A stretch of DNA of 63,630 bases, filler included, from Octopus bimaculoides (GCF_001194135.2; 8 parts of 8 records of this genome joined end to end with filler, not necessarily neighbours in it), one strand, 5' to 3'; positions 1-63,630 are shown, counted from the first letter of the whole stretch. Translations and numbers: made by a program. Notes: generated from the letters alone by a model not told the origin.

Positions 1-3000
1 TAATGATCCGTTGTCTATCGTCAAAATACAGGGCCAGTCAATTTGTAAATGGAAGCTAGGAAATTGCTACCGATTTTGAAACTAGTCGGTGTTGACACCA
101 GTGAAACCAATGTAAGGGAGATAACACCGCCTCATCCAAGACTGTGCCCGTAGTGTTTCGCACCGGTCATTTATTGTTTACAAATATCATTGACCATGAC
201 GCTTTCCTTGCTCCATTTGTATAGAGATTATGTGCCTCCAGCCATTTTAGTCTGGTGAATCGTCTATACAGCTAAGCTCTTTATAGGTACGAAACCAATG
301 ATCAGTCTCTGACCGGCTATATCAAAGAACGTTACACACACACACACTTATGCCAAGTCCCGATGAAATGCTGCAAAGCATTTTGTTCGGACATGCTAAC
401 GGTTCTGCCAGCTCGCCGTCCTAACAGTAGCAAAAACAGGAGCAAGAATCACAACATTATCAACAACAACACCAACATAATCAACGACAACAATGTTTTT
501 CTTAATGTGACGAATAAGAACAGATATTAAAGCAAAGAATGAACTTCAAAATAGTATATTTATAAGGAAATAATTTTCTTGAAAACCAGCGTAAGAATAC
601 ATATCCCTGCACTCTAGGCTGCAATTCTACTTAGGTTAACTTTGCCATTTATTCTCACAATGTCGATAATTAAAGTGCCAGGGCTTGTGATGGATTGGTA
701 GGATATGGTATAGCATTGAACGAACTATCGTGTGATATCTGTTACATTTCCTTGCCATTTGAGTTCACATTCCAGCTGCATGATGATGGCCAGTTATAAA
801 TACACGATCATATTGCACTCTGCCAAATGAGTACTTAGAACTGTTAGAGGTCAAACGAAGTGCCTTGTAGAATCTGTTTAGTCTCTCTGGACTCTGATTT
901 TAAATCCCGCTGGAGTTTATAAAAAGTAACCATGAGTCATTAGGTGACCTGGGGCTACAAAGGGTAGGAGACATGTGTTGGATATAATAAATAACATCAA
1001 TGTATTATAATACCTTGCCTATAAAAGGAAGTCCATGTTCAATCAAACAAAAGCCATTGCAACAGTGAACAAATTCTAATGCAAATATATGGAAAAATAG
1101 TAATATCTACAAAACATTCTTTTAAATTTACTACTTCGGAAACTATTTAGAAAACGAGATGAAAATCTATTTTACTATTGTGATTTATTTTTAAAAGCAG
1201 CAATGACTACAATTTAATTGACTTAGCAATATTCTACAAATATGTTTACGCAGTTGTTTCCATGGTTACTCAAGATTAGTGACGTGTTATTTAAAGTAAT
1301 GTAATAGTTCTACTGATAATAATGAAGTAAATTTTTTGAATATGTTTGTAAAAAAATAAAAAAATAAACTAATCAATCATTACATAGTTGTTTGAGAAAG
1401 AGAGATAAGCAATATATTAATCATTTTCTGCTCTTTTCTGCGAAGTTAGTTGTTCTCTACGTTTATATTTTATATGGCATTCACAGAAAAATACATAACA
1501 ACTACTTTACTGTTAAATCTATCAGCACCTCCCTCTTTGAAAATAATCCGACATCATAAATCTGCAACATAAACACATTATACAAGGTATGCATTACATC
1601 TATGAAAAGTCATTAAACCTGATAATTAAACAGCTGTGAAAATGAAAACACGTGTTAGCGTATAAGTATACTAAATTTTTTATTTGATAGTTTCTTAATA
1701 TTTCTCTGACTTCCAGTAAAAAGTTCATACTATTTAATGTACTTACATAGTGAAATGATTGCTGACGCTTGAAGCAGTCACGGTGGATCCATGCTATCTT
1801 AAAAAAAATATAAAAACATAAAAAAGCGTCTGAAGTTCTCTCTCGTAGGAAACCATGAAAGCACAAATATTTGTCATTAACTGATATGTGAGGGTCAACA
1901 GAAAAGTTCATAGGCTGAACAAGTTACTCTTGTGGAACGTGACTAAATGAGACTTTTTTCAACATAGTTCTTATGGTCCACGTAGTTCTATTGGTGTTGG
2001 AGTTCTTGGATCCCATTCGTGAAGAACCTTTTTATCCTGTTGGTCAAAAAATGTCACCAACAGTAGATATGACGTCATCTTCACTGCGATAGTGGTTCTC
2101 AACCAATTGTTTTTTAATGTTAGGGAACAAATGATTGTCAGATTGAGTCCAATCGGGAGAATAGAGACGGTGATCAACCAGTTTAAAGCCACAAGGTTTA
2201 GCTAGAAAATGAGCTTCTCAAATTTAGTTGCGAAAACTCCCTCTCTGTTACTCATATGATATTTCACGTGCCTTAGAAAATGAAAATATGGAGCTACTCT
2301 AACTTAAAGAGAGCCCCAGAAATTTCGTAATAAGTCTTAATAGTAATACCATATGACTTTGGTTTTCAGTTTCATGACCAAAAAACAAATACAAAAAACA
2401 AAAACAAAACAAAACAAAACCAAAAGTCATTATATTAATTGTCGACAAAGTTATATATAGCTGAGCAAGGATGGTAAACTAAGTGATCTAGTCACTGAGC
2501 TAACAAGATTTTCGGTACTTTAAATCTGTGTCCATCATCCTATTTGTAAGACGCCGTTCTCTATGATTGTCCTGGATGCGAAATTTGCATGCTGTCATTT
2601 CCTGTCTCTCGGCGCATACGAATAGATCGCTTCACTTGGACCATCTTTAGATAAATTTAGAGAAGAAATTTGTTTCTTTGCTTTTTTTTTATTCCAATAA
2701 TGGAAGAATTTTCTTTTCTTTTTCTTCTTTGGCTAACAAATCAATAATGAAATGGAGAAATGTATAAAGAAAATATTGTAATGTGTGAAAGGCTAAATGA
2801 AAAGATATTAAGAAAGCCACACAATTTATTATTCTAACTCAATTAAGTCGGATGAAACTGCAATATTCAATTCAGTTTCATTCTATTTATCATATCTATG
2901 ATTTTCAATCTTAGTATAAATATAACATAATGTATTTGTGTGAGTAAATATACTATTAACATTATCAGAAAAACTTTGTTTTTATTCATATATTTTGTGT

Positions 3001-3084
3001 CTATCTTGATAGGAATATCCAGACGTTATGTTAACAAATTGATAATTAGGTAAAAGTGCTATAATATATAACAGTCACTGTTCT

Positions 3085-3255
3085 CACAATGATGATGGTG
3101 ATGATGATTATGATGATGATAACGATAATGATGATGATGTTGATGATGGTGGTGGTAGTGATGATGATGATGATGACGACGACGACGATGAAGAAGAAAG
3201 ACAAAAATGTAGTGAACAAAGAAGATGAATGATGATAATAATAATAATGAGAAGA
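3085..3255. repeat. Compound (GAT/GGT/GAC/AAT)n microsatellite
   Basis: Directly visible. Confidence 0.9.
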
Positions 3256-4289
3256 AGAAATGAAAGAGAAGTATATGTAATAAGAGAAATAAATGCAATT
3301 TCCAAGAAATATATTGCAATGCTTCATTGAGACTGAAAATAATTAACTAAAACACCTCGTATGCCACTACTAAGAATTTGTAGCGATAAAAGAAGCTAAA
3401 ATAATAGAAAGTTTTGGTGAAACAATATCATTCGAAAATTTAGGGGGATATTCAGAATTTAGATTGATTTAAATTCTCCCGGGTCAATACAACGTTATAA
3501 TGCTGATTTTCTTATCTAAATTTACATGTATTTTACTGCTTGACTCCTTGGCTTGTCGTAGTAACCTACATTATATGCCGGTGGCGATAACCCATTTCAT
3601 TAGATCATGTATTAGGAGATTAATATATTTGATGTAGTAATTCATCTTATTGATGCGTCTATGGTTGCAATCCACTTTATTAATTAATCTCTCGTAGTAA
3701 CCCACTTAATATCTTGTAACCCACCTTATTGGTGAACCCATATTAATTAAACACTTAATGTGCCCTATTTTCTACACTTGTTATTATTGGCATGGATATC
3801 CATTTGATAAATATGTTCTATAATACATCTGCGTAAATGTGTCGGCATGATGTTATGTTTTGATATTTTGTGTGTGAGTTTTGTTTGCAAAATCTGCGAC
3901 AGACCTACTGATATACATGCAAACATCTTCACTGAATACAAAAGAAAGGTAGCTGGTTGATTAAAAGTAATGTAATCACCAAGCGCACAAACAAACATGT
4001 TATTTGTTCCCGGAGATTCAAACATTACATTAACAGTATTTCTTAATCTGCATTAATTTCCTACATACAAAACCATTGGTAGTTCTTTGATAAACTTACT
4101 ACATACAAGATCACTGACCTTCTCTGATATACTTTAAAAAAGAAAAAAAAGAGAAAAAATCGAAAGCCTAGTTGTTGATAGAAGATAATATCTTTTTAGA
4201 GAGAGCTCGGAAATGATTGCAGCTTTGTGCAGGCTTAGCAAGAAAATAGTAAACCAGGTCATCAAATGATGTTTAATATTCTTTTCTAC

Positions 4290-4491
4290 AGGTACAAAGA
4301 CTGAAATTTTGGGGGAAGGGGAACAGTCAATCAGATCGACCCCAGTACGTAACTGGTACTTAATTTATCGACCCCCGAAAGGATGGAAAGCAAAGTCAAC
4401 TTCAGCAGAATTTGAACTCAGAAAAAGAGACAGACGAAATCCCGCTAAGCATTTCGCCCGGCGTGCTGATGTTTCTGCCAGCTCGCCGCTT
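4290..4491 (-). mobile_element. tRNA-derived SINE family A
   Basis: Reverse complement of AAGGCGGCGAGCTGGCAG...GAGTTCAAATTC...GCCTTTCATCCTTTCGGGGTCGATAAA...AGTACCAG. Confidence 0.8.
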
Positions 4492-6021
4492 TGTTTTATT
4501 GTTTAATATTGAAGCCGAATATGTCAAAATGCATAACAGTGTATTGATGTTTTCTAGTAAAAATGATTTATGGGAAAAATTCAGCATTGTAAAACCAGGC
4601 AGATTAAAGGGAGCACTGGAAATTATATTCATAAATCTACTATTTCTAAAATAGTCGATTCAATTTTATAAGTTAATCTTCGAAAGAATATATGGATTAT
4701 TGACACGGCTGTCACAGAAATAAAGCCAGTAAAAATGAGAAAATACCAACCATTAACCCTTAAACTGTATAAGAATTGATACAATAATACTGCACTCTGA
4801 CTGGTTTAACAGAGAGAATATCTGAAGTTGAGCCAGATATGTTCGATATCATTAAAAGAAACAAATCTGTAGGTGCAATAAGCATGTAAATGTTGATTAC
4901 GTTTGTATGACGAATGGGTGAAAACGAACATCATCGTTAGCAAAGCTACTGCTATAATAGTCGCAATCAAATGAACTTTTGCTGCCTTAAAGTAGCTATT
5001 GGTTGCTTCTCATATCCTGACCTTCTAGCTGTGAATGTGCACCATAAATACAATAGGGATTGCAACAGGAACTCTCTTGGTAATTTAGAAGGTAATGATT
5101 ATAATTTTTGCGAAATCTGTTCGTCTATAAGAACATTTCCGGTTTGGTTTAGAATTTCTCCCTTCCTTCTCTCTCTCTCTCTCTCTCTCTCTCCCTCTCT
5201 CTCTCTCTCTCCTTGTGTATGTATATATGCATGTATATAGACACACGCCTCTACACTGTTGAATCTGTCTGCATTTCTCTTTCTATCTCCCTCACTTGTT
5301 CTCTCTCTTGCTCTCTTCCCCCTCTCTTTCTCGTGTGTGCACACTCTCCCTCTCTACCTGTTTTCATTTGTATTCATAACGACACACATATACACATACA
5401 CGCAGGAAGATGTACGCGAATATGCGAGCAGTATTATCTGTTTGTCTGACTATGCATGTGTGCGTATTTACACAAATATACATTTCCTAGCGGGATCGTT
5501 AAAAACGCTTAATTACCATTTTAAGATACGACTATGGAAAAAAAAAATCATTCTTATTTTAAAAAGTGTAGCTTTTTAATGTATCTAAATATTTTGAACG
5601 ATCGTGTTGAGAAATATGTGTTTATCTGTGTACATTCATTTTTGCATACTGAGAGACAGAAACACAAATAATACTGCTATCAATTTTGTAAGAATGTATC
5701 TGCGTGTGTTTGTGCGCGCGCGCGTACACATGTCTCATTGTATAGAGAAATGAAAAGAGGGGGAGAGAGAAGAGAGGGGGGGGGGGTAGACAGACAGTGA
5801 GAATGTAAATTCATACTTTTTCTTCCAATCTTGAAATGAGCAACTCATTTTAAAAGATCTACATACCTGTCTCAATTTTCTCTATGCATCAACTGCTTCA
5901 CAAACTAAATTCACTCTTTAAAGAAAATACATCAATGTGTTGTATGAAAGTAGATGATGCATTTTGATTAAATGCACCTTTTATATCAATATTATTTTTC
6001 CTTTTAAGGAAATGATCTCCT

Positions 6022-6223
6022 AGAATCGTTAGCACGCTGGGCAAAATGCTTAGCGGCATTTCGTCCATCTTTACGTTCTGAGGTCAAACTCCACTGAGGT
6101 CGACTTTGCCTTGCATCCTTTCGAGATCGATAAAATAAGTACTAGTTGAACACTGGGTCAATGTAATCAACTTATCCACTCACCCGAAATTGCAGACGTT
6201 GTGCAAAAATTTGAATTCAATAT
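6022..6223 (+). mobile_element. SINE family A (degenerate)
   Basis: Shared body with the other family-A copies. Confidence 0.7.
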
Positions 6224-6544
6224 TGTTTCTCTTTCATTTATTAAACGTATGCAATGCGCTAGTGCTGTATAAAATAATTTCCTTACAAATACGTCATACA
6301 AACGCCAGACGATTGTTCTCTTGGTAATAACTCACAGCGTTTGAGAAATTCTCTCTTTAGCAGAGAAATTACTTAACTAGAAATAAACTGGGTATTTAAA
6401 TTTAGCATCTTCGTCCTCTGCACAATTATAACATTGGGTGGTGATTGAGTAGAGTACGTATTGTGTAAGATGCGTAGCAGTATTGGGAGTTACTTTTGCA
6501 GAATATAACTTCCATCAGCTGCTTTATAATAATGAGTTGATCGG

Positions 6545-6730
6545 AAGGCGGCGAGCTGGCAGAAATGCTTAGCGGTATTTCGTCTGTCTTTACGTACTGA
6601 GTTCAAATTCCGTCGAGGTCGACTTTGCCTTTCGGAGCCGATAAATTAAATACCAGTTGAGTACTGGGGTCGATCTAATCGACTGGCCCCCAACCCCAAA
6701 ATTTCAGGCCTTTGCCTAGAGCAGGAAAGA
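6545..6730 (+). mobile_element. SINE family A
   Basis: Starts AAGGCGGCGAGCTGGCAG; internal deletions. Confidence 0.8.
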
Positions 6731-6932
6731 GTAATTTGTTGATTGTGACGAATATGCATTGAGTGGGCTGTGTTGTTTTGAGAAAAATTTTCACAAGTTT
6801 CATATTTCTGGAAATAGCAATTTAGTACAGCATGGAGACTATACCAGAAATCTGGAGGTTAATAGGGATATTCATGGTTAATGGAAATCATTAAAATTGG
6901 GGAAAGAGACCATTATTATTATAACTATTATT

Positions 6933-7530
6933 TGAGGCGGCGAGTTGTCAAAATCCTTAGTACGCCGGGGTACTGCTTAGTGGTATTTCGTCTGTCGCTA
7001 CGTTCTGAATTCAAATTCTGCCGAGGTCGACTTTGCTTTCTATCCTTCGGGGTCGATGGGTCGATCTAATCGACTGGCCTCTCCCCCCATATTTCAGGCC
7101 TTCTGCCTATAGTAGAAAGGATTGTTATAACTTTATTAAAGCAGCGAGCTAGCAGAGTTGTTAGTACGCCGGGTGAAATTTTTGTTGGTATCTCGTCCGT
7201 CTTTAATGTTCTGACTTCAAATTCCGCCGAGGCCGACTTTACCTTTCATCCTTTCGGGGTTGATAAAATAAGTACCAGTTGTGTACTTTAGTCAATGTAA
7301 TCGACTATCTCCAACCCCCAAATTTTAGACCTTGTGTCTATAGAAGAAAGGATTATTATAACTATTATCATTGTTGGAAAAACAATACTTAGCGTTATTT
7401 CTCTACTCATTATGTTCTGAGATTGATTTTACGTCCCTCCCTTCGGGTTCGATAAAATATATACCAGTCCAACCCTGAGGCTGATATAATTGAATAGCGT
7501 CCTCTCCTAAAATTTCAAGCCTTGTGCCCT
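6933..7530 (+). mobile_element. Three adjacent SINE family A copies (about 6933-7128, 7138-7358, 7385-7530)
   Basis: Repeated head and body motifs separated by ATT-rich tails. Confidence 0.75.
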
Positions 7531-8587
7531 TATTATTTATTCAGTAGTCTCTTTTTTATTCCCAAATTTTAACTGCAAAATCGAGGGTAGTTCTGCAGGC
7601 CTTGCCTACACAGAATGTTTTCTTTTAATTTTGTATTTTCTTCATACTGCAAATACTCTACGTCATATATGTGCAGCTCTTAGTAGTGCTATTTTCAGTA
7701 TGTTTGTATATATTTGTAAGTCATAAGATTTTCACTTTGTATTGTTTTAATAATTCGCAGTGCAATTAAAATTATAACGGTTGTTCCTGTTACGTATATT
7801 TCCAGGCTATTACGTTTCCATAACTTCTCTTTCTATCAAGGATACATTTCATCCTGTTTCGATTTCTAATTCGATTGGAAGGTCCTCTTTGATTGGAATA
7901 TCCGGACGATTAACCTTGAATGCTGTCTATGTGGATTGACACATATTGGCTACTTGTCAAACTTTGAGACTAATTTTGATTTATATTTCTACCAACATTT
8001 TTCTGTCGGTGTTTTAATTTCCTGTGCATGAAAACCCCATCTCTGTCTACAAGTATATCTTCTCAGAACAGTCAAGATAATGCGCTTATATTTCCTTCTC
8101 CACCTACATATCCTACTGTTACTCAATTACTTGTGTCTAGTGCTTTTTTCGGTAGGGAAGCTTTGATTCTGTGGTGTAACCAAAATTCTTACTTTGGTCT
8201 AAGCTCTGAGTTCTAGGCAATTCAGCAAGTGTTGCAATTCTTTTTATTTTCTCCACACTGATTAGTGTCAGAGAATCAGCTTATCAGGATATATATATAT
8301 ATATATATATATATANNNNNNNNNNNNNNNNNNNNNNNNNNNNNNNNNNNNNNNNNNNNNNNNNNNNNNNNNNNNNNNNNNNNNNNNNNNNNNNNNNNNN
8401 NNNNNNNNNNNNNNNNNNNNNNNNNNNNNNNNNNNNNNNNNNNNNNNNNNNNNNNNNNNNNNNNNNNNNNNNNNNNNNNNNNNNNNNNNNNNNNNNNNNN
8501 NNNNNNNNNNNNNNNNNNNNNNNNNNNNNNNNNNNNNNNNNNNNNNNNNNNNNNNNNNNNNNNNNNNNNNNNNNNNNNNNNNNNNNN

Positions 8588-8652
<65 letters not shown>

Positions 8653-9366
8653 GTTAATTTTAGCTTTTTCCAATTTCTGCTGTTTCACATTTCTACGTAT
8701 GTCTTTTATATTTGTTTATTTGTTGCTTTCGTATTTTGAAGCTATATGCATTAGTCTTCCATTATTTCTACCAGATGCTTTTGTAATCCAACAGTTAATA
8801 TATTATTAATTCTAGTTGCCTCAAGACACACTTCAGTGTATTTGTGGCAAATATAATCTTTGACCGCCAGATTTTGAGTAGTATCTTATAAATGAAATCA
8901 CTATTCTTTTTCTTTAGTTGTAGTAATTCATTGATCGTGCAGGTAAGAATATTATAACTGAAAACTTAATACTGGGAAAACTCGTCTGTGTTCAGGCACG
9001 TTGCCAAATTATTTATTTTTTTATTTAATTATGTTTTAAGTATTAACATTAAATATTAAGTGCATTAAGTGTATGTTCCTACCATTATATCTGGTCTCCT
9101 TGTTTCAAAAGTATGATCAATATCTATAACTTAGTTCCATAAATCCTGTTATTACTCCCCATGAATGCTTGTGGCCCGTGTTCACACCACTCTCCCGTCA
9201 CTTCGCTTTACAAAATTGTTTAACATTTCAGGCACACCGTTAACGGCACAGTCATGATTAGTTTATATCCCTTTTGTGCTAACATACTGCAGCGTTTGCT
9301 GCTAGGTGAGTTTAATCAATTGTTGTCTTAAACAAATTCGTTTCATGGCCTACTCTTGTATAGCTG

Positions 9367-9766
9367 TTATTATTATTATTATTGTTCAGTAGTTTTATTT
9401 TTATAACGTGCTTTCACTTCACTACCGAGCGCAGCTCTGTGCGCCTTGGGTATGTGCTGTGGTTTGCTGTGGTGCTCTTATGTTTACTGTATTGAAAGTG
9501 TTTTGCGTAGAATGTGTGCAGTACCCAGTAGTGCAATTTTCTGTATGTTATATATATTTGTAAGTCCTGCTATTTTTGTTATGTATTTGTCTGAATATTT
9601 TTTTATTATACCTAAGGCACCTACTATGATAGGAATTGTTTCTGTTTTTAGATTCCACATTCGAGTTATCTCTATTTCCAGGTCTTTGTATTTTGAAAGT
9701 TTTTCCATTTCTTTTAGAGAAACGTTGTCATCTGCTGGTATTGATACATCAATTAGAAAGCATTTT
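9367..9766 (-). mobile_element. 3' end of a restriction-like-endonuclease non-LTR retrotransposon (R4/Dong-like)
   Basis: EKLSKYKDLEIEITRMW...IPIIVGALG...QKIALLGTAHILRKTL* followed by a 3' UTR and (TAA)n tail; cut by a gap. Confidence 0.8.
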
Positions 9767-9866
9767 NNNNNNNNNNNNNNNNNNNNNNNNNNNNNNNNNN
9801 NNNNNNNNNNTTAATTAATTAANNNNNNNNNNNNNNNNNNNNNNNNNNNNNNNNNNNNNNNNNNNN
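9767..9866. other. Artificial 100-bp gap spacer (44 N + TTAATTAATTAA + 44 N)
   Basis: The same linker occurs at 9811, 32692, 42835, 51907, 53770, 56910 and 61784, always inside N-runs; it gives stops in all six frames. Confidence 0.95.
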
Positions 9867-10086
9867 GTTGCCAGTACCGCCTGACTGGCCCTCGTGCAGG
9901 TGACACGTAAAAGCACCCACTACACTCTCGGAGTGGTTGGCATTAGGAAGGGCATCCAGCTGTAGAAACTCTGCCAAATTAGATTGGAGCCTGGTGTTGC
10001 CATCCGGTTTCACCAGTCCTCAGTCAAATCGTCCAACCCATGCCAGCATGGAAAGCGGACGTTAAACGATGATGATGATGATGATG
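9867..10086 (+). mobile_element. Retroposon 3' portion with (GAT)n tail (family E, RTE-like tail)
   Basis: GGAAGGGCATCCAGCTGTAGAAAC...GGACGTTAAACGATGATGAT; near-identical to 38088-38258; inverted partial copy at about 10400-10540. Confidence 0.7.
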
Positions 10087-10096
10087 ATATATATAT

Positions 10097-10134
<38 letters not shown>

Positions 10135-10780
10135 ATGTGCTGCTTTTCTATACACAAACTGAGAAGATATCTTGCAGAACAATCATTATATTAACCGGAT
10201 ACATCTTGTAATCACCTGAAGAAACACATTTACACTGTCGGATACTCCAAAACCAGTTAAGTATCGCACCCATGAGGAATCAATGCTAGATGGATCAAAA
10301 CAATTGTAGTGATTAATAAACATTCTCGTATCTTCCATTTTCCATCTCTCTCGTTATTCAAATGATATATATATAAATAATAAATATATATCATCAACAT
10401 CATCATCGTTTAATGTCCGCCTTCCATGCTGGCATGGGTGGGATGGTTTGACAAGAGCCAGCCAGGCAGAAGCCTGCACCAGACTTCTGTAACTGTTTTG
10501 GCAGTATTTTTACAGCTGGATGCTCTTCCTAATACCAACCACTATATGCACATATATATATATATGTATAAATGTAAGATCCAGGGATCTTGGTGTAGGA
10601 AGAAAGTTAGCTTTGAGCAATCCATAGTGAAATAGTAAATATAAAAAAACAACTTTCAGGAACAATAGTGGTTTATTGAGATGGAAGTTTGCAGATATTT
10701 TTCTTTATCGGAGAATGAAAAGCAGAAAAAAAGTTCTTTTTATATTCCACGGTAGGCAACCAGGGTTTCTGAGTGTGCAA

Positions 10781-11198
10781 AAAAGATTACAAGAGTTATG
10801 GAATGGAGTATCGGAAATCCAGGCTACATATGTTTCATAGCGAGTGGAACCTCAGAAGTGGTAAAATTCAAGCAAGGTGTATAATGCCAGCTACTCTTCA
10901 GATCAAGGATATCTTCATTAGATTAAAAGCGACATTGTCGCAAGGAGGTATATGCTGATGCAGAGAGGATTCAATCAGAATGTATGGAGGGCACAGTATG
11001 TGAGGGGTATATCCCTCTCACATACTGTGCCCTCCTTGCGACAATGTAACCTTTAGTCCAATCAAGATATCCTTGGCCTGAGGAGTAGCCAGTGATATAC
11101 ACCTCACTTGGATTTTACCACTTCTGAGGTTTCACTCACTATGAAATAGATGTAGCCTGGATTTTTCCTACTCCATTCTGTAATTCTTGTATTCTTTT
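10781..11198. repeat. About 420-bp fold-back (palindromic) element
   Basis: Outer arms about 10781-10952 and 11031-11198 are inverted copies (roughly 80% identity by eye); perfect 19-bp inner stem 10986-11004/11017-11035. Confidence 0.8.
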
Positions 11199-11599
11199 AT
11201 TCTTTTGTTTCAGTCATCTGACTGTGGCCATGCTGGAGCACCGCCTTTAGTTGAGTAAATCAACCCCAGGACCTATTCTTAGTAAGTCTAGTACTTATTT
11301 TATCGGTTTCTTTTGCCAAACCACTAATTCACGGGGACAGAAACACAACAGCATCAGTTGTCAAGTGATGTTGTGTGTGTGTGTGGGGGGGGCAAACACA
11401 CACACACACACACACATACATACATATATCTATTTACACATAAGACGGGCTTCTTTCAGTTTCCATCTACCAACTCCACTCACAAGGCTTTGGTAGGCCT
11501 GAGGCTATAATAGAAGACACTTGCCCAAGGTGCCATGCAGTGGGATTGAACAAGGAACCATGTGGTTGGTAAGCAAGCTACTTACCACACAGCCACTCC
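11195..11599 (-). mobile_element. SINE family B (CCTTGGGCAAGT core, internal TG/TA microsatellite)
   Basis: Reverse complement of GGAGTGGCTGTGTGGTAAG...GGTGCTCCAGCATGGCC...GACTGAAAC. Confidence 0.85.
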
Positions 11600-12408
11600 A
11601 TATACTGTTTCTGGGGAAAGTCATACTGTCTTAATGCCTCATTATCTAACACACTCAATGGTTTTGATTTCCACTTATTGACATCCATTGACAAGGTTGC
11701 AAACACAACGAAAATTTTCAAAGAATATAGATAATAAATGAGTGGAAATTAAACTGGTGAGTGTGTTAGATAATGAGACATAAAGACTAGGACTCTCCCT
11801 AGACACAACATAATTTGCTTCAACACATGGATCCACATAAAGAATCTTGCAAAACAAGATACAAAAACGAAATATATATATATGTATATACATATAAGGT
11901 AGTATATAGGAATAAATTATCCAGGCAGGTACCACAATGACTCTTAGGCATACTCCAGGTTACTGCTAGCCACATCAAGTAGTAATAAACATCAATGATT
12001 GCTTAATATAAGCAATCCTGCTGTAATTCTTCTGATGGTTCATTTCCCTGGATTATGAATATTATCAGGAGGGTAGATTTCAAACAATTACGAAGAATAC
12101 GGAGACTGGTACATCATTAAACTTTTCTTTTAATTTTACAGTTGGTCATACAACATTAGTTGGTTAAAATTACCAACACGTGCTCATGCTGCACATGGAA
12201 TATGCAGTTACATATGCAAGCCAACATAATCTGCTGTGCACCTTCATTCATAAAATGCCTATATATGTGTAGATAAAGATTGTGTGGAAGCCTGTCATAT
12301 ATATATATATATATATATATATANNNNNNNNNNNNNNNNNNNNNNNNNNNNNNNNNNNNNNNNNNNNNNNNNNNNNNNNNNNNNNNNNNNNNNNNNNNNN
12401 NNNNNNNN

Positions 12409-12730
12409 ATAGTTCAGTGGTTAGAGCGTCGGACTCACAATCATGAGGTAGTGAGTTTGATTCTCAGACTGGGCTGCATGTTATGTTCTTGAGCAAGACA
12501 CTATTTTACGTTGCTCCAGTTCACTCAGCTGTAGAAATGAGTTGCAATGTCACTGGTACCAAGCTGTATCGGCGTTTGCCTTTCCCTTGGATATCATCAG
12601 AAGCATGAAGAGGGGAAGACTGGTATGCATGGGCAACTGCTGGTCTTCTATAAACAACGTTGCCTGGACTTGTGCCTCAGAAGGGAACCTTTAGGTACAA
12701 TCCCATGGTCATTCATGACTGAAATGTATC
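12409..12730 (+). mobile_element. tRNA-derived SINE family D (TTGAGCAAGACAC core)
   Basis: AGTGGTTAGAGCGTCGGACTC head; the 3' part recurs inverted at 35363-35520. Confidence 0.65.
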
Positions 12731-13166
12731 TTTACTCTTTAATATTTATTCCCACTTAAACATGGATGTTCTGTTAGAACTAACCATACTGCAGTAGTTA
12801 CCATGAGAAAAAAAGCTCTCATATTGGTTCTTGGTGCAAAACGCACTCGTTTATATCACAAGCAGAGAGATAGATCTCTGCCACCTCCAGTGCTGTGACC
12901 ACCAAATTGTGTGATTTTGACCTTCCTTGGTCTTGTCAATGACAGATACTCAATCACTAGAGATAGCAATTACATTTCCCCTTGAATGATATAGAGAATA
13001 ACAGTGCCAGAACTGTATAATGTCTATTTATGCGTGGGTGTGTCTTTGTGTCTATTTTTCACACAAACACACAAACACACACACATCACTTCTTGACAAC
13101 TGTTGTTGGTTTGTTTACATTCCTGTAATCATTTGACGGATATTTGTCTTCATCTTGTTTGTTGTT

Positions 13167-13212
13167 AACACAACATTTCGGCTGATGTACCCTCCAGCCT
13201 TCATCAGGTGTC
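13167..13212 (-). ncRNA. Minimal hammerhead motif, second arm (stem III C to T change)
   Basis: Reverse complement reads GACAC-CTGATGA-A-GGCTG..CAGCC-GAAA-TGT-T-GTGTT; CpG decay breaks the AACGTT palindrome. Confidence 0.55.
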
Positions 13213-13544
13213 TTGAGGAAATTTCGAACCTNNNNNNNNNNACCCTCCAGCCTTCATCAGGTGTCTTGAGGAAATTTCGAACCTGGGTTCTCATTCCTAA
13301 GGTATTTTTCGATGTTATCATTATTATTATTATTATCATTATTCAGGTCACTGCTTGGAATCTTTGGGTTAGTAGCCCACGCTCTTAACCACTATGCCAT
13401 ATGCTCACAGGCATATGGCGTAGTTGTTTAAGAGCGCGGGCTACTAACACCAAGATTCCAGGTTCGATTACAAGCAGTGACCTGAATAATAATAAGATCG
13501 AAAAATACCTTAGGAATGAGAACCCAGGTTCGAAATTTCCCCAA

Positions 13545-13590
13545 GACACCTGATGAAGGCTGGAGGGTATATCAGCCGAAACGTTGTGTT
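13545..13590 (+). ncRNA. Minimal type I hammerhead ribozyme motif (Penelope-type)
   Basis: GACAC-CTGATGA-A-GGCTG(gagggtatat)CAGCC-GAAA-CGT-T|GTGTT: stem I GACAC/GTGTT, stem II 5 bp, palindromic stem III AACGTT; predicted cleavage after 13585. Confidence 0.7.
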
Positions 13591-13742
13591 AACAACAAGA
13601 TGTTAAGAATGTAAATAATGGGATCAATTTGTTCAACTAAAAACTCTTCAAGATGCTGCTCCAGCATAGTCGTAGGCCAATAACTGAAACACATGAAAGA
13701 TAAAAGAAATCTATTAAATGTAAAATAAAAATTCAATTCAGC

Positions 13743-13748
13743 TTTATT
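13743..13748 (-). terminator. Candidate distal polyadenylation signal AATAAA of the zinc-finger gene
   Basis: tttatt on + about 475 nt past the stop codon, followed on the minus strand by a U-rich tract (TGAATTGAATTTTTATTTTAC). Confidence 0.45.
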
Positions 13749-13847
13749 GTAATACATAGACAGGTGTATGTGCTAATTTAATCTGGAAAAAAAAAAAACA
13801 ATTGTTAAATGTATAAAATATGTGTGACTGATTGACATATTGATATG

Positions 13848-13853
13848 TTTATT
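13848..13853 (-). terminator. Candidate proximal polyadenylation signal AATAAA
   Basis: tttatt on + about 370 nt past the stop codon. Confidence 0.3.
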
Positions 13854-14221
13854 TTTCTTTGTATAAAAATGAAAAAATTGTGAAAATTATAAAAATGAAC
13901 AGAAGATGAGAAACCTTTTGAAGCATTCTGCAATAAATTTTATCTCAGAACGTTTTGATCTCACTTCACATTTAGTAATGAAGATTGTTTTGTAAAGAGA
14001 GAGAGAGAAAAAGTAATACACTTTGAAAAGATTGGACGGTTTTTGCCTATAATTGTACAAATGGGTTGTATTCGTGAAGTGTGATATCAGCAGAACTAAA
14101 ATCAACACAAAATTTAATACACTCAATAACACTATAAACAACAGTAGTGTAGTATTGTTTGAGTTTTGTGTTTTCTATAATTTCATTGTTTTAGGTTATG
14201 AAGAGTGAGCTTTATGGTAAA

Positions 14222-17200
14222 TTATGTTTCATCTAAGTGGTTTGGTTTCAAAGAATGTGTGTTATCTTTATCTGGAATAGTCACATCACTACCAAATAGA
14301 CAATCAACAGCAGTATAACTGTGAAGAGGTTTACTAGAAGAGTTCTCATTCTCATTAGTATTAGAAACATCTTCCACATGTTCAGAAGACTTATTAGCTG
14401 CACTACTGCATGTGGAATGATTTGTGTCTGAAAATGAATTATTTATTGAATGTGGATTTTCTTCCATTTGAATAGAATCAATTGTAGAAATTTGTCTTTT
14501 ACCAATCTCATCCCCTTGACATTTAACATAATCTACTGATACGATATCTGGTTTCAAATCTTCTTCTTCTTTAGCACAATCTGGAAATTTTTCCAACTCT
14601 GAAGTATTCCTAGTATCATTAAACATTTTATCTGTATTCACATTAAATGGCATGTTAGAAGTGATCTCAGATGGACAAACTAAAAGTTGTTCATCTGGGG
14701 GAAAAGGTTCAGATTTTATACTGACAGTGGGCTGCAAATAAATATTAGCATCTACTTCAATGATAGGTTTGCAATCTAAAACATCAGCTTCAGTGTTATA
14801 ATGACTTGAATGAAGGTTAGTTGGAGAATGACTGCTACTTTTTGTAGTTGAAACTCTATCAGATAATCTGGAATCACATTTGGATGATGTATCTGGTAGC
14901 TTTGAAGCAAACTGCTCTGTTGAATTGGATGAAGTCAAAATTCTTGGTTGATTTAAGTTATTATCTTCTAAAATATTACTACTGAAAAACAAAGGGGACA
15001 ATGGAATTCTTAAATTACTTTCAAGATTTATATTTTCAGAATGTTCGTTTGTTGACTGTGCTACGTCAGGAATACTACAACTTGATGTTGATTCTGGGAA
15101 ACAATGGTTAAAGGAGTTTGTTGCCTGAGATAATCTAGATTCATCATGTTGTTGTCTATCTCCAGAGACTGTAGTTGAGTTTGTCTCATCTCTGGGGTTC
15201 TGACAAATTCTTTTATGCCGTGTCAACTGGATGTGAAATGTAAATGCACACCTACATTTGGTACATTTGAATGGTTTTTCTCCTGTATGTGTACGGATGT
15301 GAGTATTCAAATTACTGCGATCAGAGAAAGCTTTACCACAGTATTGACACTTGAAAGGCTTGTCACCTGTATGGTGCCGAATATGTGATTTCAGGTGGCT
15401 CGACTGTTGAAATGTCCTTGCACAGAATCGACATTTAAGACTTTCTCGCTTTAAATTATATGGGTTTTGGGTATGATGAGTTCTTTTATGTTTATCAAGT
15501 AACAATTGCTGGAAAAAGAGTTTCATGCAAAATTCACAACGATACACTTTCTTGGTGCTAAAATTTGCATGATGAGTTTTAAGATGTAAATTAAGTGATT
15601 TGCAAGAAGAAAATTTACGTTCACAATAATTACACACTAAGTTTTCATTACCATCAATTTCTGAAGGGGCTAAGAGAACTGAATTGTTATTATCTGTAAA
15701 TTGCTTTTTATGCTGGTTTATGGTATCAAGATTGGGAGGCAGCTTCCATAATTCCATTGCTAAAGAGGAGAGTCTTCCAGTATTTGAAAATAAACCAACA
15801 GGTTGCAGCTGTTCTCGAGAAGTCTTATTAGCCAACAAATCCTTTCTGAAGACATTTTGGGAGGAAAATGGCTGTGAGTTCTGGGTTGAAATTGGCTCCA
15901 AGATAAAAGTAGATTCTTGATCCTTCAATAATTGTTGACATTCTTGAATGTGCCTTTTGAAAGGCTGAGGAAATGTAAAAGCTTGTTTGCATGTTTGGCA
16001 CTGATATAATTTCCCAGCTGTGTGAGTTGTTAAATGGTTGTCTAAAGTAAAACTGTTGGGAAATATACAATAACATATAGGACAAATGAAATTATTGTCA
16101 TTATTTAATTTCTGCTTTAAGGTTTTCTGAGCTATGCTCTCCTGAAGCACTCCATCCTTTAACAAGTGGCTCTTTTCATGGAGTCGCAAATGACAATCAC
16201 GTGAAAACGTCAGATCACAATATTCACACTGAAACAATATTTCTTGGGGATGAAGCTTCAAGTGAACTGCTAGCTCTGTAAATCGATAAAAAGTTTCACC
16301 ACAAAATTCACACTCATATACTTTACTTCCTGTATGTAACCTAATATGAACTGCTAGTGTAGTCACTAGTTTGAAAACCTTACCACAGTAACAACAAGGA
16401 AACAAACTGCTATTTGTGGCCAAACTCTCATTGTTTCTTTGAGTATATGATGAGACATTGGATCTCATTTCAACATTGTCATTATCATTGCAAAATATGC
16501 CTGGTTTCACAAAAGAACTGGCTTCCTCTCCAGATTGTGTTAATGAATTCATTCGGGAAACATTATCATTGCAATAGTTTTTGTTAGCAGTCCCTGATAT
16601 TTTGTTACATGTAAAAGTTGACAAAGAATTATTTATAGAATCTTGGTCTTCAGAAAATCGGGATGATTTTATGATATCATTGCTATACACATCTGGATTA
16701 CATTGATTTTCTGTTAAGTTCTGTTGAGTAGAGATAGTTTTTAATTCCACAGCTTTTCTAGAGGAAGCATCCTGATAATTAAAATTTGGTTTTTGTTCAG
16801 CCTGTTCTAAACTGTTACCAGGTCTTGGAAGGAGTAAATTGTCTGACTTACTGCTAGTAACAGTTCTGTTGTTACAATCCTGTAATTCAGCTTCTTCCTG
16901 TAGACTAGTGGTACTATAAGGCATCATTGATTCAGCTTGGTTATTGTAAACTTGAACTGATAAAGGATCCTTAAAATGGATTTCATTACTGTTGAGTATG
17001 CGGTCAGTTGTTTTGTCACTGAAAAATATATCTCCAGATTGGCCAAGTTTCTTTGAAAGACTGGAATTATTTGCCAAATTAGTTTGTTCTACAGTATTTT
17101 GAAGAGGAATTTGCAAAGAATTACTTCGTTTCTGATATTGATGATGTAACTGTGCTAATGCTGAAGGTTTACAGACTCTTTTATGTCGACTAAGCTGGAT

Positions 17201-20200
17201 ATGAAATGTAAAAGCTTTTCCACAAAATAAACATTTAAATGGTTTTTCTCCAGTGTGAGTTCTCCTGTGAGTATTCAAGTTACTACGGTCAGCAAAGGCT
17301 TTCCCACAATACTGACACAAAAATGGCTTGACTCCTGTGTGTGTACGTACATGGCTATTAAGCTGGCCAGCCTTCTGAAAAGACTTTTTACATAAAGCAC
17401 ATTCAAACATTTTCTCACTCGTTGCAAAGTTGTGGGATCGTAGATGCACTGACAGTAGATAAAGTCCAAGAAAATTCCTTTTGCAATATTTACAACGAAA
17501 TAACTTTTTCCCAGGATGATAACTCAGCAAATTTGACTGCAAGGGAATTTGATTTTTATCAGTCAGCTCTAAAGATTTATCTATTGGTGTAGATTCTACA
17601 ATGGATTTTTCAGTAAGGGTTAACTCTTCAGTAGTAGACTTACTTCTAGTTAATGAATCAGCTGCATCAGACTGATTTATTTCAGTACTCATCGACATAT
17701 TGTGTTTTTTCCATTCTTCCTTGATTTCTGGTACATTTTCTTTAGTTTCACCAACATCAGCAACTTCCACTTGATTCTCTTCCATTACACCAATACTTAA
17801 CGGATTGCTGTAATGTGTTTCACAATTATTTGTCTTTACTGTTTTGTTGGCTGTGTTAACCTGAAGAGATGATGTAGTATTTGAAGGGTTTTCCATATAA
17901 CAACTGTCTGGAGAACCATTAGCTTCTTTAACGGATGAGATGAAATGTCTTGACTCTTTGTTTCTTAATTCTGTTCCACTTTGTTCAAAACTGGAAAGCT
18001 TGTCTACTTGAGAGATAAGTGAAATAGTTGATATTTTCTCTTTGGATGGATATTGTATGGAGAGATTCTTGTTACCAAAGCATTTAATTTTATGCCGTTG
18101 CAACTGAATGTGAAATGTGAAGGACTGGTTACAGCTAAGGCATTTGAAGGGTTTCACTTTAGTGTGTAGCCTCATGTGGGTGTTAAGATTGCTTTGATTA
18201 GAGAAAGCCTTATTACAAAATTGACAAGTGAACGGTTTATCTCCAGTGTGAGTCCTGATATGGGCATTTAAATGACTAGGTTGTAGAAATGATTTGGGAC
18301 AAAATTTGCAAGTATAAGGCTTTTTCATGTTGCTCACATTGGCTTTCACTTTGAAGGTTTCTAAAGGAAATTTGCTATGGCTTTTCTTACAATGTTTGTC
18401 TAAGTCATCCTTCTTAGAAAATGACTTGTAACAATATTGGCAAGTTAACAAAGCTTCCTCTGATTTTGATCCTGAAGACAAAGAACTATAGTCAGAGGTA
18501 TTGCTATTGCAATTGGTAGTAGTTGTCAGGTCATTATCATAATCCTCAGACAAGTCAATGTGACATTGCCTTAAGCAGTCTTTAGAAAACTCTGAAGGGA
18601 ACTCTATCTGTTGGTTAGAAGTATTATCTTGAAGTTTACCATCAAATGTAGATAACCTGGATAAAAGGTTTCTATCAGTAGTTTTCCATGGTTTCAAACA
18701 GATATTTTGCTCATCAGTGCTATTATCTGGTGTTTCAACAGTAAGATCAACAATGTTATCTTTACTACCAGGCTCTATCAAATCGGATTGATTTAAAGTA
18801 GAATCTACTTCACAGGAAGAATTCACTGAGCTATTAAGAGTTTCGGAATTATCACAGTTTTTTATGAAATCTGGATTAAGTTGGATACTGTAATTGGTAC
18901 CGCTATTGTTAATGTTGTAAACATGGGATGGCATTGAGATGGTTGGTAGTAAAGTATCAACATCATTATTATTATTATTATTATCAGTACTACTAAATGA
19001 TGTATTGCTCTCCAATACAACAGGCTCAGCTGCTTTGCAATTACGTTTGTGGCGATTAAGTTGGATGTGAAACGTGAACTCTTGAAAACATAAAGTACAT
19101 TTGAATGGCTTTTCACCTGTGTGAAGACGACGATGAGACTTAAGATTGCTCCGATCAGCAAACCCTTTACCACAAAATGAACATTTATATGGTTTGGCTC
19201 CAGTGTGTGTGTGTAAATGAGAATTGAGACGAGCAACTTGTTGGAATGTTTTGCCACAAAATTTGCACTCAAAATTTCTTTGGCAATTATGAGAATTCAA
19301 GTGTATTACTAACTGGTAAGAATGATGGAAAGTCTTTTTGCATACATCACAAAAAATAGATTTTCGATGGACAGGTTTCTTTGAAATTGTGTTACTATTA
19401 ATTAAATCCTCTTGGTTCCTAATGTCAGTTGTTGTCTTGTCACTCCCACTTAGAAGATCTGATGGATTAGATGAAGGAACTTCATCTTCTGGCACTGTGT
19501 TAGCATCAAAAGTGGATTTAACTTCTTCAGAAGTACCATTAGGTGAATCAGAATCAATATAGATAATTTTATCATACTTGATATTTTCAGAGAGACAAGC
19601 ATTTTTCTGTATGGAACTAGTTCCACTTTCTTCAATCTGTTGACTATTAAAACCAGTGTTAGTCATATTAGCAGTTACATATATACTATTGGTTTGGGGG
19701 TGGAATTTATGTTTCTCATGTTTTGAGACATTTGTGTATGGCAAGGATTCATCCTCAGACTTATACAAATCATAAGTTTCTGTATTTAACAAACTACAAC
19801 TGGACACAACTGTGTCAGCAGAAATTTCACGTAAATCTTTCGATGAGCCACAAATGGAAGAGGAATCTTTTGCATCACTGTACATGTTATTTGATGATGT
19901 TGATTCATTATGGAAACTGGAGACTGCATTGTTTGCTTCATTTTTACTGAAAAACAAATTAGTGGGTTGTTGCATATCATCAGAACATTCACTTAAGATA
20001 AAACCAGATGATGCTGAATATAAACTATTTTCACTAAAAGGAGCACTTTGTATAGGACTGATATCAGATGTAAAATTATTAAATTGAGATTGATTAGCAA
20101 CAGCAATGGTAGTGTTATGATTATTGTTCTTTTCATCCATCTGAAAACTTGATGTGGAATTTGTATTCCTGGACATGCAAACTTTTTTGTGACGACTCAA

Positions 20201-20557
20201 TTGAATATGAAATGTGAAAGCCTTCTCACATAATTCACATTTGAATGGTTTCTCACCTGTATGTGTACGAATATGCGTATTAAGATTGCCTCGGTCAGTG
20301 AAAGCCTTTGGGCAGTAAGGACACTGGAATGGCCGGTCTCCTGTGTGTGTACGAACATGTGTGGTCAAATGGCCAGATTGAGTAAAAGATTTTTTACAGT
20401 AGCTACACTTATAAGGTTTTTCAGACTGAGAAGTCTGATTGTTTACATCAGCAATAAAGTCAACTGCATCAGAAGAAGCCATGTTGCATTTAGAAAACAT
20501 TTCATCAGGACTAGTAGCATTCTGGAAAATATCCTTATTAGAATATTTCCCAGACAT
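14222..20557 (-). CDS. Large multi-cluster C2H2/C2HC zinc-finger protein (2111 aa, about 25 fingers), probable transcription factor
   Basis: Uninterrupted 6336-nt ORF with repeated F/Y-x-C-x2-C-x3-F-x5-L-x2-H-x3-H/C motifs, TGEKP-type linkers and Ser/Asn/Thr-rich spacers. An in-frame TGA at 20582-20584 bounds it upstream. The true start may be a later ATG or involve an upstream exon. Confidence 0.93.
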   Translation of the reverse strand: MSGKYSNKDIFQNATSPDEMFSKCNMASSDAVDFIADVNNQTSQSEKPYKCSYCKKSFTQSGHLTTHVRTHTGDRPFQCPYCPKAFTDRGNLNTHIRTHTGEKPFKCELCEKAFTFHIQLSRHKKVCMSRNTNSTSSFQMDEKNNNHNTTIAVANQSQFNNFTSDISPIQSAPFSENSLYSASSGFILSECSDDMQQPTNLFFSKNEANNAVSSFHNESTSSNNMYSDAKDSSSICGSSKDLREISADTVVSSCSLLNTETYDLYKSEDESLPYTNVSKHEKHKFHPQTNSIYVTANMTNTGFNSQQIEESGTSSIQKNACLSENIKYDKIIYIDSDSPNGTSEEVKSTFDANTVPEDEVPSSNPSDLLSGSDKTTTDIRNQEDLINSNTISKKPVHRKSIFCDVCKKTFHHSYQLVIHLNSHNCQRNFECKFCGKTFQQVARLNSHLHTHTGAKPYKCSFCGKGFADRSNLKSHRRLHTGEKPFKCTLCFQEFTFHIQLNRHKRNCKAAEPVVLESNTSFSSTDNNNNNNDVDTLLPTISMPSHVYNINNSGTNYSIQLNPDFIKNCDNSETLNSSVNSSCEVDSTLNQSDLIEPGSKDNIVDLTVETPDNSTDEQNICLKPWKTTDRNLLSRLSTFDGKLQDNTSNQQIEFPSEFSKDCLRQCHIDLSEDYDNDLTTTTNCNSNTSDYSSLSSGSKSEEALLTCQYCYKSFSKKDDLDKHCKKSHSKFPLETFKVKANVSNMKKPYTCKFCPKSFLQPSHLNAHIRTHTGDKPFTCQFCNKAFSNQSNLNTHMRLHTKVKPFKCLSCNQSFTFHIQLQRHKIKCFGNKNLSIQYPSKEKISTISLISQVDKLSSFEQSGTELRNKESRHFISSVKEANGSPDSCYMENPSNTTSSLQVNTANKTVKTNNCETHYSNPLSIGVMEENQVEVADVGETKENVPEIKEEWKKHNMSMSTEINQSDAADSLTRSKSTTEELTLTEKSIVESTPIDKSLELTDKNQIPLQSNLLSYHPGKKLFRCKYCKRNFLGLYLLSVHLRSHNFATSEKMFECALCKKSFQKAGQLNSHVRTHTGVKPFLCQYCGKAFADRSNLNTHRRTHTGEKPFKCLFCGKAFTFHIQLSRHKRVCKPSALAQLHHQYQKRSNSLQIPLQNTVEQTNLANNSSLSKKLGQSGDIFFSDKTTDRILNSNEIHFKDPLSVQVYNNQAESMMPYSTTSLQEEAELQDCNNRTVTSSKSDNLLLPRPGNSLEQAEQKPNFNYQDASSRKAVELKTISTQQNLTENQCNPDVYSNDIIKSSRFSEDQDSINNSLSTFTCNKISGTANKNYCNDNVSRMNSLTQSGEEASSFVKPGIFCNDNDNVEMRSNVSSYTQRNNESLATNSSLFPCCYCGKVFKLVTTLAVHIRLHTGSKVYECEFCGETFYRFTELAVHLKLHPQEILFQCEYCDLTFSRDCHLRLHEKSHLLKDGVLQESIAQKTLKQKLNNDNNFICPICYCIFPNSFTLDNHLTTHTAGKLYQCQTCKQAFTFPQPFKRHIQECQQLLKDQESTFILEPISTQNSQPFSSQNVFRKDLLANKTSREQLQPVGLFSNTGRLSSLAMELWKLPPNLDTINQHKKQFTDNNNSVLLAPSEIDGNENLVCNYCERKFSSCKSLNLHLKTHHANFSTKKVYRCEFCMKLFFQQLLLDKHKRTHHTQNPYNLKRESLKCRFCARTFQQSSHLKSHIRHHTGDKPFKCQYCGKAFSDRSNLNTHIRTHTGEKPFKCTKCRCAFTFHIQLTRHKRICQNPRDETNSTTVSGDRQQHDESRLSQATNSFNHCFPESTSSCSIPDVAQSTNEHSENINLESNLRIPLSPLFFSSNILEDNNLNQPRILTSSNSTEQFASKLPDTSSKCDSRLSDRVSTTKSSSHSPTNLHSSHYNTEADVLDCKPIIEVDANIYLQPTVSIKSEPFPPDEQLLVCPSEITSNMPFNVNTDKMFNDTRNTSELEKFPDCAKEEEDLKPDIVSVDYVKCQGDEIGKRQISTIDSIQMEENPHSINNSFSDTNHSTCSSAANKSSEHVEDVSNTNENENSSSKPLHSYTAVDCLFGSDVTIPDKDNTHSLKPNHLDET

Positions 20558-21879
20558 TAAAGAACAGGGTGATGTTTTAATTCATACTTAATGACGCCAA
20601 TTCAAAATCAGTATATGAGTGTTGCATGTATATGTGTGTATGTCTGTATATGTGCATAAGCACACATGTACATGTGCATATACATGGATGGTGAGTGTTC
20701 ACCATTGGACAACAATAAATCAAATGAATTTCTCCAAATCAGTAAACATTCAGTAAAACAGATTGTGCTTGCTACTTTTAGCTGTGCAATGTGTTCATCA
20801 ATTAAATTGTTTGGTGTTTAAATATCATTTTCTTTCCTTATTAATACTGCATTTCAACCAGAACTTTCCTTTTATTGAGCATTTAATTCATTCCATTTAT
20901 TGTACTGTAGTTTTTGTTTCCTACTCAAAGATTTCACACATCCACTGAGTCATGGTCAATAAGTTAACTTTCTACCATCATCCTAGAAAAAAAGAATAAA
21001 GGTTTTTTTAATTGAGTTATAAAATATTTTGGATATAGTGATACAGCAGAATATGAATACATGAATCAAGATCATAGATCTTGTTTGGTCATTGTTCTCC
21101 CAAATGATAATATTTTTAACTCTTTAGCACTTAAACTGGCTGTATCCAGCCTGAAAATTCTACCTGCACATTACATGCCTCTGTTAAATCTCTTCCCTAC
21201 AACATATCCACCAAACACCCACACCCTCTGCCAACCTGTATCCACTCACTACATCTTCTCACCCCCAGCCCCTACTTCTGCCATTCAGTCACCTTTTGCA
21301 ATCTCGGAAATTTACCTACCCACACACTCTATCCAAATCCAATCCCTGGTCCGCTTCACTTTATACACCTCCCTGTCACTTGGCTGCATGCCCCATTACA
21401 TCTTCACCAAGATCTCTCTCTCTCCAACTGAGGTAGCTATGTATCTCCTCTACTACCAGACACCCATTTCTGTCCCTCTTTTCATACACAAACTTCTCAT
21501 TACCTGGCACAAAGCCATCTCCCTCAAGAATAAAAAGTTTTGAATGGTACAACAATGCACTATAATACAAAAAATGGACTATATACCTGTTGTAATTTAG
21601 TTATCTATAGTCCAATGATATTTCGGAATACAATTCCTTCTTCAGATATTCTTAGATGGAGTCGCTGCTATAATATGTTTTCCAACGGCTTTTCTTTATT
21701 ACTCCCCTAAGAAGTCCTTGTCTTGCAAGTTACTTGGTGACCTCACTGCTGCTGGTGACACATAACAAGCTTCCAGTACACTTTGTAAAGCAGTAAACAT
21801 TAGGAAAGGTGTCCAACCATACAAACCACACCAAAGTAGGCAGTAGAGCTTCACACAACAATGTGATATCACTGTAACT

Positions 21880-22500
21880 ACTTTTGTCTAAGACATCTCC
21901 TTTACCTATGTAGCAGCTGACTATGGTGCTGCTACATCAGTTATTGAATACGACTCCTTTTGGATGACCTTTTCAACTGTACAAGTATTCAGGCCATATC
22001 CCACCCTGCCAGATATCTTAAGTGTCCTGGTGGTAATTCCTGATCTTCATATCCTTAATTGCCTTATCAACCATGCAGCTGTCTACTTGGATAGCTGGTC
22101 TCTCTGTTGGGTCCACATTAAGAAGACTTTCATTTTCCCATGCATTCTCCACATTTAGCAGCCTTTCATAGTGACACTTTCGTGCCACCTCTTTTTTTTC
22201 CAGAATGCCATCATTCATTCAAGTACACTTCTCATCTACATCATGATTTTCTTTGCATGCTGTCTTACTATCCAGAAGATCTCATGCCTCTAGTTCTTAC
22301 ACCACGGAACATTGACAAATTTCTTCCTTTTTGCTTTTCCCCAAGTGAAATATACCTGTCACCTAGCTTCCCTTCTAGCTACCTTCCAGTTCCTCCATGC
22401 CTGTTTCTTTGCTCTTATGGTACTGTTTTTCTTCAATGACCCACCATCAAGTCACCCTAGGTCTAGCTGGAACTTTGCACCAGCCACAAATTTTATCTGT
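21880..22500 (-). mobile_element. Decayed RTE-like LINE ORF2 fragment
   Basis: KEVARKCHYERLLNVENAWE...VDKAIKDMK resembles the pre-RT segment (W..HF..LLN ... V..AI..MK). Confidence 0.5.
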
Positions 22501-23157
22501 TGCCCATAGTAGGCTACCTTGAAGGAACTTGTAATTGTCCTTGCAAATCATATACAAAGAGGAATAATGGTTAGCCTAGTTCTTTATGAATGTGCAATGT
22601 CTGTCTGCATGTCATTATGACAAAAACTGTGCAAGCAAAATTCTAAACTTAATAAACTGAAATATTGTGTTTATTCAGCTATAATTTTCCCTCAAGTATA
22701 AGGCACATTGCTAATTTTGGGCAAAAAAATATCTCTGTATCACTAAAGGCTGGTACTAAGATAATAGTGGTTTTTGTTATATATACATAAAAAAAAAAAA
22801 TTGCAAGTATTTTTACAAGCTAGCATTCATGTAATAACACCCAACCTTAATTCTAAGGTTTCAAAATCTGGATTTAAAATGTTATAAACACAAATAAAAA
22901 TAGTAATATAAAAACCTACAAAAAAGCAGCTAACAGTTATAAAATTCATTGATACTATATATATATATATATATATAGTGCACTGTTCTGTTCTTTTATT
23001 AGTACAATCAGCCAAAAAAACTACCCCCATCCAGTAAGAGATAAATTTCATTTAATAAACACAGAATTTAAAACTGAGCTGCCATAAAGTTCCATGCTAC
23101 TCAGACAATACAGTAGTCAGATGACATTGTATAGCATGCTCTGTACTATCCTACAGT

Positions 23158-23534
23158 GGAGGTGCAATGGCCCAGTGGTTAGGGCAGCGGACTCGCGGTC
23201 ATAGGATCGCGGTTTCGATTCCCAGACCGGGCGTTGTGAGTGTTTATTGAGCAAAAACACCTAAAGCTCCACGAGGCTCTGGCAGGGGATGGTGGCGAAC
23301 CCTGCTGTACTCTATCACCACAACTTTCTCTCACTCTTACTTCCTGTTTCTGTTGTGCCTGTAATTCAAAGGGTCAGCCTTGTCACACTGTGTCACGCTG
23401 AATATCTCCGAGAACTACGTTAAGGGTACACATGTCTGTGGAGTGCTCAGCCACTTGCACGTTAATTTCACGAGCAGGCTGTTCCGTTGATCGGATCAAC
23501 TGGAACCCCCGATGTCGTAAGCGACGGAGTGCTA
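23158..23534 (+). mobile_element. Full-length tRNA-derived SINE (family C), TSD ACTATCCTACA
   Basis: A box TGGCCCAGTGG, B box GGTTTCGATTCC; TSD at 23145-23155 and 23535-23545; near-identical to the 27979 and 48518 copies. Confidence 0.9.
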
Positions 23535-23667
23535 ACTATCCTACAATCTTTTAGGTTTTTGAGCATGTAACTTACAGGAGCTCAGTTTCAAATCCTGTGT
23601 TTATATATGTATGTCAAACCATCTAACCTATGCCAGTATATGAAAAACAGGTGTTAAATGATGATGA

Positions 23668-23701
<34 letters not shown>

Positions 23702-23974
23702 GTTTGTGTGTGTGTGTGTGTGCATGTGTACCTCAATTTCCATGTATCTTGATTATTCTATGCTTGTTACCACTTGAGCAAAACAGAGATGACATTCTTC
23801 ATTGATTGATCACCCTACACTTCTGAAGACCTCTGGAATAAATAAATGCATCTTTGGGTTGACAACAATAAGAGCATGTAGCCATACAACCCTGCCGAGA
23901 ATAAAACCCTGTGTAACTGATGCTAACATGGAGAAACAAACATTAAACGAGTGAAGGAACATGGGAATATATAT

Positions 23975-24355
23975 GATGAAGCATTACCTATGTGGTTAAG
24001 AAGTTTGCTTCTCAGCCACATCATTTTGGGTTTCATAACACCTTGAGCAAATAAATATCTTCTATAGTCCAAGGCCAGCCAATACCTTGTGAGTGAATTT
24101 GAGACTGTGCTGAAACCTATTATATGTAAATATGTATGTGTGTGCCCGGGAGCATCTTTGCATTTTTTCTCACTGCTTGACAACCAGTGTTGGTTTGTTT
24201 GTGTCTGCACAACACAGGGATTCGGTAAAAAAAAAAGACAATAGAATAAAGAAGAAGTTTAAAATAAGTACTAGGATCAATCTGATCAACTTAACCCTTC
24301 AAAGCAGAGCCCCAGCATAGCCACAGTCCAATGAGTGAAACAACTAAAAGAATAT
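23975..24355 (+). mobile_element. SINE family B (strongly decayed)
   Basis: TGTGGTTAAGAAGTTTGC...CCTTGAGCAA...TGACAACCAGTGTTGG motifs. Confidence 0.55.
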
Positions 24356-24367
24356 GAGAAATAGGGT

Positions 24368-24580
24368 TTAACCCTTTAGTATTCAAACTGTTCTGTCAAA
24401 TGCAATACTTATTTATTGGTTGGAATTGATCATATATTATCTTGTAGCTTTGAGATTTCAATGGTGTAACTGTTTATTTTTAGAATTACAATGTAAGGGA
24501 GGTGTGAGAGGCCAGATCTGGCTAGTTTGAAGAGAAAACAAACAATATTTGGGCCTGATATGGTCAGTTTAAATGTTAAA
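24368..24580. mobile_element. Possible degenerate piggyBac-like MITE
   Basis: TTAA-CCCTTTAG left terminus; a related inverted fragment occurs at about 21115-21170; right end degenerate. Confidence 0.25.
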
Positions 24581-25039
24581 TAATACTTCAGAGAGAATAT
24601 CTAAAATTAGTCTGGCCTAGTTAGAGCCACAAACTATTTCTTGAATCTCAAAGAATTATAATACTGACGGTACTGTAGTACCTCCAATACCAAAAGAATT
24701 AGTGTTATGCCTCCTGAGTTACTCTATCTCATATACAAGAATATAATCCCTGTTAACTAGAATTAAATAAAATAATTGATGTAGCATGTTCAAGAGGTAA
24801 ATTTGACACAGGTTGAGTTCAAGTACCTCTTAAACATATATCTATAATGAAATCCGCTTCAGATACTATTGAAATATGATATATCTTTATTGCCACAAAC
24901 AATCTAACAAATATTGAATCGTGAATTTTATTGTAGATGTTTGTTGTTTATACCGTGTAGTATTTGTGGTTTCGCATTTTTTTAGCACCTTAAAATAAAA
25001 TGTAACCGTCATCTTCAGAAATTTAATGTGTAAATTCAA

Positions 25040-25500
25040 ATGGAAAATGTCGATATTAATGTTCGGCTGACATGCAGTTCAGAGGTTCAAAAAGTGAAAC
25101 TAAAATGACCGGAAATGTCAACGGTAAACACCGATAATTTTCGTGTAAACATTTGATAGTGAAATTAAAGGATTTATTCCACTGTTTCCCTTCGGTTCTT
25201 TCAGTACAGTTCATTAATCCTGCAGGATTATCGCATTGCAGTCTATAATGCGTCGACACGTAAGCCAACGAATCTCTTCACTTCTGTTCGTTGCTAGGTA
25301 TAATAGTACGTTGGAATGATGTAGTGCTATATCTGAAATACGTAAGATATCACAGGAAGGTACTATATAAAGAGGGAGATCTGTTAATAAAATAAAGGGA
25401 TTTCACCAGTTTCCTTCTTGAAATTATAGGATATCACTCACATCACTTCCGGTCAACTTTTATTTTCTTTTAAAAATTCTCAACTGCATTTCATCTTTTT
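25040..25500 (-). promoter_or_regulatory. Candidate promoter/first non-coding exon region of the zinc-finger gene
   Basis: Repeat-free segment where CpG density rises sharply. ETS-like sites CCGGAAAT (about 25111) and CACTTCCGG (25444-25452). Minus-strand donor-like GAT|GTGAGT at 25441-25436. Confidence 0.3.
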
Positions 25501-25514
25501 AAGGACGGTAGCCA

Positions 25515-25830
25515 TGCTGGGTGGGGCATCACTTTGAATTGTTTAGTCGGACAAATCGACCCCAATACATACTCTTTTTAAAAATCTGCTACTTATTCTA
25601 ACGCTGTCTCTTCCCGAACCAGTAAGTTGCGGGGGACGTAAACAAACCTGCACCGGTTGTCAAAGTGGTGTGCACGACGCACACACACACACACACACAT
25701 ATATATGCGACGAGCTTGCATACAATTTCCTTCAACCAAATTTATTCGCAAGGCATTGGACAGTTCGGGACAATAGTGAAAGATATTGCCCAAGGTACCG
25801 CGAAGAGCTATTCCTGCACCTACAAAGTTA
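25515..25830 (-). mobile_element. SINE family B (degenerate)
   Basis: GACGTAAAC...CCGGTTGTCAAG...GCCCAAGG motifs. Confidence 0.55.
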
Positions 25831-26210
25831 GCAGAGCGTAGTTTCGATCGGAGCCTTGGGTTATGAGCTCAGCACACTCCCATTCTATCATTCTGCTAAC
25901 CCAATTTCTTTTTATTTCACTTTTGATTAGATTTTCTGTTAACATATATTTCTTTTGTGCAGAATACTTCTGTAATGTTTTACTATTATATCTGTCTCCG
26001 AGTGGTGGATCAAGAACAAGATGGTTGGATATCCTTAATCTCAGTTGATCACACACAAAAACCCAGCCAGAAAGTCTAACGAAGGTTGCTTCTGATAGAT
26101 TATAAAGAGGAGGTGCCAGATGACGAAATCCACAACCCTCACAAGAATAGTGGGTGGAAAAGATGGGTGGACGTACGGACGGTCACAGGAGTAATGGTAA
26201 AGAAATTGAC

Positions 26211-26365
26211 ACTACTTAAATACAGAGGTCCTGATGCATCTACGTAACAATGTTTTTACAGTGCACACTAGTTAGGGTTAGTTTTTAGGGTTAGGGTTGG
26301 TTAGTGTTAGGGTTGGTTAGGGTTAGGGCTACGTAGATGCGTCGGGACCTCTGTATTTAAGTAGT
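26211..26365. mobile_element. 155-bp MITE with 35-bp TIRs and internal degenerate (TTAGGG)n
   Basis: TIRs 26211-26245 and 26331-26365 match at 33/35 (both differences at CpG); GGTTAGGG-type repeats at about 26270-26328. Confidence 0.7.
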
Positions 26366-26868
26366 ACCAAAAAATTTACCAGAAAGGGGCACAGAATTTG
26401 TGGAGGTGATGAGGGGGGTGTAAAGACATGAATTTCTGAACAAAATAATTCTACAGAAGAAAATAACCACCCAATTCCTTGACCTTTTCCTTTTTCATGG
26501 GGTAAATGGTAATTAATTAGAAAGTCCGTCTATCAGATAGACGAGTGCATACTGCTGAACAACTGTCATAAAGTACAATCATTTTCATAAGTTCTTCTAC
26601 GTGCCAACGAGGGAACCAAACCAGCGAAGAATCCGAATTAGTAGTTAATTCTCCTTTATATTACCGTCTTGAAAGGAAAACCATATTAACCTCTTGTCTC
26701 TTGTACGGAGTAAGGGAACATCAACAGATCATGACAAAGTCAATCATTTGAAAATGGAAACATTAGCAAATCGAACAAGAATCTATAACCTGAAAGTGAT
26801 CAGGGGAGTGTATTTGGTAAGACTGTACTAATCTCTCTATTGGCACAAGTTAGATTGAAAATATAAAC

Positions 26869-27012
26869 CAGGAGTGGCTGTGTGGGAAGAAGCTTGCTTC
26901 CCAACCACATGGTTCCGGATTCAGTCCCACTGCGTGGCACCTTGAGCAAGTATCTTCTACTATAGATAGCATTTGGTAGACGGAAACTGATAGAAGCCCG
27001 TCGTGCGTATAC

Positions 27013-27044
<32 letters not shown>

Positions 27045-27240
27045 ATGTAGGTGTGTGTCCAGCATCACTTGACAACCGATATTGGTGTGTTTACGTCCCC
27101 GAAACTTAGCGGTTCGGCAAAAGCGACTGATAGAATAAGTACTAGGCTTATAAAGAATAAATCCTGGGGTCGATTTCTTCGACTAAAGGCGGTGCTCCAG
27201 CATAGCAGCAGTCAAATGACTGAAACGTGTAAAAGAGTAA
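26869..27240 (+). mobile_element. SINE family B, near full length
   Basis: Head, core, microsatellite and tail all present; CpGs retained. Confidence 0.85.
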
Positions 27241-27849
27241 GACGTGTGAATATGTGGCTGTGAAATGAAGTGAAGTAAGATCAACATTTCGGAACAGGGC
27301 TGTTGTTGCTGGAGAAATATAAGTTTCCTATTTCTCACGACACACTACCATCAATCCACAGTATCAGTAGAATTAATTTGCAAATATGCCTGAGGTTAAC
27401 GCGTCACATATGTTGAATGACAACGAATCTATGTGAAAATAAACAGAAAAACTAAACGGGGGCGAAGCAAGATATTCACAGAAGACCCCGAGAATAAAAA
27501 GAAGAAAAAAAAAACAAAGTGTATAAAAAGGGAAGTATATTTACAATAAGCAAACAGCAGCATAAGACTCGGCTACTGTATCCGGTAGTCAGTGGCAACT
27601 CTATGTGATAAATGTATTAAATTATCTAGAGTTGAGATGGTGTATCTGTTGAAATAATAAACAACGACGTAATCCAAGGAACTTCACTTTGTTACTAGTA
27701 TTGTGATTACGCGTGCGCATTGGAGCGTACTCGAAGCGGTGTCAAGACATAAAGTGTATACTATGAAATATTATTCCTTTTAAAATCTTCGGAATTGCTA
27801 AAGAACCGGACATGATGATGCCTTCCCGTATTTCTTTATTCATATCTCC

Positions 27850-28694
27850 GGTAATCTTCCAGTTTAGGGATGTAAAAAAAGTAAATAAAAATACAAGGGA
27901 AATAACTTAACGTCTTACTAGTATTATCCGTACTACTCTGAAATGTGTTTTTTTTTTAGCTGTTTATAAATAAATCACGGAGGCGCAATGGCCCAGTGGT
28001 TAGGGCAGCGGACTCGCGGTCATAGGATCGCGGTTTCGATTCCTAGACCGGGCGTTGTGAGTGTTTATTGAGCGAAAACACCTAAAGTTCCACGAGGCTC
28101 CGGCAGGGGATGGTGGCGAACCCTGCTGTACTCTTTCACCACAACTTTCTCTCACTCTTACTTCCTGTTTCTGTTGTGCCTGTAATTCAAAGGGTCAGCC
28201 TTGTCACACTGTGTCACGCTGAATATCCCCGAGGACTACGTTAAGGGTACACGTGTCTGTGGAGTGCTCAGCCACTTGCACGTTAATTTCACGAGCAGGC
28301 TGTTCCGTTGATCGGATCAACTGGAACCCTCGACGTCGTAAGCAACGGAGTGCCAACAACAACAACAACAAATAAATCACACACGTGATTGAAGTTAACT
28401 GTTTATATATAAATCACACACGTGATTGAATATCATAGTACCCGCTGCACAACTTATGGTAATCTTCCAGTATAGGGAAATAACGGTCAAACTAAAGCGT
28501 TTGACCCGAGCTCAAAAATTTTTTTTAATAGTGTAATAGGTGTAAAACAACTTGCTGTGAACGAATATGAAGAGAAAAATGCGCGCTCGCGAACGGGTGG
28601 GGTGGGGATAGTACGGATAATACTAGTAAGACGTTAAGTTATTTCCCTTGTATTTTTATTTACTTTTTGTACCTCTCTAAACTAGAAGATTACC
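27850..28694. mobile_element. Mutator-like non-autonomous element (MITE) with 85-bp TIRs and 9-bp TSD
   Basis: TIRs 27850-27934 and 28610-28694 match at 81/85; flanks CATATCTCC (27841-27849) and CATATCTCT (28695-28703); G...C termini. Confidence 0.8.
27979..28369 (+). mobile_element. Full-length tRNA-derived SINE (family C), (AAC)n tail, TSD AAATAAATCAC
   Basis: TSD at 27968-27978 and 28370-28380; nested in a MITE. Confidence 0.92.
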
Positions 28695-28879
28695 CATATC
28701 TCTTATATATTGTGGCTTTGTGTCTACGTATGAACATAGCCGGCTAGAAAAAATAGAGACAAGCCTTTCGTGGTGAAAAATCTTGGCATTTTTAGTAGTA
28801 GTAGTAGTAGTATCAGCAGCAGATAAAGATGCTGTTGTTATATTGCTCAGCCCCAGGCCAACCCTGGTTGAACTGACTT

Positions 28880-28955
28880 CATGATCAAAAGTGCTTAACG
28901 TTTGGTTGTATGGTAAGAAGCATGCTTTCCAACCACATGGTTCAGTCCCACTGCG

Positions 28956-29001
<46 letters not shown>

Positions 29002-29175
29002 GTGTGTGTTTGTCCCCCACCACTGTACAACCGGTTAGTGTGTTTATGTCCTCGTAACTTAGCGGTTCAGCAAAAGAGACTTAAACAGAGTACTGGGGTC
29101 GATTCATTCGATTAAAATTCTTCAAGACGGTGCTCCCAGCATGGCCGCCGTCTAGTGACGGAAACAAGCAAAAAG
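28880..29175 (+). mobile_element. SINE family B with an internal deletion
   Basis: Head joined directly to the microsatellite and tail. Confidence 0.65.
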
Positions 29176-29179
29176 TAAT

Positions 29180-29900
29180 ATACATTATCTTGGATACACT
29201 TGTCATTTGTCCTTTCAAAGATGGTAGAGCTTGATTTGAAGGATATTTGACAACTTTTACACCTAAACTTCCTGGGCTTCAGTTGTTGGGAATGCCAGAT
29301 TTACCAGGATTCTGTTTTGAACAATAATCTGCTCTCTTGCAGAGTCATCAAAAGTATTGTGATGAAAAGTGTTCTCTTCGCTGAGGTTGCCTCTTCACTA
29401 ATCACAAAGCATCTTCTTAGTAAAACCGAAGAGATGGAAATGAAAAGTGTTTACTGCTTAATTTCATTCCTTTCCTCTTCACTTGTGCCATTTTTGTGAA
29501 AAGTTATTACTTCAGCAAGACATCTCGCAGCTCAACACTCCTTTCTTCTTATCCAGAATTTCCATTTTAGCCTGATGGATTTGAGGCCGCGTAATGAATA
29601 TATCTTGAATTCATTGTCGTTTTGTCGTTGGTGTAGGTCAGAACCCTTATAGATGAAAATCTTCAAGTCCGTCCTTTTGGAGTTCTCATACCCCTACTTC
29701 TCGGATCCTCTGGAGATATGCTTCACGAGGTTTAATTGGAAACATAGATTAGGTTTTACAAGTCGGGATGGGAGCCAACTTGCCCCGGTTGTTTTTCTGT
29801 GGTGTCAGCTGACTCTCCAGTTGATATCAAACAATTCAAAATCGTTACCTGGTCTATTCCAGTTTCCATTAGTTAATCTCCAAAGATTTAGGCCTCAGAT
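29180..29900 (-). mobile_element. Decayed HERO-like 5' region
   Basis: Frameshifted RGLKIHQAKM at about 29563-29590 resembles the N-terminal zinc-finger motif of HERO-like ORFs (family assignment from memory). Confidence 0.35.
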
Positions 29901-30019
29901 GCTCTGAGGATATTGGTGATGTTTCGGAGAACGCAGGGGATTTTTACATCTTTCAAATCAGACCTTCTCGCCCAGATAATGCAACCAAATTTGATGACGT
30001 CCCAGCTTGCATTCCAGCT

Positions 30020-30680
30020 GCAACAAACTACAGGTTTGTTCTCTTTATCCAGAGTTACGTGTAGCTTACTTTGAGACTTCAATGATGGAACGTGTGTCTC
30101 ATGATTCTAAGCTCTCTCTATGTGCTTTGCAGACTGGGCGCCCCAGAAGCCCCAGGCAAACCATTTAAGCTGGCTCGTTGTGAGCCCACTAATCTCGGCT
30201 TGTGTACTACTCCACCAACTCTTGATATTTAGCAAGCTTTCCTTGATGACACTTTTCATTGGGCTCTTACCAGGACGCAATCACTTCCCTCCCGATCACC
30301 TACTTGGCGGAATTTGAAATGATCGTGTTTGGACGGAGAGTTATTCGTAAGACGCGATCAGGAAACTTTAGTTGATTTTACTAGATCCACTCTTCGCTGC
30401 CACCTTGGTCTGTGGAGAACAGGTATGGTCTTCTCTGTGGAAAGAGAGCTAATTTCCAGCTTTGGAAAAGGAGGGTGGTTTTCATACCGAAGTGATGTTT
30501 AGTCGATTGACCACTTATATAATTGCTCCGAGCTCCTGGTCATGGCGCTAACGCTAGAGGCTGTCAGCCAACGTTTTGGGGGCATTTGCTGAGGAGTTGT
30601 TAATGGGAACCCCTTCTAGTATATAGAGACTAGGAAGGTGTTTCGTTCATGCTCTATGTGTAAAGGTTTGTCAGGCTTAG
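30020..30680 (-). mobile_element. Decayed HERO/NeSL-like RLE retrotransposon, 3' end
   Basis: Broken frames give RHDQELGAI (about 30540), LKFPDRVLRITLRPN (about 30350), GKLAKYQELVE (about 30225) and LWIKR (about 30047). Confidence 0.6.
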
Positions 30681-30794
30681 TAAGCTGTCGTAGACAACTG
30701 TATCAGGAATTTCATAGGATTTTGGAAATATTAATTGAAAACAAAGCATTAATTAGGAATAAGAGAATATATTCTTAGAAGACTTCCTATAAAT

Positions 30795-31055
30795 ATTATG
30801 TATGTATGTATGTATGTATGTATGTATGTATGTGTGTGTGTGTGTGTATGTATGTATATACGTATGTATGTGTGTGTGTATGTATGTATTTATGTATGTA
30901 TGTGTGTGTATGTATGTATGTATGTATGCATGTATATATGTGTGTGTGTGTATGTATGTATATATGTATGTATGCATGTATGTATGTATGTGGGTGTATG
31001 TGTGTGTGTGTGTGTATGTATGTGTGTATGTCTTTGTGTTCGTGTGTGTGTGTGT
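30795..31055. repeat. (TATG)/(TG)n compound microsatellite
   Basis: Directly visible. Confidence 0.9.
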
Positions 31056-31246
31056 TCGTGCCTCTGTTCACAACCACTGCTTGACAACCGGTGCTGGTGT
31101 GTTTACATCCCTGTAACTGAGCGGTTCGGCCTAAGAGACGGTAGAATAAGTACCAGACTTTAAAAGAATAAGGACTTGCATCGATTCATTCGACTAAAAT
31201 TCTTCATGGCGGTGCTCCAGCATGGCCACAATCTAATGATTGAAAC

Positions 31247-31250
<4 letters not shown>
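31040..31250 (+). mobile_element. SINE family B, 3' half
   Basis: TTGACAACCGGTGCTGGTGTGTTTAC...GGTGCTCCAGCATGGCC. Confidence 0.7.
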
Positions 31251-31294
<44 letters not shown>

Positions 31295-31779
31295 TTAGAT
31301 AGATAGATGTGTGTGTGTGTGCGCGCGGGCGCGAGTACGTGTGAGTATTTCAGTGCACAACCTGAATTACGCAAAAATCGATAGTTATCTCCCCTATATT
31401 ACAATAGCTAACAAAGATTAAATGTTGACGAAACAACTTACAGACCGAATAAATTAATAAACAAATGAATGAATAAATAAAGGAATGAATAAATAAGACC
31501 GTTCTGTCGTTTTGAGGACTGCATATAGCAAGAAAACACCGAGTTTTGAAGTTTAAAGGATGAACTTCGAACGAATAAATGATCTGTAAACAACAAGTAA
31601 GGGAGATAAGCACTAATATATCGCGTATTTTGAATTTTTACGCCAGACAGGATGTTTATCGATATCTTTTGGTGTGTTCAGTACATTGCAAGTATTGAAA
31701 CCAGCATTCCGATCTAAGAATTACTTCCTCCTGTCTTCTCATCTGTCTCAGAAGCCTTCATAAGGGTCATCGACACTAC

Positions 31780-32325
31780 CGTTTCAAATTTTGGCACAAG
31801 GACAGAAATTTCGGAGAAGTAAATAAGTAAATTATCGATAAATCGATCTCAGCGTACTTATTTAATCGACCCCAAAAACATGAAAGACAAAGTCGCACAC
31901 GGCGGAATCTAAATTCAGAACGTAAGGCGCACGAAATGCTACTAAACATCTTGCCTGTCGTGCTAACAATTCTGCCTTCTCGCTACCTTTTTTAGGCCAT
32001 TGAATATTGGTTTCAAATTTTGACAAAAGGCCAGCAATTTCAGGGGAGTCGTTTAAATCGATTACATCGAGCCCAGTGTGCTAACGGTTCTGCCAGCTAA
32101 ACCACCAAATATTCGTTTCTAATCTAGGCACAAGGCCCGAAACTTTGGGGGAGGGGGCCAATCGATCAGATTGATCCTCAGTACGCAACTGGTACTTAAT
32201 TTATTGACTACGAAACTATGAAAGGCAAAGTCGACCTCAGCGGAATTTGAACTCAGGACGTAAAAACAGACGAAATACCACTAATCATTTCGCGTGCTAA
32301 CATTTCTGACAGCTTGCCGCCTTAA
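31780..32325 (-). mobile_element. Cluster of SINE family A copies (about 31780-31990, 32010-32100, 32112-32325)
   Basis: Reverse-complement body and head motifs. Confidence 0.7.
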
Positions 32326-32607
32326 AACCACCAAATATTAACAGACGTTTATTATTTTAAATGTAGCGTAAAAGTAATCAATTAAACTCCCAATCTTCAG
32401 TGATACGAATGTACAAATATCATAATGAGAACAATTTGGTCCTAAAATAACGAGACCAGAAGATTCTGTTTTTATGACGTTAAGATACTGGCTGCTACTT
32501 TTAAGTTGCCGATAGGAAGAGAGGCGAGAAGAGTAACCTCCCTTAAATTTATGCCGTATTTCCAAATTGTTCGTCTTTAAATGACTGTCTTTAAAGTATG
32601 AGCAACA

Positions 32608-32647
<40 letters not shown>

Positions 32648-33254
32648 NNNNNNNNNNNNNNNNNNNNNNNNNNNNNNNNNNNNNNNNNNNNTTAATTAAT
32701 TAANNNNNNNNNNNNNNNNNNNNNNNNNNNNNNNNNNNNNNNNNNNNATACGTACATACAAATACATACATGTGTGCACAACAACAGCATCAACATCATC
32801 AGCAACAACAACACCAACCACAATAACAACAGCCCTTATATACACCTAACAACAGAATATACAGATGCAATATAACATAACCCTCTACACCTAACATCTA
32901 AACTCACTTGTAAGGTGTACATGTGGGCATCTCGCCTGTCAATATGCGTAGTTATGTGCAGCAAAAATGCCACATATATGCACATACTTACATATATCGT
33001 TTGATATAGAATTAGTACTGCAGCTTCAGTCCAGGCTGCAGTGCAGTAGGAAATGTATGAATAGGGTCTAATTCCATTGAGTTAAGTGCAGCTGATTGCT
33101 TAACAGGCTAAATGGTGCATTAGCTACATCAGTTATACAGTTTTGTCTGCAGCAATAGTAATTTCAATGGGAAATAGAGTTATGTAATGCTGTAACAAAT
33201 GGTTGTGTATGTATAATTATGCCTCATGTAATCAGGACAAATTTACTTCATCTG

Positions 33255-33520
33255 TTGGTGGTGATAATGATAGCGGTGGAGGAGGTGGTAGGTGGTGGTG
33301 GTGGTGGTGGTGGTGGTGGGAGGTGTATAGGTAATATAGGTGATGATGATGATGATGATAACGATGGTGGAGACAGTGTTGTTGGTGGTGGTGGTGGTAG
33401 TATTGTTGTTGATGTTGATGGTGTGTGGTGGTAGCAAGGCTAGTGTGAGTGCCGGTGATGACAATGATGACGATGATGATGATGATAGTGTTGGTGGTGG
33501 CAATGATAATAGTGGTGGTG

Positions 33521-33557
<37 letters not shown>

Positions 33558-33905
33558 AAAGATGGTCTGACGATGGTGGTGGTGGTGTTGGTGTGGTGGT
33601 GAGCATGATGGTGGTGTACTTGATGTTGTCATTGCTGTTACTGTTGATGTTGATGGTAGTAGTAGTAAGGTATTAATGTTGGTGATGATGATGATGATGA
33701 TGATGCCAGTGGTGGCAATGATGGTGTTGGTGATGGTGATGATGGTGGTGGTTCTGATGATAATGCTGCTCCTATTCGTGGTGGTGGTGGTGGTGATGGT
33801 ATTGGTAACTGTAATGATGATGGAGGTATTGGTGGAGGCGATGATAGTGATGATGTTAGTGACAGTGATGATGGTGGTGGTGGTGGTGGTGGTGGTGTTG
33901 TTATT
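33255..33905. repeat. Long degenerate (GGT/GAT/GTT)n trinucleotide tract
   Basis: Directly visible. Confidence 0.9.
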
Positions 33906-33919
33906 GTCATTGTCATTCT

Positions 33920-34200
33920 GGCGTTCTGTCGGTTATGATGACAAGTGTTCCAGGTGATCCAATCAGCTGAACAGCCTACTCATGAAATTCCCGAGCATGT
34001 TGCTGAGAACTCCACAGTCACACATACACAGATTCAGTGTGACAGGGCTGATCCCTTTGAATTACCGGTACTCCTCATTTTTGCCTGCTGTGTGGACTGG
34101 AACAATGTGAAACAAAGTCTTGCTCAAGGATATAACATGCTGCCAAGAATTGAACTCACAACCTTATGATTGTGAACCGATTACCCTAACCACAAAGCCA
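33920..34200 (-). mobile_element. tRNA-derived SINE (D-type head, tail shared with family C), decayed
   Basis: CTTGCTCAAGG core; GAACAGCCT..TGAAATT and CCCTTTGAATTAC tail motifs. Confidence 0.55.
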
Positions 34201-34570
34201 TATACCTTCACTTTATTGTTATCATTACTGATAATATTGGTATCTATGTTGATAGTGATGGTCATTTCTGGTGTTAGTGCTGCCCTTGGTGGTTGTGGTG
34301 GTGTTGGTGTTGGTGTTGGTGGTCTTGGTTTCATTGTTGCTGTTATGGTTGTGTCAGTGGTAGAGTTATTGTTGTTGCTGGTGAAAATGCTGCTGCTGTT
34401 GTTGATAGTGATGATGACAAAGATGGTATTGGTGCCTCTGTATTGTAAGTGGTGACACCGCAAGCTGGTAGAAAAGTTAGCACGCTGGACAAAATGCTTC
34501 GCAGCATTCTGCCTGGCCTGCAAAGGAGACAACCAGCTCACTGCCTTATAATGATAATTCTTTCTGCTAC

Positions 34571-35350
34571 AGGTGCAGGAGTGGCTGTGTGGTAAGTAGC
34601 TTGCTTACCAGCCACATGATTCTGGGTTCAGTCCCTCTGTGTGACACCTTGGGCAAGTGTCTCCTACTATAGCCTCGGGCTGACCAAAGCCTTGGGAGTG
34701 GATTTAGTAGATAGAAACTGAAAGAAGCTTGTTGTACAGGCACAGGAGTGGCTGTGTGGTAAGTAGCTTGCTTACCAGCCACATGGTTCCAGGTTCATTC
34801 CCACTGCGTGACACCTTGGGCAAGTGTCTTCTACTATAGGCTCGCACCAATCAAAGCCTTGTGAGTGGATTTGGTAAAGGAAACTGAAAGAAACCCGTTG
34901 TATATATGTATATATGTGTGTGTGTGTGTGTGTGTGTTTGTGTTTCTGTGTTTGTCCCCCCAACATCGTTTAACATGTGATGCTGGTGTGTTTATGTCCC
35001 TGTAACTTAGTGGTTTGGCAAAAAAAGACTGATAGAATAAGTACTTGGCTTACAAAGAATAAGTCCTGGGTTGATTTACTCGACTAAAAAAAAGGTGGTG
35101 CTCCAGCATGGCTGCAGTCAAATGACTGAGATAAGTAAAAGAATAAGAGAAAATATGTGTGTGTCTGTGTTTGTCCCTCCCGCACCATTGCTTGACAACT
35201 GATGTTGGTGTGTTTATGTTCCTGTAACTTAGCAGTTCGGCAAAAGACACCAATAGAATAAGTACTAGGCTTACAAAGAATATGTCCTGGGGTCGATTTG
35301 CTCGAATAAAGGAGGTGCTCCAGTATGGCTGCAGGCAAATGACTGAAACA
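34571..35350 (+). mobile_element. Tandem SINE family B pieces (5' part 34571-34735, full copy 34739-35140, 3' half 35150-35350)
   Basis: Repeated GGAGTGGCTGTGTGGTAAGTAGC heads and two tails. Confidence 0.8.
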
Positions 35351-35362
35351 GTGGGAGGAGGA

Positions 35363-35520
35363 GACCCCTTTTGGTCACGAATGACCATGGGATTGCACCT
35401 AGAAAGTTACCCTCCGTGGCACTAGTCCGGGCAAGGTTGTTTGTGGAGCGCCAGCAGTTACCCATGCATACCAGCCTCCCCTCTTCACACCACTGAAGTT
35501 ATCCAAGGGAAAAACTGGTA
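35363..35520 (-). mobile_element. SINE family D, 3' fragment
   Basis: Inverted match to about 12580-12730. Confidence 0.6.
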
Positions 35521-36054
35521 GTGGGATCGTTTCAACTCTGTGCAAGTATATGTGTGTATGTGTGTGCGTGTACAAGAGAATTATGTGAATGTTTGTGTGT
35601 GTGAACCAGCGTTCTTTCAGTAACAAACAATGATCGATGTCACATCTCAAAAGATAACCACTAGATAACATTGACAAATATATTAATTTGATTTACCATC
35701 CATATTTTGATGGCACAGGGCCAGTTAGTTATTTATAATAAGGCAAGCTGCTATAATCGTTAACACATTGGACAAAATGCTTAATGGTAGTTCTTCCTGT
35801 TCTTTATGTTCAGAGTTGAAAAGGTTTGCTTTTCATCGATAAAATCAATAAAATAAATATCAGTTGTGTACTGGGGGTGAATGGAATCAATAAGACCTTT
35901 CTCCCTAAAGTCCAAGCTTTGAGCCAATAGTAGAATGAATTAACATCATCATTAATAATTATTATTAGGGTTTTTATTTATATTTCTTTCCATCACAACT
36001 GCCACCATGCTGTTGTTGACATCTTCATCATTTTCATTGCAATTACTATCAGTA

Positions 36055-36076
36055 TCATGATTATCTTAACCATCAC

Positions 36077-36115
<39 letters not shown>

Positions 36116-36324
36116 CATCATCATCCTCATCATCATCCTTCTCCTCCTCTTACCTCCTCTTACCTCCTCCTCTTACCTCCTCCTCTTACCTCTTCCTCTT
36201 ACCTCCTCCTCTTACCTCCTCCTCTTACCTCCTCCTCTTACCTCCTCCTCTTACTTCCTCCTCTTACCTCCTCCTCTTACCTCCTCCTCTTACCTCCTCC
36301 TCTTACCTCCTCCTCCCCTCCCCT
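36055..36324. repeat. (CAT)n grading into a (CCTCCTCTTA)-type minisatellite, cut by a gap
   Basis: Directly visible. Confidence 0.9.
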
Positions 36325-36705
36325 NNNNNNNNNNNNNNNNNNNNNNNNNNNNNNNNNNNNNNNNNNNNNNNNNNNNNNNNNNNNNNNNNNNNNNNNNNNN
36401 NNNNNNNNNNNNNNNNNNNNNNNNNNNNNNNNNNNNNNNNNNNNNNNNNNNNNNNNNNNNNNNNNNNNNNNNNNNNNNNNNNNNNNNNNNNNNNNNNNNN
36501 NNNNNNNNNNNNNNNNNNNNNNNNNNNNNNNNNNNNNNNNNNNNNNNNNNNNNNNNNNNNCATCATCATCATCATCATCGTTTCTCACTGGAAAAGTGAA
36601 AGGAGAAAGATATTTCTAATGTAATTTTCATTGCCAGAAAGCCAACACTTGCCATAATTGATTCCACATCTCCAAGTGTGAAACTGTTATTATATTTACT
36701 CTCTC

Positions 36706-36737
<32 letters not shown>

Positions 36738-37067
36738 GCACCCACCCACCCCCACACCCACACCCACACACATACATACACACCTCCACACATATACACA
36801 CACACAGACACATGCACACACACACACATACACACACACACAAATGCATGCATGCACATACACACACAAACATACACGCACACATACAAGGAGAGGAGGC
36901 AGTAAGAGAATAAGTCAAAATAGTGATAAAAAGCCCACCCAAAACTTTCAAATTGTAATGCTAAAAAAATTTAATAAACACCAATAAAATGAAGAAGAAA
37001 TTTAATAAAAATATAAAAGGGAAGTCATATTTTTTTGTCATCAAATATTTCTTTGTTTGCATTGCTC

Positions 37068-37505
37068 TTATCATCATCATCATCATCATCATCGTCATCA
37101 TCATCGTCATCATTGTTGTCATCGTTATCACCACCATCATCAGCCACCACTGTCTTCATCATCGCCATCGTCGTCATCATCACCATCATCATCATCACCA
37201 CCACCACCACCACCACCACCACCACCACCACTACTACCACCACCACCACTGCCACCACCACAAACAACCACCACCACCACCATCATCATCTTCATCATAG
37301 TCATCATCATCATCATCATCATCACTATCATCGTCGTTATCATCATCGTCGTTGTCATCATCGTCGCCGTCGTCATCATCGTCGTCATCATCATCGTCGT
37401 CATCATCGTCATCATCGTCGTCATTTTCGTTATCATCATCTTCATCGTCATCATCATCGTCGTCGTCATCGTCATCGTCGTCGTTGTTGTCATCATTGTC
37501 ACCAC
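37068..37505. repeat. Compound (CAT/CAC/CGT)n tract
   Basis: Directly visible. Confidence 0.9.
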
Positions 37506-37509
37506 CCAA

Positions 37510-38661
37510 AATTTGACATAGAAAGGTTATATATACAACATATCGAAGGTGGTAGAGGCGCTATACAGCTAGAAAACTGTTACAAAATAACCACCATAGG
37601 ACTGCAAAAATACATACTTCAGAAGCAAGGAACACTAATACAAATAGCCATAAAACACGAACAAAACAAATAACTGTTTTCAGTCTTTAAGGAAGCTGAT
37701 AAATATGAAAACGAAGTCATAGTACCTAACAACGATGAAGAAAAAGAAGAAACAATAAAAGCTGTAAAACAACTGAAATCCAAACTAAAACTGGAACAGC
37801 AACGGACCATGATAAAACGATGGCAAGAAAACCCCTTCATGGCAAATACTGGGCTAAACTAAACGCAAAAGAAATAGACAAAGCAAAATCCCAGCAATGG
37901 CTGAGAAGCTGAAGGATTTTTAATTGCAGCACAAGACCAAAGCCTCCCCACCAGAAATTACCAAAAACATATAGGTGCAGGAGTGGGCTGTGTGGTAAGA
38001 AGCTTGCTTCCCAACCTCATGGATCCGAGTTCAGTCCCACTGCATTGCACCTTCAACTAGAATCAGTGGTTCTCAACCAGTTTTTACTACACTCTCTGAG
38101 TGGTTGGTGTTAGGAAGGGCATCCAGCTGTAGAAACTCTGCCAAATTTAGATTGGAGCCTGGTGTTGCCATCCGGTTTCACCAGTCCTCAGTCAAATCGT
38201 CCAACCCATGCTAGCATGGAAAGCGGACGTTAAACGATGATGATGATGATGATGATGATATAATGAAAAGAAATATGTGGAGATGGACAAGAAACAATAA
38301 ATCATATTGTCTCTGGCTGCCCAGTCCTGGCTAAGAAGGAATATATTCATAGACACGACAGAGTTGGGATCTACATACACTGGAAGCTATAGCAACACTA
38401 TGGAATAACAATAAAAAAAAGATGGTATAAGCACACGCCAGAAAAGGTCACAGAAAATGAGAAAGCAACCATACTCTGGGATATGCCAATACACACAGAT
38501 AGAGAAATTAAGGCTAATAGGCCAGATATAGTTTTCAGAGATCATGAAGAAAAAAATGCTTTCTAATCGATGTATCAATACCAACAGAAAACGTTTCTCT
38601 AAAAGAAATGGAGAAACTTTCAAAATATAAAGACTTGGAAATAGAGGTAACTCAGATGTGG
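37510..38661 (+). mobile_element. Degenerate R4/Dong-like LINE fragment (post-RT region, CCHC knuckle, RLE), interrupted at about 37975-38260
   Basis: RLYIQHIEGGRGAIQL; EGFLIAAQDQSLPTRNY; CGDGQETINHIVSGCPVLAKKEYIHRHD; RPDIV..LIDVSIP..EKLSKYKDL; contains stops and frameshifts. Confidence 0.8.
38088..38258 (+). mobile_element. Family E 3' portion nested inside the LINE fragment
   Basis: Near-identical to 9920-10086. Confidence 0.7.
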
Positions 38662-39316
38662 ATGTGTGCAGTGCCTAGTAGTGCTATTTTCTGTATGTTA
38701 TATTCATTTGTAAGACCTTGTGTTTTGGTTATGTATTTGTCTGAATGTTTTTTAATCAGACCTAATGCAACTATTATTATAAGGATTGCTTCTGTTTTTA
38801 GACTCCACATTCGAGCTACTTTTATTTCCAGATCTTTGTATTTTGAGAGCTTCTTCATTTCTTTTAGAGATACTTTGTCTCTGTTGGTATTGATACATCG
38901 ATTAGAAGGCATTTTTTTCTTGGTGATCTCTGACAATTATATCTGGTCTATTAGCCTTGATTTCTTTATCTGTGTGTATTGGCATACCCCAGAGTATAGT
39001 TACTTTCTCATTTTCTGAGGCCTTTTCTTGGGTGTGCCTACACCATCTTTTTTCTCTTGTTATTCCATAGTGTTGGCATAACTTCCAATGTACATAAGCC
39101 CCAACTCTATCATATCTGTGGATATATTCCTTCTTAGCCAGGACTGGGCAGCCAGAAACAATATGGTTTCTTATTTCTTCTCAACTGCCACATATTCTGC
39201 AGTTGTATTATTTTCCATTATGTGTTTTTGGTGATTTCTGGTGGGAAGGCTTCGATCTTGTGCTACAATTAAAAATCCTTCAGTCTCTTTGTGTCCTGAA
39301 CTTCTCTGCCATTGTT
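38661..39316 (-). mobile_element. Second R4/Dong-like LINE fragment, inverted relative to the preceding one
   Basis: Same motifs on the minus strand ending at LLGTAHI; homologous to 37890-38660. Confidence 0.8.
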
Positions 39317-39419
39317 GGCATTTTACTTCTTCTTCTTGTTCTTCTTGTTCTTGTTCTTCTTGCTCTTCTCCTCCTCCTCCTCCTCCTTATTATTATCATT
39401 ATTATTATTATTATTATTA

Positions 39420-39635
39420 CTAGGTTGTGAGCTGACAGAATCATTAGCATGTTGGGTAGAACACTTAGTGGCATTTTGCCCATCACTGCGTTCTGAGTTC
39501 AAATTCTGCTGAGATCAGCTCTGCTTTTCATCCCTTCAAAATCAATGAAGTAAGTAACAGTTGAACACTGGGGTCGATGTAATCGACTCATTCTCTCCCC
39601 CAAAATTGCTGCCCTTGTGGAAAAATTTGAAACTA
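39420..39635 (+). mobile_element. SINE family A (CpG-decayed)
   Basis: GAGTTCAAATTC and CTGGGGTCGATGTAATCGAC motifs. Confidence 0.65.
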
Positions 39636-40080
39636 TTATTATTATTATTATTATATGGAACCTCATAGCTTATTTTGCTGGGTATGATGGAAAATGCCAG
39701 CTGCCCACAGCCAGCAGACTAAGGTGAGACTTTTTTACTGGTCATGCTTCAAGAACTCTGCAAAGAATTCTTGCAGTTCCAAGCAATGCTGATTTTTGTA
39801 GGTGTTCTACTTTCACACTTGCACCAACCTTTTTCAGCCATGTTGGTAGTTGAGTGCTGATACTTCCAAGGGCGCCAATTACTATTGGTATCACGTCTAC
39901 TCTCTTCATTGACCACAACCTTCGTATTTCCCACTTCAAATCATCATAGCTGTTTACTTTTTCTTCTTCTTTCTCATTGATCCTGTTGTCACCGGGGCAT
40001 GCTATGTCAATTATCATACATGTTCTTTCTTTTTTATTCATCACAACAATGTCCGGTTTCCGATGTCTGGTCAGGTAATT
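39635..40080 (-). mobile_element. 5'-truncated RLE LINE of a second family, flanked by TAA-type repeats
   Basis: RKPDIVV..IIDIACPGD..EEEKVNSYDDLKWEIRRLW..IPIVIGALG..LQKSALLGTARILCRVL*; (TAA)n-like tracts at both ends. Confidence 0.8.
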
Positions 40081-40404
40081 ATCATCATTATTATTACTAT
40101 TGTTATTATTACTATATTTGAATTTCATAGTGCAAAGATGTGTTTTTGGTTCTCCCTTCAAGAAATATTTTATTTAAGCATTACTAAATGACGTTTTCTT
40201 TGGAGTACTTCTAAAAATGAGCCATAACAGCATAAAGAAGTGCTTCCCTCAATGCCAAGCTTTAGACATTACATTATCACAATCAAAATGGTTACTACAT
40301 ACTATCATGCTACAAAACTGGACACTACAATGGCCAAAACAAGAACACAAAATCAAAACACAAAACTAAATATAGAAGAGAGAGAAGAAAACGAACAGTA
40401 TTTT

Positions 40405-40856
40405 TTATTTGTTTCAGTCATTAGACTGTGACCATGTTTTGAAGAATTTTTAGACAAATGAATCGACCCCAGTACTTTTTTTTTTAAAGCCTGGTACTTA
40501 CTCTATCAATCTCTTTTGCCAAACTGCTATGTTAGGGAGATGTAAACACACTAACACCACTTATCACGTGGTGGTGATGGACAAACACAGATACAAAGAC
40601 ACACACACACACATACATGCATGCATACATGTGCGCGCATGCATGTGCGCGCATGCACACACACACACACAGATACACAGGCACACATATATATGATGGG
40701 CTTCTTTCAGTTTCCATCTATGAAATCCACTCACAAGGCATTGGTCAGCCCATGGCTACAGTGGAAACATTTGACCAAGGTGGCACGCAGTGGGACTGAA
40801 CCCAGAACTATGTATTCAGGAAGCAAGCTTCTTACCACACAGCCACGTCCGTGCCT
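40405..40856 (-). mobile_element. SINE family B (CpG-decayed)
   Basis: Reverse-complement head, core and tail. Confidence 0.75.
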
Positions 40857-41509
40857 ATTGAACAATAAAAATAATTTAGAGCAAAAAATAACTAGGAAGA
40901 AATGCATCAATGACAATAGTAACTCACGTGATTCCAAATACTGCAGACCATTCTTATAACAGCTGTACAATGGTAAACCTTCCTTCAATGCAAAATGAAA
41001 ATATAGAATTTTTTGATCTATCACAGTTACAAAGAAAATATGTAGATAGAAGGATTTTGTGAAACCAAAGGGCATTTTTGTGCCACAGAAGAGAGCAAAG
41101 AGAAAAATTAGATATCTTTACTTACAACTGATGGAAGTGATTTATACTCTCCCTTATGTCAATAAGATATCCAGGTCATATCAATAAAACATATATCACA
41201 TTAATAAAAGGAAAAATCTCTGGCACTATCTGCTGAGCCTATAACATGAAAGACACAGCCAACACACAGGCTGGAATTGTTATATATCTCTCTGACTATA
41301 CATTTGTGCTCTGGTACATGGACCAAAAAGCTCAAGAGTCACATAAAAGACATCAGATACTATGTAGATCCATGGTCAGTAGTAAGGAAATGAAGAAAAA
41401 CATGCAAACTTGAGAGAAACTCCTCAGAATTTGCATGAAGAGACTGCAAGAAAGCCACATTCGTAGTGGCCCAGAGCCTTTGGAGAAAATGGCTAGGAGA
41501 ACACCAACA

Positions 41510-41710
41510 TGTTGGTTTCAAATTTTGGTAGATGGTCAGTGATTTCAGGGGAAAGGGTACACCGATCCCATTGTTCAACTGGTGCTTATTTTACTGATGC
41601 TGAAAGGATGAAAGACAAAGTTGACCCTGGTGACATTTGGACTCAGAACATAAAGTCAGAAAAAATGCCAATAAACATTTTTCCCAGTGTAGTAACAATT
41701 CTCCCTGCAT
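41510..41710 (-). mobile_element. SINE family A (strongly decayed)
   Basis: GGATGAAAGACAAAGTTGACC and GAACTCAGAAC-like motifs. Confidence 0.55.
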
Positions 41711-42531
41711 GCTGCCTTGGAGAACACTAGCATATTGGTGCCTGTGAGTTAAGAGCTGGGAAAGTTCAAATTACTACACATTTTCAAATGTAAAAATGCT
41801 TGAGAAAGATATGGAGTGACATGGACTTCAGTTGAGCTGGGCAACATGGCAGTATTGCAGTGCAACAGTTTTCTCAGAAGCCCATGTTCTGAGGTATTTT
41901 TTATCCCATGCAGGAGCAAAAATGTTGCTCTCGTTGCTACTCAAATGAACAGATGATGAAGAAAATAAAAGTGTTGGATGTTCCACAAAAATTGTGCATC
42001 AGGTGGACAGTGGTATGTGTTGTCCTTGAGGGAGGGAACATGCTCCTGATAGTAAAAAGTCACCAGAAAAATTGTTGAGCATTGCATTGGTTGTCTTAAT
42101 CCAGGTAAACCAGATAACTTGGAGAAAATTCAGTACCTAATAGAGCTCCCAAGTAAGTGCCAAATTGCATGTTATGACGGAAAATGGAAAACCTATGTAC
42201 CACATATAATAGCATTTGAGAGCTCTCTGTCCATAACAACAAAAGACAGGCTGTTTCAAAGAAATGAAGAGTTTAGTAAATGATAAACAAGGAAGCCATC
42301 ATTAAGCTAGTATGTAGAATATCAATCAACATAAAATTTTGATGGATAGTTTTTAAATTAGACCATTTTGAAACAGAAAGTGTTTTTTTTATTTAAGAAC
42401 CAGGGGCCATCTCAGGCTGTGGTACTAGGGCTGGGTACAACAGGGTTAAAACATGGAGGACATCAATAGAGTCAAGATGAAACCAGTTATACAGTTCAAT
42501 GAAAATGAATGTAGTCTTTTGAAAGGGCATG

Positions 42532-42570
<39 letters not shown>

Positions 42571-42890
42571 GAAGGTTTGAAAATGCACTTATTTTTAAAA
42601 AATATTTATTTACTTAACCGGTTTCACTTTTTTAGAAAAAGATTATCAAAAGTCTTTGAGAATAATAAAAAATGTTAAAAAACAGTCTGAGTATTAAAAT
42701 GCATATATACATTCTTTGATGATAAAATATATTTAAAGTATAAAGCTTTGTATGAACTTTGTAGTGTTACATACTGATTGTCATATTAAGNNNNNNNNNN
42801 NNNNNNNNNNNNNNNNNNNNNNNNNNNNNNNNNNTTAATTAATTAANNNNNNNNNNNNNNNNNNNNNNNNNNNNNNNNNNNNNNNNNNNN

Positions 42891-43010
42891 GGTGGTGTTG
42901 AAAACAAATAGATGTATTAGTATAACGCTCGGGAAATGAGAAAGTCTTTAACGTTTCGAGCCTACGGTCTTCCACGGAAAGGAACACAGAAAGAAACAAG
43001 GAGAGAAAAA
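42891..43010 (-). mobile_element. Penelope-like terminal repeat fragment
   Basis: Homologous to 61035-61155; carries the hammerhead-like motif. Confidence 0.45.
42946..42981 (-). ncRNA. Hammerhead-like motif with variant core (third family)
   Basis: Reverse complement: CTTT-CCGTGGA-A-GACC(gtag)GCTC-GAAA-CGT-T|AAAG. Confidence 0.35.
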
Positions 43011-44440
43011 ATATATAGATAGATAGATAGATAGATAGGTAATAATTATTATAGATATATAATAATAATATAATTATAATTATAATTATAATTGAGGGAA
43101 CTAGAGAGGTATACCAGAAATAGGAGTCAAAATTATGTTTTCTGCTCACCATTAATGAGGTCTTCTTGAGCAAAAAGAAAAAAAATATTGAACTCGGAAC
43201 ATAGCGGCGGGCGAAATACCGCTAAGCATTTCGTCCAGTGTGCTAATATTTCTGTCATTTCGCTGCTTAATATAATAATAATAATAATAATAATAATGTT
43301 GATGATGATGGTAATTGCCAGGGTTGATTTGTTTAACTAAACCCTTTAAGGCGGTGCTACAGCATCGTCGCTGCCCAATGACTGAAACAAGTAAAAGATA
43401 ACCTCGGTAAGATTCGAACTCGGAGAAACATATATCACTACTTTATAAGCATTGAATGTGGGCTCGAGATTGGCGTAATTCTGTCTTGAAATGACATTTA
43501 ATCTGCTGCTCTACATCAGCGTTATCAACTGTCAAAGAATTTAACCTAGTTAATCGTAAAACAACCACGAAATAAGATTAATTTTATTTTGTGGCTGTTT
43601 TACGGAGAAATCTATAAACGATATCAAATTTTATTACCGTTAAATTGTGTTTAGCATGATACGTGAATATTCTTTTCTCAGTAGACACAAACCGATATTT
43701 TCTATATACTTTAAAACGTTTAATGGTATTCGCATCAGAATTATTTGTATATAACATAGCAGGAGCTATAGAGTTATAATTTTATAATATAAGCTCGCTT
43801 GTCAAAAGCTGATAATCTAAAGCGCTTCCTCAACAGACACGAAACAGATACGTCAAATTATTTGAGGGTATTTAATCAGCCATCTTGGAAACCAAAGTCT
43901 TCTAATTGCTAAAATTGATGTTTCATTTAATTCTGACTCCCAAAACTGCAATTAATTTTGTATTTTTCCGAATGATACCTGGTTGTCAACATCATCAATT
44001 ATGTGGAATCATTTTCCCATAAATCTTTGCTTTCCTTCTCCGTTTATAGCCTTGTACATTAGCTAATCTGCTTTTAAATGTTACATTAGGAAATATTAAA
44101 GTCGTTGATGACTGGCTAGGACAAACGAAATAAAATAACAGTTATTTATCGTTAATGACAAAACGAAGAGGGAGCCGCTTTGTAGTCACTCGCTTTGCTG
44201 GAAATAACAGCCAGATATCTCAACTCATACCGTGCTGTCTTAAATACCTGAAGCACATTAAATAAAGTCGCTTCGCTGGAATGTGCAGCCAGATACCTCA
44301 ATTCAAACCTTGCAGTCTCAAATACCGTGAATTGAGTTCAAATATCTCTAAGGTCGATTTTTTGACATCTCCCTTTTTAATGAAGTAGTTACAAAGTCAA
44401 AAAGAGAGGCTCTACGTAATCGTTCGACATGCTAGAAATA

Positions 44441-44589
44441 CGGGGTGGGCCAAAAGTCACGCACAAAATAAGTTCAGTACCGTGTGGAATTGTCAAAGAC
44501 ATGCTTCAGTTTCTCTAAAATTGAATAAAATAATGATGACTAAACACGCATTAGTACATGATGAACGACGTGAATAATAATAATAATAA

Positions 44590-44646
<57 letters not shown>

Positions 44647-44698
44647 CGCAATATAAATAAAATGTCGTGTTTTGGTGCGTAACTTTTGGCCCACCATT
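44441..44698. mobile_element. Tc1/mariner-like MITE with TA TSD
   Basis: 24-bp TIRs (core GGTGGGCCAAAAGT[C/T]ACGCAC) at 44441-44464 and 44675-44698, TA on both sides, internal (TAA)(TAG)n. Confidence 0.7.
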
Positions 44699-44814
44699 TA
44701 CTCTCCAAAATTTATCAAACTGTGCATCCTACAAATTTGAAAAAATAAAATACAAAAAATAATAATAATAATAATAATAATCAATCTGGGGTAGACATGG
44801 CCAGTTCTTTTTCT

Positions 44815-45030
44815 AAAATGGTTTCAGATTTTAACACAAGGCCATCAGTTTTTTAGTGGGTGTGAATTAGTTGATTACATCGACTCGAGTACTTGACTGG
44901 TACTTTATTTTGTCGACCCTAAAAAGATAAAAGGCCATGTCGACCTAGCCGGAATTCGAGCTCAGAAAGCAACAAGTTAGAAGAAAACGCTGGTATATTG
45001 TCCGACGCGCTAACGATTCTGCCAGCTCTA
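44815..45030 (-). mobile_element. SINE family A
   Basis: Reverse-complement body ending GATTCTGCCAGCTC. Confidence 0.65.
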
Positions 45031-45619
45031 AAATAAACCAATATTTTATCTGTCTTATGTGGTGATTGCGGTAAAGCAAAATTTTAACTACTTCCACGCA
45101 AGGACAGAGTTGCTCGGCTCGGCCTGGGGTTAAATAACAACTATTAATGCAACGATATTGCATCAATACTTCTTTCCATTTATTAAATCAAAGATTGAAC
45201 CCAGAGAAAGTCACGTGTTTGATTAGGATTAATTCCTTCACAGATCCATCCTACTCTTCACCTCAGTCTGCCTTAGTATCCCCCATCCTCCACTCTCTCC
45301 AGATTTGCTTTCTCCATTCATATTTTTCTATCGTTACCATAACAGTTTCTGGTCCTCAGAACTGGCTGGTTTCGTACCTTTTCCACTCAGGCGTTTCTTA
45401 CTCGATCTTCACTTTTCATTACTCATCTTGTGTCTACACAACCAAGGTCACACACTGACCGCATCACCCGATCCTTCTTCCTAAGAACAGTGTTCACCAA
45501 AACCCTTGTCTTTCTTGCTGGTATCAGTTCACAACTTGTTAACGTTACCGCTAGAGATTTTCTTTAGAAATCCGTAGATGTAATAGCACTGCTAACACAG
45601 AAGAACACAATACTGACTT

Positions 45620-45820
45620 ACTCTGTTTAATTGTTTCAGTCATTTGACTGCGGCCATGCTGGAGCACCGCCTTTAGTCGAGCAAATCGACCTCAGGACTT
45701 ATTCTTTGTAAGCCTAGTACTTATTCTATCGGTCCTTTTTGCCGAACCGCTAAGTTACGGGGACGTAAACACACCACCATCGGTTATCAAGCGATGTTGG
45801 GGGGACAAACACAGGCATAT

Positions 45821-45859
<39 letters not shown>
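45620..45859 (-). mobile_element. SINE family B, 3' half, cut by a gap
   Basis: Near-consensus sequence with CpGs intact. Confidence 0.85.
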
Positions 45860-46964
45860 NNNNNNNNNNNNNNNNNNNNNNNNNNNNNNNNNNNNNNNNN
45901 NNNNNNNNNNNNNNNNNNNNNNNNNNNNNNNNNNNNNNNNNNNNNNNNNNNNNNNNNNNNNNNNNNNNNNNNNNNNNNNNNNNNNNNNNNNNNNNNNNNN
46001 NNNCCTGCGCTTTTTAATATACTTTGTGGTATATTATGGTTGCATAACGAAATATGGTATTCTTACAAGCCATTAACAGTCCACAACCGTTTGAGCAGTA
46101 TAGCGGCACATTAACGGCATCAGTCTCATTGGTTTCGCTGGACCCACAACGAATTTGGGCATCACCTCTTCCTCTAAACCCAGTAAAAAAAAAAAAAAAA
46201 TTAAGATACATGTAACGGTGATGCCCCACTATGGTTGCAGCCTCTGGCTGAAACCGATAATAAGAAATAATAGAATAAGGACCATCTGGGGTGGCTAAAG
46301 GAAACCAGTATATTTAGATCGATATAATTTGCTCTAGTTTCTCTTCCCTACATAACTGACCTTACACCCAACGAAGAATAAAATATGTTTGTAGTAATGC
46401 TTATCAGGTACAATCTTTCAAATTATCGGAGAATGTCTTGAAGGCAGAATCAATAAGACATATTTAGTTTCAGTTCCAATGAATTGGAAACTTTTAGCTA
46501 TGCTGCTAAGAGATGATATTAAATATTTATTTCCAACTAATGTGTGCAGATAGAATAAATGTGAAGTATTTCATTTTGGGTATATTAGATGGGTTATGGC
46601 GTTTAAGTGAAGCTTTGCATTTCATATTACTTCCTCATCTTCCAAAATCTAGGAAAGTAATCTATCACATTATTTTGCCTAAGTAAATTATCTCACAAAA
46701 TTACTCTGGTTAAATCGATCAGTTGCATTTGTGGTCAAAACGCCGAAGGTTTGCATTATATCCTTCAGCTCCGTGTTTTTGTTTAAAATATATTTTGTGG
46801 GGGTTTTTTGAGGTGAGGGGTTCGTTTATAAAACTAGGAAGAAAGAACTGTTGAGAACGTTTAACCCCAGGTCAGCTCTAATACACCTTTGGTCGAAAGA
46901 TGCGACCAAACTCGGTCCAGCCTTGACCATCCTTTAGCTTATTCACATGTGGAGTATATTTTGT

Positions 46965-47590
46965 CTTTCTTTACTTGTTTCAGTCATTGGACTGCGGCCA
47001 AGATGGGGCACCGCATTGAAGGGTTTAATCCTGTGGTTCTCAACCATTTTTTGCCTGTGGACTCCACTGGACTTCCATAGTAATTTCGTTTGTATGAAAA
47101 ACATCCTACTGTATTTTTATAATTGAATATTATTAGGAATTTCGTAAAAAAAATGAAATATGTTGTGTATTGTACAAATATAACCAATTTATTGCCGATA
47201 AATTTTAACTAGAAGATATCTTATATGGACCTCCAAGGGCCATATGGACTCCGGTCAGGAACCCCTGCTTTACTCGAACAAATCGACAGACACCAGTACT
47301 TAGTTTTAAAAACTTGGTACCTATTCTATCGGTTTCTTTTGCTGAACCACTACGGGAATGTAAACACACCGACACCAGTTGTCATGCACTGAGGCTGATA
47401 AATATAACACACACACATACACATGATGGGAGTCTTTCAGATTCCGTCAACCAAATCCACCCAAAATGCTTTGCTCGGTTCGGGGCAATAATAGAAGATA
47501 TTAACCCAAGGTGCCATGAAGCAGGACTGAATCCAAGACCCAACGGTTGCAAAACAGGTTTCTTAACCACACAGCCATGACTGCACCTAT
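46965..47590 (-). mobile_element. SINE family B interrupted by the hAT-like MITE
   Basis: Tail at 46965-47030; the remainder at 47276-47590. Confidence 0.65.
47031..47267. mobile_element. hAT-like MITE inserted in a family-B SINE
   Basis: Termini CTGTGGTTCTCAACC and GGTCAGGAACCCCTG; 8-bp flanks GTTTAATC and CTTTACTC (6/8); the SINE sequence resumes after it. Confidence 0.6.
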
Positions 47591-48517
47591 ACATATAACT
47601 ATGTTATCAGACGCATGTCTTTTGTTTTTAAGACTATAGGATTTGAGTTGAGGGTTACTTGGGAAATACATCAGGAAAATCGAGAGATCACGTAGAAGTA
47701 GGTTCATATTTTGGTTGCTTTTGTAGGATAGTGTAAGACAATAACTTGCGATGTACAATTAAATATCAGCTTTTCAAATGGGTTGATGAATAACAATATG
47801 TCTGGTTGTCACCNNNNNNNNNNNNNNNNNNNNNNNNNNNNNNNNNNNNNNNNNNNNNNNNNNNNNNNNNNNNNNNNNNNNNNNNNNNNNNNNNNNNNNN
47901 NNNNNNNNNNNNNNNNNNNNNNNNNNNNNNNNNNNNNNNNNNNNNNNNNNNNNNNNNNNNNNNNNNNNNNNNNNNNNNNNNNNNNNNNNNNNNNNNNNNN
48001 NNNNNNNNNNNNNNNNNNNNNNNNNNNNNNNNNNNNNNNNNNNNNNNNNNNNNNNNNNNNNNNNNNNNNNNNNNNNNNNNNNNNNNNNNNNNNNNNNNNN
48101 NNNNNNNNNNNNNNNNNNNNNNNNNNNNNNNNNNNNNNNNNNNNNNNNNNNNNNNNNNNNNNNNNNNNNNNNNNNNNNNNNNNNNNNNNNNNNNNNNNNN
48201 NNNNNNNNNNNNNNNNNNNNNNNNNNNNNNNNNNNNNNNNNNNNNNNNNNNNNNNNNNNNNNNNNNNNNNNNNNNNNNNNNNNNNNNNNNNNNNNNNNNN
48301 NNNNNNNNNNNNNNNNNNNNNNNNNNNNNNNNNNNNNNNNNNNNNNNNNNNNNNNNNNNNNNNNNNNNNNNNNNNNNNNNNNNNNNNNNNNNNNNNNNNN
48401 NNNNNNNNNNNNNNNNNNNNNNNNNNNNNNNNNNNNNNNNNNNNNNNNNNNNNNNNNNNNNATATCAATACTATCTAATTTTATGTTTTCTATTTTATGA
48501 ATATGTATGAAACAGAG

Positions 48518-48887
48518 GGAGGCGCAATGGCCCAGTGGTTAGGACAGCGGACTCGCGGTCATAGGATTGCGGTTTCGATTCCCAGACAGGGCGTTGTGAG
48601 TGTTTATTGACCTAAAACACCTAAAGCTCCACGAGGCTCCGGCAGGGGACGATGGTGAACCTTGCTGTACTCTTTCACCATAACTTTCTCTCACTCTTAC
48701 TTCCTGTTTCTGTTGTGCCTGTAATTCAAAGGGTCAGCCTTGTCACGCTGAATATCCCCGAGAACTACGTTAAGGGTATACGTGTCTGTGGAGTACTCAG
48801 CCACTTGCACGTTAATTTCACGAGCAGGCTGTTCCGTTGATTGGATCGACTGGAACCATCGACGTCGTAAGCGACGGAGTGCCAACA
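48518..48887 (+). mobile_element. Full-length tRNA-derived SINE (family C), TSD ATGAAACAGAG
   Basis: TSD at 48507-48517 and 48888-48898. Confidence 0.9.
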
Positions 48888-48994
48888 ATGAAACAGAGAT
48901 ATGAGAATTGTATGTGTGTTACATACATACACACACGTACATACGTACACACACACACACACACACACACATACATACATACATGAATACATAG

Positions 48995-49103
48995 TTGAGG
49001 TGCGTGCTTAGTGGTTAGGGTGTTGGCTTCATGATCGTAAGATTGTGGTTTCGATTCTTGGACCTGGCGATGCTTTGAGTTCTTGAGCAAAACACTTCAT
49101 TTC
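48995..49103 (+). mobile_element. SINE 5' part (D-type head), cut by a gap
   Basis: TAGTGGTTAGGG..GGTTTCGATTC..TTCTTGAGCAAAACAC. Confidence 0.6.
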
Positions 49104-49516
49104 NNNNNNNNNNNNNNNNNNNNNNNNNNNNNNNNNNNNNNNNNNNNNNNNNNNNNNNNNNNNNNNNNNNNNNNNNNNNNNNNNNNNNNNNNNNNNNNNN
49201 NNNNNNNNNNNNNNNNNNNNNNNNNNNNNNNNNNNNNNNNNNNNNNNNNNNNNNNNNNNNNNNNNNNNNNNNNNNNNNNNNNNNNNNNNNNNNNNNNNNN
49301 NNNNNNNNNNNNNNNNNNNNNNNNNNNNNNNNNNNNNNNNNNNNNNNNNNNNNNNNNNNNNNNNNNNNNNNNNNNNNNNNNNNNNNNNNNNNNNNNNNNN
49401 NNNNNNNNNNNNNNNNNNNNNNNNNNNNNNNNNNNNNNNNNNNNNNNNNNNNNNNNNNNNNNNNNNNNNNNNNNNNNNNNNNNNNNNNNNNNNNNNNNNN
49501 NNNNNNNNNNNNNNNN

Positions 49517-49750
49517 ATATGTTTTTAGTAAATCCCCCAAAACGAAGAACAAACAAAAAAACAACAACAACGTGAAGACGTGGTACATGTAAAGTATAAG
49601 CAAATGTTCAGGGAAGGAAAGAGAGGGGGGTTTTACGTTTCGAGCAAAGTTCTTCTTCAGAAACAGGAGATAGAGGAAAGTTCAAGAGAAAAGGAAGACG
49701 GAGGAAAGAATCGCTAACGATTTACATGTGGTTACATTTTGAAATCACCA
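49517..49750 (-). mobile_element. Penelope-like terminal repeat fragment
   Basis: Purine-rich segment with the same layout as the 42.9 and 61.1 kb repeats and a canonical hammerhead core. Confidence 0.4.
49630..49664 (-). ncRNA. Minimal type I hammerhead ribozyme motif (second family)
   Basis: Reverse complement: GTTT-CTGAAGA-A-GAAC(ttt)GCTC-GAAA-CGT-A|AAAC; stem I GTTT/AAAC, stem II with one mismatch, ACGT palindrome. Confidence 0.55.
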
Positions 49751-50789
49751 TGTATGTATGTATGTATGCATGAATTCGTTACTAGAGACGGAATCAGTAT
49801 TAAAAATAAATAATCAGTATTAAAAATAAATAATATCGTTGAACGCCTGTTAAAATGGGGAATTTATATCGAGAAAGTATCATTTATAGGCGTATAGTGT
49901 TAAAAAGCACAGAAATATAAAGCTGGTAAAAATCATCCAACAGCGTCGGTGTTATTGCTAAATACATATTTCGCAGTCTATCGAGTTTTTAATTAATTTT
50001 TAGTAATTCAAATTTGGGAGTCGATTCTGTTATTCTTAAAACTAAGCTCTTGTTAGTTTTCTTTCATTTAGCGAAACCCATTCTCTAAAGTATGTTAGTG
50101 TTGATCTTATCGTGTTTTGGCCGCAAAAAAAAGTCATCAGATTATGTGGATCATTTTACATATAGATTTAGCAGACATTCTTGCTGTTTTACCAATAATC
50201 AACTCTGATCAAGTGAATCCATGATCAAAGTCACACCGTCTATAACTTGCTTTATCCAATATGAGCCCCTCTTTTTTAAAGATGGCCTGTTGTGCTTTAC
50301 AGGAGATTTGATTGTTATTTCTTGCATTTCGAACGGGTACGGGTCATTCCAATGTACGAAAAGCTGCTCCGTTGAAAGAAATTCTGAAATGGATAAGAAT
50401 ACTGAGAGTTACTAATGGATAGAATTACATCTCAGGATAACTCATTTTTGCCAGCTAAGTGGATTGGAGCAACGTGAAATGAAGTGTTTTGATCAAGAAC
50501 ACAACACATCGCCTGGTCCAGGAATCTGAAATGGATAGGATTACTAAGAGTTACGATTTTCTAAAACACCTTTGGCGCTGTAGGATTAAGAAAAGGTGAA
50601 CTGCAATAACAATAGAAATTACTGTAACAACAATATATATAAGGTAATGAAACAAGAAAATAAATTATATCTGACACGGAGTATAAGACAAATATATCTC
50701 CCATGGGCCATCTTTATCTTCAACTTACCGTGGATGTTATGTTAGAGGCAGAAGCAAGCTGGAGATAAGGATTACCATTTGGTATTAAT

Positions 50790-51010
50790 ATTGCTTCGTT
50801 AGCACACTGCGCGAAATGCTTAGCGGTATTTCGTCTGCTGTTACGTTCGGAGTTCAAATTCCGCCGAGGTCGACTTTGCCTTTCATACTTTTGGGATCGA
50901 TTAAATAAGTACCAGTTACGCACTGGCGTCGATACAATCGACTCAATCCCTTTGTCTGTCTTTGTTTGTCCCCTCTATGTTTATTCTCCTGTGGGCAATA
51001 AAGAAATAAA
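50790..51010 (+). mobile_element. SINE family A with an alternative 3' tail
   Basis: GGAGTTCAAATTCCGCCGAGGTCGACTTTGCCTTTCAT...AAGTACCAG. Confidence 0.7.
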
Positions 51011-51830
51011 TATTGCTTCTATCGTTATTAATTATCGCTTACGAGATTATAAAGCTATTGAGTCTGTCAATTCTGAAAGGGTGAACAACAACTAATACAG
51101 GATTTGGAGATATAAAACTAAATCTTGCAAGACATTTATTTCACAGTCCTACTGTTTTTTCCACGTCACACCTTTCATTGGAATATGTTCTGGGAGTTGG
51201 GTATGATAGATTAAATCAACGCCATTCCTTGACTAGTACCAAATTCTTCGAGTTCAGTGAGACGATGGTCAAAGAAATACAAGAAAGAAATCAGTAGAAA
51301 ATATTGCAAGACGAACGCTCTATAGTTTGGGCCAGCTTTCATCATTGAGATAAATATCGCTTTTTTAACTAATTGATTTAATTGACCGATTGAACTGTAT
51401 AACAAATATCGGTTGAGTTTCTATCGAAAAAGACTTCAAAAAGATTTGACATCTCTGTTCCAATGATCCTTTGTTAGATGAAATGTGCCAAAATTATGAA
51501 TGTAAAACAGTATATGAAAAACTCGTGTGAGATCGATCTAATTATTGCTTGCAGCCACTGGTACAGACAATGTTTTAGATGAGAAAGAAAGAGAAATACT
51601 TTTAATTAAGATGAAAATGGTATTTGTTGCATATTTTCAATGAAGAAATGGATTCCAGGCGATAAGCAGATTTCGATTTCCATGTCAATTGTCTCATCTA
51701 TTCAGTTGAAACTTCAATATTTCGATTTTGTCTTATTGATCTGATAATTATGAAGACTACAATAACTTCGATTATGTATTGCTGTGTCTTTCAAAACGCG
51801 AAAAGAAGAAAGGTTGAGAAAGAGAAGAGA

Positions 51831-51862
<32 letters not shown>

Positions 51863-52033
51863 NNNNNNNNNNNNNNNNNNNNNNNNNNNNNNNNNNNNNN
51901 NNNNNNTTAATTAATTAANNNNNNNNNNNNNNNNNNNNNNNNNNNNNNNNNNNNNNNNNNNNATATATATATACCTGTACACATGTACGCACATATATAC
52001 ACGCATATATATATATATATATACAAACACAAG

Positions 52034-52083
<50 letters not shown>

Positions 52084-52209
52084 ATGTATGTATGTATGTA
52101 TGTATGCATGTATATATGCATCAAGGTTTCGTTCTCATTATTGTACGTCTAATCTTTGTGTGTTGAGGTTGCCCACGTGTCCAATAATAAAATCCTTATT
52201 ACCATCGCC

Positions 52210-53260
<1,051 letters not shown>

Positions 53261-53599
53261 TTATGGACGGTATGAATTCAATAATGACGAACAGCGCTGT
53301 ACTAAAACCCTGCACACTACAGATGGTCACCGTCTCTATACAATCAAGCTATCATTTCCTTTTTTAAAACATATGAAAGCCATAAACTGCCTTTTACTTT
53401 CAACCTAGCTGCTTACTACATTGTCTCTAGCTGACTGGCTTGCAGGCTGGCTGACTGGCAGACAGGCCGGTTCACTGCCTGCCTATCTGGCTTTCAAGCT
53501 TTCAGGCTTTTGATTTTGTCGTTTTGTTTTGTCTCTCCTATATTTTTTCATCTCTCTCTTATGTAATATATTTTAGAGAAAAACTAGAACAAAATAATG

Positions 53600-53670
<71 letters not shown>

Positions 53671-53920
53671 TAATTCGTTTTATTGGCCACAAGGGCTAAT
53701 ATCAATTAAAAACATATAAGGACAANNNNNNNNNNNNNNNNNNNNNNNNNNNNNNNNNNNNNNNNNNNNTTAATTAATTAANNNNNNNNNNNNNNNNNNN
53801 NNNNNNNNNNNNNNNNNNNNNNNNNTATTTTTTTGATTTTGATCACCTATCCTTTTGAGATACGATATTCGGGTGCCTACGCATAAGTACCATATTCAAC
53901 CTTGAATCTATATCTAAACC

Positions 53921-53953
<33 letters not shown>

Positions 53954-53957
<4 letters not shown>

Positions 53958-54161
53958 AGGGTATGGTGAAAGGTTCCAGGCTTTAAGGGTATCACGAAAC
54001 GCCTGGTTGGAGGTCCAACCTTCCGAGTTATTTTACAGGAGTTAGAAAGACGAAAGGACCGATGTAATAAGTGTGTGAAGCTGAGAGTGGTATATGTTAA
54101 TGTGAATAAAATTATAACTAACTGATCCTCCTGCGTTTTCTTCCTCCCGAAGCCGGGAACT
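53954..54161. mobile_element. Mariner-like MITE, right end lost in a microsatellite
   Basis: TA-CAAGGGTATGGTGAAAGGTTCCAGGCTT at the left end; partial inverted AAGCCGGGAACTT at the right end. Confidence 0.4.
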
Positions 54162-54258
<97 letters not shown>

Positions 54259-56803
54259 AGAGGACGAGGCGGAAAGAAATGCGGGTCTTGATTGTCCCTT
54301 GAGTAACTTTGATTAAGAAAACATTTGACCCGTCCAGTAATGACCATCTGCTTTAGCACCACCTTATCCAATGTGATTTCCCAGACATTTCTTGGAAGAC
54401 AAGTTAGCGCATAAATGCTTCCTCTGAAAGCCAAGTAATTTTTTCATTAAGACGAATAAATAAATAAAAATTCGATGCAATCATATTTTTCGTGTATATT
54501 AGTATTCAAAGTAAGGCTACCATGGTGCTAGAGTAGATGGACCTAGCCGGGATGTCTATGATGAAACGCGTTCACAACCAATGTTGATTTAGGATAATGC
54601 AAAATAGAATTCTTATGGTATCCTCATTTGCATTTGATCAAAATATTCTCATTGGGTTTAGTGTTGTTGTTTTTTGTTGATCTTGCTATTTATTAATACT
54701 TTTATCTTATCAAGAACTTTTGCGTTTTGTTTTGTTCTATGGGGATTTTGATACTGAGAACAACTCATTTAATCATGTCATCGCTGAAGATTAACAGTAG
54801 CTCAAATGTTCAGTTTGCAAACCTTTCAAGGATGGTGGACAGATAGAAGAGTGGAACAGATCGGAAACCTCTGTTTGAATTTTGTCACAGACTCTGCTAA
54901 AGGCAGCGCAGTTGTGAGATGGTGGAGTTAAACCGGGATGCAGATTAAATCTACCACTTAAAAGCAGGTACAAGTCACCGTCTCATGGGCTTCGGCACAG
55001 TTTCTATCTTACCCAGTTTCAATCACAAGGATTTGGTGAGCCCTCAGCTATAATAAAAGATACTTGCCTAAGTTACCGTGATATATGATCGAACTTATTA
55101 CAGAGGGATTGCAAAGTGAAGTTCTTAACAATGCTTGCAATTATTAAAAATACAAGCGCTTCTTAATAGATTCACAAATTAAGCGTGTAACAATCACCAT
55201 TGAAAGGTTGTCTCTGATTTGACAACCATGCTTAGTTTTGACTGTTTCACACTTAATACTGTTAATACAACGGAAGTTATCAATGAATTGTTCGGCGACA
55301 TATCATAATTTTATATGTCGAACAATCAGTTTTAGTATGTAACCTTTATCACTTCAATCATAAGACCGGATTTGTTTAATGTGTTACAGATAACTTGATA
55401 TTGAAGCATCATTTTATCGTTCTGTGACATGAGGAATACAGCTTAATACCCATAGTATTAATGACATTCCTAAAAATCTGTTAAAGTAATAATTTTCTCT
55501 CAAGTGTTAATCTTGGTCTCTAAATTGGAGTCATAGATTATCCAGAAACCTGTGTTACGAATTTTAAATCAGGTTTGTCTCCTGAAAGTATTATATGAGA
55601 TGCAATATCTGAAAGCTGTTTGAGATATTTGACACCTAACTTTTGTAATGTCCTTATATTTTGTTAGAAAACATTATTGACTGCATTCCTTTCTCTTCTG
55701 TTTCACACAGCACAAAAACACAAACACAAGTATATGAACACATAGATGTCGAATGTGTTGTGCAAGTGAGTGCAGAAAGTTTAAACATCGTATAACTAAT
55801 TATTATCTCGGAATGTTACCAAAATGCAATTTTCAAACGGAATAGGTGATATACTTTTATTGAACTGAGAAAACATTTTCTTATATATAAATGATAAAGA
55901 CAGAAGTAAGGTTGATATCATTGCAATTGGATCTGATTTGACAATAATGAAATCAATTACACCGTTGTTATTAGAAAGGTTTCTAACATATGTACAAGAT
56001 AAAACATTTTGTGGTGTTGAGAGTGGATTAGTAAAGTTGACCAACTAAAGTACTTGTGTGGTGCATATTTGTTTAAAGTGGATTAGAGAAACTTGTCCAG
56101 TTGAAGAACTCTTAGATCATGTACTTCACAGGCTAATGAGGCGCTAAACAGATACAATATTAGATTTCGTAAAGATAATCTCTGTGACACACAGAGAACC
56201 CAGCAATGACAGAAGATTGGTAAGTGCTTAGAGTGTTATATTAGTTAAGCTGAGAAATTATCGAAGTTCGGGTGCAAGCTAAACAAGGTATTTGGACTCA
56301 CAATGTCACAAGAAAATATATTTAATGCATGACGGCTTCTATCAACAGCCACTCGCCATTTAGAAACCCAGTTATATATATACAAGTAGAAAGGCAGATG
56401 AACACAAGTAGACTTAATGAGTATGTTTCGATGTAATTTACGAAAGTAAGAATACAAAATAAACAAGAGTTATATAATAGTCTTACCGCGACAACTGTTT
56501 CAGTTGCACCATGGTCTACGCCGTAATCACGTTCATAACATAATAAAGATCCATAATGTCATAGATGTAGAGAATAACACAAGTACGTACGCATCTGTTA
56601 GACAAGGCCAGAGCATCATCATTGGAAGAATGTAGCTAAAAGCACACACACATACACCCATGCACATACATACACATATATAACACTATACTCTTGCAAT
56701 CGTACTCTAACCGGTAGACTACATGCGCCTTCACACACCAGCACACATACACATACATACATACATACATACACATACACGCGCATACACATACATGCAT
56801 GCA

Positions 56804-56865
<62 letters not shown>

Positions 56866-59835
56866 NNNNNNNNNNNNNNNNNNNNNNNNNNNNNNNNNNN
56901 NNNNNNNNNTTAATTAATTAANNNNNNNNNNNNNNNNNNNNNNNNNNNNNNNNNNNNNNNNNNNNATTTCATCTTTATTACATTTCACTTATGATTTTTA
57001 GACTTTTTAAGGGAGAGTGAGGATGGGAAAGTACTGACGTTTCGAAGAGAGAGAGAAATACAAACAATACACCTATTTCAGGCTCATCTTTACAGAGCCA
57101 TTTTTTATTCCCTGCTTATTCTAGGTCATACGAGGGTGATTGCATATTCAGAATCTCCCATATGTAAATTGTAGGAATACGAAAATTTATTTACTGAAAA
57201 ATTGCCGGGGGTGGGGAGAAATTCATTGCATGCCCAACCCCGGAAGTCACCGCACGCCACTGCTCCATATACTCATGAGGTGGGAGGACAGACGAAGGCT
57301 AATGAGGACACGCAAATTTCTTAGAACAATGACAAAAACAATGATTATAAAGATGGCAAGGTAATGTAAGCTTCCTGCAAAGAAGACATTCTGTAACCTT
57401 TAGGAAGAACCAATATCTTATAAAGCAGAACCAATATCCTACGAAGTTTAAACCAGCTCCTTCTCTGAACAAGTGAAATTCACAGCCGCTTACAAGAATA
57501 ACAAATACCGATCGATCTGTTCGATTAAACTTTTGAAGGTAGTTCTCCAGCATGACCTCAGTTCAATGACTGAAACAAATAAAAGATAAGAGATAAAAGA
57601 AAGATTATACACAAGGAATATCCGGACAAAGTAGTGATCCAGAGGGAAATAAGATCATATTGTAAACAACATAAAATAGGAAAATTTTACTGTAGCCCAC
57701 TCATATCTAGAAAGACGTTCCCAGACGCCAGTATAGTATACAAACCTGAAAATACTTGAGATAAATTTATTGCAGTCAGCACAGAGATGGAAAGAGATTC
57801 CGAGACGCTAATATAATATGTAACTTGAAAATATTTGAGATAATTTTACTGTAGTCCACACAGAGATAGAAGGATGCAGTTATATATTTCTACATTATTC
57901 CATTTACGTGGAAATTTTATGTCAATCTCTCTTTCTTTCTTGCTGCTATAATTTTATCACATGGTCTCGTGTGAGTTCAGTACGATCTCCAGATGTCCAA
58001 GATACCAAACGTTTTTTTAGAAGTACGTAAGGTAAAATCAAGTGACAGCCATACGTTCCCTATCACCATGAGAATAACTACAACTAAAAATTGAAACTAG
58101 ATCGCGAGCCTAAGATGTTACTGTTGCGTTAGTGTTTTCACCACTAATTACAAAATTATAGCCATAGCATGCATATGTAATAGAAATATAATGTTTAGTA
58201 TTTCTAATCCCCTATTGACACTAATTGACCTACTCAGAACTCTTTGAGATATTAACCCTTCCTGAACATTACTACAACCAGCGCAGCACTTGTAATTACT
58301 GATATCTCAGCCATTTTATCTGGAAATGTTGTTAGCAATTTGCAAACGTGAAAAGACGGACATAAAGTATATAACATATATAAAAGATACCATTTTTGTG
58401 TGGTTTTGCTTCGTTCGAAATGTTGCGTTTTGCCGATTATCCTAACTTGAAAGGGGTTACGATCAAGTAAATTGGCTTAGATCTAGTTAACTTGGGATAT
58501 CTTTCTCCTTTTTTTTTTTATTTCCTTTATACGCCCAACACATTGGAAGCTAACTGCCATTATGATGCTTGAGGATTCTTTTTACGACCTTCAAATAAAC
58601 CAGATACTCTGAAATTATCGTTATTCTGGATTCCAATAAATGAACCAATAGTTTCTAACCCAATATTAACGCCAGCGAGTGATGTCAGACAGTCTTGTAG
58701 CCAATACAGTGTGCATGAAAATGCAGTGTGTGTGTGTGTGTGTGCGCGCGCGCGTCCGTGCGCGCGTGTTTGTGTGTGTGTGTGTATGCCCACACATAAA
58801 CAAACACGCTCGCTCGCATGTTTTCAGATCTCACTTCCTCTTTCAAGATTAAACCAGCTCTAGGTAGAGCCTTGTCTGTGATTACCTTACTACTATTATT
58901 GATGATGATGATGATGATGATAGTAGTAATAGCAGTAATTGTTGTTGATGTTGTTGATGTTGTTGTTGTTGTCGTCGTCGTCGTCGTTGATATTATTGTT
59001 GTTGTTTCAGCAATGAAAATGTCTGAGCTAACGCGTGCACCTTTCAAATCTCCAGGAGAAATACATCAAACTAAAAGTAGTCTAGCCAAGAAAATGGAGA
59101 AAAATTGAACCAAACAACATCAAAAAGTAATTATAAATAAATAAAAAGAAACAAGACTGAGTAGTAAATTACACAGAAATCTTTGACAAGAAGAATGTCG
59201 TGTCAACAGGAAGTTGAGTTTTCAAATATACGGCTTGTAACAACAATATTGTTTTAAAAAACATCAGATGTTTCAGAGCAAAGTTGAGTAAATCTAAAAA
59301 TCTTAATAAATGAAACAATTCTTGAGAAGAGTTTCTACGACATTATCCTCAAAAAATATATATTAAATATTACATTTTTTAACAAGCTCGCTGGCAAATC
59401 ACACCCGTGCCTCTTTTGGCAATGATTTTCTATATATCGGCTGGCGGGGAACTGAGTCGCTGCTATCTCCAGCGGTCGAGCGTTTATTCCTAAAGAGACC
59501 AAGGAAAGACAAAACCACGTGATCTGGTGGTCTCGGTAAGCGATGTAAACAAGCGAACATTTTACACCTAAAGTCTCTCTTATGGTATCTACTGCAGTAA
59601 AGTTTGCTCTAACAAAACACCCACGTTTAAGTGGGAATAAATATTATCCTCAAAATGTTTGATGTTAATAATTTTTTTTCACTTTTTTCTATGGCATAAT
59701 GTCTGAAAGTTTGGGAGGAGGGGGAAAGTTGAGTACAACGTACCCAATGCTCGAACGGTACTTATTTTATCGACCCCGAACGAAAGGAGAGGGGAGTCGA
59801 CCTAGATGGAATTTGAACTCGGAATGTAACCGACT

Positions 59836-60162
59836 AACTGGCACTCCGTCAGTTACGTCGACGAGAGTCCCAGTTGATCTGATCAACGGAACAGTCTGCT
59901 CGTGAGATTAACATGCAAGTGGCTGAGCACTCCACAGACACGCGTACTCTTCACATATTTCTTAAGGAGATTTAGCATAACGCAGAATGTGATAAGACTG
60001 GCCCTTTGAAATACAGGCACTACTCAGTTTTGCCAGTTGAAAGGACTGAAGCAACGTGAAATAAAGTGTCTTGCTGAAGGTCACGACACGTCACCGGGAA
60101 TCGAACTCATTACCTTACGATCGTGAGCCGAACATCTTAACCCGTAAGCCATGTGCCTTCAC
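59836..60162 (-). mobile_element. tRNA-derived SINE (D-type head, tail shared with family C)
   Basis: GGCACTCCGTC..GATCAACGGAACAG..GCAAGTGGCTGAGCACTCCACAGAC tail; GGGAATCGAACTC B box on the minus strand. Confidence 0.7.
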
Positions 60163-60490
60163 CTAGAACGCAGAGGGAAACGAAATACTGCTATGCACTT
60201 TTCAGTCAATGATATATTTCTGGTTTAGTTTTGCGTTAAAAATCTGCCATGTTACCGATAACATTCCCATTTCCCTCTTCTGTTATATCACTGAAGTTTG
60301 CACGGAGCAACAAGGAGAAAAAGTAAACTAAATGCTTTAACGATCCAATTGATTGAGACATCAGACGTTTGATCAAGCAATTGATTAGTTAATTAGTTAA
60401 CTACTTCACAGATAATAGGTAAAAAATGTGAAATATTAATGATTTTAGATGTTATTGATAAAACGGTCCTCCAGAGTACCACACGTAATG

Positions 60491-60560
<70 letters not shown>

Positions 60561-60984
60561 GGCGCAGGAGTGGCTGTGTGGTAAGTAGCTTTGCATACCA
60601 ACCGCATGGTTCCCGGTTCATTCATACTGCATGGCACCTTGGGCAAGTGTCTTCTACTATAGCCTCGGGCCGACCAAAGCCTTGTGAGTGGATTTGGTAG
60701 ACGGAAACTGAAAGAAGCCCATCGTATATATGTATATATATATACGTATGTGTGTGTAAATGTTTGTGTGTTTGTGTTTGTCCCCCCCCCCAACATCGCT
60801 TGACAACCAATACTTGTGTGTTTACGTCCCCGTAACTTAGCGGTTCGGCAAAAGAGACCGATAGAATAAGTACTAGGCATCCAAAGAATAAGTCCTGGGG
60901 TCGATTTGCTCGACTAAAGGCGGTGCTACAGCATGGCCACAGTCAAATGACTGAAACAAGTAAAAGAGTAAAGAGTAAAAGAGT
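60561..60984 (+). mobile_element. SINE family B, full length, (GTAAAAGA)n-like tail
   Basis: Best-preserved copy in the window. Confidence 0.9.
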
Positions 60985-61019
60985 ATACATATATATATAT
61001 GGGAGAATTCAACAAAAAA

Positions 61020-61240
61020 AAAAAACAAAAGCCGAAGACAGGTGGTATTGACAACAAACAGATGTATTAGTTTAGAGCTCGGGAAGTGAAAAAGTCTAAC
61101 GTTTCGAGCCTACGCTCTTCCACAGAAAGGAACACAGAAAGAAACAAGGAGAGAAAATAAAGAATATGTAGTAGCTAGCGATCTATCATGGCGAATGCCG
61201 CACAGAGGGGTCACACAAGAGAGCTAGGAAGGGGAGATAA
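61020..61240 (-). mobile_element. Penelope-like terminal repeat fragment
   Basis: Homologous to 42891-43010; carries the hammerhead-like motif. Confidence 0.45.
61094..61129 (-). ncRNA. Hammerhead-like motif with variant core (third family)
   Basis: Reverse complement: CTTT-CTGTGGA-A-GAGC(gtag)GCTC-GAAA-CGT-T|AGAC; perfect 4-bp stem II. Confidence 0.4.
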
Positions 61241-61839
61241 TAAAGTAAGGGTGATCCCAAAACGAAGGTGCGTATGCGTGTGTATAAGAGAGCATGTATG
61301 TGCGTGTGGAAGAGGGCTGATGATCTTGACATATGCGTGTGTGTATGTGTAGCTGTGTGGATGATTGTGTGAGGCTGGGAAGTGGTCAGTGCTAGTGTGT
61401 GCGTAGTGGTGCGGTGTGATGTGATGTGGTGTTGTGTGGTATGGTGGTATTTGATGTATTGGTGTGTGGTGTGGTGTGATGGTGTTGGGATGTGGGGGAA
61501 GCGAGAATGGGGAAAGCAAGGGTGGGGTGTGGGTTAGGTTGAGAGTGGGGGTAGAGGTGGAGTATGTGGGAGTAGGTGTAAGGGATGGGGTGGGGGTGGG
61601 ATGGGTTGAATAGGGAAGGTGAGGTTAGATTGTGTAGGTGTGGGGTTACGTTGGAGGGGTGACGATGAAGGGAGAGGAGAAAAGAGAATACAGGTAGGAG
61701 TAAGTATGTGTGAGAGGGAGAGAGGAGAGTGGAGGAGGTNNNNNNNNNNNNNNNNNNNNNNNNNNNNNNNNNNNNNNNNNNNNTTAATTAATTAANNNNN
61801 NNNNNNNNNNNNNNNNNNNNNNNNNNNNNNNNNNNNNNN

Positions 61840-63115
61840 GTACGTTTCTATGTACGTACGTAGGTAGGTATGTATGTACGTACATACATGCGTACGTAGA
61901 TATGCCTCTATGTACATACCTACGTACATACCTACGTATGTATGTATGTATGTACGGACGTACGTACTTAGGTATGAATGTACGGACGTACCTACGTAAG
62001 TATGCATGTACAGACATACGTACGAACATACGTAGATATGTATGTATTGACGTACGTACGTAGGTATGTATGTACGGACATGCGTACATACGTAGTTATG
62101 TATGTACGGACGTAAGTACGTACGTAGGTATGTACATACGAACGTACGTACGAACGTAGGTATGTTTGTTGGGAGGTACTTAGGTACATAGATATGTATG
62201 TACGTACGTAGCTACGTACGTAGCTACGTACGTAGCTACGTACGTACGTATATAATACATACATACGTAGTTACGTACGTACGTAAATACATATATACGT
62301 TGTTACGTATGTACGTACACACATACATGCGTAGTTACGTACGTACATACATGCATACATACGCAGTTAGGTACGTACGTACTACATGCATACATGCATA
62401 GTTACGTACGTACCTACGTCGTACATGCAGACATGCGTAGTTATGTACGTACCTACGTCCGTACATACATAAGTAGGTACGTACGTACATCCACAATACG
62501 TACGTAGGTACGTACGTATATCCATATATACGTACGTAGTTACGTACGTACATCCATACACTTGTACGTATGTACGTACGTACATACATACATACGTACG
62601 TAGTTATTTACCTATATCCATACATACGTACGTAGGTACGTACGTTCCTCCATACATACGTACATAGGTAGTTACGAACGTACATCCATACATACATACA
62701 TAGTTACGTAAGTACATACATACAAACATACGTAGGTTCGTACGTACATATATACATATATACGCAGGTACCTACGTCCATACATATATAGGGAGGTACG
62801 TAGTTACATCCATACATACATACGTAGGTACATACGTGCATACATACATAGGTAGATACATACGTACATCCATATATACATGCGTATGTACGTACGTACA
62901 TACATACATACATACATACGTACCTAGGTACGTGCGTACATACATACATACGTACGTAGGTACGTACGTACATACATACATACGTACGTATGTACGTACG
63001 TACTTACATATATCTGTACGTAGGCACGTACGCACATCCATACCTACGTAAGTAGGAACTACGTACATCCTTACATACGTACGTACATACGTACATACGT
63101 ACGTAGTTACTTTCG

Positions 63116-63149
<34 letters not shown>

Positions 63150-63420
63150 CGTATGTACGTACGTACACACACACACATACGTANNNNNNNNNNTACGTAC
63201 GTACATACATACATACATACATACGTACCTAGGTACGTGCGTACATACATACATACGTACGTAGGTACGTACGTACATACATACATACGTACGTATGTAC
63301 GTACGTACTTACATATATCTGTACGTAGGCACGTACGCACATCCATACCTACGTAAGTAGGAACTACGTACATCCTTACATACGTACGTACATACGTACA
63401 TACGTACGTAGTTACTTTCG

Positions 63421-63454
<34 letters not shown>

Positions 63455-63630
63455 CGTATGTACGTACGTACACACACACACATACGTACGTAGGTACGTA
63501 CGTACATACATACATACGTACGTAGGTACTTCCGTAATCCATACAGACGTACGTTCTTACGTACGTACATACATATATAGGTCCGTAGGTACGTACGTAC
63601 GTACATACATACGTACGTACATACGTACAT
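61840..63630. repeat. About 1.8-kb TACG/TACA/TAGG tetranucleotide-based satellite
   Basis: Directly visible; runs to the window end. Confidence 0.9.

What the first reader, a model, noticed from the sequence alone, without database searches (positions are those of the whole stretch)
15203..20413. One 79-aa zinc-finger triad repeated five times at about 1-kb spacing in a single protein
Five modules are each exactly 237 nt: 20177-20413, 19037-19273, 18080-18316, 17171-17407 and 15203-15439. Their helices are near-identical. Finger a is QSGHL/QVARL/QPSHL/KAGQL/QSSHL, finger b is DRGNL/DRSNL/NQSNL/DRSNL/DRSNL, and finger c is FHIQL in all five. The spacers are unrelated low-complexity sequence and synonymous sites have diverged (seen). 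Start-to-start spacing is 1140, 957, 909 and 1968 nt, and a sixth decayed module (AFTFPQPFKRHIQEC, ending 15938) lies within the long gap. This indicates old internal duplication with purifying selection on the triads. It differs from the contiguous, rapidly diversifying finger arrays typical of the expanded octopus C2H2 family and recalls the dispersed repeated clusters of Spalt and Schnurri. Inference: a multivalent binder able to engage several copies of one DNA site (looping, insulator or repeat-coating function).
Basis: partly seen in the sequence, partly recalled or inferred. Interest (0 to 1): 0.72.

Follow-up and report, generated by a model that had tools for sequence, protein, structure and literature searches.

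The report
Octopus protein with five repeated zinc-finger triads
A real, strongly conserved Octopus gene encodes a 2,111-residue zinc-finger protein in which one three-finger DNA-reading unit occurs five times on long flexible linkers; it is a tidy example of a known protein design, not a new kind of system.

Summary
An uninterrupted minus-strand ORF (14222-20557, 2,111 aa; Octopus bimaculoides) holds 25 C2H2-type fingers. Five 79-aa triads lie at the stated coordinates, and a decayed sixth module ends at 15938.

The triads are old internal duplicates. Synonymous sites between them are saturated, and the spacers share nothing beyond composition. Against the O. vulgaris orthologue, triad dN/dS is 0.014 (2 non-synonymous against 32 synonymous changes), against 0.28 in the spacers. 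Triads 1-4 are protein-identical in the two species.

The third finger is C2HC with an invariant helix (FTFHIQLxRHK). I found that helix in no other protein in searches of 5.8 and 1.84 billion sequences. Orthologues appear only in O. vulgaris and O. sinensis, under the uninformative name 'Xfin-like'.

The predicted triad structure (pLDDT 92) superposes on DNA-bound three-finger arrays. The most likely function is multivalent, sequence-specific DNA binding to related 9-bp sites. This is inferred, not shown.

The design is not unique. Another octopus giant zinc-finger protein and several arthropod ones also carry dispersed repeated finger modules, as do ZEB, Schnurri and Spalt. Verdict: a new member of a known kind, of moderate-to-low interest.

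The parts
14222..20557 (-). Complete single-exon coding sequence, 2,111 aa plus stop (stop codon 14222-14224). It is called as a gene in O. bimaculoides.
   Evidence: Orthologues are 94% identical and collinear in O. vulgaris (2,116 aa) and O. sinensis (2,117 aa). Whole-gene dN/dS is 0.197.
20177..20413 (-). Triad 1 (aa 49-127). Helices: a QSGHLTT, b DRGNLNT, c FHIQLSR. Finger c is C2HC.
   Evidence: It is 100% protein-identical in three Octopus species.
19037..19273 (-). Triad 2 (aa 429-507). Helices: a QVARLNS, b DRSNLKS, c FHIQLNR.
   Evidence: There are 0 non-synonymous and 9 synonymous differences from O. vulgaris.
19283..19351 (-). Auxiliary finger directly upstream of triad 2 (CDVCKKTFHHSYQLVIHLNSHNC). 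Its helix is non-canonical.
18080..18316 (-). Triad 3 (aa 748-826). Helices: a QPSHLNA, b NQSNLNT, c FHIQLQR. The b-c linker is HTKVKPF.
   Evidence: There are 0 non-synonymous and 11 synonymous differences from O. vulgaris. O. sinensis has T to M just before helix c.
18377..18442 (-). Auxiliary finger upstream of triad 3 (CQYCYKSFSKKDDLDKHCKKSH).
17171..17407 (-). Triad 4 (aa 1051-1129). Helices: a KAGQLNS, b DRSNLNT, c FHIQLSR.
   Evidence: There are 0 non-synonymous and 6 synonymous differences.
17432..17494 (-). Auxiliary finger upstream of triad 4 (CKYCKRNFLGLYLLSVHLRSH). Its helix is hydrophobic.
15938..16396 (-). Decayed sixth module (aa 1388-1540). It has two extra fingers, then an a-like finger (SRDCHLRL), a 27-aa insertion in place of the linker, a b-like finger (PNSFTLDN) and a c-like C2HC finger (AFTFPQPFKRHIQEC).
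   Evidence: fingers. family D2 (15958-16027, 60% DNA identity to the c-finger reference). It is retained with a few substitutions in O. vulgaris and O. sinensis.
15473..15634 (-). Two auxiliary fingers upstream of triad 5 (CNYCERKFSSCKSLNLHLKTHH and CEFCMKLFFQQLLLDKHKRTHH).
15203..15439 (-). Triad 5 (aa 1707-1785). Helices: a QSSHLKS, b DRSNLNT, c FHIQLTR.
   Evidence: The only two triad amino-acid differences from O. vulgaris are here: R8K and S18A (helix position +6 of finger a).
19358..20176 (-). Spacer 1 (aa 128-400), rich in S, N and T and acidic. Presumed disordered linker.
   Evidence: composition, no similarity to other spacers. dN/dS 0.29.
18449..19036 (-). Spacer 2 (aa 508-703).
   Evidence: dN/dS 0.135.
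17501..18079 (-). Spacer 3 (aa 827-1019).
   Evidence: dN/dS 0.35.
16403..17170 (-). Spacer 4 (aa 1130-1385).
   Evidence: dN/dS 0.40.
15641..15931 (-). Spacer 5 (aa 1543-1639).
   Evidence: dN/dS 0.15.
14225..15202 (-). C-terminal tail (aa 1786-2111). No recognisable domain.
   Evidence: Pfam matches are zinc-finger families plus two sub-threshold chance hits. dN/dS 0.29.

Best explanation
**What it is.** This is a functional, single-exon Octopus gene. Its 2,111-aa protein was built by ancient internal duplication of a roughly 1-kb unit: spacer, one auxiliary finger, and a three-finger head a-b-c. Five heads are intact and one has decayed.

**What each head looks like.** Each intact head is a Zif268-like three-finger array with TGEKP-type linkers, ending in a C2HC finger whose helix (FTFHIQLxRHK) is invariant. 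The heads hang on 100-330-residue linkers that are rich in S, N and T, acidic, and probably disordered. No effector domain is present.

**Most likely mechanism.** Each head reads about 9 bp. Fingers b and c give nearly all heads the same 6-bp core, and finger a tunes the 3' triplet. The protein would therefore bind with high avidity where several related sites lie within reach. It would act as a multivalent transcriptional or chromatin-organising DNA binder.

**Shown.** The gene, its architecture, the duplication history, the strong constraint and the finger fold.

**Inferred.** DNA as the ligand, the shared motif, multivalency and the nuclear role.
For: **Real gene.**
- The ORF is 6.3 kb and uninterrupted in 35% GC DNA.
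- It is collinear and intact in three Octopus species.
- Whole-gene dN/dS is 0.197 at dS 0.118.

**Duplication.**
- Five DNA copies are found independently.
- Protein identity among triads is 56-72%, against 44% for generic three-finger windows.
- Synonymous sites are saturated at pS 0.69-0.99.
- Spacers are unrelated.
- A decayed sixth copy fills the double-length gap.

**Constraint.**
- Triads show 2 non-synonymous against 32 synonymous changes (omega 0.014). Spacers show 100.5 against 88.5 (omega 0.277). Fisher p = 9e-8.
- All helix contact residues of triads 1-4 are identical in O. bimaculoides and O. vulgaris.

**DNA-binding competence.**
- Pfam zf-C2H2 and zf-H2C2_2 match at E = 1e-78 to 1e-97.
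- The linkers are HTG(D/A/V)(K/R)P and HTGEKPF.
- The AlphaFold2 model has mean pLDDT 92 and three beta-beta-alpha units.
- The model superposes on DNA-bound Aart (TM 0.92, rmsd 1.2 A), ZBTB7A, CTCF and Zif268.

**Shared specificity.**
- Helix identity among the modules is 0.87 for c, 0.71 for b and 0.40 for a.
- Under the canonical -1/+3/+6 code (established knowledge, Zif268 class), modules 1, 2 and 5 predict 5'-GAn nAC nGA-3'. Module 3 predicts GAn nAA nGA. Module 4 predicts GAn nAC nAG.

**Not an arms-race gene.**
- No other finger lies within 10 kb on either side in either species.
- No paralogue with a c-type finger was found.
Against: - No binding, expression or localisation data exist. 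No paper mentions the gene.
- Phe at helix position -1 of finger c has no assignment in the recognition code. An invariant, partly hydrophobic helix face (F, H, I) could equally be a protein-contact surface.
- AlphaFold2 tends to give the DNA-wrapped arrangement to any TGEKP-linked array, so one search is weak evidence for DNA binding.
- No classical basic nuclear localisation signal was found by a simple pattern.
- There is a puzzle. The duplications are many times older than the O. bimaculoides / O. vulgaris split, yet I detected no orthologue outside the genus. This may only reflect which cephalopod proteomes the databases hold.
Confidence: 0.55

Rival explanations
1. Finger c is not a base-reading finger. 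It is a protein-protein or self-association module, like the CCHC fingers of FOG/U-shaped that dock on GATA factors, or dimerising C2H2 fingers. Each unit would then be a two-finger nucleic-acid anchor (a-b) plus a docking finger. The protein would be a scaffold presenting five identical docking sites.
For: - Finger c has the C2HC ligand set in all five modules and in the decayed one.
- Its helix is far more conserved than helix a or b (0.87 against 0.40 and 0.71).
- It carries F, H and I at positions -1, +1 and +2, which is unusual for base contacts.
- No generic finger in the PDB scores above about 21 bits against the c-finger profile.
- Single C2H2 fingers that mediate dimerisation are documented (PMC12774644, abstract seen).
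Against: - Finger c is joined to finger b by a perfect HTGEKPF linker in 4 of 5 modules. That linker is typical of fingers docking consecutively in the major groove.
- Finger c has Q at +3 and R at +6, which are classic base-contacting residues.
- The model places c in register with a and b, as in DNA complexes.
Confidence: 0.2
2. It is one of the expanded, lineage-specific octopus C2H2 genes whose job is to recognise a transposon or satellite family and silence it, as KRAB zinc-finger proteins do in tetrapods. The five heads would match a repeated element.
For: - The gene is detectable only in the genus Octopus.
- Octopus zinc-finger motifs are reported to match TE consensus sequences more often than expected (PMC10547256).
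- The locus is embedded in SINE-like repeats.
- Five similar heads would suit a tandem or dispersed repeat.
Against: - No arms-race signature is present. Contact residues are frozen between species and triad omega is 0.014.
- The gene is solitary rather than in a tandem zinc-finger cluster.
- I found no close paralogues.
- No repressor domain was found in Pfam.
- The module duplications are ancient.
Confidence: 0.15
3. It is an RNA-binding multi-finger protein, as some fingers of TFIIIA and JAZ/ZNF346 are, rather than a DNA binder.
For: There is a Pfam zf-C2H2_jaz match at E = 1.6e-11. Long disordered linkers are common in RNA-binding proteins.
Against: - The jaz match lies on an ordinary finger (aa 776-796). 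It is far weaker than the classical C2H2 matches on the same residues.
- Linkers are the 7-residue TGEKP type, not the long linkers of dsRNA-binding fingers.
- The structural neighbours are all DNA complexes.
Confidence: 0.05
4. It is not a functional gene. It would be a chance ORF, a decaying pseudogene, or a gene-model fusion of tandem three-finger genes.
For: I could examine no transcript evidence. The protein's 90% cluster has no member from the Logan read assemblies, whereas the comparable gene P0036 has one.
Against: - A 2,111-codon open frame in 35% GC DNA is astronomically unlikely by chance: about 7% of random codons would be stops.
- The frame is intact and collinear in three species, with dN/dS 0.2 overall and 0.014 in the triads.
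- It is one continuous ORF, so no model fusion is needed.
Confidence: 0.02

Closest known systems
ZEB1/ZEB2 (zfh-1 family)
   Same: These have two widely separated, paralogous C2H2 clusters that read similar half-sites, so the protein binds bipartite elements. The last finger of each cluster is atypical. (Established knowledge.)
   Different: ZEB has two clusters and a homeodomain between them. This protein has five or six modules, no homeodomain and no detectable sequence orthology.
Schnurri / HIVEP (ZAS domains)
   Same: Duplicated finger modules lie far apart in a very large protein, each able to bind the same kind of site, with acidic and Ser-rich regions between them. (Established knowledge.)
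   Different: HIVEP modules are finger pairs and there are two of them. Here the modules are triads ending in a C2HC finger, five times over.
Spalt / SALL
   Same: Dispersed, mutually similar finger clusters sit in a long protein.
   Different: SALL clusters are doublets carrying the SAL-box signature. No KGNLK-type SAL box is present here, and the SALL1 fragment hit is only generic.
O. bimaculoides LOC106883442 (P0036) and its relative labelled Argonauta hians (P0037)
   Same: P0036 is from the same genome and has the same design principle. It is about 2,400 aa with six dispersed modules that repeat the helix pair SRNLxAH / QKSALxVH at spacings of 270 to 660 residues. P0037 has the same layout.
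   Different: The module is different: 4-6 fingers, with no C2HC finger and no FTFHIQL helix. It is only 28% identical over 20% of the query, so it is an analogue, not a paralogue of demonstrable closeness.
Arthropod 'Xfin-like' giants (Armadillidium P0049, Frankliniella P0008)
   Same: These carry repeated multi-finger units separated by spacers. In Armadillidium the unit is a triad whose third finger is C2HC.
   Different: Their helices, spacings (about 120-250 aa) and first fingers (CxYCxY...HX4H type) are unrelated. They are independent inventions or very remote relatives.
Xenopus Xfin (the name given by NCBI)
   Same: It is a large protein made of classical C2H2 fingers.
   Different: Xfin is an almost uninterrupted run of 37 fingers. 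Here 25 fingers sit in six clusters and about two-thirds of the residues are non-finger. The name reflects only generic finger similarity.
FOG / U-shaped CCHC fingers
   Same: These are classical-fold fingers with Cys as the fourth ligand, scattered along a large protein.
   Different: FOG CCHC fingers are solitary and bind GATA factors. Here the C2HC finger is the third member of a TGEKP-linked array. Any protein partner is unknown.

Membership tests
Classical (Krueppel-type) C2H2 zinc-finger proteins | CX2-4CX12HX3-5H/C spacing with the conserved hydrophobic core | tested here: met
   There are 25 matches in the ORF. Pfam PF00096 matches at E = 2.3e-78 and PF13465 at E = 3.4e-97.
Classical (Krueppel-type) C2H2 zinc-finger proteins | TGEKP-type seven-residue linkers between consecutive fingers | tested here: met
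   The alignment shows HTG(D/A/V)(K/R)P(F/Y) between a and b. Between b and c it shows HTGEKPF in 4 of 5 modules and HTKVKPF in module 3.
Classical (Krueppel-type) C2H2 zinc-finger proteins | beta-beta-alpha fold, with the array able to wrap the major groove | tested here: met
   The AlphaFold2 model has pLDDT 92 and three beta-beta-alpha units. Foldseek gives TM 0.82-0.92 to DNA-bound Aart, Zif268, ZBTB7A and CTCF. This is a prediction, not an experiment.
Classical (Krueppel-type) C2H2 zinc-finger proteins | sequence-specific DNA binding | not testable with these tools
   It needs PBM, SELEX or EMSA.
Xfin | one long contiguous finger array (37 fingers, few non-finger residues) | tested here: not met
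   There are six clusters separated by 97-273-residue spacers, and 1,389 of 2,111 residues lie outside the fingers.
Xfin | orthology-level sequence similarity | tested here: not met
   Most of the best non-Octopus hits are 22-32% identical over 16-51% of the query; a few are up to 47% identical over 5-8%. All similarity lies in generic fingers. With the generic fingers removed, only the Octopus cluster remains.
Expanded lineage-specific octopus C2H2 genes | membership of a tandem genomic cluster of zinc-finger genes | tested here: not met
   Six-frame scans of 10 kb on each side of the gene in O. bimaculoides and O. vulgaris found no credible finger outside it. The only other gene called in those flanks encodes a TUDOR-domain protein. 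A wider neighbourhood was not examined.
Expanded lineage-specific octopus C2H2 genes | many close paralogues | tested here: not met
   No other protein with a c-type finger appears among the 5.8-billion-protein database hits or the top 150 of the 1.84 billion representatives. Proteins with only one such finger could be missed.
Expanded lineage-specific octopus C2H2 genes | rapid change of DNA-contact residues | tested here: not met
   Triad dN/dS is 0.014. One contact-position change (S to A at +6 of finger a, triad 5) separates O. bimaculoides from O. vulgaris.
Spalt / SALL | finger doublets with the SAL-box motif | tested here: not met
   No KGNLK motif is present. The modules are triads.
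ZEB / zfh-1 | homeodomain between the finger clusters | tested here: not met
   The Pfam scan of the whole protein finds no homeodomain: only zinc-finger families plus two sub-threshold chance hits.
Schnurri / HIVEP | ZAS module: a finger pair plus an acidic/Ser-Thr region, present twice | tested here: not met
   The modules are three-finger units present five times. The acidic, Ser-rich linkers do resemble it.
FOG-type protein-binding CCHC fingers | Cys as the fourth zinc ligand in a classical-fold finger | tested here: met
   The pattern CX2CX12HX3C occurs in all five c fingers and in the decayed one.
FOG-type protein-binding CCHC fingers | the finger binds a protein partner (GATA N-finger) rather than DNA | not testable with these tools
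   It needs interaction assays.

The most novel reading that the evidence does not exclude
The protein is an Octopus-lineage architectural factor. Its five near-equivalent DNA-reading heads on flexible tethers would bind arrays of one short motif (for example in a satellite, a SINE family or clustered regulatory sites) and bridge or coat them. That would be an independently evolved multivalent chromatin organiser. The invariant C2HC third finger would supply a recognition mode (Phe at helix position -1) not seen in solved zinc-finger complexes.
Probability: 0.15. Interest if true: 0.6.

Novelty: new member of a known kind. Interest (0 to 1): 0.35.

Why it matters
Octopus genomes carry well over a thousand C2H2 genes, and almost none has a known function. 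This one stands out. It is solitary and slow-evolving, and it is built from five copies of one DNA-reading head whose contact residues have stayed the same while synonymous sites saturated. That makes it a convenient natural test of how multivalency and linker length shape zinc-finger targeting. It also offers an entry point for finding a conserved cis-element in cephalopod genomes. The invariant C2HC finger with Phe at helix position -1 has no structural precedent among solved fingers. The design as a whole (dispersed paralogous finger modules) is already known from ZEB, Schnurri, Spalt and others, and it recurs in other giant invertebrate zinc-finger proteins. The finding therefore extends a known theme and does not open a new one.

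Tried and rejected
1. **Triad-profile search of the 5.8-billion-protein database.** It returned only proteins of 139 aa or fewer. None had the FTFHIQL finger, so it said nothing about orthologues.

2. **Full-length search.** Generic poly-zinc-finger proteins swamped it. Only the Octopus cluster is a true match.

3. **Query with all generic fingers deleted.** Only the Octopus cluster came back, plus one weak generic hit.

4. **30-aa c-finger profile against 1.84 billion representatives.** The Octopus protein ranks first. The other 149 listed are generic poly-finger proteins without the c helix. Proteins with a single c-type finger would fall below the listed range, so they are not excluded.

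5. **Degenerate DNA pattern for F[TS]FH[IV]QLxRHK across metagenome contigs.** It gave six matches, all chance. They contain stop codons and have no finger context.

6. **Solved structures.** Only generic finger similarity appeared. SNAI1 and Gfi-1 share the ADRSNL-type helix b, but they score no better than designed or KRAB fingers, so I dropped a Snail-family origin.

7. **Corepressor and localisation motifs.** I looked for CtBP, eh1, WRPW, HP1, LxxLL and a simple NLS. None was found. Invariant 30-53-aa runs in the spacers are not beyond expectation at 93% identity.

8. **Literature.** No paper mentions 'Xfin' together with octopus. The 2015 octopus genome paper is not held in the library.

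9. **Rfam on the whole piece.** No RNA family matched.

Full report
**Source and gene**

The piece 9867-32647 comes from Octopus bimaculoides, assembly GCA_001194135.2, chromosome record CM046615.1 at about 35.95 Mb.

It holds one large ORF on the minus strand, 14222..20557, running from ATG to stop and encoding 2,111 aa. Base composition is about 35% GC. In such DNA roughly 7% of random codons are stops, so a 2,111-codon open frame cannot be chance.

The same protein is predicted in two other species:
- O. vulgaris: CAI9734061.1, 2,116 aa, 94% identical over 100% of the query.
- O. sinensis: XP_036365800.1 and XP_036365801.1, 2,117 aa.

All are named 'zinc finger protein Xfin-like'. In O. vulgaris the coding sequence is also one continuous block.

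**Checking the observation**

A pattern scan finds 25 C2H2-type fingers.

Finger c is a C2HC variant (CX2CX12HX3C) with the invariant string FTFHIQLxRHK.

The repeat finder, run blind on the DNA, recovers the same five copies at spacings of 1968, 909, 957 and 1140 nt, with 64-71% nucleotide identity.

The long 1968-nt gap holds a five-finger cluster. Its last three fingers look like a decayed a-b-c unit:
- a 27-aa insertion replaces the a-b linker;
- the final finger, CQTCKQAFTFPQPFKRHIQEC (15938-16000), keeps AFTF, RH and the C2HC ligands;
- that finger is 60% identical at DNA level to a c finger.

Each module except the first also has one or two auxiliary fingers with non-canonical, rather hydrophobic helices just upstream. 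The ancestral unit was therefore probably four fingers plus a spacer.

**Is the similarity more than the generic resemblance of all C2H2 fingers?**

Yes.

| Measure | Among the five triads | Generic windows |
|---|---|---|
| Whole-triad identity | 56-72% | mean 44%, highest mean 54% |
| Helix a identity (mean) | 0.40 | 0.26 |
| Helix b identity (mean) | 0.71 | 0.27 |
| Helix c identity (mean) | 0.87 | 0.18 (maximum 0.57) |

The signal therefore lies mainly in fingers b and c. Finger a is no more conserved among the modules than the upper generic range.

**Evolution**

Between paralogous triads the proportion of synonymous differences is 0.69-0.99. This is saturated. Only 19-30 of 44-57 degenerate codons that encode the same residue use the same codon. 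The protein-level similarity is therefore maintained by selection, not by recent gene conversion.

The spacers show no similarity to each other beyond composition (z from -0.8 to 1.9 against shuffles). They are S 16%, N 11% and T 8%, with D+E 14% against K+R 8%.

dN/dS against O. vulgaris, at overall dS 0.118:

| Region | dN/dS | Non-synonymous / synonymous changes |
|---|---|---|
| Triads | 0.014 | 2 / 32 |
| Other fingers | 0.155 | 13 / 18 |
| Spacers | 0.277 | 100.5 / 88.5 |

The triad-versus-spacer contrast gives Fisher p = 9e-8.

Triads 1-4 are identical in protein between the two species. Triad 5 differs by R8K and S18A.

The duplication-plus-purifying-selection reading is supported.

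**Relatives**

With the full protein as query, every hit other than the Octopus cluster is a generic poly-zinc-finger protein. Most are 22-32% identical over 16-51% of the query; a few are up to 47% identical over 5-8%.

With all generic fingers deleted from the query (spacers plus c fingers only), only the Octopus cluster remains.

A 30-aa c-finger profile searched against 1.84 billion representatives puts the Octopus protein first at 264 bits. None of the other 149 listed proteins contains a c-type helix.

No solved structure has one either. Generic fingers score at most about 21 bits per finger against the profile.

A degenerate DNA pattern for the c helix found only chance matches in metagenome contigs.

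I therefore found no orthologue of a characterised gene, and the 'Xfin-like' label is uninformative.

There are limits to this. Proteins with a single c-type finger would not reach the listed top 150. Several cephalopod proteomes may be absent from the databases.

This matters because the paralogue divergence is at least about 15 times the O. bimaculoides / O. vulgaris synonymous distance. Orthologues would therefore be expected well beyond the genus. Their apparent absence remains unexplained.

**Is the architecture unusual?**

Several other long proteins show dispersed repeated finger modules:
- O. bimaculoides LOC106883442 (P0036, 2,405 aa) has six dispersed modules repeating the helix pair SRNLxAH / QKSALxVH.
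- The same layout is seen in its relative P0037, labelled Argonauta hians.
- Frankliniella P0008 repeats a 3-5-finger unit about every 250 aa.
- Armadillidium P0049 repeats triads whose third finger is C2HC.

Classical examples of paralogous, widely separated finger modules are ZEB, Schnurri/HIVEP, Spalt and basonuclin (established knowledge).

What is particular here:
- the number of intact copies (five);
- the degree of constraint;
- the unprecedented c helix;
- the gene's isolation. No other finger lies within 10 kb on either side in either species, and the only other gene called within those flanks in O. vulgaris encodes a TUDOR-domain protein.

That isolation contrasts with the lineage-specific expansion clusters described for cephalopod C2H2 genes (PMC12513265).

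**Structure and likely mechanism**

A Pfam scan finds zinc-finger families plus two sub-threshold chance hits (PyrI_C and Zn_SUZ12). It finds no BTB, KRAB, SCAN, ZAD or homeodomain.

The AlphaFold2 model of a triad has mean pLDDT 92 and three beta-beta-alpha units. It superposes on DNA-bound three-finger segments of Aart (TM 0.92, rmsd 1.2 A), ZBTB7A, CTCF and Zif268. The linkers are of the TGEKP type.

By the canonical recognition code (helix +6, +3 and -1 read the 5', middle and 3' bases; this is established knowledge, not a test):

| Finger | Contact residues | Predicted triplet |
|---|---|---|
| c | R at +6, Q at +3, F at -1 | GA? |
| b | T/S at +6, N at +3, D at -1 | nAC (nAA in module 3) |
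| a, modules 1, 2, 3, 5 | varied | nGA |
| a, module 4 | varied | nAG |

My best explanation is a multivalent DNA binder whose heads share a core and differ slightly at one end. It would gain avidity where several related sites lie within reach of the 100-330-residue linkers. I put this at about 0.55. The gene, its history and its constraint are essentially certain. The ligand and the role are inferred.

**Rivals**

1. Finger c as a protein-docking or self-association finger in the manner of FOG CCHC fingers (0.2).
   - For: it has extreme conservation and a hydrophobic helix face.
   - Against: it sits behind a perfect TGEKP linker and carries Q at +3 and R at +6.
2. A repeat- or TE-targeting repressor of the expanded octopus type (0.15).
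   - For: this is plausible from the lineage restriction and from PMC10547256.
   - Against: the contact residues are frozen, the locus is solitary, and there is no repressor domain.
3. RNA binding (0.05).
4. A non-functional ORF or model artefact (0.02), effectively excluded.

**Verdict**

The evolutionary interpretation is supported. The functional interpretation is plausible but untested. The claimed distinctiveness is only partly supported.

This is an annotated but uncharacterised, genus-restricted (as far as can be seen) member of the known class of multi-cluster C2H2 proteins. Interest is moderate to low (0.35). It would rise if binding studies showed a shared clustered motif or a new recognition mode for the C2HC finger.

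Noticed in passing
window 26271-26328: There is an interstitial telomere-like array, about 10 copies of TTAGGG/GTTAGG, far from any chromosome end (about 35.9 Mb into a 58-Mb record).
   Followed up: no
window 27850-28694: 86-nt inverted repeats (27850-27935 and 28609-28694, 95% complementary) enclose 673 nt. This looks like a small terminal-inverted-repeat (MITE-like) element (I1).
   Followed up: partly
window 23158-23536 and 27979-28357: A 379-nt segment is present twice in direct orientation, 4,821 nt apart, at about 97% identity. The second copy lies inside the inverted-repeat element above (D3).
   Followed up: partly
window 11192-11599, 26869-27240, 28709-29177, 31008-31249: These are copies of a roughly 400-nt interspersed repeat. 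They also match many places in the O. bimaculoides and O. vulgaris loci at 69-84% identity. The repeat is SINE-like, each copy adjoining a TG or TATG microsatellite (D4).
   Followed up: no
window 20558-22977: The 2.4 kb upstream of the start codon is 90-92% identical to O. vulgaris. On the gene's strand, a polypyrimidine tract followed by AG at about 20983 could be the acceptor of the coding exon. A 160-aa ORF on the opposite strand (21061-21543) lies in this block and looks like a low-complexity chance ORF.
   Followed up: no
window 19564-19581 (aa 326-331+; motif KIIYIDSDS at aa 329-337): A SUMO-interaction-like motif (hydrophobic IIYI followed by DSDS) sits in spacer 1 and is invariant in the three Octopus species. 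Three psi-K-x-E sumoylation-type sites are also conserved. At 93% spacer identity this conservation is not significant on its own.
   Followed up: no
P0036 (O. bimaculoides LOC106883442) and P0037 (labelled Argonauta hians): This is a second octopus giant zinc-finger protein, with six dispersed modules that repeat the helix pair SRNLxAH / QKSALxVH. The relative labelled Argonauta has the same layout. A full-length copy is present in the Logan read assemblies, which suggests it is transcribed.
   Followed up: partly
P0049 (Armadillidium vulgare) and P0008 (Frankliniella fusca): These arthropod 'Xfin' proteins are built from many repeats of a multi-finger unit with spacers. In Armadillidium each unit is a triad ending in a C2HC finger. 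They may be true modular proteins or fused gene models.
   Followed up: no
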